From Anthoceros angustus (lineage: Eukaryota > Plantae > Anthocerotophyta), in NCBI GenBank assembly GCA_010909165.1, contig MU008186.1, forward strand, positions 62,001 through 126,000: DNA of 64,000 nt, given 5' to 3'. The notes below the pieces were generated by a model. That model did not search any database. It saw only the letters and a list, made by a program, of their open reading frames with translations, and was not told the origin of the DNA. How positions within the stretch are numbered: position 1 is the stretch's first letter; every line of letters begins with the position of its first letter. Positions 1 to 64,000 of this stretch are shown here, piece after piece. The position numbers were made by a program, and so were the translations under genes.

Positions 1-52
1 CCGGTTCACGTGACATTAAGAGCAGCAGCAGGGGAGATGGAGATGGGCGATG

Positions 53-88
53 GAGTCGTTCGAGTCGTTCGAGTCGTTCGAGTCGTTC
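53..88. repeat. 9-bp tandem repeat (GAGTCGTTC)x4
   Basis: Four exact copies seen directly, followed by degenerate GAGCCGAGCCGTTCGAA. Confidence 0.9.
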
Positions 89-182
89 GAGCCGAGCCGT
101 TCGAATCGGGTGGCGTTTCAGACTCTGCTCCACCCACCACCCACCGATACGCACTGTAGGTGTGCAGACACAGCGGGAGGCT

Positions 183-758
183 ATGGCGGGCAGGAGCGCC
201 AACCAGTTCCACCATCTGTCGCACAGTTTCGGAAACGGGTACTACACCAGCCCCAAATTCCACTACGGGATCAACCCCACAGTGCCCAGATTCTACCACG
301 GCAACCGGATCACAAGCTACATCCTGTTCCTTGGCAAGTACAATGGCTTCCGGCCCAGGAACCCCGTGCTGGAGCAAAATCCCAACAGGGTGCTGTTCGA
401 GCGGCAAGGCAGGAGCTGGGACGGGGAGAAGAAGCTGAAGCCGCTCCCAAACCCTAGCGTCACCACCGTCATCCAGCACAACAACGGCGGCGGGAAGCAC
501 CGGCTAGCCCGCAGGAACCTCATCTACATGCGGGAGAACGCGCCCGACCCCGAAGATATTCGCAAGCTGCAGGCCATGGAGGCGGTGGAGATGAGGATCC
601 GGCGGAGGAGCCAGCGGGAGCTGGAGAAGGCGCAGGAAAGGAGGCGGAGCTCGGCGATGGCAGCCGCGTCCGCGGCTGCGAACCCTGCTAACCCTGGAAA
701 CACTGCAGGCCCTGCCAGTGCACGGGTGCGGTTCCAGTTGCCCCGCCCTGCCGCCTAG
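183..758 (+). CDS. Uncharacterised protein (first ATG at 183; may have an upstream exon)
   Basis: Uninterrupted ORF with strong C/G third-position bias and a protein-like sequence (NQFHHLSHSFGNGYYTSPKFHYG...PEDIRKLQAMEAVEMRIRRRSQRELEKAQERRR). A possible acceptor gtgcag lies just upstream. No family recognised. Confidence 0.45.
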   Translation: MAGRSANQFHHLSHSFGNGYYTSPKFHYGINPTVPRFYHGNRITSYILFLGKYNGFRPRNPVLEQNPNRVLFERQGRSWDGEKKLKPLPNPSVTTVIQHNNGGGKHRLARRNLIYMRENAPDPEDIRKLQAMEAVEMRIRRRSQRELEKAQERRRSSAMAAASAAANPANPGNTAGPASARVRFQLPRPAA

Positions 759-2125
759 TCCCAGGTGCAGGAGCAGGGACGGACAGAGCCAGTACCGGGG
801 CCACGCGGGTTCCGTCCTCCGCTCCCGTTGCGCGAGGCTATGGCGGGTACAGTGGGGCCGGGTTCTGTGGCAGGAGTCGACTTTCGTGAGCGAGAACAGA
901 GGGGGCCATGGGTATTACCACTATGAACGCATGTACCTTGAAAGGATCACAGCTGCCAGGCATTGGTTTCTCACATCTCAAGGCAGCAAAGGCCTGGCTG
1001 GTGCCAGTCGAGGGCGAGTGTGCACCTGCACCTCCTGGTGCGGAGATGATGAGGTGAGCTCATCGAGTCTCGGGTGTGAGATCATCATGCCAGGGTGTTG
1101 CGTTAGGTCAGACAAGTTGCGGGACCGGCCCGGGTCTTCTTGTCAGCGTCCTCATTCCTGCACACAAGGAAAATGCTTTGTATATGTCTGTGTTTGCAAG
1201 GTTTCGGATCAGACCTGCAATGGAAGCGTACAGTACACATCTATCAACGTGGACTTGCAGGCAGACATAGTCTACACAGCCAGGCCCAGGCCAGAATGTG
1301 TGCTCCACGCAATCATGGATCCAAAAACAGGCGGTATCGTGCTGAGCGCGGGGTCTGGCACCGGCCACCTTGGGGACTGGATCCTGCACGCATTTCCATG
1401 CACCCAATCTGTAGGGTAACAAGGTTGATGAGGCAGCAGCTCCGGTTGATTCATGAAACCAGTGCTGACATGACTGCATGTTCCAGGTGAGTTGAGGTGG
1501 TATTGTTTGTTGGGAATTCAGGGGCATATGCTGTCTGTCTGCCCGCTCCATGTTCCCTGTGCACCCCATTTCTTGTCAGCTTGCTAGGTGACTCATTTAC
1601 CTGTTGTGTTCAGAAGCTTGTCATCTTACTTGAGATGGCAGAGACTTGATCACATCCGGGAAGAATCGGGAAACTGTTCACGCCTCTCCTTCACGTGGCC
1701 GCTGCCTCCAATTTGCATTTGAATCTGTGCACGGATGCGGCCATTCCGAGAGCGGCAGCACCAGAGCGTGGCACGTTAAGCTTGTGCGTACAGTTCTGTA
1801 CAGTTCCCTGATTGCAAGATCACCACCGAGTTAGCACAAGATCCTCAGCTGAACCGACCTTAGGCTGCTTATTCAGACACAGAGAAAACTACAGCATTTG
1901 CTGCTTGGTCCAGAACTTGGTCCACAACTGCAAGTGTGTTATCATCCTGAAGAGAAAACGGGAAACTTGTGACTCACCGCAACCATCCAGAATTCTCGGG
2001 AAGCTGTTTGGAAACTCACGTTCATCATCCTCCAGCTCCAGTCCTCCCCTTTGAAAACCTGAGCTAGTGACTCAAGCCTTCCTTGCATGGAGTGACTTCA
2101 TCACCAACTCTGCCCTGGACGCCGC

Positions 2126-4620
2126 TCAGCACCTGTTCCGCGAGATGGTTGATCTAAAGAAGAGGATCTTTAAGGAGGTGAGGATAGAGGACGGCCCATC
2201 TCCAGTTGCAGGACATCCCTCCAAAGTGTAGGCCTCGGAAGATTGCTGAGTCTCTGATACATAGCCAACACCCTGCCCTTCAGATCGTTCATCTGGAGAT
2301 AAAGATCTATAGAGGAGGATGTTAAAAGCAGGTGAGGTTGGTGGACAGCCCATCTCCAGTTGCGCAAATGCCTTAAAAGTGCAAGCCTCCGACGAGGACA
2401 AAGACCGAATTCCCGTTAAGATCCTGGTCTTCGGATAGTTCATCTAAAGATTAGGATCTTGACTGCAATGAGATCAGAGATTGCCCCAACCTCACTTCGT
2501 GGACAGCTCCTGGCGCTGAAAGGGAAGTCTCTGATACATACACTCGACTACAATGTCACTGCCATTAAGACCCTCATCTTCAAATAGTTCATCTGGGGAT
2601 TAGAATCTTGACTGCAAATGAATAAGATATTCCCCCTACTTCACTTCCTGGACAGCTCCTGGCACTGAAATGGAAGCGGCTACACACAGCCACACACATC
2701 AGACCAGAATGCTGCCACTCCGACCGACTCACCACCCCGTCTTGGATACAATCGCATACTTGCAATAAGATGATCTGCCGGCTGAGTCTGATCCATAGAC
2801 CAAACTCCAACCTCATTGCAGTTAAGCTCCGGATCCTCAGATTGTTCAGCTGGAGGTCCTGACTGGAATGAGCCCAGGGATTGCCCCAGTTTCACTAGCT
2901 CGTCAGCTCCTGCCATTGAAATGGAAGGGGCTCCACAAAGCCATACACATCGACCGGGATGCTCCAACACAATCAACCAGAATGCTCCAATACCGACCAG
3001 CTCACCACTCCGTCGTCGACACAATCGCAGACTTGCAATAACATGATTTCCCACCTGAGTCCAATCCGTAGACCAAACTCCAACCGCATCGCAGTCAAGC
3101 TCCGGATCCTCAGATTGTTCATCTGGAGGTTCGGATCTTGACTGGAATGAGGTCAGGCGTTGCCCCAGTTTCACTTGCTCGACAGCTTCTGCCGCTGATA
3201 TGGAAGGGGCTCAACAAAGCCATACCCATCAGCCAGAATGCTCCCACACTGACCAACTCACCACCCCGTCACCAGCACAATCGCAGACTTTCAATAACAT
3301 GATTTCCCTCCTGAGTCCAATCCGTAGACCAAACTCCAACCGCATCGCAGTCAAGCTCCGGATCCTCAGATTGTTCATCTGGAGGTTGGGATCTTGACTG
3401 GAACGAGGTCAGAGGTTGCCCCAGTTTCACTTGCTCGACAGCTTCTGCCGCTGATATGGAAGGGCCCACAAAGCCATACACATCGACCGGGATGCTCCAA
3501 CACAATCAACCAGAATGCTCCAATACCGACCAGCTCACCACTCCGTCGTCGACACAATCGCAGACTTGCAATAACATGATTTCCCACCTGAGTCCAATAG
3601 ACCAAACTCCAACCGCATCGCAGTCAAGCTCCGGATCCTCAGATTGTTCATCTGGAGGTTCGGATCTTGACTGGAATGAGGTCAGGCGTTGCTGCCCCAG
3701 TTTCACTTGCTCGACAGCTTCTGCCGCTGATATGGAAGGGCTCAACAAAGCCATACCCATCAGCCAGAATGCTCCCACACTGACCAACTCACCACCCCGT
3801 CACCAGCACAATCGCAGACTTTCAATAACATGATTTCCCTCCTGAGTCCAATCCGTAGACCAAACTCCAACCGCATCGCAGTCAAGCTCCGGATCCTCAG
3901 ATTGTTCATCTGGAGGTTGGGATCTTGACTGGAACGAGGTCAGAGGTTGCCCCAGTTTCACTTGCTCGACAGCTTCTGCCGCTGATATGGAAGGGGCTCC
4001 ACAAAGCCACACCCATCAACCAGAATGCTCCAACACTGACCAACTCACCACCCGTCACCAGCACAATCGCGGACTTGCAATAACATGATTTGCCAGCTGT
4101 GTCCTATCTGTAGACCAAACTCCAACCCCATTGCAGTTAGCTCCGGATCCTCAGATTGCTCATCTGGAGGTTCGGATCTTCACTGGAATGAGCTCAGGGA
4201 TTGCCCCAATTTCACTTGCTCCACTCCTCCTGCCGCTAAAATGGAAGGGGCTCCACAAAGCCTGCAAGGCGTAGCAAAATCAGCGAAGACCTTAACATCA
4301 AACCAGAATCCTCCAACTCCGGCCAACTCACCACCCTATCTTCGACACAATCGCAGACTTGCAATAACATGATTTGCGAGCTGAGCCCAAATCCGTAGAC
4401 CAACCTCATTGCAGTAAAGCTCCGGATCCTCAGATTGTTCATCTGGAGGTTTAAAACTTGACTATTGCCCCAGTTTCACCTGCACGACAGCTCCTGCCGC
4501 TGATATGGAAGGGGCTCCACAAAGCCACCCACATCCGATCGGAATGCTCCAACACTGACCAATTCACCACCCCGACTATACATACTTGCAATAACATGAT
4601 TTGCCAGCCGAGTCCATTCT
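2126..4620 (+). repeat. Tandem array of ~255/277-bp units with AB higher-order structure; probably derived from a decayed LRR-coding segment
   Basis: Marker TGCCCC(A)GTTTCAC recurs at about 2882, 3161, 3417, 3693, 3948, 4202 and 4466 (spacings 279, 256, 276, 255, 254, 264), with more diverged, shorter units at 2482 and 2632. Units translate to LRR-like remnants (PALQIVHLEI, DCPNLTSW, PQIVHLEVRIL) but contain stops and frameshifts. Confidence 0.85.
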
Positions 4621-5351
4621 GTACCAAATATGTCCACTCAAATGTTGGAACCCAGCCAAAATCAGCCTTACATCAAATCCTAGCTTCACAAAGCTTGCGA
4701 TCCTCAATGACTCATACAGAGGTGAGGAGCTTTCCAGAAAGGGAGATTAAGTTGTGCCCCATGTGCCCCAGCTCCACTCCCACCTTAAGCTACAGGTCAG
4801 AATCACACTGCCTGGAACAAAACGAGCATCTGGTCTCTCGAGGATTAGGGTTAGGAAGTTGTCAAAGCTGCCATCTCCCCTCAATGAAACCTGGCGATTG
4901 CGATCACATCCAGCATGCCTTGGACAAGAAACAGGGATAAGCAGCACCATGAATTACCAAGAAGCAGGCAGCCGCAATCTGTTTCAAACACTGAAGAAGA
5001 TGAAGCAGAGACTGACCCGCCTGTTTGCAGCCAAAGGTCAAACTGCAAACCCGAAGTTCACGGCACAGGGCGGAAACATAGGTGTCCACCCTCTCCTGGG
5101 TTCTCGTCTTCAACAACCTGGTTGAAGCCGTGAGGCGGAGGCTCGGAGCGCTTGCAGATTGCGGGTTGCTGCCCGGCGGCGTGTCCACGAAAGCCAAAGG
5201 ACATGAAAGGCGGGAGCAGGGAATGCTTTCCCTTCGTATCTCGCAGTAGCGATGCGACTGCTTACACCGCAGAGGAGGCTGCCGTCACTCTGGCAGCGAC
5301 TGGACCTCATCCGCCTCCGCTTCCGCCTCCCCCTCCGCCTGGAGCATGTAG

Positions 5352-7063
5352 ATGGCTCTGACCTTCCAGGTGGACGACATCCTCGACATCCCCGACATCC
5401 CTCCTCTGGACTGGAAGAGCCCGTTCGAGGAGGACGTGTTCGCGATTAGGGACGGAGAGACCTACTCCCAGCGCCTGGACCGCCTCGCTCTCAAACATGG
5501 CTTCCGCGGCTTCATGCACTGGACCAGCGGGGACTTCTACTGGGGCGAGTGGGTGCGCAACAAGCGAGAAGGTAGGCAAGGCGGGCAGGCAGGCAGGGAA
5601 GGAAGGAGGGAAGGGGGAGGCCAAGTGGCAAAGTGGGTCGTGGTGGCCTTGCGGGCTGCTGCTGCTGGGCACTTGGCAAGTGATGCAGAGCTGACAGGAG
5701 AGAGCGGGCTTTGATGGTGGTGGGTGGCGTGCAGGGAGAGGCATCCATGTGTACAAGAACGGGAACCGCTATGAAGGCAGGTGGAAAAACAACAAGAGAG
5801 AAGGACAAGGGATTTTCTGGGTGATCGACGAAGGCAACAAGTACAAGGTGCGGTACCGGGGCTCCTGGAAAGACAACCTGTTTGAGGTGAGTTATGTGCT
5901 GGCCTTGGCAGCAATCACCAAGCTTCACAGCAGCAGCACAGCACAGCACAGCAAAGCAAAGCATCTTCACTTTCTCCTCTGGTGCATGCTCAGGCGAGAG
6001 TGTACTTCCTGATGGTTGATTCATGTCAGCATCACGAGTGTAGGGCAAAGGACAGCTGAACGGCGAGTGTGGGGAGAAGTATGAGGGCAGGTTTAAGAAG
6101 GGCATGCGGCATGGCCTCGGCAAGCAGAAGTACTTCGCGGGCATTCCGGGCTGCTACCACGAGTACCACGGCGAGTGGAAAGAGAATAAGCGCCATGGCA
6201 TTGGCACTCTCAAGATGGGTACTTCCCTTGCAACCATTACCTGGACCTCTCCTTCCCTCTCCTTAGAGGCCACGTACTTGCAAGTCCGTTGTTCCTCCTT
6301 CGTCGTCCCTCCCTCCCAGTGGAGGTTCATGTGCCTCTACAACCCCCTCTTTTTTGGCTTCCTCCTGCTGGCTCCCTCTGATTGGATGTTGCTGGAACCT
6401 TTCTCTTGATTGTTTCTACGGTAGCTCCTTTTGATTGGAGGTTGGTAGTCCTTGCCTTTTTGGCTTCTTCATCCTCTGATTGGAGGTGATGGAATGCTTG
6501 CATGTTGGTGATGGAATGCTTGCATGTTGCATGCTCTTCCTTCTTCCTTCGCGTTCAAGGTGTTGGGGGCATAGGACTGAATTTCCTGCCCTCACAGACT
6601 GGACTCCATTAAGTAGAGCTTGTCCTTGTCTATAATCTTTTCTGATTGGCTGATCTTTTACAGTAGGACGTCTTCTCCTCGTACCTTTCCTTCTTCTGTC
6701 TCTGGAGGTTGTCCACTATCACCTCCTCGTCCCGGGATTGGATTGGAGGTTGGAGTGAGTTGAAATTGCTCCTTCCTGCTTCCATGTGTCTGATTGGGGA
6801 GATGGAGTGCGCTGGTGACAGCAAATGGCGATGTGTACGAGGGCAACTTTTACGAGGGCGTGAAGGAGGGCCCGGGGGTGTACTACTTCGCGGAGTTGAC
6901 GGCCAAGTATGAGGGAGTGTGGAAGGGCGACATGCTCAAATGCGGCTCCTACGTGAAGCCCAAGAAGACTGTGGACAACGTGTTGCCCGTAGCGGAGGTG
7001 GCGCGTCACACCCTTCTGACGCAGGATATCATGAACGAGGTTTTGCAGACAACCTCGTTTTGA
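5352..7063 (+). CDS. MORN3: MORN-repeat protein, MORN3-like (cilium/radial-spoke associated); 4 exons: 5352-5571, 5735-5886, 6044-6218, 6822-7063
   Basis: Seven MORN repeats (YWGEWVRNKREG, YEGRWKNNKREG, YRGSWKDNLFEG, YEGRFKKGMRHG, YHGEWKENKRHG, YEGNFYEGVKEG, YEGVWKGDMLKCG) join in frame across canonical GT-AG introns of matching phase. The terminal KCG and overall layout resemble MORN3. Confidence 0.75.
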
Positions 7064-8002
7064 AGCCAAGCCGCTTTGCTTACCTCAGCGAGCCCATCAA
7101 TCATGGTGTCTCACAACAGTTTTGCAGCACATCACTTCACTGGACTTTTCACCCTTGCTTCTCTCGCAAGTTCCAGCACCATCTTGGTGATCCCCGGGCT
7201 CCCATCCTTCTGGCAGGGCATTCACCTGCCCTGCCTACCCTCTAGGTGAAGCACGCACGGCACTCCTGCTTCCACTTACACCCAGCTGCTTCCAACAATT
7301 TGTGGAAGCGTCAGATTCTGCTCTACCTGTGACTAGAAGCAGACAGCAGCAACCATCAGTTTCAGGCGTGAATCCCGAGCTCGGCAGAGAGACAAGTGTC
7401 AGTTGTGTAACCTTGAACTAGGTCATACAATTCAGGAATCGTGCCTGTGCATCTCCAAATATTGTCACGGCCTTCTTGTGGATCAGACAGAGCGTCATTC
7501 TATTGGCTGAGGGTAATCAGAATCGCGGCTCGCCCGGTGAGGAAGTTTAATAAAACTTGAATGACAAAAGAGCTGCCCATAAGAGTTATATAAACATTAT
7601 CCGTTAGGGTAATGAGACAACAGGAAACAGCCTTTCTGCACCCCAGCAATGACTACCGTACCCTCTAAACGCTCACCACAGAATGTATCGGTAGAGTCTC
7701 CAACACCAAAACTTGCCAAGGCCCAGCCTGTCTGCCGGTCTGTCGATCTATTCATTTGACCGTGGTGGCAGTAACGCGCGTCTCTTCCCACTCAACCTAG
7801 CTTCCGCTGCATGATCCATGCGCCGAGGTTAGCTTCAGGCTGGTTACCTTCCGCAGCCTGAATTCAGGATTGAAGCTCCCCAAAGCACTATGGGGCGATG
7901 GCCATCCGTAGAAAAATTGCAGCTATGTCAAGTAAATGCTCGCAGGGCAGAAGCTGAGGACGACTCTTGGAATGTCACAGGGCATAAGGAACTTCGGTCT
8001 GT

Positions 8003-8365
8003 TCACGACTTGATCACAAACAATGACTGCACAGTCGAGTGCGGGTGAAGGACGGTGGTCAGTACGGCAGAAGCAGGCATCAACGGGGAAAGGCAGATCG
8101 TATGGTTGTCGAAAGGAGCTTACAGTTTCGATAGCCACAGGCGTCCCGTCTTCAGCAATAATTTCGATAAGAGTACCAGACTGATCAGCCTGAAGTGAGT
8201 AGAGAAACGCAAGGCCAGGGTTTAGACATCCTGAAAGGTTTTAGCCGCATACATTCCAAAAACCTAGGACACGGCCAAGGTCCTGGGACGAGACGTCAGT
8301 ACCTCGATCTCGTTCATCAGCTTCATGGCCTCCACAATGCAGATGACTTGTCCTTTCTGGATCTT
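8003..8365 (-). pseudogene. BCCP: 3' fragment of biotin carboxyl carrier protein (plastid ACCase BCCP) with two retained introns; exons 8365-8303, 8189-8124, 8026-8003
   Basis: The minus strand splices to KIQKGQVICIVEAMKLMNEIE|ADQSGTLIEIIAEDGTPVAIET|SLFVIKS*, containing the EAMKLM biotinylation motif (Lys codon 8321-8323). An in-frame TAA lies 7 codons upstream and no N-terminal exons are visible. Confidence 0.85.
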
Positions 8366-8895
8366 GGAATGTTGGACTGAGACTTAGCCTTCTCTATAAC
8401 TGGCCCATAATGCCCTGGATGCTCGGCTACACCGAAACCTGGGCCTAACAGTAGCCATCGACTCATGGATTGAGAAAAGATTGTTATGTTAGGGAATCCC
8501 CAAGTAATGTTGGTGCAGCAAAAACCGAACTCGTCGAGGAGGCCGCCGAGTGAGTGCTGTAGGAGTTTCTATGGGGGTTATTTGATGGAGTTCGTTGGGA
8601 CGCCCAAGCCGCACTTGCGGCTCTGCTATTTTATCACACTCTGCTATTTTATGAGCCAACACAGCGGCGAAAAAGACATGAAAAAAGCTCAAGACGATGT
8701 GGGAAATACATACAAGGTCTCCGGGTTTGGTATTCCTTTCATTCCGTAGACGTTTCTCTCGGAAACGTTCGTTGCTTTGTCAGCAGCCAAGTCGGACATA
8801 ACACTTGGCAACAATAGGCCTGTGTTCCCACGACCCTTGGGACCGTGATTTAGGGTTTAATGAGCCTCACGACGTGACGATGTGAATGAGAGGCC

Positions 8896-11202
8896 ATGGC
8901 GCAGGAGGAGGCGGCCGTGCGGGAGGAGGAGGAGGAGGAGAAGGAGGAAGGCAACGTGGAGGGCCAGGCGGGTGGTAACGGGAAGGTGGATGAGGAAGGG
9001 GAGGGAGAGGACCAGTCTTCGTCTTCCTCAAATTTTTCCTCATCCTGGGACGACGCCGACTTTGATGCTGCCTTGGAAGAGGATCAGGAAGAAGCAGAAC
9101 GTGAAGGAGGAGGTGGAGAGCAAGTTGTGCACAACCAATCTGCTTTGAAGGAGCGAGCAGAGGAGGCCCTGCGATCGGGTCTCAGGAGGAGATTGGGAGC
9201 GTGGAAAGCCGAATTCCAGGTGCTGGAGGGGGCTGAACTGGTTGAGCCTGGAGGAGGAAGTTTGGAGATTGGAAGCGGAGTTGAATCGGCTTTGGAGGAG
9301 GATGCGAGGGGGAAGGCGCAACAGCGGCAGGAGCGTGGATCTCCCACTGTAGAGGGAGATGGAGGTGGTGAGCAGTTTGGCACGTTTCCAAGGTCTCCAC
9401 CTGGAGTTGATGTTGAGGTGGAAGAAAGCGCGTCTGACGGACAGGGTTCCCTGGCGTCATTCTCGTTCCAGGGATCGGTGGATGGGGGGAGGGAACCATC
9501 TGAGGTCAACTCGCGACATGCCGGGTTAGGTTCGCTTTGGCCGTCGGGATTGGAGTCCGATGAGGAGGAGGAGATTGTCTCGGAGCGGAAGAGACCGCAT
9601 GCCGAGGACCAGGACGATGGCGAGGAGGAGCAGCCGGTGGCCAGGAGACGGAGACTCGTGTCCAAGAGGCTGGATGTTGAGGAGGTAGAAGAGGGGGAGG
9701 TCGGCGGAGGTGAGATCTGCGCTTTCAAGGAGGTTTACAAGATGCCTGCAGCAGATGACATGCCGTCGGGGAGCGGGGACGGGCAGGGGCAGGGGCAGGG
9801 GCAATTGTTGTTGCTGCCTGCAGCTTTTATAATAAACGCAATCGGCTTTCAGGTGAAGCTGATCGGGAAGGCGTTCAATGTGTTTCTATGGTTCTTGAAT
9901 CTGTTCTGCTATATGTTCTGGGCACCGATAGCTAAGACCTTGGAGGCAACCGGGCTTATCACGCAAGGGGTTTCCTACGTCTCACAGTTGCCCCCGAGGA
10001 TTGCACAAGGGGCGTCTCATGCAGGGCCCAAGGTGGGGCAGCTATGGAAGAAAATGGGACTCGGGTGTCTGGCTGCTACGTATGTGGTCATCGTCTTGAT
10101 AGCGCTGCTGATTCCGGCTGTGGTGCTTGATTATGTGGTGCTCAGTAGGTTTGTTGAGAAGCCGCTTGAGATCAAGGAGCCGCTTCATTTCGATTACACT
10201 CAGCCGAAGCCTAGCGCAGTTGTCAACCTTCTGGCCCCAGCGGTGATGGTAAGGGCAAAAAACTATGCTGCAGCTCATCCTGATAAGATTGTTAAAACCC
10301 GGGCCATCCCTGTAGGACATAAGTTTCACGTCACTGTTGTCCTGACATTGCCAGAGTCGGACTACAATCGGCAACTAGGCATGTTCCAAATCTCGGTTGA
10401 ACTGTTATCCATACGAGGTTATGTTCTGGCTAGAGCTAGCCGGCCATGCATGTTGCAGTTCCGCAGTGGTCTACTCCGCCATGCCAAGACCCTTTTACTC
10501 GGCTTGCCTCTGTTGCTGGGCTTGTCTCAGGAATACCAGACTATGGCTGTACGAGTCCTGGAGCGTCATGAAGAGAAAGTGATACCAACTGCGAGTGTGA
10601 GAACTCTATTGGAGCCGAAGGCAGGGTTTCCTCTGGGCCAAGGGCTGCCTGAGCTTTACAAGGCGGAGGTGCGGATACAATCGCAGCTGCCGTGGCTTAA
10701 GTCCCTTGTGTACAATTGGAGGTGGACCTTCTATGTTTGGGGCGCCTTCTGGCTGTTTCTCCTCGAGGTTGGACTGGTTCTGCTGTGTTGTAGACAAGCA
10801 CTTATCCCGACATCGTGGCGCTCCTTCACAGACGATTCAGGGGAAGGATCTCAGAGGGGTCATCGTTCCACTAAAAGTAGGAGATCATCCGGGGCTGGAG
10901 AAGATGGGGTAAGCAAGAAGTCGGGGAGAAACAAGCGGCGCGTGTCATTCCAAGATGAAATTCCCACGGCAGATGTTTTGCCAGGCACAGACTCGGGTGC
11001 ACCTCCTGCTGACCAGCCTTTAGCAGAAGAGGAGTTCCCTGCAGGTCTGCCCATGCCTCCTTTGGAAGACGTTCCTGAATCGGGCGAGGATGAGGTCCTT
11101 GTGGTGGAGGACGTTGTCGCGGTTGTGCTTGAGAAACTAGCCAACGTAGACCAAGTCAAGGTTCTTCAGACAGTAGACGAAGATGAGACAAGACCCCCGT
11201 AG
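8896..11202 (+). CDS. SEIPIN: Seipin (lipid droplet biogenesis protein), long acidic N-terminus, single exon, 768 aa
   Basis: Seipin core motifs: PLHFDYTQPKPSA, FHVTVVLTLPESDYNRQLGMFQI, SRPCMLQFRS, LYKAEVRIQSQLPW. Hydrophobic helices flank the core. Confidence 0.92.
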   Translation: MAQEEAAVREEEEEEKEEGNVEGQAGGNGKVDEEGEGEDQSSSSSNFSSSWDDADFDAALEEDQEEAEREGGGGEQVVHNQSALKERAEEALRSGLRRRLGAWKAEFQVLEGAELVEPGGGSLEIGSGVESALEEDARGKAQQRQERGSPTVEGDGGGEQFGTFPRSPPGVDVEVEESASDGQGSLASFSFQGSVDGGREPSEVNSRHAGLGSLWPSGLESDEEEEIVSERKRPHAEDQDDGEEEQPVARRRRLVSKRLDVEEVEEGEVGGGEICAFKEVYKMPAADDMPSGSGDGQGQGQGQLLLLPAAFIINAIGFQVKLIGKAFNVFLWFLNLFCYMFWAPIAKTLEATGLITQGVSYVSQLPPRIAQGASHAGPKVGQLWKKMGLGCLAATYVVIVLIALLIPAVVLDYVVLSRFVEKPLEIKEPLHFDYTQPKPSAVVNLLAPAVMVRAKNYAAAHPDKIVKTRAIPVGHKFHVTVVLTLPESDYNRQLGMFQISVELLSIRGYVLARASRPCMLQFRSGLLRHAKTLLLGLPLLLGLSQEYQTMAVRVLERHEEKVIPTASVRTLLEPKAGFPLGQGLPELYKAEVRIQSQLPWLKSLVYNWRWTFYVWGAFWLFLLEVGLVLLCCRQALIPTSWRSFTDDSGEGSQRGHRSTKSRRSSGAGEDGVSKKSGRNKRRVSFQDEIPTADVLPGTDSGAPPADQPLAEEEFPAGLPMPPLEDVPESGEDEVLVVEDVVAVVLEKLANVDQVKVLQTVDEDETRPP

Positions 11203-11918
11203 GATTGAATTTGCAAAGCGAAGGTCGTTGCACCTTGGTCACACTGTAATAATTCCTGTACATATTTTGGTAAAGGCCTCCTCCAGCTTTGTCCCACGCA
11301 GCTGCTTTGTCGACCTTTTCCTCGCCTTCGCAGAGACTTCAACATGCCAGGCTGAGTAGAGGGGCAGATGGCCAACATGCCAGCCTGTGCTTTGATCTCC
11401 AACTTGAGGCTCGAGAACATCGACTGCAGCTGAAAGAACAACAGCCAGAAGAACAATCTCTTTCACCAAGTCACTGCATTCATATCCTCAAAGCCGAAAA
11501 TCGATTTGCGGTGTCGCATGCAACTGGATGGGTGAAGCAACTGGTCTTCGATATCAGGCTGCAATTTTTGTCGTATCACCGAGTGGACGTTAGGCTCGCT
11601 ATTGTGGACCTTCGTTACCAAGGTGGAGCTCGTTCTTCAAATCTTGGCAGCATAGGCAGGTGCATTCGTCACGACGGTTCCGAAACTGAAAGGCAGACAT
11701 GTAGGGAAGCTGTTCCATAAGCAGGTTCTAGACGATGCTGCAGGGTAAAAGCTTGGGAGGGCTATGTACTGGTCGAAGGTACTCCGGAGCCTCCAATGGG
11801 CTAGTCACCATGTTCCCTCAAGGGCGGGGGGAACCCTCTCGCCATTAACTGTGCCATGGGCTGAATCCAATCGACTGAGTACCACTGCTTTCTCCGCTTG
11901 GCAGCTCACATCAGGATC

Positions 11919-14660
11919 ATGCAGATGTTGCATGAAGCTGTGGCATCCGCACTTTCTCCAGCTTCATCACAGGTTGGGAATCACAGCTCGCAGAGGAACC
12001 CTGAGCAGGCTTGCCTTCTTCAAAAATTATGCAAGGAAGAAAGGCTCAACGAGGTCATGGATGTGCTGGTGGGCCTGGACCAAGAAGCTTCAGTGCCAAT
12101 GTATGTGTCTCTTCTGCAAGTCTGCATCAGACGGAAGGCTCTGGATGAGGCCAAGCAGCTGCATTCCCATCTGGCAAAATATGGTTTAGAGTCGAACAGC
12201 GTTGTAGGAGAATGGGTTGTGAACACGCTGGTGAAGTGCGGGAGCCTAGTAGATGGGCTCTTGGTGTTCGGAAGATTGTCATCGAGAACGGCTTTCTCCT
12301 GGACGGCCATCTTGACAGGCCTTTGCAAGGCTGGGAAATTTCGGGAGGCTCTTAGATGGTATGTGCAGATGCTACAGGAAGGAGTTCGCCCAAACAGCAA
12401 TATCTTTGTCAGCTTAATCCAAGTTTGTGGCAGATTGGGAGACCTGGAAGAGGGCAGGCGGATTCATGCTGACGTAATCAGGTATGAGTGTGACTGCAAT
12501 GTGTTCGTGGGGACAACTCTTATAAATATGTATTCAAAGTGTGGTAGCATCGATGATGCTAGACAGGTGTTTGATGGATTGGCTTCACGGAATGTGGTGT
12601 CTTGGAACGCAATGCTTGCAGCATATGCCCAGCATGGTCAAGGAGAACAGACTTTGCTGCTGTATGACCAAATGCTGGAAGATGGAATGGATCCAAATGA
12701 ACGAACATTTGTCAGTGTGCTTCAAGCCTGCGCAGGCATGGCAGATAGGGAAGAGAGCATCCTTGTAGGTGAGCTGTCCATCAAACTGGAATCTCTAGCT
12801 ATTGGAAAGGCACTACATGCTGAAGCTGCCTGGTTAGGTTACGAGGCGGATGTTTTTGTGGGCAGCAATCTGGTGAGTTTGTACTCAAAGTGTGGGAGCT
12901 TCACAGACGCTCAACATGTTTTCAACCACCTCCCCCGGCGGAATGTTGTGGCTTGGAATGTGATGCTTGCAGCATTTTCTCGTCACGATCAAGAAGAAAC
13001 AGCATTGCAGTTATATGGTCAAATGGAAGAAGAAGGCGTCACTCCAAGCAGTCGAACCCTGATCGTTGCTCTCCAAGCATGCATAGCTCTTGCAGCGAAG
13101 GAAGAAGGCATGCTTGAAAATAGCTATCCTATGAAAGTGGGGTCGTTACAGAAGGGGAAGATACTACATGCTGATGCTGCTCGGAGGGATTATCATTCTG
13201 ATGTATTTGTTGGTAGCACGCTTGTGAATCTGTACTCAAAGTGTGGAAGTCTTGTGGACTCCCAACTTGTGTTCGACAAACTCCCCAAGAGGGATGTTGT
13301 GGCATGGAGTGGGATTCTTGCAGCATACGCTCAGCAAGAGCATGGGGAGAAAGCTTTGCAACTTTTCAGCCAAATGCAAGAGGTGGGCGTCACCCCTAAT
13401 GCTTGGACTTTGGTCAGTGCCATACAGGCATGTGGCAGTCTTGCAGAAAAGGAGGTGGAGAGCGTTCTTGTTGATGGCCAATCCATCAAATTGGAGTCGC
13501 TGCACAAGGGAAGGGCATTGCATTCTGAAGCTGATTCGAGGGGTTATGGATCAAATGTATTTGTTGGCAACACTCTGATAAGCATGTATGCAAAGTGTGG
13601 AAGCATGGTAGATGCTGAACTTGTATTTGCCGGGCTGCCTCAGAGGAGTGTGGTTTCATTCAATGCAATGCTTGCAGCATATGCTGAGCAGGAGCAAGGA
13701 GTAAAGGCTTTGCAACTCTATGAAGAGATGAAAGCAAGTGGTTTGAAAGCAAACGACGTCACTTTCCGGTTCATTCTAGCCGCTTGCAGCAAGATTGGAG
13801 CCTTGAACAACTGTTTCCAAATCCACCGAGATATCGTGGATGGTGGGTTCGAGTTAGATCCTGCTGTGGTGACCTCTCTTATTCATGCATACGGCAAGTG
13901 TGGGAGCATGTTGGATGCTCAACGTGTGTTCGACTCACTGCCCCAGCACACTTTACATTCATGGACCGCGATGATTGCTGGGTATGCGAGACAAGGGCAG
14001 TATGAGAGAAGCATTCGATGCTATGAGCAAATGTCTGTCTCAGGCCTCAAGCCAAATGGGATTACGTTTCTCTCAGTCCTGACTGCATGCAGTCATGCTG
14101 GGCTGGTGGATGAAGGCCTCAAGTACTTCAACTGCATGACCAGCTATCATGGGATTCCTGCGGAGATAGAGCATTATGCATGCTTGATTGACCTCCTTGG
14201 TCGTGCTGGACTCCTCGGCCAGGCAGAAAAGCTGCTTCTAGGAATGCCCATGGAGCCTACATTGCCTATCTGGATTTCATTGCTTGGAGCCTGCCGGAAG
14301 CATGGGAATGTGGAGATGGGTAGATGGGCCTTCGAGTGTGCAGCCCAACTGCAGCCAAGCTGCGGTGCAGCCTATCTGCTCATGTCCAATATCTATGCTC
14401 AGGCTGGAATGTGGGACTACGCAAATGACATAGCTGAGATGGAACTGGGTGCGGGTGCATGGAACTACAAGCCTGCTAAAAGCTGGGTAGAGGTGAATGA
14501 GAACATCCACACATTCACCACGGGCTCAGATGTCCTGCATCCAGAGCTGCTTGACCTGCTTGAGGAGCTGAGCTCCGACCTCGGGACAGCTGGTAAACTC
14601 AACGTGCCCTTCGGCAGATTGAAGGCGAATCAGTTGCTCACTCACTCACAAAAGCTCTAG
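11919..14660 (+). CDS. PLS-class PPR protein with E1/E2 and a truncated KP-like C-terminus (organellar RNA editing factor)
   Basis: Repeating P-L-S motifs (VVSWNAMLAAYAQHG / FVSVLQAC / VFVGSNLVSLYSKCGS), P2-L2-S2, E1/E2 (WISLLGACRKHG, AYLLMSNIYAQAG), then KPAKSWVEV. No HxE/CxxC. The tracked ORF starts at TTG 11898; the first ATG is 11919. Confidence 0.9.
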   Translation: MQMLHEAVASALSPASSQVGNHSSQRNPEQACLLQKLCKEERLNEVMDVLVGLDQEASVPMYVSLLQVCIRRKALDEAKQLHSHLAKYGLESNSVVGEWVVNTLVKCGSLVDGLLVFGRLSSRTAFSWTAILTGLCKAGKFREALRWYVQMLQEGVRPNSNIFVSLIQVCGRLGDLEEGRRIHADVIRYECDCNVFVGTTLINMYSKCGSIDDARQVFDGLASRNVVSWNAMLAAYAQHGQGEQTLLLYDQMLEDGMDPNERTFVSVLQACAGMADREESILVGELSIKLESLAIGKALHAEAAWLGYEADVFVGSNLVSLYSKCGSFTDAQHVFNHLPRRNVVAWNVMLAAFSRHDQEETALQLYGQMEEEGVTPSSRTLIVALQACIALAAKEEGMLENSYPMKVGSLQKGKILHADAARRDYHSDVFVGSTLVNLYSKCGSLVDSQLVFDKLPKRDVVAWSGILAAYAQQEHGEKALQLFSQMQEVGVTPNAWTLVSAIQACGSLAEKEVESVLVDGQSIKLESLHKGRALHSEADSRGYGSNVFVGNTLISMYAKCGSMVDAELVFAGLPQRSVVSFNAMLAAYAEQEQGVKALQLYEEMKASGLKANDVTFRFILAACSKIGALNNCFQIHRDIVDGGFELDPAVVTSLIHAYGKCGSMLDAQRVFDSLPQHTLHSWTAMIAGYARQGQYERSIRCYEQMSVSGLKPNGITFLSVLTACSHAGLVDEGLKYFNCMTSYHGIPAEIEHYACLIDLLGRAGLLGQAEKLLLGMPMEPTLPIWISLLGACRKHGNVEMGRWAFECAAQLQPSCGAAYLLMSNIYAQAGMWDYANDIAEMELGAGAWNYKPAKSWVEVNENIHTFTTGSDVLHPELLDLLEELSSDLGTAGKLNVPFGRLKANQLLTHSQKL

Positions 14661-15057
14661 CAAATCAAGGCACAAGCAGTTAAAGATTTGCTTTGATAAC
14701 AAAGGAAGAAGACGTGTTCAAGCGCATTACATGGATAAGAGCATGTCGCGGACATGAACAACATGGCCACGGTGCCAAAGCTGATCTTTTCCGCGGGGTC
14801 CACATTTGGTTTGCCGTCGCAAACATTTGAAGATGATAGAATAACGATAAATGGTGCGAGTGTATGGTGTGTTCTACATAAGGGCTCTAGGTGACATCGA
14901 GACCTGGACGGCAAGGAAGTGGCTAAGGAAAATCCAGCACTAGTGTGCTGAATTTCAGGCCTCTTGGCTCGCGCGACTCCAGCGTCTAGCCCCTTTCAGC
15001 TTGAAGCTCAGGAGCTTCTCTGGCAGTTCGCACGAGGGTTTTCTTTTCCCTGCAGGC

Positions 15058-16297
15058 ATGGATTTGCGACAAGAGATCCAGAAGCAAACTGAATTCACAG
15101 TCGATTTTTATAAGCGGATTGCCGATCAGCATCTTGGCTCGAATGTTGCGGTTTCTGCCATCAGTCTGTCCATCACGCTGGCTTCGGCAGCAGCTGGAGC
15201 CCGAGGATCTACTCGTGATCAGTTCCACTCCAGCAGCTTGAGGCTGCCAGGCGGGGATTTTCTGCATGAGTTTGCCGACCAGCTGAAGTCCCAGGTTCTT
15301 GCGGACGGCAGCAGCAATGGAGGACCTGTGCTAGCGCTTGCAAACGGTGTTTGGATGGAGAAGACGTTAGAATTGAAGCCACGTTTCCTACAGATCTTGA
15401 AGGAAAAGCATCACAGTGAGACGCGGCCATCGGACTTCCTGCACAAGGTATGTTGGTCGGTAGTGGGCTCTGCCTCGTGTATTGAGCCCACTGGCGAGCA
15501 TTGTGAAGCATGGTGGTCGATTACGATGAATGCAGGCAGAGGATGTGAGGAGGGATGTGAATGCCTGGGCAGAGGAGCACACGCAAGGCAGGATCAAGGA
15601 CCTGCTGCCGCCAGGTGGTGTGGACAGGGACACCGGGCTGGTGTTGGCCAATGCCATCTACTTCAAGGGCAGATGGAGGGAGCCATTTCTTGCTTCGGAT
15701 ACCAAGAATGACACCTTCTACCGGCTGGATGGAACAACCGTGACTGTGCCCATGATGACCAGCAGGAAGGATCAGTATTTGAGCCATTTCCATGAAGACG
15801 GGTACAAAGTGCTTCGGCTTCCTTATGCCCAAGGAAGGGATAGTAGGTCCTTCTCCATGTACTTCTTGCTGCCTGATCAAAGGACTGGACTGCCTGATCT
15901 GGAGAGAAAGCTGGACCCATCGTTTTTGGGACAGAAGTTGGACAGGCTGCACAAAGGTCCAGTTTCTGAGTTCAAGCTTCCACGGTTCAAGATCTCTTCC
16001 CAGCTCGACGTCCCGAGTGTGCTCAAGAGTCTGGGTCTGGAGCTGCCTTTCTCTCAGCAGGCAGACTTCGGTGACCTGGTGGAGGCCCCCGTGTGCCTGT
16101 CAAATGTCTTCCACAAGGCTTTCGTCGAAGTGAACGAGGAGGGCACAGAAGCAGCTGCTGCCACAGCTGTTACCATATCCCTGTTGTCTTACACTCCACC
16201 TCAACACTTTGTTGCAGATCATCCATTTCTGTTCGTCATCAAGGAAGACCAGACTGGGTTGGTGTTGTTTGTGGGCAAGGTGACAAGCCCAGCATGA
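15058..16297 (+). CDS. Serpin, copy 1 (exons 15058-15447, 15536-16297); RCL P2-P1-P1' = Leu-Leu-Ser
   Basis: Motifs [28 protein letters not shown] and [13 protein letters not shown]. One 88-nt GT-AG phase-0 intron joins the two ORFs. Confidence 0.93.
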
Positions 16298-16705
16298 ATC
16301 ATGGCATTAGCAGCCCGCTCCACTCCTTGAAGGAACCTGTGACAAGCCCATGAATTCAAGTAGCTGCAGCCTGCAGTCTTTGTGTGAGGAAGTGTTCGAA
16401 TACTGCACAGCATAGGGGCTTGACAGGCTGACACTGGGCAAAAACTTTCGAAACCCTGGCCGCTTCTCAACAGAACGCTGATTGTTCGTAAAAAAGATGC
16501 CAAGGACAACGCAGTTTATCCCACAATGGTCACCATGTTGTAGAAGGCCAGCCACGAGGACCAACGGGACGCAGCCATGTGGAGCGTGACACGTACTTGC
16601 GTCCCCCATCTTCAGCTTCACAAACTTTCTCACAAGAGGCAGCGAGTTGGCTGCCTTGTTTGTGATCCCGGCAGATTGCATCTGGGTCGGCATCATCCTC
16701 CCGGA

Positions 16706-17971
16706 ATGGATTTGGTGGCAGAGATCCAGAAGCAGACCGAGCTTGCGGTGGATCTGTACAAGCGGCTCGCAGAGAAGCACCCTGGCACCAATGTGGCTGT
16801 CTCTCCGATCAGCATAGCCGTGACTCTGTCCATGGTGGCAGCTGGAGCTCGGGGCCCTACCCTCGACCAGTTTCACTCTAGCCTGAAGCTGCCAACCGGT
16901 GATCTGTTGCATGAGTTTGCAGCCCAGGTCAAAGCTCTCATTCTTGCCGATGCCGGCAGCAGCGGAGGGCCTTCCCTGGTGGTTGCAAACAGCGTGTGGG
17001 TGGAGAAGGGGTTGAACTTGAAGCCACCCTTCCTGCAGATCCTGAAGGAAAAGTACCACAGTGAAGCACGGCAGTCAGACTTCCTTCACCAGGTACGGCT
17101 TCAGACTGGGTTCCTTGGCACTCTTTCTTGGCAGATCGGGTCGTGGGGATGGCGCATTGTAAAGAGCTACCTGTCATGGTGAAGTGTGCAGGCAGAGGAT
17201 GCAAGGAAGGACGTGAATAACTGGGCAGAGGAGCACACCCAAGGCAAGATCAAGGACTTGCTGCCACCGGGAAGTGTGGATAGCGACACACGGTTGGTGC
17301 TGGCCAATGCCATCTACTTCAAGGGGACATGGGAGCATCCGTTCGCTGATTCCGACACCAAGGACGACACCTTCTACTTGCTGGATGGAAAAACGGTAAC
17401 AGTTCCCATGATGACCAGCACCAAGGAGCAGCACATCGGCCACTTTCCTACCCACGGATACAAAGCTCTTCGGCTGCCATATGCTCAAGGCAGTGACAAC
17501 AGGTCCTTCTCCATGTACTTCCTGTTGCCTGACGAGAGGATGGGGCTGCCTGACTTGGAGAAAACGCTGGACCCAGCAGCTCTGCACGAAAGCCTGCCCC
17601 GGCTGAGAAAAGGTCCTGTTTCTGAGTTCAAGCTTCCACGATTCAAGATCTCCTCCCACTTCGACGTCCCTGATGTGCTCAAAAGTATGGGGTTGGTGCT
17701 TCCTTTCTCTGACAAGGCAGACTTCTCTGACCTGGTGGAGGCCCCTGTGTCCCTCTCGGATGTGTTCCACAAGGCTTTTGTACAGGTGAACGAGGAAGGA
17801 ACAGAGGCTGCTGCTGCCACAGGTGCCACCATGATGCTTAAATCGCTGCGTATGCCTCAAGAGCCTCAAAGCTTTGTTGCAGATCATCCGTTCCTCTTCG
17901 TCATCAAGGAAGACCGTACTGGTCTTGTATTGTTTGTAGGGAAGGTGACACACCCCTTGATGGATGCATAG
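16706..17971 (+). CDS. Serpin, copy 2 (exons 16706-17092, 17192-17971); RCL P2-P1-P1' = Leu-Lys-Ser
   Basis: Same serpin motifs as copy 1 and a 99-nt intron at the identical position; tandem paralog. Confidence 0.93.
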
Positions 17972-19320
17972 CCTCAAACTGGTTTGTGTGGGTACTACCC
18001 AGTAGATTGTTCTTTTGGTGCAAACTACTTCTATTTCAATTCGAAAGACAAGGATTAAAACAAGGACCGATAACGCAACCACTAACCCACCAATTGGCAG
18101 CTTGGGTGGGGAAGCTCATGTTACATACATGAGAACTCCATGCTTTTCAGTTTGGGGTGCGTGGTACAGGGAACAAGTCCTCAGACTGCAGCAACCATCG
18201 AATTCATGGGGGCACAGGAGATTAGTCTGACTCGCTGAGACCCCAAAAGGCAAAAAGCCTCCACTCTTTTCCTTTTGCATCGATTCCGGACCGGGGACCC
18301 TGGAAATGCTTTCGCAAGGCTCTTGCGAATGCGCAATTCATCAACGGAAAAACACAATGCCATCTTCGTGTGCTGTTCAAGGCCATCTTGGTGCCCTCCT
18401 CTGGTTGACATAGGTTTAGCGGCGACGGCGCGTCCACCGCCTGGCCTCCCGCTCCGCCCTCTTCCCTCCTGCCCTCGGTAGCCCGGTTAAAGTAACCTCT
18501 GGTTACTGGTTATTCTCACCGAGAGGGGCTGGGAGTAACCCATGTGTTCGGGACGATGCGGCTGCCATGATCTCCCCAATTTCTGCCCTCCACATACTTG
18601 CAACGAGAAAATCTGTTGTCCCCTGTCAGAACACCTACTCAACAAACTGTAAGCATGACATAAGTCTAACAAAGTTCAGTTGTAGATGACGTCCACGCAA
18701 TTGCTATGCTCGAGTGAAGCATGACAACGTTGAAAAGAAATACGAACACTTCTGACTTGAAACGATGTGGATAACCGATAGTGAAGACCAGTTGAGATAA
18801 ATACTCGTTGGAAGAGAGCTGAAGGTGAAGTCTGAAAGGGAATTATATCTTCATGTTCCAAGACCGTCGATGCTCTCAGGATTTTGCGGATGATAGACAC
18901 TCTAGCAACTGTTTGGGCCACTCAGCGTTCTGGAACTGGTGGAATACTTGTCCATCCAGCCAGGAGCTGTTCCAAAGGAGGTGCCCCCGTGTGAGACTTG
19001 GGTGCCATGGCAGTGCCTAGCTGCTGCCTAGTAGATGTGCAAGAAAGACTATATTTCTAGAGGCAAAAGTGGAGCGTCTGCGCCTGGAATTTAAAGTCTT
19101 TGCATGTCAGAGTTGATCACCTAGGCTCTATGACTTTGATGGTTGCCAGGCATACTACTTCTAGGCGAACTTTTTATTGTGGATGGGGTGATCTTGGTGT
19201 TGAGCATTGCTTGTTTGCAGCTTACAGAAATGAAAGGTTATGAGACCAGTAAACATACCCTAGCATGTTCTGGTGGAGCGGGCCCACAGCATGGTTGTGC
19301 AATTGCCCGAGCCCCAGGCA

Positions 19321-20250
19321 TGTGAGGAGGCGCAAGAGCCCTATGCTGATGTGTATGGTGAAGAAGCCTTGGCTGAAGTCTCAATACGTGCAGCTGGCCT
19401 AACTGGGCGGGTGTCAAAGAGCAGCTTGCTCACGCTGCAGGTCAGGATTAGGATAGCTGCTTTGTGCGAGGATGATTTAGAAGAGGATTTCGATCCTGAT
19501 GAGTATGACAAGAAGATGGCTGAGGCGTTTGGTGATGCCTACTATATATGGTGGCCAAGGTGTTGACAACAGATCAATGAGGAGGATGCTGATGGTCTTG
19601 ATGAAACAGACGGCATGGAGAAACCTAGCTTCGAGGCTGAAGACGAGCTGTTTGGAACTGCCCAAGGACTGGGAGAGTGGACCCAAGACTGGCTTTGCAG
19701 TTGTCTACGCGAAGCAGAAGAAAGTCGGTGCTTCTGCTTCTGCAGAAAAGAAGAAAACCCCGAAAATCTCTCTCAAGGACAAGCTGAAAAGAAACTGGAC
19801 GAGGACTACAAGCTGGACTACGAAGACATGGTGGGGGATTTGCCAACGAGGTTCAAGTACACGAATGTCAAACCAAATCTGTCTCAAGCCAATGATATCT
19901 TAAATGCAGATGACCAGGAGCTAAATGAACATGTGTCTTTAAAGGAACTCGCCCCATATCGGACTGAAGAGCGGGAGGTTCCACACGTCTTCGCCAGCAG
20001 CGTTTGAGTAGGAAGGACAGGGAAAAGAGATCCTTGGATGTTATCCCGAGGTACAGCAGTAGTGGCAAAGAACAGAAATCAAATGCTGATGCGAATAGTG
20101 CTCCAGCAAATACCAGTACAGGTATGAGGTTAAATCGCACTGCGTCGATGGCAACCAACCCGGAGAAGGGAAGCCAGCTGCATGATAGCCGGAGAAGGCA
20201 ATGAGATCAGCGCCAAGAAGAACAGGAATAAAAAGGAGGAGACAGAAAGG
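19321..20250 (+). pseudogene. KRI1: KRI1-like (ribosome biogenesis) pseudogene, frameshifted
   Basis: KRI1-like segments lie in alternating frames: EDDLEEDFDPDEYDKKMAEAFGDAYY; EKPSFEAEDEL / ELPKDWE; ISLKDK / KLDEDYKLDYEDMVGDLPTRFKY...DILNADDQELNEHVSLKELAPYR. At least three frameshifts and no intact start. Confidence 0.8.
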
Positions 20251-21479
20251 TCCTAACCTCCCCCTGTCTCGGTTACCAACTTATGGAAAGATTAAACCTC
20301 CTGCGAAAAAGCGGTTGCACCATCCAATCGATGGCCTGCAAAGCTTGCAAACACTGACGAGTCCCTTATGGGCTTGGCCACAATTGATGTGGTGACATTG
20401 ACAGGGCGCTGATTGCTGGGTATGTGCCCAATAAGGGGTAAGGGCTCGACATGAGGCGCTTGTTGTGCGTGGATGTCAAAGTCTCGTCCAGAGCTCGCCT
20501 CATCCCGACCTATAGTAAGCTTAATTCCTAAAGCAGACTACTTCCTTAAGCTCTAAACTATGTCTCACCACCACTAACGACATAACTTACCAGGGCTGCA
20601 TAACTCTCCTTACTAATACATGGAATTTTTAATATATATATAATAAAATTTTAAAAACAATAAATATTTTACGATTAAACTTCTTAAACCATGGAAAAGC
20701 ACATACAGGGCAATCATAACAACAATAACAATAAAAAAAAGTTAGGAAAATCCAACTACGTGCTCCAAAAAAATTTTATGAAAACTCTTCTCTTTAATTG
20801 GGACTAGGCGCAACCATTGAAGCCTTGTGACCACTTATCTCGAGAGGCCTTGCTTTCCTTGTAGAATGCATGGCACTCAGAGGGTCGGTCTTCAGTAAGA
20901 AGTGGAAAATTAATACATAAGTTAGCAAATGGTAGCCATATAATTGAGATTCTTACATAATATAGTATAAAAAATATAGAACGTTTTTGCCAAAAACAAA
21001 TGGTAGCCATATAATTGAGAGGATAAAGAGCTATGTGACCCTCTAACAATTTCAAAACTTTCATCATCATTAGGAAAGGCCATATCATGCACCATTGCGA
21101 GAATGGCCTGATGGTTAGCTATCACGCTACTCATACTAGCGAGCAAACTTGGTCTTCACATCCTTTTGCAACTGCCGCTTGATCTTTAGTCTGCATCGTG
21201 CTTTTTTAAGCAAAGCATGTGGAGCTATCTTTGCTCCATAAGTCATGCTTCTCGCAAAAGCCTCCTTCATGTCGCCACCACCCACTTTCCACAATCCGTC
21301 TGAAGCCGCACTCGCAGGTGTGTGTCGCACGAGGTAAAGCACTTGCATTCATATGAGCACTTCCTCAACACACAACCAAGCAAAACAAATCTAATACGCA
21401 AGTATAGGTGCAAACTAATCCGCCCCTTGATAACATGAAACTCCAAGTCAAACATTATGATTAGTAGGACTACACATGT

Positions 21480-21870
21480 ACGCACCTCATGTAGTGCATT
21501 ATGCATAAAACCAATCTTTCTTCGGGAATGTCGTCAAGGTGGTTGAACACAAAACATATGGTATCCCCTAGTGCACCGATCATAAAGAAGCATCACATCA
21601 TCATCATCAATACGTCCACAAACCTGACACTCCAGGTCTTTGGATGGACGCCACATTGTAGGCTGCAATTGAGGGTCTAAATTGGGTAAGTGGCGTGGTG
21701 CGCAGTTCTTGAGGTGATCCTTCCATCTTCGGCCATCAAATCCTTCAAAATCAAGCACTCCATCTTTGCCTACTCGCATGACGCGCAAGATGACTCTGCT
21801 ACTCCTCCTTGGCACAAACACACTCTCCCCATGAGAACTACATACAAATTCCACACAAATCGTTCTCAGA
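21480..21870 (-). mobile_element. Degenerate Ty3/Gypsy integrase C-terminal region with PHD finger
   Basis: ILRVMRVGKDGVLDFEGFDGRRWKDHLKNCAPRHLPNLDP followed by CQVCG...MLLYDRC..GYHMFC..PP and, after a frameshift, LTTFPKKDWF. This resembles the int-PHD tail of algal and early-land-plant Gypsy elements, and lies in AT-rich DNA. Confidence 0.65.
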
Positions 21871-23019
21871 GTCATAGCTTTGGCCTCTTCATAACACTCT
21901 TGCATCAGATATCCTATGATGGCACTCGAGCCCTCGCAAGCATATACTACCAAGACCAAGATATTCCTAAGATATCCTATTGGCATCATCATATGCCAGA
22001 AATATCCTAAGAATATACTATAGTATGCAAGGAATATACTAACGCATATTACTTGTGCTTATCTACTTAGCTATTGCTAACCATGTTTACTTTAACACTA
22101 ATTAATCAATTCTTAATTAACATAAGTGCTTTAGAATAATTACTACTAATTACTCACTTAAAGATAAGTAATTAAATTAATTAATTCTAATCAAGCACTA
22201 AACCCAAATGCAGAGATTAGTGTCACACGGCATGACATGTGCCGAAGTTGTCTGTGCTCCAGTCTATCTTATGGGATCATCTTACTTTATCTTACAATTA
22301 TAATTACTGTGACAGTGAAATCTGATAAAGACTTATTCTGTTTTACAATATATACATAAGACTTATATACATAATTTTATAATAAATAGGTAATTACATG
22401 TTATGTAATTACATTTTTCGTTATCGTAAGATGTAACTATGAAATACCATTTTACCTTACAATAGTAATAACTACCATAATAACTACGGTGCAGGGGTCA
22501 TATATTGAAGGACCAAACCACCGGAATATATGCTCAAGGTTGGTGAGTTCAAATTATGGGCAAAAATTAATATATCGAGTAATATGTATCATCAAAGACG
22601 CGTTTCGAGTAGATTTGTCATTCTAGGGTTATTATGGCTAACATGTTCTATATTGTGTTCTACTCACCATTTTTTGGATAAAATGTTCTATATTTTTAGT
22701 ATGCCGAGGGGGCTTGTCCATGATCACAGTCATTATATCATCCTCTGCGCGCACACACCACAGATATTACAAGAATTAGACCATTAATTAATATTTAAAC
22801 CGCATGTTTCAATAGAAAAACCAACATATTATTTATATACCAAAAATAAAAAACAGAATACATTATAATATTCATATACCACAAATAAGAAAACAATATA
22901 TTATAGTGTATCCAAACCAAAATATTATTTATAAATTATAATAATGAAGACAATGCAGTATATTGCATCCAAAAGCCACATATTGTGTATATGTGGAGCC
23001 TCCAAATGGCTTAGGCCAA

Positions 23020-24170
23020 ATAGACACACATTTATAAAAATACAGTGATTAAACATCCTGAACCAAGATCGATACTTAGATGGGGTGCCTAAAGGAAGTG
23101 GATGCCCTTGGTGCAAATAGCTTAGACACACCATGGTACAAGTTGTTAAGTACCAAGTCACATGAACGAAATCCGTCCTTAGTGGACTTAAATAAAATAA
23201 TTCTTCTTTTTCTTCTCCCCCAAGTGGAAACCCTAAATTTGAGCCCTAAAAAACGCTCCCAAATGAGACGCCGTACGCGAGCTCCGAAAAGTACGGAGCC
23301 ATCCTCCATGTGACCCCTCTACTAAAAAATGGTTTCCGAGCCTTTTGCCGGGAACCGGGACCCGCTCCCTCAAGGTGCCATGGTGCCATGGTGCCATCTG
23401 CCATCTGGCCCTCAGGCTGGAGGGCTGGTGTTGAAGCCAGTGTGTGAGAAGGGAAAGGAAGATGTGCTTTGAGGGCATGCTGACAAGCTAGCTCTGGCAT
23501 TTGGTCTGTTGAACACTCCGAGTGGGACACCTTCGGTGGTAACGAAGAATCTACGCATGTGCAGTGACTGCCACGTCTCCACTGAGAACATAGCGTTCTT
23601 TCTTGGGGTGAATGTGCTTGCTTTACTCCATCCCTAGCCTGTCCAAACTGAGCGATGGGGATGGTTGGCTCGCTCGTGTGGATGCTTGTGATCTGGCTGG
23701 GTCAAGGAGTGCAGGCCTGGAATTTGGCTCAGATCCAGTGGAATCAGGGCAGCGGTTGCTGGATCGAGCTGGCAGCCGTGGCAGGGAGCGTCCGAGGTCA
23801 AGAGTGGAAGGAAGCGCGGCGAGGACGCGGCTCTGTCAACATCCCATCGCATTCCATCCCATCCCGGCTTGGGCTAGGTGTATCCCTAGCTGGGCCACAG
23901 CGGCGGTGTCGGACGTGCCTCGCAGATGATCCGGAATCAGCCTCGGGCTTCGCTTGTGTGTCTAGAAGAAGTATATCACAGTCCACTTGGATGGACGGAA
24001 TTTTTCCTGTCAGGGGACTTGGTACTTAATTAAACCATTCGTACCATGGTGTGCCTGAGCTACGTGCACCAAGGGCATCCACTCCCCTAGGCACCCCATC
24101 TATCTAAGTACATATGTACCGATCTAAGCGGAAGATGCTTAATAACAGCGTGCTTATAAATGTGTGTAAG
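23020..24170. mobile_element. Putative non-autonomous TIR element: diverged ~170-190-bp inverted repeats (23020-23187 and 23981-24170) enclosing captured sequence
   Basis: The left arm (acacacatttataa...gatc..tacttagatggggtgcct...gtggatgcccttggtgca..tagct.ag.cacaccatggtac...taagtaccaagtc...tccgtcc..agtggac) matches the reverse complement of the right arm in long blocks. No target-site duplication identified. Confidence 0.7.
23410..23595 (+). pseudogene. Isolated DYW:KP-type deaminase domain fragment
   Basis: Translates LVLKPVCEKGKEDVL*GHADKLALAFGLLNTPSGTPSVVTKNLRMCSDCHVSTE, matching the KP-type DYW consensus. TGA replaces Cys at 23470-23472 and HAE has become HAD. No PPR motifs adjacent. Confidence 0.88.
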
Positions 24171-24460
24171 GAAATCAGGGTGTGTAGCCACTGGCTGTGT
24201 CAGCTGGCCCAAGGGGACAAATGGACGCAAATGAACAACTGGTGATGGAGGTGGCAACTCCGTTTGTCCAATCCTGGATGGGAGGGTTTGGAGGATGAGA
24301 TGGAGGTGGTTGGAAGTGGTGGATGCAGCGTTGGACTCTTTCGTCGCGAGTTGCGGCCTCAGCACATTGCCAATGTTGCCGGAGCCCTATGCTGCTGTGA
24401 GGCTCGCGAATCTTGCAAGGGCTTGGCCCAGCCAGCGACCTGGTTTAGTTGCAGGTAGAT

Positions 24461-24544
24461 TTCATGCTCAGGAGCTGGCAAAGTTTTGTGTAGTGATCTT
24501 CAAATTCATGCTCGGGAGCTGGCAAAGTTTTGTGTAGTGATCTT
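24461..24544. repeat. Tandem duplication of a 40-bp motif, period 44
   Basis: ttcatgctc(a/g)ggagctggcaaagttttgtgtagtgatctt occurs at 24461 and 24505, with a partial third copy near 24696. Confidence 0.85.
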
Positions 24545-25102
24545 TATTCTTGGCTCAAATTGAGCAATCCTTTGAGATACTTTGAGAGGTCCTCGACTCT
24601 TACAAGCTTCATTCTTGGGATGGACAAGACATCCCATCCCATCCCATCCCACTCTCTCTGCTAGACTGTCGGTGTGGCCAAGTTGTGGTTTGGACAGGAG
24701 CTGGCAAAGTTGCTTTGGGCTTCCACCGCCGCAAGCCGAATCTCAAAATTCGTGCACCATGGTTGGTGTTTCGTGTCTTTTATTATTGTTTATGTTGGAC
24801 CGTTTCGTGCTCTGAGTCGTCTCATGAACGGGTCAATGTCATAAGGGCGGGCCGCGGAAGGATTCAGCGCTACGCAAAATATGTACAGTGGCCGGGCCCC
24901 AGCCGTCTCTTCCGTGCGTGGGTACAGTCCTATCCGGAGCTCGAGGCACGGAAAGGCCGAGGAACAAATCAAACCAGATCATGAAAAAGGATGAAGCTTC
25001 ACATTCAAGCCTCCCGGCTCCCTATGTCCTACTCCAGCTGCCCCCGTCTTCTACGTCTGCTGCTCCAGCTCCAGCATTGCCATAGCCGCCTTCCGAGCAT
25101 TC

Positions 25103-25223
25103 TGAGCTGGAGCAGCTGTAGCGGCTGGAGCAGCGGTAGCGGCTGGAGCAGCTGCAGCAGCTGAAGCTGAAGCAGGAGCAGCAGCTGAAGCAGCAGCAGC
25201 AGCTGAAGCAGGAGCAGCAGCTG

Positions 25224-25257
<34 letters not shown>

Positions 25258-25259
25258 TG
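25103..25259. repeat. CAG/CTG-rich low-complexity tract ending in (CAG)10
   Basis: Seen directly; 15-18-bp sub-repeats (cagcagctgaagcag, ctggagcagc.gtagcgg). Confidence 0.9.
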
Positions 25260-25265
25260 TAGGAG

Positions 25266-28175
25266 ATGTCATCCGTGTGGCCGGCCGAGTGCGCTGCGGG
25301 CAACCCGCCATGCCCGACCTGCCAGGCCCGGGATGGCCTCGTCTCGGACTACTGCAATTGCATGGACGAGTACAACAAGCTGAACCAGGACCTGCGCACC
25401 AACAAGGTGGCCAGTGCCATCGGCGGGCTGGGAATTGTGGCGTACGCTGCGGCCTCCATCACGACCTCCATTTTCACCGGCGTGTCCTTGCCGAAGTTGG
25501 GAGCCGGCAGAAACAGGGCCTCCTCCAAGTCGCAGGATGATGGTGTGCGGGAGCAGAAGCTGGTGCGCCTGGAGCACGTCTACAAGCGGATGCAGCAGCT
25601 CGAGCTTCAGATTCCCACCTTGTTCTGTCCCCTCGGGAACGGATCCACCGTGCCTGCGGCTTACTACATGGCGAGGGGATCGTGGCACACGGGAAGCGCC
25701 TCCGGTTCCCGGCTTCAGCAGCTTCCATCCGTCGAATACAGGGGATCGCAATGTGCCCCTGACACATGGAATGCGGCTCCGGTTCCCGGCTCCAGCAGCT
25801 TCCATCCGTCGAATACGGTGGATCGCAATGTGCCCGCACGGATCCCTGGACCTGGATATAGCCCTGGAGTGTCCATGGCACCTTCGGAGCGTGCAGGGAG
25901 GTATGCGGTTGGATCAGTTCAGCGCGGGGACTGCCATGATCCTCCCCATGCAGAATTAGGGTTCGACGATGGGAACCGGGCAGGGTCGGGAGAATTTGCA
26001 AGAGGTCACCAGATCCCTGTTGCAGGGCCGTACCGTGGGGGCATGGGAGATGGCGTTGATCCGGCAACGATGCGTTCTTCAGACTGGTCTCGTGGCACCA
26101 TGTACCAACACGGCCCTGCAGCTCCTGCGGAACTCTACCGTCCAGGCGCTGGGACAGGGTCTGGAGGTGTGTCAGGGGGAGGAGGAGGAAGTTCCCATGG
26201 TGATAACTCACGGATGCGAAACACGGGGCCTCCTGCACACGTTCCTGCTGCTCATCTGTACCATGTGGTGGGAGAGGGTGTTGAGCCAGCAAGGCCGCGT
26301 TCTTCAGACTCCTCCCGTGGCACCATGTACCATCGTGGATATTCTGATCACGGCTCTGCAGTTTCTCGACAAACGTACGATGGAGGCTCTGGAGGTTTAT
26401 CGGGAGGAGGAAGTTTCTATGGTGATCACTCACGAATGGTGAACACCGGATCAGCTACATACAATCCTGCTCCACAGGTCTACCATGCGGTGGTGGAGGG
26501 GGGTTTTGATGGGAGTGGTGTGCTCCACGCCGGAGGGCCTTCGTCTGGGGGGCAGGCAAATCATGCACCTGCTGATCTGTACAATGTGGTGGGAGAGGGT
26601 GTCGAGCCAGCGAGGCCGCGGTCTTCAAACTCCTCCCGTGGCACCATGTACCATCGTGTATATTCTGATCTCGGTCCTGCAGTTTCTCGAGAAACGTACG
26701 ATGCAGGCTCTGGAGGTTTATCGGGAGGAGGAAGTTTCTATGGTGACAACCCACGAATGATGAACACGGGATCAGCTACACACAATCCTGCTCCACAGGT
26801 CTACCATGCGGTGGTGGAAGGGGGTTTTGATGGGAGTGGTGTGGTCCACGCAGGAGGGCCTTCGTCTGGCGGGCAGGCCAATCATGCAGCTGCCCATCTG
26901 TACAATGTGGTGGGAGAGGGTGTTGAGCCAGCAAGGCCGCGGTCTTCAGACTCCTCCCGTGGCACCATGTACCATCGTGGATATTCTGCTCACGGCCCTG
27001 CAGGTTCTCGAGAAGCGTACGATGCAGGTTCTGGAGGTGTATCGGGAGGAGGAAGTTTCTATGAGGACAGCTCACAAATGATGAGAACGGGATCAGCTAC
27101 ACACAATCCTGCTCCACAGGTCTACCATGCGGTGGTGGAAGGGGGTTTTGATGGGAGTGGTATGGTCCACGCAGGAAGGCCTTCGTCTGGCGGGCAGGCC
27201 AATCATGCAGCTGCTGAGCAAAATGAAGACTCGGCCGAGGATTCGAGTTCAGAGCAGTCAGATGGCGATGAGCAAGGTGACATCTCACGGCCTCAGGAGA
27301 TGGAAGGCAGTGCACACCTTATCCAGGGTCAACCTCCTCATATCCGGGAAGAAGCAACCTCGTCAGGTGAGGAGACTTCAGAGGATGAGGAAGAAGACGA
27401 AGAAGAAGAGGGAAAGGAAAGCCCACAGCCCCAGGCTCAATGGGTATCACAAAAACCGGCTGGAAGGCCACCAGAGTCTGCTACGGGCTGGAGAGGGCCT
27501 CCAGGGGGCAAGGGACAACTCGTTGCTCAATCGTATAGTGCACAGCCGGGTGCTCAATCATACGATGCACAGCCTGGTGCTCAACCGTACAATGCCCAGC
27601 TGGGTGCACAGCCTCATCAAGCACCGCCTACAGGACAACCACAGCCTAAAGGACAACCGCAACCACAGCCTAGAGGACAACCGCAACCACAGCCTAGAGG
27701 TCAACCGTCCCCTACAGGGTGGAGTGCTGAAGGTCAGGTGCTGCCTAGTTTTGCCCATGCTTCGCTTTCGCAGCCACCGCCTAGAGGACAACCGCAGCCA
27801 CCGCCTGGAGGGCAACCGCAACCTCAGCCAAGAGGACAACCACCCCCTGCAGGGTGGCGCCCTGAAGGTCAAGTGCTGCCTAGTTCTGCCCATGCTTCCC
27901 TATCGGTGCAGTTTCAGGAGTCCATGAACCTCCGTGAGGTGTCCCCGAGTGTTCAGCAGCGGCCAGCGGTGGGTCCTGGAGCGGGAGCAAGATCTATGAA
28001 CGGAAACCATGCCTGCGATGTCTGCACCAGAAGCTTTCAGCCACAGGAGTCTCTATACAAATGCAAAACCTGCTGGAGTGTGAGTTTGTGTGCCTCGTGT
28101 CACAGTAGGCGTGATTTCGTCCACCCTGATCACCAGTTCACGCCTTCCTCTTTCAGTTTGCAAGTTTCTCAATAA
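25266..28175 (+). CDS. 969-aa repeat-rich protein: Cys-containing/hydrophobic N-terminus, 107-aa repeats, acidic block, Q/P repeats, C-terminal ZZ-type zinc finger
   Basis: Single long ORF. The C-terminus CDVC...YKCKTC...LCASC...HPDH fits the ZZ finger spacing. The main repeat period (321 bp) is a multiple of 3 and keeps the frame. Confidence 0.8.
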   Translation: MSSVWPAECAAGNPPCPTCQARDGLVSDYCNCMDEYNKLNQDLRTNKVASAIGGLGIVAYAAASITTSIFTGVSLPKLGAGRNRASSKSQDDGVREQKLVRLEHVYKRMQQLELQIPTLFCPLGNGSTVPAAYYMARGSWHTGSASGSRLQQLPSVEYRGSQCAPDTWNAAPVPGSSSFHPSNTVDRNVPARIPGPGYSPGVSMAPSERAGRYAVGSVQRGDCHDPPHAELGFDDGNRAGSGEFARGHQIPVAGPYRGGMGDGVDPATMRSSDWSRGTMYQHGPAAPAELYRPGAGTGSGGVSGGGGGSSHGDNSRMRNTGPPAHVPAAHLYHVVGEGVEPARPRSSDSSRGTMYHRGYSDHGSAVSRQTYDGGSGGLSGGGSFYGDHSRMVNTGSATYNPAPQVYHAVVEGGFDGSGVLHAGGPSSGGQANHAPADLYNVVGEGVEPARPRSSNSSRGTMYHRVYSDLGPAVSRETYDAGSGGLSGGGSFYGDNPRMMNTGSATHNPAPQVYHAVVEGGFDGSGVVHAGGPSSGGQANHAAAHLYNVVGEGVEPARPRSSDSSRGTMYHRGYSAHGPAGSREAYDAGSGGVSGGGSFYEDSSQMMRTGSATHNPAPQVYHAVVEGGFDGSGMVHAGRPSSGGQANHAAAEQNEDSAEDSSSEQSDGDEQGDISRPQEMEGSAHLIQGQPPHIREEATSSGEETSEDEEEDEEEEGKESPQPQAQWVSQKPAGRPPESATGWRGPPGGKGQLVAQSYSAQPGAQSYDAQPGAQPYNAQLGAQPHQAPPTGQPQPKGQPQPQPRGQPQPQPRGQPSPTGWSAEGQVLPSFAHASLSQPPPRGQPQPPPGGQPQPQPRGQPPPAGWRPEGQVLPSSAHASLSVQFQESMNLREVSPSVQQRPAVGPGAGARSMNGNHACDVCTRSFQPQESLYKCKTCWSVSLCASCHSRRDFVHPDHQFTPSSFSLQVSQ
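26240..27210 (+). repeat. Three ~321-bp coding tandem repeats within the ZZ-finger gene
   Basis: LY(H/N)VVGEGVEPARPRSS recurs at ~26255, ~26576 and ~26897; shadow ORFs in the track also repeat with period 321. Confidence 0.9.
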
Positions 28176-28493
28176 CCACAAGGGAAGCTCCGGAGGTCTA
28201 TCACATCTTTGAGATGGTCTTAGATATCCGTCTGTGCCTCTATAAAAAGAGTGGGTTGTATCCGTTTCTGGAGTTCAGATTGTGTACAGATTCCTGCCAT
28301 TGCCGCAGAATTGAAGGTCCTGCAGACAGCAGAGCAGAGAAGCGACGTCAACATGTATGAAACTTGCGGCAAGTGAGCTTACGTTAGCAAGGTGTGCCTA
28401 CTTGGAACTCCCGGAGCAGCTCAGCAGTAGCCTCGCGAGACTCCCATGTCGCAGTGACTGTCCCTGAAGGGTCCTTTCATCAGACCAACTGTA

Positions 28494-31400
28494 TCATGTA
28501 GCTAGTGACAGGAGCAGAGCCGTCCCTCTCTTCACCCAGTGATCTGAGTTTGTGGCTCCCGTCTTCAGTGTCACACTCAGTATCCAGCTTGGTCGTTCTC
28601 GCGGGCCTGTTCGAATGGGATATAAAAACAGGGGGCTACTGTACACACCCTTGGGTGTCTTGTTCTTATTTTTGATGGGCTTGAAGTGCATTATTGGCAT
28701 GGGGACAATCAACTCCATTGCTTTTGGTTCCTGTGGACACACAGCAGCTCAAACTGTCTAGTCCGTCTAGCAGCAGTTCCCATTACGTTTATCAAATCAA
28801 ACGTGAGCAGAGGTTTATGACAAGCTGCCTACCGTCAGGTATTCATTTTGGTGATCCCAACCGGCCCCCTCCAAGTACAGTCCCTTTACATAGATGCCTT
28901 CCTTGGGGCCCTCCAGAATATCAGCTTCGTCCTTGTTGACGACAGAGAACTCCCACACGAGAGTGTCGATAGGTATGAGGTTCTTTCGTGCCGTAGTTTG
29001 CAGGACTGCAGTAAGAAAATCTGCAGGGTATGTGAATCCGGCAAGCCAGTACACAGTGGGATAAACTCCCTCTGCCCACGTCCTTATCTCCAGTAGTCTT
29101 TGCATGAGATCCCTCGTCCATGGTCCCAGTGGTTTGATGGTTGGATAGGCCCTGCGAGGTGGTAGTCACCACCACAACCATAGTAATCAGAGCTCAATCG
29201 CGAGAACATTGCTTTGAGAACTGAGATGCTTTTGACTTACTTCACCCAGATGGGAGGAACACGTGCATCAGCAAGTGAGTTGAAAATCACATTTAACTCA
29301 GGGGACATGACTACTAGCCCTTGAATTCCCTTCTGTAACTTCTCACAGTTCTCACGAATGTTGACAAGCAGGATGTTAAATCGCTCGATTTCTTGGAAGA
29401 GCAAAGTGTGCAAGGCAGATGGATCATAGGCTTTGAACCTCTGTATCTCCGCCAAATCAAAAGGTTCAGGAACCTGATCCAAACACAGGTTGGACTGCTT
29501 AGCAAACAAGCTACTCCCTTAGGAAAATTGAGATAACAAAGTTTGCGGAGGTTAACGTACCTGGGCCAGCAAATCAGTAGTTATGTCTATGACAGTGTCC
29601 TCCCTGCTTTTGCCACCCTTGCTTGCTGTTACCTTGGGCTGAAGACTTGTGATGGTCTCCAAAATCAGTCTGCTGTCTGATAGTTGGAAAGCAATGTCAG
29701 CGTTGGCATGCTGCCCAAAAGCCTCAGGCCTATCTACACCAGGCAGGCCTGCAATGAACTCTCTGTGGCTCTCGAGAGTTCCATCATCCGGCACGTGGTA
29801 CTCAGAAAGCGTGGACAGTTCAAAGTTCGGTTGACTGAGGATTTCTTCACAGTAGAATTGATTCAGGTAGGATGTAAGCACACGACGATCAAGCTCATCA
29901 GTCACCCTGCCACCATAATTCGCTTGTGATATCAGGAATTTTAGAGCATCAAACGGTGTCTCCTCATACTCATCAAGGTAAGTCTTTAGGAGGTCATCCG
30001 AGACCTGGCAAAGACCCACAAAGGTGCTTAGCATGCTTGCCCCCTTGAAGAGCCAGAAACTTAACAGGAGAGGACTTAGCTAACCTGAAAGTCTGTGTCA
30101 TTGAAGTCATACGGGATGTTCAGACCAAGAGTGCCAAACTTGCGTCGCTCAAGGAGCACACTGTGGAAGTAAGCAAGAGCGAAAAACAGCTTCTGATACT
30201 TCTCTTGTGCTTTGCATTGAAGAAAAGACTCTTCTGTTGTCTGATTATAGAGCCTCATCAAATTGGACCGTAACCCCTGCAGTTCAGCTTCAATTAATTT
30301 ACAGAGCCATGAATTGTATTAACTCATGTCGCTGGCATCCACAAACTTCGACACAGGGACCAGACCTTGGGAGGTTCAGCGGTCAACTTCACGCTCCTCT
30401 GTAGGATGGAAATTGGGAAATCCTCATGTGGTACACTAGAAAGCCACAATCTGAAGGCTTCGTTTGGCTTCGACTTTTCAACAGTTTGTATCAGCTTCTC
30501 AAGTGATGGCAACCATCTGGTCATGAGATGACAATTCGCCAGAAATACCCATCCTCCTGACTTCGACTGCCAGCAAAAAATTGCTTTGGTTAGATTCCAC
30601 TGCTTTGTCGTAGGCAGGCCGATAAGCAATGGGAGTGGCGCGAATTGCAGTGTGGATGGTAGTTCCAGCTTACTGCTTCGTTGATTAGTTTCACAGCAAC
30701 TGGACCCTGGCCCTGTCCAAGAGCTATTGAATGGAACTTGTCGGCCATTGCATTTTGCGCGGCAAACTGCATCAGACCAGCAGTAGGATCCACTCCTGGA
30801 CAAGGACGGATTGTCAAAAGCACTGCCTCATGAGCTGATACTGTTCCTGATATGTCTACAGCATACCGTGAAGTGCATTTTACCAGCTGAAAGGATGAAC
30901 ATGAGCGGGCTTGTTGGTCCAGAATCTCCAAAAGCCTCCGCTAGATCAAGAATGGGCGGCTCCACAAATTTCTGTCCCAGTACGTTGGACACATAAGCTG
31001 TAATTGCAAAAATCACCCGATCCTGCAGTACGTAATGGTGTAACGGATTAGAACTTGTGGCATTCAAATTTCCCGTCACATTAGCGATGCATTCAGCCAG
31101 AGTATGGTTGGACTCACCATCCGGAAACAGCGTAGGACGATCATATGCTGCAATTCAGTGCATTTGTCTTCCCAATCTCCTGGCAGCTCAATTGCCTCTG
31201 GCTCAGGGTGATCAAACCACTGCTTCCACTTTAGAGCATCGGTTGTCAAGCTTTGAATCTGCATGTCGCGAGACTTTATCAAGGGACCAGATCACAGGAT
31301 ACTTGCAAACAGGCATCCATCAGATGGACATTACAAATGCCAGGTAAGATGATAACATACGTATCCTTCAAACTGGGTTGGCAGAGCTTTAATCAGTTCA

Positions 31401-34400
31401 GTGACGTTATCCCAGGCAAGCTCATTGATCCACTCTGGACAAGGATTTGGAATTTGATTTGTTCTGTCAAGCACAGTTCCACCTCGAAGGAAGAATTGCC
31501 ATTCATCATTGGTTATCTGATTTGCAGCCTGGAGAACCTTGGCTGCAATCTGCAGCAGTGCAAGGGTGAAATTCCAGCAATCTGTCCAACGTTCCTAGGT
31601 GCAATACACCGTGAAGTACTTTGAGTCTTTACCTGGAGGGATAGGAGCAACTTATGCTTCTCAAAAAGCCCCCTGGTGGTGTACTTGTAGACAGCATAAG
31701 TGTGATATTCCACTAGGCCCTTGATCCTCTCATTCAAGTTTTCAGATCTGCAGTTCCCATGCACAGTCAACCATCCTTCAGACCTGTGCTGTTTCTGGCA
31801 TCGCAGGGGCCATCCCTCCTTCCTCTCTGGTAGGAAATCAAATAAAATCTAGCATCTCAAACAGAATGCTGACTGGTTTTGATTGTGGTAGAGGATAGTA
31901 CGGGGGCGACTTCGCTATTGAGATCAGGAACAGCTCTGTGTAGGCCTGGAGGGAGAATTGATACATAGGATCAATGCCCACTAGTTCAATTAAGATGAAG
32001 TAGAGCAACGACGCTCGTTCAGCACATGGCTTGTACGCAGCACTGGCTACGTCAATCTTCTTAGCTGTTACTTCTGCAACTTCAATGGACTGCTTCACCT
32101 GCACTCCAACAAAGGTGCTTGCGGGTTAACGAAGCACGTGCTAACAACATACAGGGCTGATGGAATCCGGGCTTTGTAGCTCGTTTTGATTGACTTGCAC
32201 GTTGAGGGAGTGGAGCAAACCGTTTCCCAGGTCTCCTTGGATGTGTCAAGAGTTGCAATTAGCTCAAGGTTTTCTAAAATGGGGCCTTCTGCTGTGGCAA
32301 GCATCCTCAGGATATCGTCTTCACATCGAGTCTGCGTCTTTTTACCTTGAGACACCTGGGACATTATACACACAAGATTATAGTAAGTCACATGCTTCCA
32401 ATGGTCCGATAACACTCAGAATGAATTCGTCATCCAATTACCGTGACAATCAGTTCATTTCGCTGCTTATCCAAGTCAGGTCTTTCCTTTTGAACTACAA
32501 GTGTCAACAGCTGTGCTTCTAGACTTTCCTCCTTCACAGCAAAATTTATTATGGTCGTTTTCGTTGATATCTCAGGTGAGAAACTTGGATTAGCTAGTTT
32601 TGTTGTGATATAGAGCCTGAAGTTCGCATTGTAGTCCACCTCCTTGTCCCCAAGCCTAATAAACACCTGGATCACAAAGAGGGGAAGTTTTCAACATAAG
32701 TGATATGCAGCACCTCAGATGGACACCTGGTCACTGGGAAAAGATATCCCAAGAAAGCCCAGCAAGAACATGATGCAGAGCGTCCAACCCCTTTTCCCCG
32801 TTTGATAAAAGATTTTGATAGGATTGGTTCCAGTGATGGATCTATCTCTTGCAATATGTCCACTAACAACACTGGCTTTCCATTTTGTACAGCATCTTCC
32901 ATGATGCGTAAGAGGCTGTCCATCTGCCAAAGCACCAACGAGAAAAGGTCACACGAGAACCTGCTGTTGAGTGAGGGTGCTGGGCACAATGATAGCTGCT
33001 GCATGGTGGGGTGGGTGCTTGGACAAAGAGAGATCATTCCAGAAAGAAACACAGGACTGAATCCATGAGGTACACAGAAGCTTACTTGGAGATCAACCAC
33101 TTCTAGCCCATTCATTCCTTCATAATTCTTAACCCATTTTTTCGCTTGTTCCTGACGCGACAGCAGATATAAAGGCACTCGTCAGACACAACAAGCTCTG
33201 CAAACAATTGCACTGTGACGATTGTTGCCAAAGGGCACCTGCGGGTCAATCATAAGCGGCCATCGGTTGCTTCGTGTGACTAAAACTCCATTTTCAGTCG
33301 AAAAAGAGTCAGCTGGCAGTCCTTGTAGGTTCCATTCCCTTACATCACCAGCATCTGCCAGGAAGCTGGCTAATGCAAAAGTTGGAGATGAAGGAATTGC
33401 TAGCTTCAGTACCTAGAGCAAAAGAGAGTTCGGACCGCATTCTTGTGAGTTTGAACTTTTGGTGAGGGGGAAAGTTCTGGAGCACCACTGAACTATACAC
33501 AAGAATAAAGAGGCTGCCTCGATCCCATACCTCAGCTTTCCATGCAGTGACAAGCTCATCACGGTAATCAGATACAAAGGGTCCCACATATGAAAGAAAA
33601 GCTGCAGCTAGAAGACAGTCTCCTGGGAGTTTCTTGACACCTTCCTCCAGACTAGCAATTGACAATTCCCACCTTTGTTTCTCTCCGGCCAATCCTGACA
33701 CTAACTTCTCTGCTCGAAATAGTTTCACCTGCATAATTGTAAGGACCAAAAGTCAGGAGACACACATCGTTTAACCTTTGCATCACTGTGAAGAAAAGAG
33801 GGAGAATGTACTTCAAGGTCGTCAAGTTCTGTTTGCAACGCTTCTTTGGAAGAGATGGACTTCTCATATTTCTCCTTGAGTGCTGCTACTTTCAATCTAA
33901 CCTCCTCCAGCTTGTTCCTGACCGTGAAGCAAGGGTTGGACGTGATTTAGTAAGTACCCCTAACCTAGGCCAGGCGGCAACCCGATGATTTTTCTCACGA
34001 AACTCAAATGGCACAACACACTTCCAACAATTTTAAGCATGTGCACCTTGCATCCTGCAAGGCTGCCTCCATTTTGGCCAAGTTGTCCTGAGCAGCTTTC
34101 AGTCGTGCTTTCTTTGGTGCTACTTCCTTTGCTATATACCCATAAGTCTCCATTGCACGTACCTGCAGCCAGCCACAACAGCTAGCATAAATAAAGCAGC
34201 CGCTTATGTTTGTAACTTCACTTGCAGTCTAAGCTATGGGTTTTTTATTGCTTCTTACCCACAGACAAAGCCCTCTAGCTGCACTTGACACCTTTCCAAT
34301 AATTTCAGGAGTGAATTCAGGGTCTGAAGTGAACTTGTTCACCTTCTTCAGCAGCGAATCTACCTGCAGAGGCACACCCAGATTAACAACATTTGTCCTG

Positions 34401-37400
34401 GTCATGCTGAGGTCGTAGAAATTGAGAAAGGACAACAATGGGATCAAGGCTTTTGCATTCGCCAAAACAAGCTCATCAAGTCGAGGCAACCACACCAGCT
34501 GATCTTTGTCGTAGTCCATGAGCTTCTGCAAAAATTGAGAGTCCCCAAGTTCTACTTTTGCCTGAGCCCATGTTGGTGTCTTCTTCAACACTGTCATCAC
34601 AGCTCCAAGAGTGAGCTCTACCAGGGCAGGGGGTTTTGCATATGCCTTGACTTCACTCATATCTTTCTTGGTGAGCACATTGAGTGCTTCTTCAGCAGCC
34701 AGCAGTGCAGGCATAGCCTTTTCCAATTCCTTTTTACATTCTGCGGCAATGACATTGCATTTTTCCGCTTCCTTTTCGATCCTTGCTGCTTCGGCATTCA
34801 CCTGTATATCAGATAGTCATCTATGTGCTATTTCTCAGAGTTGCACAGCCTGGTAAACAACAGCGAGCAGCAGCTACCGTTCTTTCTTGTTCATCCGCAG
34901 TACGCTTCTCCTGCACAATCTCCACCAACAGCTCTTCACACTCCTTCTTAGCTTTTGCAACAATCTCCTTCTTCTGTTGACATATGATCTGCAGAGCTGC
35001 CACCTGATCACGAGTAGCATTCAAAGCCGAGAGACCTCCTCTAAGTTTGGAGGCATTATCAGACAATTGCTTCTTTTTTTCTTGGAGAAGTTTCCTGTAT
35101 CTGAGGCGAGAAAAAATCTCTAAGGTAAGAGGCAGATAAGGGGATCACAAATAACATGAGTCGTTGAGGCTTCATCTGGTTTACCCCTTCGCAAATTCAA
35201 GGTAGCTAGTTGGTGTCACATAATATTGCCGCTTCAGCTGTGCAAGCATCTTCTGCGCCTGAACAGTCACTGATTTGTGTATCGTCACGAAGATTTTGCA
35301 TATGTTCGTCCTGGCTTCAGGGGAACCACCCAAATTTTCTTCATCTGACAACAGTTTTACGGATACCTCATAGAGAGCATCTTCTGGCCAGTCCAGGAAC
35401 CTGATCCAAAAGAGCACCAGGGTCACACGTCCCTCAAGTACTGCAAGAAAAACTTTCCAGAAAATTGGGGCCCCGCCTAGTGGTGTTGGGAGAAAGTAAA
35501 ATAGTTGGCTAAGCTCTCTACCAGTCAATGGTTGTGCAGTTGACTAAACCAGGAAACATCTGCAGTCTTTTGTGGAAAGCAGCTTGGACAGGGCTCAGAC
35601 ACAGAACCACATGAATATTCTCTTTCGCCCGTTCCATGAAGAAGGCTAGTAAGTCATCATCAGTCTCTCCCTTATTTGCTTTCTTGCAAGCAGCCCGAAC
35701 CCCTTCATAGATGACATTAAGATCGTCCTTGTTGAAAAGGTTGGGTACCTAGTTTTTCACCAGACATCAAACTCACGCCATTTTGTCTACAAAAAAACTG
35801 AAGCTTGCTCCGACAAAATGACAACAACACTTGAGGAGCAACTGCTATCAGTAACCTAGATATCGCAGCCAGAAATTTTAAGCCTTTACCTCCCCTGAAC
35901 TCAATATGTTGTTAATGTCCTCAAGAAATGTTTCTTGAATGATCTGGGTATCATCAAAGAGGAACACAGTAGGTCTCAGGTTCTCGCCTATCCCTGCTTG
36001 TTGAAAGAGTACTTTCAAGTCATCATGAAACTGTGCTGATTGATAATTTTTCGTGATCATGATGCTGAAAACCTGTTGATAGCACTATGACAATGTTACA
36101 AGCTAGCAACAATACAGTCCCTGTAAACATTCTTCAATCAGAAGAAGCTTTTGCCTGGATTAGGGTGACTGAATGCTAGGTGAATATGTAGACTGAATTT
36201 TCATGCGTAGGGGAAACAATGACTCACCTTCATATCTGCCACGAAGGAGCACAGCTTCGTGAGACTCTTGCGCCCACTTCCACCGATTCCCACTAGAAGC
36301 AGATTCCCTCGAGGTTGAAGCAGGACACGATGGATGCGGCAAATGTGCTCAATTGCATCCTTGAACAGCACCTAGCAAGACACCGAGTAGCCAGGCTTGA
36401 TTTCATAGCACTTTAATCAATGGTAAGTCACTCTGACAAGATCTTGGATGAGAGACCGACAATGCAGAAAGGAGCTGTGAGAGAGCATACAGAATTGTCG
36501 GAGGACTGGTGATTGACGTCCAGAAAGGAGGCAGAAAGCACAACCATTGTTGCAACTTGCCGGGCACTGAAGCTTACCAGATCCATTCCAAACATTCCAG
36601 GCTGCATTTTACATTCTTTCAAGTTTTCCTCAAGAGCTTCCTTCATTACAGGAAAACCAGGATTGGGCTCGTACAAGGGATGCTCTTCCATGCTGGATTG
36701 AAGAACGCTGGTAAAGAGCGGCATCTCATTTTTAAAAAGTGCTCTCCATTCCACATCAAAGTTTTCCTTCAATTTCGTTGTCAACAGATTCTGGATGTTG
36801 ACAAAAGATGTGAACCTTTAGAAGGGTGAACTCCACCGAAGCAACTGAATCTTTCTTGTCTAGCAAGAATTTATGAGCAAGCCACAACTTCCAAACTCCA
36901 CACGCTACAGCATCACAAACAGATGTTCGGATGATACATAAATATAGTGTCTGACAAGAACCTGAAGCCAGAGCTTGTCTTGTTTGTCCCACATGCGGTC
37001 ACCATAGACCCGGAAGCATTCATGACAGAAAAGCGAGTGCATTATATCTTTTGTGGTGTAGACGTCTTTAGAGGCTTGGAGGAGACCCTGAATAACCTGG
37101 ATCATAACTAGCATATGAGGTCAAATGCTTTGGTCTCATGCCAGCAAGGCAAAGTGTCTACTTTCATTACACTATCTCCTTTCAAGGGAGTTCATAACAA
37201 GCTTAGATTGTTTGGGTACACAAATGGGAAATTTTTCGAAAAGAATGAAGCAAATATGATTCTTAGCAATAATGCATTACTTTGGCAAGATCTCGCATGT
37301 TGAACAAATAGTGGCTCTTGCTTGGTATTGGCAGCAGCTCTGCAATGACGACATTGTAGACCTCGATGCACATTGCCACCAATGGTTCACCCAACAATCT

Positions 37401-40400
37401 GGCTTCATTTTCGAAATCGGCTAGTTTGGCCACAAGAATAGCACCAAATATTCTCTTCATCTGCTGGTCATTTGGAGCAGTTATGTTTACCTGGACAAGA
37501 TTCAGGCAGTGTCATAGGACACGTCAGTGAAGAAAAGCCTTTACACCCGGTGGCCATATTTCCTCCGCATGAACAAATATTCCCTAACAGATATGAGGAA
37601 TGGAAACCCGTGAAAAGTGGATACCAGTGAAAAGCAGGCCTGTATGCGCCGTGAGATGACATTTCGCCCACCACCAGGTGGAGCCATGGCACTCAAAAAT
37701 TGCATGTTCTTCACTTGTTTGATTTCCTGCTTCTGGCGGTCATACCAGAAGCCATTATCCATCCACAGCTTCAAGAGTTCCAAGGCTGGCATGAAACCAA
37801 ACTGGAACACCAAATGACGAAAAATGCTCAGGACAGTGTACCTCCAGCTTAGAGATCAAATTAAGTATGCTCTTCAAATTCAAATACAATGGGCGATACC
37901 TGACTCTTCTTGGGCATATTTAAGTCGTCAAGGAAAGCCAGCAGTTTCTTCCCTCCAGGTGGTGCGAATACACCTTTAGTGCGCTTTTCCAATCTTCCCT
38001 CTATTGTCTCCTGTCCATTGACATTCAAATAACTTCGCTTTGAGTGTCACTTCTCTAAAAGCCCTAGTGGAGATGGAACAAGAATCTGCCATCTCATACC
38101 TGCAGGCTGTTTGAGGAAGTCTGAGCTGAAAAGTTAATTGTCATTGTCGACAGGCCTTCTGGAAGGCTTGACAGTATAGAGTTGGCAATCAATGTCTTGC
38201 CTACTCCAACTTTACCCACAATCAATGCGTGCCGGTTTGCCAAGACAATTGTCTTAACTATAGAATTGGTCCTTACCTGAAGGAGATGCAACCAATAAGA
38301 TGAGCAAGCCAAGGGTTTACAGGACACTTTCAGGCAGTGGGCATACCGAGTCAACAGTCGGGACTTGAATTTTGTGGAATGGAGCTCCAACAGGCACTTT
38401 ATAATTTGAGGGAAGCTTCTCTTCCCATGAGGCAAAAACTTTCTTCTTCACATCTACAAAGTAGTCAAATACAGTACCTGTCACAGGATACCTGCATAGA
38501 CCTTGTCAAATTAGGCAGGGAGTTGCTGATGTAGAACTATCGCCTGATCTGTTGGTCTAAGAAACTCTAAAATCATTGGAAGCATTCACACATAGGTCCT
38601 TGATCCCCAGAACAAATGCCCCCTCGTGACACTCAAAATGTGGCTGCAACTCTGTGGTTTCCTTGTTAATTTGATCTGCTGACACAATAATTGATGCACT
38701 TCAACCAACCTGGAGTCGTAGTCTCTTATAAATATGTCAAATGTTTTTCGTCCTTCTTCATCAACACTCGCCCCAATTGACCAAGTCAAGCAAAATAAAA
38801 ACCAAGTTTCTATCATCGGAATGTAGTGGTCCCCTTCGGAGGGATGCACCCCATTTTCAGCTGTTGCCAAAGAATCAAAAAGCTTGGTGAAGGTTATAAT
38901 GCTGTTAAGATGATCAATTGGCACAATCTCCTTGCATTTGGTCCGTCGCACAAGTGCAGCCGCATCAACATATCTCAACAGAAGTTTGCGCAACTCTCTC
39001 AACAGAATCTGAGAAACAGTTCAAGAAATAGTGTAAGGAATATTTGACAAATGTAGGTGCAACTGCTGGAAAAGATAAGATCTGTCAGTCAGCCAAGAGG
39101 AAGTTCCGAAATTCGCAACCAGAAGACCTTTGCCCAGTTGGACTCAGAACAATGACAGAAATTGTATGAGTTGTTTTGATTGACTACCGGATCTGCAGCA
39201 GCTGCCACCTTCCGCTGAAGCCAGGACTCTACATACGGCCACCATCCTAGCTCCTCAACATTGAGATATATCATACCTGCACGACTGACAGTTGCAGGTG
39301 AAGCTTGCGACAGGTCTTCAACTTCAAACAATAACGAGACCTGCATATAAACAGGGTCAATCAGATACCACATTTCAAGAGAGGGGGGCAGCATTCTTTT
39401 TAGTCACGAGGAAGTAGTTGCATGCCTGAAGGGGCATAGAGATACGTTCCCCATTCAGCAGGGTAAGGATTTTGTTATCATCCAGCAGTGTATTCATAGA
39501 CTCAATCCACAGTGTATCCACTGGCCCGTCAAAAAGAATCCATTTGCAGTCTAAACCTTCATCATTGCAAACTATTCTCATAATGTGTGAAAGGACACCG
39601 TCTGTCCACTCGTTTGTTAGCTTACTATATGCACCATAGATTTCATCATTAGATAAGGCAAGGGAGTTCATTATGTGAACATGCACATGCTCCCATTCTT
39701 CAACTAGCTGGTCTTTAAGATGGCCCTGAGCACGTGAGAGAGCCTTCCATGCCTCAGTTTTCCCTGAGCCAGTCTTACCCACCAACATATTACCATGCCT
39801 TGCCACCATACAGTCATACACCTGCAAGGACAAATGAAAATATCAGCTCCTCTCCTGCCTGAACTCGAGAACACATATTAGCTTCCAATTCACTGCTCAT
39901 AGCAGCGTACCTGGATGCACTTTATAATAAACGCATCCACCACCTGCAACCCGTGAGCGGTGAGCACATGCCGGAGAGCCCCCTTCAGCACTTCGGCTTC
40001 CTTTGCGGCCAGCTCGAGACCAGGGAACAAGTCTGAGAGTAAAGCGTTGAACAGGGGAATGTCTTGAAAGACAAGCTTTGGCATAATCAAATCTCTCATT
40101 GAGCGTTGAAGGATCACTTCCTCAGGGATATCAGGATCTATCCGCTTCACAGACCCCGCCATTCGGGCAATTGGAATAACAAAGGAGCGAAGACCATAAT
40201 CATAGTGATCTTGTTTGGACAGTTGCCGTTGTGAGAGCTCCATCACAGCAATCAACTTCTTTGCAAGCACCTGTACAAGGTGAGCATGGGCGGTATATGA
40301 ACATTGACAGCATGAAGGACATGCTAACAAGCCATGGGCTAGAGATGTATGTCCACACCTTAGCAGTCTGAAAGCCTTCACTGAAAAGCATGTTTTCCCC

Positions 40401-43400
40401 AATCAAGCAGAAATCGGGAAGCATCATAGACACCGGCCTCAACATTGCTTTTAGATTTTCAGGCAACTCACTCCGACCGGCATAACCAGGATTCATGGTG
40501 ACAAAGATACCACAGGTCCGAATGAGACGTATCTCAACTCCCTCAAAAACAAAGCGGTCAACTCCTGATTTGATACCAGCCATCACAGCAGAAATTTGGG
40601 AGGCTACCACAGATAAAACCTCAACCTCAATTCGATTGAACTCATCAAGACAAGTCCAAGCTCCAGTTTGGGCCAACCCAGAAAACATCTTTCCAGTCAT
40701 TTTGTAGTCCACTCCGTCAGAGCAATTGAACACAATAACATACCTACAATCATTTTTGCATCATGCAATTCACACCTTTTAACAATTCGCAATCAGCACC
40801 ATGCAACATCATAGTTTCTCCAGAAAATTGAAACTTCCAATCGTCCTCAAAGCAATCAGCTCTAACCTTGCAAGGGCCTTCCCAAAGTCTTTCACCGTCT
40901 CTGTTTTCCCAGTCCCTGCAGGTCCCAAGGGGTTCCCTCCACGGCGCGTGAAGAGGGCAGCACCCAGTGTGATGTAACATCTATCTGTAAGAGGAGTTAT
41001 CACAAGTCGCCCATTGTTGCCCTGATACTCATATCCATAGGAAAAGATAGAAAGCACCTGTTAAGCACATAACCACAGCAAATTTGACCCTTATCCTCAT
41101 GTACACCCAAAATTTTGCTTGCACTGCAAGTGCCAGGAAAAGCCGATGTAACAGCTAAGAAAGCATTCTGAAGCTAGAAGCTGGTTCCTGTTACCTGCTT
41201 GATTGCACAGTCTTCTTTTTCCCAGTAGAATCTTAGCTGGGATGACCACTCAAAGTCAGTGGCCGCACTGCAGCCCACTTTTATGAGTTTCTCAATCACA
41301 TCTCGAGAATGCACCTCTATTGTGATCAGTGCTGTCTGTAGACACAGCACATTTATGAACACACACAATTTGCAAAACATACAGATAAGGCGGTCCTGTA
41401 CCGTTGTACACAGTTCTTACAAGCACTCTTGCATTAATTAAAAACATAAACTCACGGTTTTGTTCCGGTCAATCTTTGAAAGCTTAGTCCTTGTCATATC
41501 AGTGAGCTTGTTTAGGTAGCTTATCCACTTTTTGAATACTTTCTTGCATGCCGCTTTGCTAGTATCCGTCCCATTTAAAGCTTTTTCACACTCAGCGGTC
41601 CATTTGACCTGCCCTGCACTGTCAGCATGTGATGTCAGCAGAATTCTTCGTCAGTTCCCAGATATAGTGGGTTCTAAGAACAATGAAACTTAATTTAATT
41701 GCCTGACAAAAGGTTACCCTTCTTGTGACTAGCTGTGTTTACACTAACCTTATAACACACTGTCCAGCATTCTCTTTAACCCACTTGTCTTTCTTTGCTT
41801 GCTTGCTTTCTTCTAGTGCCTTTGCAAGATGAACCTTAAGTGTTGCACGCATTGCAACTTCGATCTACACACCAGGAGAAAACTCATAAGCTATCAAGCA
41901 CCTGCCAGTAGTATTTAGTAGGCAGAAGAGCCAGATAATAAGGAACAGCTAATATAACTCAATAGATCACCTAGACTTATGTACAAGCATAGCTACCTTT
42001 ACTAGCCATTCCTCGGGCCTTGTATCCAGGACTTGAGTAGTCTGAAAGGGAAGGTACTCCCCATCTGGGGAGAATATCCCCGATGCTTCATAGTGTTTGC
42101 GACCATCTGAACCAGGTGTTTGCATCTCCAATCGTTTGATTCCTTCAAAACACTTTTTTAAATGGGGCTGCAAATGATATGGACGGTGTCAGCCTCCAGT
42201 ATAACATGACCCTTGTCAATACCCTTAAGCGAAAAGGGAGAGTTGTTATGATGATAACTATTATCTTGCCTGGACATTTCGCGGGTCTTTTGCCTGACCA
42301 AGAATTTCCAGAAGATTGTCACTGGACAGGAAGTAGAATCTCGGGAATTGCTGCCGTTTCTGCTCCAGGTAGTCCTCCAAGGATTTTTGAATCTTTTCGA
42401 GCTTTTTATCCATCTCAATGAATATGTCAAGCAGATTAGGAATCTCCGTTGCCTTCAAGGCATTTCTGATCTCCTGTTTAGACAAATTTGAATGAGATTT
42501 CCTAAACTGGTCAAGTCATATCGCCATGAAACCTCCACCCAGCTTGCTGGAAGCACTCACATATACTTGACGCATGTATGTAGAGAAGCTGTCATTAACT
42601 GCATCAAAACTTGCAGTTTCTACAGGCAGCTGTTTTCGGATATCCTCAGAACCAACAAATATATTTTCCAAATAAGCCCATGTCCGTTGAACCTGTAAGT
42701 CACGAGCTCAGTCATCTACTCTCTGCTTAGGCTTCATTCCCCACCACAACAACTTCCTTTTTAATGAGTGTTCATGCTAAAACATTACCTGGGTGATCAT
42801 TTCTATTGTCTCTGAAACAAGACTTAATTTTTTTTCCCAGATGTTAATGTCATGTGCAAAGTGCAGATGAAAACGGTTAGACTTCATTGAGGACAGCACC
42901 ACCCTATTGTCTTCCAGCACCACAAATATGTCTTCAGTTCCCCTAATCTTATAAACCTGCACAAATTTAGTGCATGTAATGCTTACTGTCAAAGTGGAAT
43001 CTGGATATCATCGACCAAGAAGAGAAAGACAAGACAAAGACAAATGTCCCTGGACTACTCTTGAGGAGAGTCGAAACTGCCCGTATTACCATGACAGAAC
43101 ACCCAGACATCCGACAAACCTGCTTTTCTGGAACCATGTCAAGATCAAGACTCTGCCAATTTTCTTTTATCTTGTTCAGGGCTTCCTCAATAGCCAATTC
43201 CTTGCTTGCAGCCACGCTCAAGTCACAGATTGTGGCAACATGCAGATCCAACCGAAGCTCCGCCACCTATTACCAGGCACATTAGGAATAAGCGTCTCCC
43301 TTCCAACACAATAGCTTGACTATTCGCAAAATCGGTCTTCCCAGACCTTTGCAAGAGTGAAAGAGCTCGATGTGGGATCAAACACGTGCCCAACATGATC

Positions 43401-46400
43401 TTGTAACTGTTTCCAGTGGCGCTCACGCATTGCAGGGTTTCTCAGATCCACTGTAAGAGGCAAGGTGGCTTTAAATGAGTCGATGGATTCCTTGAGATCA
43501 ACCCACACGGGCCACCTGTGATACATTTTGACTGGAATGTGTTAGGAAGGTCCAATACAGAAGTTCTGTCACTTGTGCAGCAGTACATTGAGGGCACTTA
43601 CGTCTTTGTGTCACGCCCAATCTTGAAAACACGCTTGCTGAACTGTGCAGCAGAGGACTCCATGGAATCTACATCAAGCTCGCTGAACAGACCATCTTTC
43701 CAGCTATCAAACGCTTCATGCCATTCCTTTTTCACATTCCACATGTTCCGAATAATTTCCAGTTCCTTTAGTGTCTGAGCATTCTCTTTGTACATCAACT
43801 TCTCCATTCCGAAAAGACTCATTCCAGCCCAGACATCAGCACCTCGTCTCTGGAAGGCTTCAATCTGAGGGTCACACATGTGACGGTTAACACATTAGTG
43901 TGATATCGGGACCAACATCAGTCCATCACAGAGCCCTGATACTCCAAAATAACAATAGAGTTCCTGCCTTAGCAGCTTCCTCTTCAATGAACTTCAAAGC
44001 ATCAACTACAGATGTCGCATTTGTCATAGGGACACGTTCCACAAATCGGGCACGTGTGTCCACCATCTGTGTCATTCCAAAAGCATCACATAATGCAACC
44101 AAAGCAGCAGTGAGAATGTACTCCACTGTGCCTCCAGAAAACCACTTCACAAACAACTTGGTTTCCCGTACCTCTGCAGTGAAAACCTCCACAATCTTGG
44201 TCAGTGTGTCATGGAACTGTTGCTTTGACTCTTCAAGCTTCTTCTCAACATCTTTCAGCATCTGTTGGAAGGCTTCCCACTGCTTAGGCAGACTTTCCAG
44301 TTGTAGCTTCTCGTCGTCTGCTACAGATACCTGTAGAATATTAACAACCTCAGAATCTGGATAGGCCAACTGGATTGCTTCGCTGCAGAGTCTGTGCTCC
44401 TACTCCACAAGGATGATGGCAAGTCCGACCTCAAATCTCGCAAGCGCTCTGTATTTTTCCTGCAGCGGCTCAAATCGTGCTTGTACCACAGGGCACTCCT
44501 CCACAACAAGCTCCCATTTCTTGTTGGTATCTGTCAGCATGTCCAGATTCTCTGGTGGGATGTTGAGCTCCTCTGTGTGCCTGAATTGCAAGGCAGGAAG
44601 ATACTTTGTTTTTCAATAGCCATATACTGGGAAAGAATGTCGAATAAACCACTGCCAGAAACAGCAAAGCGGGATAGAAAGCTTAAAATGGCGCACTTTG
44701 CTAGATAAGCATTAATAGAGTCCAGCTCTGTCTTGGCCACAGCATTCAATAGAGTCCTGAGGACAGCACACACGGTTGCCTTCCATTAGTTCATGGCACC
44801 TTGATGGTAGCAGAAGGCAATGAAACTGCCAGAGTCTCCCTACGTGAATTTAAGCACCCATCCTTCACAGTGTGCTATAACAGCCTGCTTGAGGGGCCCA
44901 CAATCTACTCTTAAGAATCGCAAATTTGTGATTGTTTCCTCAGCCTACACAAGTCCACACAACACTAACACCAATTGGTACCCTTCATTAAACACAGCCG
45001 GAGTGAGATCCCTGACACCCTACACCATTGCGAGGCCAAAGTGCCCCACTACTGGCATGTCATGTTCCCTGACAGCAAAGAATTAAAATTTCACCTGAAC
45101 ATCGTCCTGCAGGTCACGATACTTGATAATGTCACTCTCAAATGCAGAAAGGGGCTTCTTTGCCTTCTCATACCTGAATGAATTGAGAGTCCTATTATAT
45201 GAGAAAACGAAAGCACCAAATATATAACCTCCAACTGTGACATATATTCGAGCCTGGCCGAGTCATCACCTTCGTATATATGCTTCCTTATCCTGGTCCC
45301 AAACACTCTTGTACTTCTTCTCCCAGTACTGTAAGAACTGCTGCACTCTATCGACTATACCTAAAACACCCTGTGTGATCATCATATGTGTTGTCTCTTG
45401 ATCAACGGCAATCGTCTGCAAAATCACCAGTAGGAGATCTTATACCCTCGTCCAGGATGAACAAGTGAATATGATCCTGCAAGTTAAATGTGCTGCCTAC
45501 ATCAGGCTCACCTCATAAAAACTTGGCAATCTGTTTGCCTGAAATCCTGGAAGCAAGGCAGCCTGACCAATTGGCTCATCATGGGTTGCTGTCTCCGGTA
45601 CAGCAAGTGGTTCTTTCCTCAGACGTGGCACCACTGTTATGACAGTTACCAGCTCCCTTCCAACAAACTGAACAACTCCAAGGATTTCCTGGGCATTGCG
45701 CAAATAGATGGAAGGGTCATACCGCCTGTAAAATTTGAGCCCTTCATATTCTGTTTCCAGAAAAGCGTTTCAGATATACTTTTGAAGTGAGCAGACCTGA
45801 ACGTTGGGCGTGAGCTGTACATGACCAGATGCCTTGTCAAGCATTGCCACAGTGTTAAATAACGGTGAAATCGTTTTTGATTCAGAATTAACTGAATGAG
45901 TGAGAACCTCTAAGGATCTCGTGACTGTGTTCCGTAGGGCAACTTCCAATTTCTCTTCAACCTGACAATCACTTCAACATCACACCCAAAATGTTATAGA
46001 GCCAGCTCTTTGGTGTCCACCACTGTATGCCTCCAAAACGTTCTTTCAACATAGCTGAGGCATGACAAGCAATGTTGTCCCTCTGCTTCAAACTACACTC
46101 GACTATATACATTTTGTAAACTATACCTGACTCCGGTATGTATCCCACTTGTGGTGCACTTCTTCCAAATCACTTGGGCATTTTGAGTATGCAGTATCAA
46201 TGATATCCTTGATTGTGGTACACGCTTTCTCAAGTCGTTTCATCATTGTGGCTCTATATTCCTCTTGCTTTGTGTCAAATTCCTTGATGTCATAGATCCG
46301 TTTCCTTTGCAGACTGATTAGCCAAGACTCCCCAATTTGATTACAGAGATTTGTTATCTTTTTGCCTGCATGCTTAACATGTGCGACAGTCTCCTCCAGG

Positions 46401-49400
46401 ATGAAGCAGTTCAGGTGCACGATCTTCAAGTACTGCGCTAACTCTGTGGAGTTTGCTAGCCAGTTCAGCTAACAACAACACATTCAGAATAAGCTCACAC
46501 CATTGTACAGCCCCAGATCCCAGACAAACAGCATATGGACTACAATGCCAGAGTTGCAGAAAAAACATGTTTGCAGTATTTCAGAATGCCCACACGCAAA
46601 GCTGTTAAGCAAATGGCCCAGTCCCTGGCTATGACGTAAGATGATTCATACTCTGTCCAAGCCAGGGTGGATGCAGTTTTCAAGCTGATTGACCCTGTCC
46701 GCTACAAGCCCCTTCATTTCTGCCTCCAAACTTGCTATTAACTGGAACCAAATGCAAAATCAGACTCAGTAAATAGTTGAAACGGCAAGTGGTGTCCTGA
46801 ACACAACATCAGGCAGTTCCATGTTGACGGCAGGATAGCAGACCTATATTTCACGTCCTCAGACATAGGGTTATATATGCATAATTGAATTTGACAGTAA
46901 GAACCTTGTTATGCTCACGGGTGACCACAACAATGTCTGCTCTCAATACCCTCAGCACCTCATAACCTTCTAAAGTTTCAGAAGCAATTGGCGGGATATC
47001 CCAACCAAGGTTTCTCCAGTAGTGCACCTACAATGATATGCCAACACAGAAATACTCAGAGTGCCGCTCTGCCATTCCATGGCCACAAGCTTGTCAGAAA
47101 TAGAAAGGACTGCCCAAGGCACTTGCTAGAAAGATGACCTCATGGAACAGAGTTTGCAGCGATGGATCAAATCTGACGACCAAGCCATCGCCACCATCAT
47201 CAAGTAGACTCTTTTCAAGCTTCTTCTTTGAGTGTGCATCGATGTGACTGCTCCATTCTTGGTGCTGACTTTGAATAAACTGTAAGCAGACTAAATATGG
47301 TCTTTCAGCGCAAGCTTATAGATGGATATCTCATGACGACCAAATTCTTCAATTAAGACAGGTGCGTTAGTCCCCCCTGTCCGCAGCTTTAGGTCCAATA
47401 ATATTAGCTAATCAAACGACTTGTTGGGCAAAGATGAGGATTGCTGGAAGAGGTACCTGCTCAATAGATGAGATGATTTGAGAGTATTGAAGCATTATCT
47501 CACATGCCTCAGGTGCCTCGAGCAAATAGGGGGCAGCATTTAGCAACAGCTGCATTGGTCGATTCATCCTGCTCTTAAAATGGAGAGCCCACATGGCGGA
47601 GCCGGCGAATCGTGGAAATGAGTAATCCAACAAGGGCCTTCGACGAAGCTGATCAAATTGCTTCTTCAATATATTCAGTTCAGAACTAAATGCAACACAC
47701 ACCTGCAAAACCAGCAGCATGCCTGCAATTGAGTCCATGATAGTACAGAAGAAACAGCAGCTTGACATCTAATATGGCCAGCTGTAAGTTCTGTACAAGT
47801 TACAGGTTCACAAACATCACTTGCGACGCCATTTGAGAAACACAATCAACAATAGGCTGTCGGCAGGCCATAAGTTTGAAGCCCTCCAACAACTCAATAC
47901 TCTCGGCCAGTGAAGAAGCATGACGAAATGCCATAAACATCACATTTTGTGTCATGACCTGTGCACATGTTGACAGAGGTCTTCTCAACAACAACCCTTT
48001 GATTTCACAGAAAAATTTCTTAGATCAACCACATCCGGAAGTCACCTCAAGGTCCTTGACATTTTCTTTGTACTCATGAAAATCATCATGCCAACGCGTC
48101 ACTTTCACATCTAACAAGCTGTACGATAAAGATCTCAGCACAGAAACAAGTTTTTGAAAGGCTTCCTTCAACTCCAGAAGCGATTTGGTAATCTCAGGGC
48201 CTCGTGTGCCCCCAAAAGCTGGCAGCTTGACCTTCAGTGAGTACTGACTTTGTCCATCGCAAACCTGGCAAGTTATGTTACATAACAGATCACTATACTT
48301 GATACTGAAAAACATATTTTCTATTACTTTAGCCTGTCATTTTCCAGGCCTCGATATCCAACCTCGAGCATGTTAGCACATCTTTGTATAAAAGCTTCCA
48401 CGGGTGCAAAAACACTTTTGCTTCCCCATTCTGCTAGCCCCTTGTCAGCAACCTTCGGAATAGTGTGCTCAGGTCTGGAGGCATCAATCGTCGAGCCTCT
48501 AATAGACAGGGTTAAGTCAGACGAAACCTCCATCATTTCTGCATACAGCCGCCTCCAGGCCTCACAAGCTTGAATGCTTTCCTGCAATGCAGTTCTACAC
48601 CTGTCTACTGTGCCTTCAAACATCTCCGTGAGCGGTATTCCCTGAGTGCAATGATTGATTATCTCATTGCTCACCTGCAGCAGCAGTGAAGTTGGCATTT
48701 GCGAGCACAAGAGCAGAACAGAGCAGTTAACAACGTCAAGGCCTGCAGCACTGTAGTTACCTTACAGAGAAGTCCTGTGACCTTCTCTGGAGTACTGAAA
48801 TAGCTACAAAGCTTCCATATCATCCGAATGCGCTGTAGCAGCTTCGGAAGTAAAAAAGGCAGATCACGGATTTCAGATGACAATATTTCCCTACACGGCT
48901 CTTCCAAAAACACTAAGAACTTCAGATTCTCTTCAGCAACCACTGCCTCTTGTTCAATTTTTTTGGAAAGACTCAAGAATGGCTCCAAGTAAGTGGATTT
49001 TTGCCGATCCAGTATAGTCAAGAGAGCAGCAACTCCCTGCATTGGCATGAACTTGGACATAACCCACAATATGTTGCGAACATGAACAGGAAAGCTAGTT
49101 CAAGTCACCCAAGATCCATGACAAAAGGTGGATAGTATAGGAGACGTTTTCAGCTTACAGGACTATTAATCTGATCACGTATTCCACAGAGATCAGCACT
49201 GCGGCCACGCCAAAACTCCACTTCAGCTAAAGGGCCTGTGGATTCACCGTCTGAAAACCTCTCCTGATTTCTTACCACCTGCGCAGACCACTCATCCCTG
49301 TGTCAGACGATATCCATGCCCCATGAGTTGTGGAAATCTGGCATAACATGGGCAGCCACTAAAGATATGGAGTATTGAGAAGGCTGAAACCTCCTTGATT

Positions 49401-50437
49401 TGTCGTGTCCACCTTATAACAACTGATTCAACTCTCTGTGCCAAGTCTTTGTCTCTGGTTTGACCACCTAAGGTACCAATTAAGTTGACCGGAGGGATGT
49501 AGAGAACCGTCTTTCCCTTGGCCTCAAAGATGGATTCTGTCAAGCTGGCTAGAAACTTATCCAGTCCTGCTTTGAAGTCCTTTGTAACACTTACCTGCCA
49601 GCTCTCATTCTCTAGCATAACAGGTAGGTAGATAGTCTGCATAACACAGCATCACAATTCATTTCCCATCATGCCAAACGAAATGAACTTGCCACATTCC
49701 TCCACCGCTTCCCAAGAAGCACATCTTACTGGGATAAATCCACTAGCAGCATTTCCCACTTTCTTGACTGTACCGGCAGACGTAATATATAGCACACCTG
49801 CATAATTCGCAACATGCTGTGCCCAGGGCTACTCCGTAACACCTCACATTGTACCAGCTTATCCACATTATCCCCAGTGACAACTTGCAAAGGGTCCCGA
49901 ACGAATACGAGAACCTGCACATCCATTCAGGTCGTTTCACGAAGCAAAAGATTAGAGACCTAAACATGCCAAGAGAGGCCCTCGGCACTAAGCAGAGCTT
50001 GAAGAGAGCGAGAGCTACACCTCATCCCACTGAGGGGGAACCCCAGTAGTGCAAAGAAGATCACCGTTTGCATCCAAGAACGCAAACAGCCTCCCACTAT
50101 CTGTGCTCTTGAAGAAATTAGCCACAACCTCATGATGGGCATCTTTCCAGGTGCCATCGCCGTTTATCAGCACCAGCTGCCTTCGAAACCAAGCAATTTC
50201 CCTAGGCTCTTTAAGGTCATTTTCATCTGCTGGACTTGCCTCCTCTGCCCTTACTAACTCAGACGATGTTTCTGCCAGCTCCCCCGGTCCAGCAGGCTCC
50301 CTTTCTGCCACCTGCTCGGGCTCTCCAATTTTGCCCGGCTCTCCCAATTTTTCGGTCTCCCCAACCTTTCCTGGTTCTTCAACATTTCCTGCCTTCTTCG
50401 GTTCCTGGGGCACCACAGCAGCCTCTGTTGTAGCCAT
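28494..50437 (-). CDS. DHC10: Axonemal dynein heavy chain, inner arm I1 (f) beta type (DHC10/DNAH2 family), multi-exon
   Basis: P-loops [36 protein letters not shown] and [10 protein letters not shown]; [37 protein letters not shown]; stalk; C-terminus [11 protein letters not shown]. Most exon junctions from ~47.5 kb to the end were checked by eye and join in frame. Confidence 0.93.
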
Positions 50438-51500
50438 ATCTGATCAGCAGCTGCAACAAAGATGACTGTCACATGTCCTCAGCTTCCACCTTCCACACCC
50501 CATTGCCAAACCCAAAGATTTGCGTGCCCACTTGGGCTGGGTCAGATCAAACTTCTTTCAACTCAGCTGCCTGGCACCAAATTTGAGGCATCCGCCAAAA
50601 TCAACACGATCTTCGTGCAAGCAGCGAAAGGGAAATTGCAATTCAACGACAGAGATGGACCCGAAACAAGTCGTGAAACGGAAGAGCTGCACGAATTTTT
50701 TTCTGCATTATATCGAACAACTACAAAATGTGGCCTGGTGCACGCCATGGCACATCCAGGGTGGAGTCCTTCCAAATCCACCAAATTCGGCATCCCACTA
50801 TCCTAAAAACTCAGAATCCTGCTACACATTACTCAAACAACTGCCTCCGGAAAAACTGTAACCTACAAGAGTGCCATCAAGTGCGGTGCTGGGCTCACCC
50901 GACCGCCACTAACGGTAAAACAGAAGGCCCATTCCTGAAGCTCAGGAATCAGCATCAGGCACATGCATTCAAATGCTGTACATGAAGTCGTCGCTCGCCC
51001 CCCAAAGCCCCCGGCGGACAAAAGATCGTGAATTGAAGTATTCAACACAGGAAACAGGACTATGCTCGGAAGTCTCCAGACCCATCACACCCAGCGCTAC
51101 CAATCGCAGAGATGGTTCTCAATTTAGGACCACCTGAAATATTGTGGGCACATCCTTTGTGTTTCTGTGCTGGAACGGAACGCTGACACCTGGCAAGGGC
51201 ACAGCTACGCAACGGTTGTCTGGGTACTCGTATTCCTGCATTGAAATGCTATACCGCGTGCAGCTGGAGGGAGCTTTGAGCAGAGGAGTGTGGATGTGGT
51301 GTGTCCCTGTGTACAGGAGGCTTGTCTTCGTTGCCGACTGATCTGACCTCTGTGAGTTTGGAGCATGTCCAACATGGAAGTTGGTGTGAAAGAACCTACT
51401 AACCTGTTGGCGCAGCAAAGATTAGCATGTCCTGTGCATGATCTTTCGTTCTGCATTGTGGATTCATGTGATGTGGTGACATGTAGTCGATGTGCTTATC

Positions 51501-54500
51501 ATGGCTGCCTGGCGAGTGGTTGCATTTTATTCACACAGGGTGAGCTGTCCAAGAGATCGTCTGGCCGGGGAGAATGGGCAGCAGTATCTCCTGAGGCGAC
51601 AGTTTTCCCTGAACCATACACTCTGGTGGGGTAGCAAGCAACATGATCGTGGCCCAGACAGGCCTTCAGGATACCAGGAGGGTGTAACGGCTGATACTGT
51701 GAGCAAACTCTGTCAGCAGAGACAGCTCACTGAGGCTGTTGAGGCCCTGGGAGTTCTGGTGCAGACAGAATGTCGTGTTTCTCAGTGTCTCTTTTATACT
51801 GTGCTGAAGAACTGTGTGGCTGAAAGGGATCTTGTTGGGGGTCGGCGGGTCCATGCGCTCACCCTGCTGACGGGTCATGAGTCTGACACGTTCCTCTGCA
51901 ACCACTTCCTGCGAATGTATGCTTCTCATGGCAGGTTGCAAGAAGCGATGGATGTGTTTGAACTGGTGGCCGAAGCAGATGCCTTCACGTGGTCTGCCAT
52001 AATTTCTGCCCATGTGAAACAGGGGCAGGATAAGCAGGCCATACAACTGTATCATCAGATGTGTAGGGCAAGCGTGAAGCCAGATGGGTATGTGTTTGTA
52101 GCAGCCCTTCAGGCGTGTGCCAGGGGAGCGGACTTGAAAAGTGGGCAGCAGGTGCATGCTCACGTATTGGCTAGTGGGTTTGAGCGTGATTCTTTTGTCT
52201 GTAATTCCTTAGTGGACATGTATGCAAAGTGTGGTAGCTTGGAGGACGCTCAAAGACTGTTTGATGGACTTGGTACAAAGAATGTGGTTACATGGAATGC
52301 CTTGATAGCAGGGTATTCCCAGCAGGGCAGAGGGCAGGAGTCTCTTCATCTCTACAGTGAAATGCAAGAGGAAGGCATTGCTGCACCCGATGCAGTGACT
52401 TTTGTGAGCCTTCTCCTGGCTTGCGCAAGTTTGGGCACGCCAGGTCTGGAGAAGGGGAAGCTGCTTCATGCACAGCTTAGAGAATGTGGATATCAAGCTG
52501 ATCCTTTTGTGGCCAACAGTCTGGTCAACATGTATGCAAAGTGTGCCAAGGGCATGAGCCTGGAAGCCCTCCATCTTTACAGCACCATGCAACAAGAAGG
52601 CATGGCTGCACCCGATTCTGTCACATTTGTGTGCCTCCTCCAGGCATGTGCAAGTGTGGGTACCCTGGGTTTGGAGAAGGGGAAGCAGCTTCATGCACAA
52701 ATTAGAGAATTAGGACTCCAAGCTGATGTGATTTTAGGGAGCAGTTTGATGAACATGTATGCAAAATGTGGCAGCCTAGATGATGCTCGTGGCGTTTTTG
52801 ACAAACTCGGTCAAAAAGATGTGGTGACATGGAGTGCCATGATAGCAGGATATTCCCAGCAGGGTATGGGACAGGAAGCCCTTCATCTTTACAGTGCTAT
52901 GCAAGGAGAAGACACGGTTTCACCCAATTCTGTGACATTTTTGTGCCTCCTACAGGCGTGTGCAAGTGTGGGCAACCCAGCTTTGCAGAAGGGGAAGCAG
53001 ATCCATGCACAGATCAGAGAGCAGGGACTCCAAGCTGATGTGATTTTAGGAGCAGTTTGATGAACATGTATGCAAAATGTGGCAGCCTAGATGATGCTCG
53101 TGGCGTTTTTGACAAACTCGGTCAAAAGATGTGGTGACATGGAGTGCCATGATAGCAGGATATTCCCAGCAGGGTATGGGACAGGAAGCCCTTCATCTTT
53201 ACAGTGCTATGCAAGGAGAAGACACGGTTTCACCCAATTCTGTGACATTTTTGTGCCTCCTACAGGCGTGTGCAAGTGTGGGCAACCCAGCTTTGCAGAA
53301 GGGGAAGCAGATCCATGCACAGATCAGAGAGCAGGGACTCCAATCTGATGTCTCTGTCGCCAACAGTTTGGTGAACATGTATGCAAAATGCGGCAGCCTA
53401 GAGGATGCTCGGGACCTGTTTGACAGGCTTAGTGAAAAAGATGTGGTAACGTGGAGTGCCATGATCGCAGGATATTCCAAACAAGGTATGGGGCAGGAAG
53501 CCCTTCATCTGTATGGTGTTCTGCAAGAAGAGGGAATCATTACACCCACTGCTGTGACATTCGTTTGCCTGCTGCAGGCATGTGCAAGTGTAGGCACCCT
53601 GGCTTTGGAGAGGGGGAAGCAGCTCCATGCACACATCAGAGAAGTAGGAGTTCAGGCTGATGTGTTTGTAGCCAACAGTTTGGTAAACATGTATGCAAAA
53701 TGTGGCAGCCTAGAGGAAGCTCAAGCTGTGTTTGACGGACTTGGTCAAAAAGATGTTGTGACATGGAGTGCCATGATAGCAGGATATTCCCAGCAGGGTA
53801 TGGGACAGGAAGCCCTCGATCTTTACAGTGCGATGCAAGAAGAAGGCATCGTTGCACCCAATTCTGTGACATTTTGTGCCTCCTGCAGGCGTGTGCAAGT
53901 GTGGGCAACCCAGCTTTGCAGAAGGGAAGCAGCTTCATGCACAGCTTAGAGAATGTGGATATCAAGCTGATGTGTTTGTAGCCAACAGTTTGGTGAACAT
54001 GTATGCAAAGTGTGGCAGCCTAGAGGAAGCTCAAGCTGTGTTTGACGGACTTGGTCAAAAGATGTGGTGACATGGAATGCCATGATAGCAGGATATTCCC
54101 AGCAGGGTATGGGACAGGAAGCCCTCGATCTTTACAGTGCTATGCAAGAAGAAGGCATCGTTGCACCCAATTCTGTGACATTTTGTGCCTCCTGCAGGCA
54201 TGTGCAAGTGTGGGCAACCCAGCTTTGCAGAAGGGAAGCAGCTCCATGCACACATCAGAGAAGTAGGAGTTCAGGCTGATGTGTTTGTAGCCAACAGTTT
54301 GGTAAACATGTATGCAAAGTGTGGCAGCCTAGAAGATGCTCAAGCGTGTTTGATAAACTTGATCAAAAATGTGGTGACATGGAGTGCCATGATAGCAGGA
54401 TACTCCCAGCAAGGCATGGGTGATGAAGCCCTTTGTCTGTTCAAGGCTATGCAAGAAGGCATGGCTGCCTTGGTTCAGCGACATATGTGTGCCTCCTGCA

Positions 54501-56541
54501 GGCATGTGCAGGCGTGGGCAACCCGGCTTTGAGAAGGGAAGCAGCTTCATGCACAAATTAGAGAATTAGGACTCAAGCTGATGTATTTGTAGCAAGCAGT
54601 TTGGTTAATATGTACGCAAAGTGTGGCAGCCTAGAGGAAGCTCAAGCTGTGTTTGACGGACTTGGTCAAAAGATGTGGTGACATGGAATGCCATGATAGC
54701 AGGATATTCCCAGCAGGGTATGGGACAGGAAGCCCTTCATCTTTACAGTGCTATGCAAGAAGAAGGCATCGTTGCACCCAATTCTGTGACATTTGTGTGC
54801 CTCCTGCAGGCATGTGCAAGTGTGGGCACCTGGCTTTGGAGAGGGGAAGCAGCTCCATGCACACATCAGAGAAGTAGGAGTTCAGGCTGATGTGTTTGTA
54901 GCCAACAGTTTGGTAAACATGTATGCAAAATGTGGCAGCCTAGAGGAAGCTCAAGCTGTGTTTGACGGACTTGGTCAAAAAGATGTTGTGACATGGAGTG
55001 CCATGATAGCAGGATATTCCCAGCAGGGTATGGGACAGGAAGCCCTCGATCTTTACAGTGCGATGCAAGAAGAAGGCATCGTTGCACCCAATTCTGTGAC
55101 ATTTGTGTGCCTCCTGCAGGCGTGTGCAAGTGTGGGCACCCTGGCTTTGGAGAAAGGGAAGCAGCTCCATGCACAAATTAGGGAACGAGGACATCAAGCT
55201 GATGTATTTGTAGCAAGCAGTTTGGTTAATATGTACGCAAAGTGTGGCAGCCTAGAGGATGCTCAGGTCGTGTTCGACGGGCTCGGTGCAAAAAATGTGG
55301 TCACATGGACCGCTCTAATAGCAGGATATTCGGAGCAGGGCATGGGTCAGGAAGCCCTTCGTCTTTACAGTGCTATGGAAGGAGAAGGCATGGCTGCCTT
55401 TGGTTCAGCGACATATGTGTGCCTCCTGCAGGCATGTGCAGGCGTGGGCAACCCGGCTTTGGAGAAGGGAAAGCTGCTTCATACACAAATCACAGAACGA
55501 GGTCTTCAAGCTGATGTGTTTGTGTCGAGCAGCTTGGTGAACATGTACGCAAAATGTGGCAGCCTAGAAGATGCTCGAAGCGTGTTTGATAAACTTGATC
55601 AAAAAAATGTGGTGACATGGAATGCCATGATAGCAGGATACTCCCAGCAAGGCATGGGTGATGAAGCCCTTTGTCTGTTCAAGGCTATGCAAGAAGGAGG
55701 CACAGTCGCACCTGATTCTGTGACTTTCGTGTGCCTTCTGCAGGCATGTGCAAACGTGGCAGCTTTCCATCTGGGAAGGCAGCTCCATGAGCAAATCAAA
55801 GAACAAGGGCTCCAAGCTGATGGACTTGTAGCCATCAGTTTGATAAACATGTATGGAAAGTCTGGAAGCATGGCTGATGCGCAGCTGGTCTTTGAGGCTT
55901 TGCCCGAGAGAGACGTTGTGGCATGGACTGCACTGATAGCAGGATACGCTCTTCAAGGGGAGACTAAGGTTGTGTTTGACTTGGTCCAGAGAATGGTAGA
56001 GGGTGGCATCCAGCCTGTCGGCATCACGTTTCTTAGTGTACTAACAGTCTGCAGCCACGCCGGCCTTGTGAACAAGGGTAGAGAGTATTTTGATGTTATG
56101 AGCACACAATATGGTATCACTCCCACAGTGGAACACTACACATGTATGGTGGATCTCCTGGGCCGAGCAGGCCGACTGGATGAGGCACTGGCTTTGGTTA
56201 GGACGATGGCTGTAGTGCCCAATGCTGCAGTTTGGCACACTTTGTTGGGTTCTTGTCAAAAATGGAGCAACGTGGAACTGGGACGCCACGCTTTTGATGA
56301 AGCTGTGAAGCTAGACAAGAAAGATGTTGCAGCATATGTGTTGATGTCAAACATATACACCAATGCGCAGATGTGGGAGCAGGCCGAGGAGATGCAGGCG
56401 AGGAGGAAAGGAATCAGGGCCTGGAAAGAACCAGGCCAAAGCTGGTGGACAGACATGGACGGGCTAGTTCATAGCTTTTTTGTTGGGGATCGGCAGCATG
56501 CCGAGGGTGAAGGGCAGTCTACTCACATATGCAAGGGCTGA
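51501..56541 (+). CDS. Very long PLS-class PPR protein (~1,680 aa if corrected) with E1/E2 and WW-type box; apparent frameshifts between 53040 and 54830
   Basis: About a dozen near-identical 312-bp P-L-S triplets. The end reads WHTLLGSCQKWSN...AYVLMSNIY...WKEPGQSWWTD. Frameshifts are mostly 1-nt deletions in homopolymers relative to sister repeats. Confidence 0.8.
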
Positions 56542-57450
56542 AAGAGCTTCTGGCACAAAAAACGAAAAGCAGATTTGATCTGTGACACAGCTTCTTTCAA
56601 AGTGAACGAAAAGCTGATCTTGTTCATGAAGCCCCATTGACGTTTTTCATCGCCTTGGTCATACTATCACAGGTGCTGTAGAGGACGACTTTAGACATGG
56701 AACTTAGTTGTCTCTTCCTATTCCGACTCCTTCATATTCCCACCCAGGGGCCTCGCTTAAAGTTCTCATGGAGATGGGCTCACCCATTTCTGCTCAGGTA
56801 CTCAATAAAATGCACTTTCAGCAATAAATCGATTCTCTACATACCCTCATTACTACGGTGTCCAAGGAAACGTTATAGGTCTATACCCTGTATCGGCTGT
56901 GAACGGGCGTTCACGCTATCACAATGCGAAAAGCTTGGGACGACTTGGAATCCCGCAATGTGAGGTCCGCAACCCATAAGAACTGTGCCACATTCGCACA
57001 GTTTCAGTTCGTTCTGCGCCTCATCTTGCGAAAGCGGGACCTGTTAGATGGCCACAACATGGCAACTGGACCCGCTGTGGACCCAACAAACTGGTGGGAG
57101 CACAGGGATTCTACCAGGAGCTTGCGCTCAGCTCATCCCAGGGAGTGAAGTGCGCAGCAATACAAGGAACCCATCAATTCTTAGGCAATCTATCGCTGGT
57201 GAAGGAAGGAGTGTCCAGCGACGGTCAATTTTTTGTGGGTCCTACAATATGGTTGGACAACAGGCGACACAAGAAGATACGACTTCCGGCGTAAGGGCTC
57301 CGGCGAGGTCGTCTGGTTAGACAGCTCTTCCAAGCCACCTTGGGTGGATGAGCAGCTGGTTGCCTAGCATATGCAGATGGGTCATGGTGATCTCCTTCCA
57401 AGTCCACCTTTGCGGATAAGTTTGAGGCTGGCAGGCCTGCAGGATCGGAA

Positions 57451-58590
57451 ATGGGGGTATCGGCTATAACAGTGAGCACATTATGTCAGCAGGGCAGGCT
57501 TACTGAGGCTGTTGGAGCCCAGGAATTTCTGGCGCACACAGACTTGTCTTCGACGGTTCTGGCTGCAAAAGATAGAATGCCCTGCTTCCTGGGTATGTAC
57601 AGCAAGGGCTCTCTCAAAAGGCACTTCTTCTGGTATGGACAAATGAAGCAGGAGAGCCTGATTCTGGGATCCTGGCAGATGGAGTTACTTTTGTTTGCCT
57701 TCTGAAGGCCTGTGCAACTGCTGGTGCCTTACAGCTGGGGAGGCAGGTGCACTCACAGATTGTGGACAGAGGACTGCTAGGCAGTGACATACTCGTGGGC
57801 AACTGCCTGGTGGACATGTATGCATAATGTGGCGAACTGGAAGGTGGTCGCAGCGTATTCGACAGTCTGGCCCAAAACAATGTGGTGACATGGACTGCCC
57901 TGATAGCTGGTGTGGTACTTGTGGTCAAGCTCACAACGCACTAGCTCGTTTTGAGGAGATGTTAGCCGCTGGGATTCAGCCTGATGATGCTACTTTGACT
58001 TGTCTGAGTAGCATGCAGTCACGAGGGACTGTTGAATGAGGGTCGCAAGCACTTCGATGCCATGGTTGAGCAGCATGGCATCAAGCCTACTATTGAGCAT
58101 GACAACTGCATGATTGATCTTCTTGCAGAGCACATGCTATGATCATGTGAGAGCCAGGACGACGTTGCGGGGCTGAATGCCTGCAAAAGTTACGGGGACA
58201 TAGAAAGGGTCAAGGCGGTGCTTTGGAAGTCTTGTTAGACTAGACCCTCAGCGGGCGTCCGCATACGTGCTCATGGCCTAATGTCTATGCAGAGCATGAA
58301 TGTACTTCTGAAGGACGAAGGTGGCCACGTACCTCAGACAAAGTTGGGGTTGAAGCCACTGTCAGAGAGAAGGAAAGGAAGAAATGCTTTGCGGGCATGC
58401 TGAGAAGCTGGCTTTGGCGTTTGGTCTTTTCAACACTCCCAGTGGCACGCCTCTGCGGGTAACCACGAATCTTGGCATGTGCAGTGACTTGCCACAGTTC
58501 TACCGAGATCATGTCAAGGGTTGGAAAGAGGGACACTGTGGTAAGAGATGCTCACCGTGTGCATCCATCTGCACCTGCTTGTTGTAGTTT
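57451..58590 (+). pseudogene. PLS-E-DYW:KP PPR pseudogene (U-to-C editing factor class)
   Basis: Degenerate PPR motifs with a stop (TAA 57825-57827) and frameshifts, then EGGHVPQTKLGLKPLSE / KEEMLCGHAEKLALAFGLFNTPSGTPLRVTTNLGMCSD(+T at 58489)CHSSTEIMSRVGKRDTVVRDAHRVH. Confidence 0.88.
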
Positions 58591-58907
58591 GTCAACAAAG
58601 TGTTGTATGTAGAAATTCAACAGCAACTACACTTTGTTGAAGTTTAGCACATATCAAAGTTCGTTAAAATAGGGCAACAAGCTCGGACAATTTTGTTTTG
58701 AGGAGGCTGATTCATTATTAATCCAACTGACACTCTGAATTTATAAGACAGTGCGAACATGTTTGCTACTAGTAGCGATATAGAAACCGACCATGCAGAA
58801 CACCAATCCATGCAGAAATTTCATATAATACTTGGTACAGCATATTTGTGACAACTTTATGAAATCATCTAATGAGAGCTGTTCTTCACAATTGCTCTTC
58901 ACAACTT

Positions 58908-59195
58908 TCCGTCCTGCAAGAAGGAGACTATTAGTTCTAGTAAACCTTCGTATGAAACAATCATTATATATATAAGTTTTTTATTTTTCTAACTTATATC
59001 GTATAAAAATAGTTAAGTATTTAAATAAATATTAATTTTTTATAATTCTATAATCCATCCTACAAGAAGGAGGTTATGAGTTCTAGTCAACCTTCATATG
59101 AAACAATCATTATATATGTAATTATTTTACTTTTTAATTTATATTTTATAAAAATAATCCATTATTTAAATAAATATTAATCTCTTATAATTCTC
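58908..59195. repeat. AT-rich tandem duplication, period ~146 bp
   Basis: aagaaggag..ta..agttctagt.aaccttc.tatgaaacaatcattatata...tatttaaataaatattaa occurs at ~58918 and ~59064. Confidence 0.85.
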
Positions 59196-59199
59196 GCCC

Positions 59200-59545
59200 C
59201 TTTGTTGCATTGTGGCTTTCTTGAGGTAACGGTGTCCATGGCCACGTAGAGGGCGTTGGCCAAAGGATGGCGAGGGCACGGAATGCGACATCTTCGGCGC
59301 CACTTAGTGGTAGGTAGGCCTTTCTGGATATTCTTGCATTGTGGCTTTCTTGAGGCATTCTTGATTCTTGAGGCATTCTTGAGGCATTCTTAAGGCATCG
59401 GCTAGGCGTTGGCCAAAGGAGGGCGGCGAGGGCAGAGAAGGCGACATCTTTGGCGCTAGGTAGTGGTAGGTAGGCCTTTTCTTTATCTGCACAGAAGGCG
59501 ACATTTTGGTTTGGCGCCGGGTAGTGGTAGGTAGGCCTTTTCTTA
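59200..59545. repeat. Mosaic of short dispersed repeats (possible transposon subterminal region)
   Basis: ttgcattgtggctttcttgagg x2, gcattcttga x3 and gcgacat...ggcgc...tagtggtaggtaggccttt x3. Confidence 0.7.
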
Positions 59546-59550
59546 CCCGG

Positions 59551-59586
<36 letters not shown>
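59551..59586. repeat. (ACA)12 microsatellite
   Basis: Seen directly. Confidence 0.95.
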
Positions 59587-60324
59587 TGCTAGGAGCGATA
59601 TGGGCGGGCTAGTCCTTTGGGCGGTAGATGGGATTTACCATCTTTGTTTTTTAATAAAGTGTCCATGTGTGTGGTGTGGTACATGGAGGACGAGGGTGAT
59701 ACGTAGACATGAGCCATACGTAGGGAATACAGAGCAGGTACGGGACACGGGGTTTGGGTTGTTGGGGGTGTGGGGAGCCTCCAAATGTCCAAATGTGGGC
59801 ACCATACACTCCTTCCTCCCAACATAACATAGCTGGGAGGCGGGCAAGGTTTGACAGGGCGCGCATGTTTGGAAGCAACGAAGCAACGAAGCTATTTCTG
59901 GGCAACAGGAGCAGCGAGGTGCAAACATGATGGGGCGTCGGGCCGCATGGCCGAATAATGATGGTGGTCGGGTCCACCGTCGAGCCCCGTTAATGATGCA
60001 TGTGGACCCGGGAGTGCGGACGCGGCCGAGCCCGAGGCCGAGGCCGAGGCCTTTCCCGGGCGGCGGACATGGAGCCACCGAGACCGGCCCCGGTGCTGCC
60101 CGAGAAGGGCGCCCTGTTTCGAGAAAATTATTTTTTCATAAATCAGAAAAACAAGGCCAAGGCACATTGATCTGAGAACGGGACCACTTCCATCTCTTCT
60201 GCTCCGAGTCGTCTCGGATTGGCGCGCCTCGCTCACTCCTGTCCCATACGCGCCAACTTATTTTGTGCGTTTTCCTCACGGGCTTTGCCACACCGCCCAT
60301 CGCTGGGAATCTGCACAAGGCTGC

Positions 60325-60650
60325 GCTTGCGCCTGCGCTTGCGCTTGCGCTTGCGCATGGCGTGATTTGATCGCTGCGCGAGAGTATTTGGAGGGGCGGA
60401 CAGTACGTCGTGGTGGAGGCTTTGGTGAGGAGTGAGCTGTGTCTGCCCGAGTTTGTTGGTTGGTGTCAGCAATGTTGTGAGGTGTAGAGATCGCGAGAGA
60501 TTGAGGCTGTGTGGCAGAGTGTTGCGAGGGGACCAAGGAAGGCGAGGCAGGGCAAGGCAAGGCAAGGAAGGCAAGGCAAGGCAAGGCAAGGCAAGGAAGG
60601 CAAGGGAAGGAAGGCAAGGCAAGGCAGGGCAAGGAAAGGCAAGAAAGCAA
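60325..60650. repeat. (GCGCTT)n at ~60325-60355 and (GGCAA)n-rich tract at ~60540-60650 upstream of the BAHD gene
   Basis: Seen directly; imperfect hexamer and pentamer runs. Confidence 0.85.
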
Positions 60651-60690
60651 GGAGGTTTAAGGGAAGTGAAAATCGTGGGAGGAGGTCGCC

Positions 60691-62069
60691 ATGCATATCC
60701 TCAAGATCAAGGTTGACAAGGGGCCGGCGCGGCTGGTGAAGCCGGCACCCGGGGGCCCGGAGCTCGTCGTGCCGCTCAGCTCCTCGGATCTTGTTGTTCC
60801 CCGAGTTCACGTCGAGATTTTGTACGCGTATCCGGCTCCCGCCGTCTCGGCGGCGGCCTTGGAGGAGGGGCTGGCCAACGTGCTGGTGCTGTACCGGGAG
60901 TGGGCCGGGAGGTTCGGGGAGGACGCGGAGGGACGGAGGGCTATCGTTTGCAACGATGAAGGAGCCGTTTTTATTGAGGCCACGGCTAACGGGACGCTGG
61001 AGGATGTGATGCCGTTCAATCCGAGTCCGCTGCTGGTGGACTTGGTGCCTGCGAATCGCGGAGTTCCTGAGCTTCTGCTGGTCCAGGTATGGCTGGGAGT
61101 CCCGCGCGCCTGACTTAATTGCGGGAAATCTGGAAATCTGTGAGGGATTTTGCTGACTCGTCTCCGTGCGTGGTGATGTTTCAGGTTACCAAATTTGCTT
61201 GCGGGGGTATTGTGGTTGGCATTGCGCGGCACCATCAGGTGGCGGACGGAGAAGGTGCTAGCAGGTTCATGAGCGATTGGGCCAGTGCCGTGCAGGGGTT
61301 GCCTGTCATTTCCGCACCCCTGCATGATCGGTCTATTCTGCGAGGGAGGGATGAGCCTGAGCCGGTGTTTGATCATATCGAGTACAAGAAGCCCGCGTCG
61401 AGTTCGGCCGACCCAGAGGTGTTTCCGCCTCTCTTGGTGAAGAAACTGCACTTCGGCCCGGAAATGTTGAAGCAGCTGAAGGCCAAGGCAGCCAGGCCAG
61501 GGGATGCGAGGGGATTCTCCACTTTTGAGTCTCTCACAGCGCACCTGTGGAGGTGCATTACCACGGCCCGGGGTGTGTCAGGAGGAGTGGTCACCAGGGC
61601 TCTGGTGGCTGCTAACGGGAGGAGGAGGTTGGTTCCCTCTGTACCCGAAGACTACTTTGGAAATGTCATCTTCCACGCCTGTCCACAAACCACTGCTCAG
61701 GAGTTGGTGGACTCGCCACTGTCATCTGCAGCAACTGTGGTGCACAATGCTATCAAACGAATGGACAACGACTACATGCGCTCGGCCATGGACTTCGTGG
61801 AGTTGCAACAGAGGAATCCTGCTCCCATCGCCAGAAGCAACAGGACTGTGCTGCGCCCCAATCTCAGTGTAACCAGTTGGGCTCAGCTTCCCCTGTACAA
61901 GGTGGATTTTGGCCATGGCACACCCGTCTACGCCGGGCCTCCAGGTGTCCCTTTCGAGGGCCTCGTCATGCTGGTTCCTGCCATGGTCAGGGACGGCAGC
62001 ATCGACGCAGTTGTGGGACTTTTCGCCCCTGAAATGGAGCGGCTTGAGGAAATAGTCTACACTGTGTAG
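60691..62069 (+). CDS. BAHD acyltransferase (exons 60691-61086, 61185-62069), clade-IV/agmatine coumaroyltransferase-like N-terminus
   Basis: HQVAD (HxxxD) and DFGHG (DFGWG-like) motifs; conserved Q|VTKF intron (98 nt, GT-AG); YREWAGR segment. Confidence 0.92.
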
Positions 62070-63217
62070 GTGTAGAAAGTTTCATCTTTCATCCTCGTTG
62101 CTCTTCCTCTCCTTTTTAGCTTTACGACATTTTTTTTGTGCAGAAAGATTGGCCTCCAGAATACCTACCTCTCTTACGAAGTTGCAGTTGGATGGCAATG
62201 TTTGAGTCCAACGCCGGAATATCGTGTCCAGTTTGTGTCCTTGGATATGGCTGAAATCAGAAAAAGGGATCTTCAATTTAGCAAGATCGGTCACGAAAAA
62301 TGGTTGGCTCTCAGTACAGACAGCACAGCGATGATACAACCCTTGGAAGTTCCACTTTACTGAGGAAAATTCGCAAGCAGGCACCATAGCGAGCAACAAG
62401 CCTGCTATCCACCCAATGTTGCTCGGCGTGCTCTTACTGCTAGGTTGATCTCATTACTAAATAAAACGCGCAATCTGAGCAAGTCTGCGGAATTGTTGCG
62501 CTTTGTCTTCCAAGCTTGGGAACTAAGCCTAATCTGAGCAAGACTGTCCCACAGTTCCACGTGCAATTCCTCATAGCTGCCATCATCCGTTGCTGGCGAA
62601 AATTTTCAGCAAAGAAGAAGAAACGGTGAACAGAGGTAGAAGCTGTCGCATCTATATTTGATGTATGTAGCGTGCGGCATAGAGTAGGCTAGGCAGCCAG
62701 CTGCGTTTCTGTGAAGCGAGTATAATAATAAGGAGCTAGGGGTTTAGCTCAACGGCAACACTTGCTGTAAATGGTAGTGGGCATCACTGAATTGAGGTGA
62801 TCCCCCTCCTGGATGGAAGATGAAACGCACACGGCAAACTAACCTACCAGGGCCCCAATCATGCAGAGCGGGGAGTCAGAGCAGGATTCATGTCGGCCAG
62901 AGTTGCCAATGCTTAGGATATGGGCCTCGATGCACGCCAATGCGTTCATGAGAAGCAGTCCGTCAGTGACTCAGAGCCGATTTCGCTATGACCCACCACG
63001 ACAGTTGGAGGAAAGGCGTGCACAAAGCATCTTCCGAAGTTCTGGCAACCCACCGGCAAGTGGCAACCTGGAAACTGCACATTGAACAGCTCATATGCGG
63101 TGGCGTGACGTGTGACAATCAGAGTCTCGGAAAAGGGTGAGGGGGTGCACCAATAGCCAGGAAGTCGCTATACCGGTAGACATGCTCCAATAATGCAGCG
63201 CCCCCATCAGCAAGACG

Positions 63218-63985
63218 TCACTGGTTCAATTGAGCTTGGCACCGTGCAAGCTGCTGGTCCAAGCTCTGCATAAAGCACATACAGCTCTGTGGAACGTGCA
63301 CACGCGCCTGTATCCTGTCCGTCCATCTCCGAAATCTGTCACGTAGGTCTTCTAAATGGCTCACCTGATTGGCGTTCGTCAGCCTCGCCGACAGTTCCTG
63401 CATAAAGTGGAGCACGAGAGGAAGCACAGGTCCCCAGCGGGTAGCCTCCTTCGGGGCTTCATTCATCACCATTACTGGCAGAAACTCGTCACTTTCCATG
63501 AGATCGAAAATGGCATTCCCGCCACTTATCCAGCTCCACACATCTGCTTCGGCCGCCTGTTGCCAGAAACGGCACTGCCATGCCCCTGTAAACCGTTCCG
63601 TCCGGTGCTGAGGCTCCTTGCAACTTAACCTTGACCATGTCCAGCAAAATTGACACGGCGGAAACGAGTGTGGCTCTGAAGTATGGGATGCGATCCCTTC
63701 GCACTCCCCCACCTTCCTCAAGCAGTCTAGATCTAAATCTATGGACGTGCCGAAAGCGACATAAAGCAGTAGCACACAGCCCATGTCTTCCTTGAGAATT
63801 GTAGGATCGGCAGAAATCAGCAGCTGAAGCACAAGATCATGAAAGCTCCCTGGTTTCTTGCTACTGGATTGACGGACACACACTGTGTCAGCGGCAGTTG
63901 TTGGATTCCTAATAGATGCCACCACTTGGTCAACCCTGCGTGTTCCCCTGCTCCTTGTGTTCTGCTCGGAGTTCTGCCAAGAATT
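63218..63985 (-). CDS. Partial gene of unknown function entering from the right edge; probably spliced
   Basis: An open frame of more than 235 aa with plausible donors (AAG|gtgggg, CAG|gtgagc) and acceptors (caacag, tatgcag). No family recognised. Confidence 0.3.
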   Translation of the reverse strand, partial: NSWQNSEQNTRSRGTRRVDQVVASIRNPTTAADTVCVRQSSSKKPGSFHDLVLQLLISADPTILKEDMGCVLLLYVAFGTSIDLDLDCLRKVGECEGIASHTSEPHSFPPCQFCWTWSRLSCKEPQHRTERFTGAWQCRFWQQAAEADVWSWISGGNAIFDLMESDEFLPVMVMNEAPKEATRWGPVLPLVLHFMQELSARLTNANQVSHLEDLRDRFRRWTDRIQARVHVPQSCMCFMQSLDQQLARCQAQLNQ

Positions 63986-64000
63986 ACATACTTGATAAAA

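Follow-up and report, generated by a model that had tools for sequence, protein, structure and literature searches.

The Locus and Its Neighborhood

We analyzed a 64-kb stretch of DNA, called the window throughout, in which positions are counted from the first nucleotide. The window is gene-dense and contains no obvious transposons. A structure of 1144 bp with inverted ends, hereafter the element (23024–24167), lies within the 3.3 kb that separate two divergently oriented genes. One of these, a minus-strand gene for a PHD-finger protein, begins near position 21992; the other is a single open reading frame (ORF) of 969 codons with a C-terminal zinc finger on the plus strand (25266–28175). Further to the left lie a seipin gene (8.9–11.2 kb), a PPR gene with a truncated DYW end (11898–14660, plus strand), two serpin genes (15001–17971, plus strand), and an ORF that encodes a KRI1 C-terminal domain (about 19.6–20.0 kb). 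To the right follow a minus-strand dynein heavy-chain gene, with Pfam-matching ORFs from about 29.5 to 40.7 kb and a possible extension to about 51000, a long plus-strand PPR array (51492–56541), and a decayed PPR-DYW:KP pseudogene (57450–58600, plus strand).

Several features of these neighbors deserve description in their own right. The 969-codon ORF contains several internal repeats of about 100 residues (...VGEGVEPARPRSS.SSRGTMYHR...), runs rich in proline and glutamine (PQPQPRGQ), and a Cys/His zinc-finger-like C-terminal end with weak UBR/C1 Pfam hits. Word searches with the 969-residue protein, either whole or limited to residues 1–150, returned zero relatives, and none of the three proteins encoded beside the element has an exact match on record. 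An (AGCAGC)n tract (25105–25256) runs immediately upstream of and across the start of the same ORF. The dynein gene is distributed over many exons, gives Pfam hits to AAA_6, AAA_5, MT stalk, AAA_9, AAA_lid_11 and Dynein_heavy, and is of the axonemal type; its product presumably serves sperm flagella. Each of the tandem serpin genes consists of two ORFs, and in both the break falls at Pfam position 120/121, which suggests a conserved intron. The left flank of the element (22000–23023) is a 1-kb AT-rich block with 28–31% GC and a degenerate 39-bp tandem repeat at 22811–22905. The right flank contains 52% GC and a 44-bp unit repeated 1.9 times with 97% identity (24461–24544), of which a third partial copy is found at 24695–24711.

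The three PPR loci of the window differ in their state of preservation. The gene at 11898–14660 is an intact-looking PLS-type ORF of 913–920 codons with the box NYKPAKSWVEV, but its DYW domain ends early (...LLTHSQKL-stop), at about the position where the HxE motif would be expected. This gene is a truncated, "E+"-like editing factor, and a serpin gene starts within about 350 bp downstream. Its best relatives in the database share 44–50% identity and are likewise E+-like. Four long contigs from a related hornwort sequencing run (SRR33208241) that best matched this gene (11919–14657) were considered as the orthologous locus and rejected: they show no synteny and represent paralogues. The array at 51492–56541 consists of at least four ORFs (51492–53060, 53131–53949, about 54064–54532, and 54793–56541) with near-identical PLS triplets at a spacing of about 305–310 bp; one unit (54669–54830) shares 96% protein identity with another unit of the array. 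An E motif closes the array together with a PG-type box (KEPGQSWW); a deaminase core is absent. Either the array has recently expanded by internal tandem duplication and acquired frameshifts, or it is a pseudogene. The pseudogene at 57450–58600 is interrupted by many stops and frameshifts, and the surroundings of its KP box are deleted; it retains the sequence HAEKLALAFGL and a CSD|CH motif that is split by a 1-nt insertion.

Two Inverted Arms

A sequence-only reading of this region had described two diverged inverted arms. These arms are real (blastn E value 2e-23), and a gapped local alignment that joins the collinear inverted blocks allowed us to refine their coordinates slightly, to 23024–23207 for the left arm (plus orientation, 184 nt, 37.5% GC) and 23964–24167 for the right arm (minus orientation, 204 nt, 45% GC). 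Their identity, which had been judged by eye at roughly three-quarters, amounts to 152 of 180 aligned columns (84%) in this local alignment, or to 71.6% over 208 columns when gaps are counted (blastn). The number of gap events depends on the aligner (6 with MAFFT, 11 with the local aligner), and the MAFFT alignment otherwise agrees with the local alignment. The K2P distance between the arms is 0.175. Since no other inverted repeat of at least 40 nt with arms up to 20 kb apart is found across the 64-kb window, we can exclude that the pair is part of the background.

Conservation is uneven along the arms. The outermost 14 nt (ACACACATTTATAA) are the same in both, whereas the approximately 40 nt just inside these termini are only about 60% alike. 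The two arms share their boundaries, with ACACAC at the outer ends and TTCTTCT at the inner ends. The left arm carries a T/C-rich tail at its inner end, and the right arm contains an extra 12-nt palindrome (GTACATATGTAC) relative to the left arm. If the region were transcribed, the arms are predicted to pair as one stem of about 180 bp.

The arms have no further copy in the 64-kb window (blastn), no match to the genes of the window, and no match in 58 kb of DNA from the related hornwort run (Logan SRR33208241). Metagenome scans with the conserved arm blocks gave 0 matches, and scans against Rfam and for tRNAs revealed no similarity. The latter result eliminates a tRNA-SINE or a known RNA as the source of the arms. 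A pair of long terminal repeats can also be dismissed because the arm ends are not TG...CA and the orientation is inverted instead of direct. Finally, we rejected the idea that each arm is a separate MITE: neither arm has terminal inverted repeats of its own and, by inspection, neither is flanked individually by a direct repeat.

The Interior and Its Deaminase Fragment

The interior of the element measures 756 bp (23208–23963) and is richer in GC (54–60%) than the arms (38–45%). It consists of three parts. The left segment (23208–23394, 54% GC) and the right segment (23596–23963, 60% GC), the latter with a (CATCC)n run at 23840–23865, match neither a protein family nor other DNA in the window. 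Between them lies a piece of a DYW:KP-type deaminase domain on the plus strand (23395–23595). The interior was said to contain no transposase, and our Pfam search is in agreement: among the ORFs within the interior or overlapping the arms, the DYW piece provided the only match. A tandem-repeat search detected short repeats at 23374–23407 on the plus strand, namely (GGTGCCAT)x3 followed by (TGCCATC)x2.3. Their position coincides exactly with the 5' boundary of DYW homology in tblastn, and they are possibly the scar of a junction.

The deaminase piece comprises approximately 62–67 codons in one frame. Within it, an ORF at 23473–23637 matches the Pfam family DYW_deaminase (PF14432) over profile positions 24–69 of 93 with an E value of 1e-12. 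Searches by tblastn with KP-type DYW domains limit the homology to about 23395–23595, in a single frame without frameshift. Amino-acid identity to the best KP-type domains is 64–70% over 54–64 residues, and identity to another KP-type domain is 55% over 67 residues. The translation (...LVLKPVCEKGKEDVL-stop-GHADKLALAFGLLNTPSGTPSVVTKNLRMCSDCHVSTENIA) spans the HLP..LVLKP stretch and the HAD...CSDCH core up to STENIA.

This stretch had been characterized as a clean piece of the domain. The identity holds, but the piece is not clean. An in-frame TGA stop (23470–23472) replaces a residue that is cysteine in the relatives, directly before G-H-A-E, and the catalytic HAE has become HAD (23476–23484) by exchange of the catalytic glutamate for aspartate. 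Of the signature HxE(x)nCxxC, the zinc-ligand motif CSDCH (23560–23574) is intact, whereas HxE reads HAD and is preceded by the stop. The N-terminal box and the entire C-terminal third of the domain are missing. Given the in-frame TGA, the HAD motif, and the lack of a KP box and a C-terminus, the piece is dead as part of an enzyme; it lies between genes and belongs to none.

Assignment of the Fragment to the KP Type

The Lys-Pro box that defines KP proteins would lie outside the fragment, where homology starts only at 23395, and the assignment to this type therefore depends on other marks. One of them is the residue after the histidine of HxE: alanine at this position is specific to KP proteins, whereas PG proteins have serine (PMC9478123, PMC11845758). 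Cysteine in place of the serine also counts as a mark of the KP type. The fragment has alanine (H-A-D, 23476–23484). For a second line of evidence we queried 1.84 billion representative sequences with the DYW piece by HMMER, which returned 763 hits, and compared the cores of the best 150. Among these 150, the 12 cores of HAE type share on average 74% identity with the fragment and the 125 cores of HSE type share 64% (Mann–Whitney p 1e-8). The three single-stretch hits of highest identity (72%), one of which is a transcript from the hornwort Nothoceros aenigmaticus, contain KPA-type boxes (for example KKPAVAGIEV) and end in the non-DYW tails GGRP, GDHH and GDMYC. We found no KP consensus strings in the supplement of PMC9478123. 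Since the fragment is closest to HAE/KPA-box proteins with non-DYW tails and not to PG-type proteins, and since HAD retains the alanine, sequence comparison supports the DYW:KP type that had been proposed for the fragment.

Target-Site Duplication and Age

Insertion of a transposon would be expected to leave a target-site duplication (TSD). We searched for duplications of 8–11 bp (MULE), 8 bp (hAT), 3–5 bp (CACTA) and TA or TWA (Mariner/PIF), and allowed up to two mismatches. At the exact arm ends no TSD is present, with matches of 2/9 and 4/10 for the longer lengths and 2/3 for the triplets TAG and AAG. Displacing the ends by as many as 6 nt, at lengths of 2–12, gave a best score that half of random position pairs equalled. 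A direct repeat with 8 of 9 matching positions occurs at 22992 and 24181, flanking the arms at a distance of 23 and 13 nt. However, we found two repeats of this kind, and our own calculation predicts about 1.9 by chance. Thus, the 8–11-bp TSD that the Pack-MULE-like reading of the locus called for is not there, nor is a duplication of any other length at the arm ends or close to them. In rice, more than 99% of Pack-MULEs keep a TSD with no more than two mismatches (PMC8903248).

We estimated whether age could account for this result. A 9-nt TSD as old as the divergence of the arms would still pass in about 85% of cases, or in about 50–64% if indels are allowed for. At the indel rate of the arms, a neutral cargo of 200 nt and equal age would be expected to contain 3–6 indels; no frameshift is seen in the DYW fragment. 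This hints mildly at a cargo that postdates the divergence of the arms, or at arms that never were identical to each other. If the element is indeed younger than the divergence of its arms, the missing TSD becomes harder to explain.

The termini do not provide an assignment either: they could be attributed to none of the superfamilies MULE, hAT, CACTA, PIF and Mariner, and we know of no superfamily signature that fits them. MITEs are short (usually <800 bp), high-copy elements with a TSD, whereas the element measures 1144 bp, has no TSD, and occurs as a single copy in the window.

Origin of the Element

The sequence-only reading had placed the structure among Pack-MULE or Pack-TIR elements. 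Its long inverted termini, enclosed host fragment and lack of a transposase stand; a TSD and a second copy in the window do not materialize. On balance, we tentatively favor, at somewhat less than even chances, an old, now immobile, non-autonomous Pack-type TIR element of about 1.14 kb that spans 23024–24167. Such an element would have begun as a non-autonomous TIR-type DNA transposon with inverted ends of about 190 bp. By analogy with Pack-MULEs and Pack-CACTA elements, a transposase supplied in trans would recognize the arm ends. Gap repair after excision, or template switching, may then have copied host sequence between the ends, so that the original interior was replaced by host DNA including the 200-bp middle piece of a DYW:KP deaminase gene. 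The composite would have inserted between the minus-strand PHD-finger gene and the plus-strand 969-codon zinc-finger ORF, decayed after insertion, and would have no function today. Transposition and capture, like any superfamily behind them, are steps that we infer.

A number of observations are consistent with this Pack-type origin. With its E value of 2e-23, the inverted repeat is far beyond chance, and it has no counterpart in the window. Non-autonomous MULE-like elements typically have dimensions like those seen here (1.14 kb in total, about 190 bp per arm), and the 14 terminal nucleotides are perfectly conserved next to about 40 poorly conserved ones. The sharp limits of the cargo fit a gene fragment that was copied in, and the GC contrast between arms and interior is what foreign filling would produce. 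Pack-MULEs usually reside near gene starts in gene-dense regions, and here two gene starts lie within 1.1 kb of the element in a region of this kind. On the other hand, the TSD is missing, no other copy of the arms exists in the 64-kb window or in the 58 kb of DNA from the hornwort run, and flanks with 28–31% GC on one side and 52% on the other would make an odd pre-insertion site.

The absence of a TSD and the single-copy arms within the window would be expected if no transposon had been involved. A double-strand break could have been mended by fold-back or template-switch synthesis, in the course of which about 190 bp of nearby sequence were copied in inverted orientation and the gap was filled with ectopic DNA including 200 bp of a DYW:KP gene. 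Filler DNA from ectopic genomic templates is established at break-repair junctions in plants. The make-up of the interior, a patchwork of sharp-edged, GC-rich pieces unrelated to one another, agrees with such a repair event, as does the possible scar, (GGTGCCAT)x3 plus (TGCCATC)x2, exactly where the DYW piece begins. However, a multi-part filler of 756 bp together with inverted arms of 190 bp is large compared to known repair junctions. Furthermore, arms that started out identical and received their cargo in the same event predict the 3–6 cargo indels calculated above; observing none has a probability of about 0.003–0.04, or an estimated 0.02–0.2 when in-frame indels are allowed. We consider break repair a possible, though rather unlikely, origin.

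The disparity between arms that differ by 16% and a cargo with an intact frame would be accounted for if the arms were copies of one repeat family that had diverged beforehand. Two independent insertions of a dispersed repeat of about 190–200 bp (SINE-like or a solo fragment) in opposite orientation might have bracketed the DYW piece by chance. The coinciding arm boundaries (outer ACACAC, inner TTCTTCT) would then mark full-length copies of one unit, and the T/C-rich tail at the inner end of the left arm is in line with this suggestion. But neither arm has, on inspection, a flanking direct repeat or, on its own account, a terminal inverted repeat, similarity to tRNA or Rfam entries is absent, and additional copies are found neither in the window nor in the hornwort DNA retrieved. 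These observations make two separate insertions improbable.

Least convincing, and in our estimation very improbable, is an in-place relic, that is, a PPR-DYW:KP gene that decayed at this site with no role for the inverted repeat in the arrival of the fragment: truncated or decayed PPR editing-factor genes are common locally (11898–14660 and 57450–58600), but tblastn detects no trace of a PPR, E motif, KP box or C-terminal DYW part in 22000–25300, the 200-bp piece is still in frame with 64–70% identity to KP domains over most of its length, its edges are too sharp for uniform decay, and the local relic at 57450–58600 remains traceable as a whole gene despite stops and frameshifts throughout.

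Source of the Cargo

The search of 22000–25300 by tblastn also revealed no DYW remains beyond the fragment itself, and a tblastn query with one of the window's PPR proteins placed PPR repeats solely at 12–14.5 kb and 51.8–58.1 kb. Because most residues of the fragment and its frame are preserved although homology ends abruptly on both sides, we infer from its sequence that it arrived at this site already as a fragment, by copying. Gradual decay in place appears unlikely on the same grounds. The only DNA relative of the cargo within the window is a segment of the plus strand (58345–58512) inside the pseudogene at about 57450–58600, with 80% identity and a K2P distance of 0.178. We rejected this segment as the direct donor, since two frameshifts interrupt it within the span common to both, and none interrupts the cargo. 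It is a paralogue, and the near-match between its distance to the cargo and that between the arms (K2P 0.178 and 0.175) is probably a coincidence.

Implications and Comparison with Known Systems

Two consequences had been drawn from the presence of an editing-enzyme fragment in a mobile element. The first, a route for domain shuffling among PPR proteins, finds no sign at this locus, where the fragment is dead and located between genes. The second, regulation of the PPR family by small RNAs, does not follow from the predicted hairpin. The DYW piece would lie in the loop of this hairpin and not in the stem, so that primary small RNAs from the stem would match the arms instead of PPR genes. The model thus argues against targeting of PPR genes, and the regulatory idea would need further assumptions.

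What the locus offers at present is one dead fragment between two genes, read from its sequence as a DYW:KP piece copied to an ectopic site. Pack-type gene capture is well known in seed plants. We found no literature on such capture in hornworts or on capture of DYW:KP fragments. If the arms belonged to a transposon family with several cargoes, Pack-type capture would extend from seed plants to hornworts and would be tied to the very large and fast-changing family of PPR editing factors with its U-to-C (KP) branch. We regard it as quite unlikely that the arms represent a living or recently living hornwort family of this type that moves pieces of DYW:KP genes.

Compared with the DYW:KP domain of PPR U-to-C editing factors from hornworts, lycophytes and ferns (PMC9478123, PMC11845758), the fragment shares the core from H-A-x to C-x-x-C-H with NLRMC, and its nearest relatives are HAE/KPA-box proteins with tails of GRP, DRP or DMF type. 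It differs from this domain by holding only about 62–67 of about 133 residues, without the KP box or the C-terminal part, by aspartate in place of the catalytic glutamate, by the in-frame stop, and by the absence of an attached PPR array. With inverted-duplication hairpin loci, represented by young MIRNA and hairpin-siRNA genes, the region shares the predicted pairing of its arms, which upon transcription would form a stem of about 180 bp. Unlike in those loci, the arms described here match no gene of the window, and the gene-derived piece lies in the loop and would not be diced from the stem.

The closest comparison is with the Pack-MULE and Pack-TYPE elements of rice, maize and Arabidopsis (PMC8903248; Pack-CACTA, PMC6379663). 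The element differs from these in its host, a hornwort-type plant, in the lack of a TSD, and in being a singleton within the DNA searched, with no family or autonomous partner demonstrated; singletons are discarded by packFinder (PMC8903248). With Pack-TYPE elements it shares the long inverted termini, the size of about 1.1 kb, a transposase-free interior with part of a host gene, and its proximity to the 5' ends of genes.
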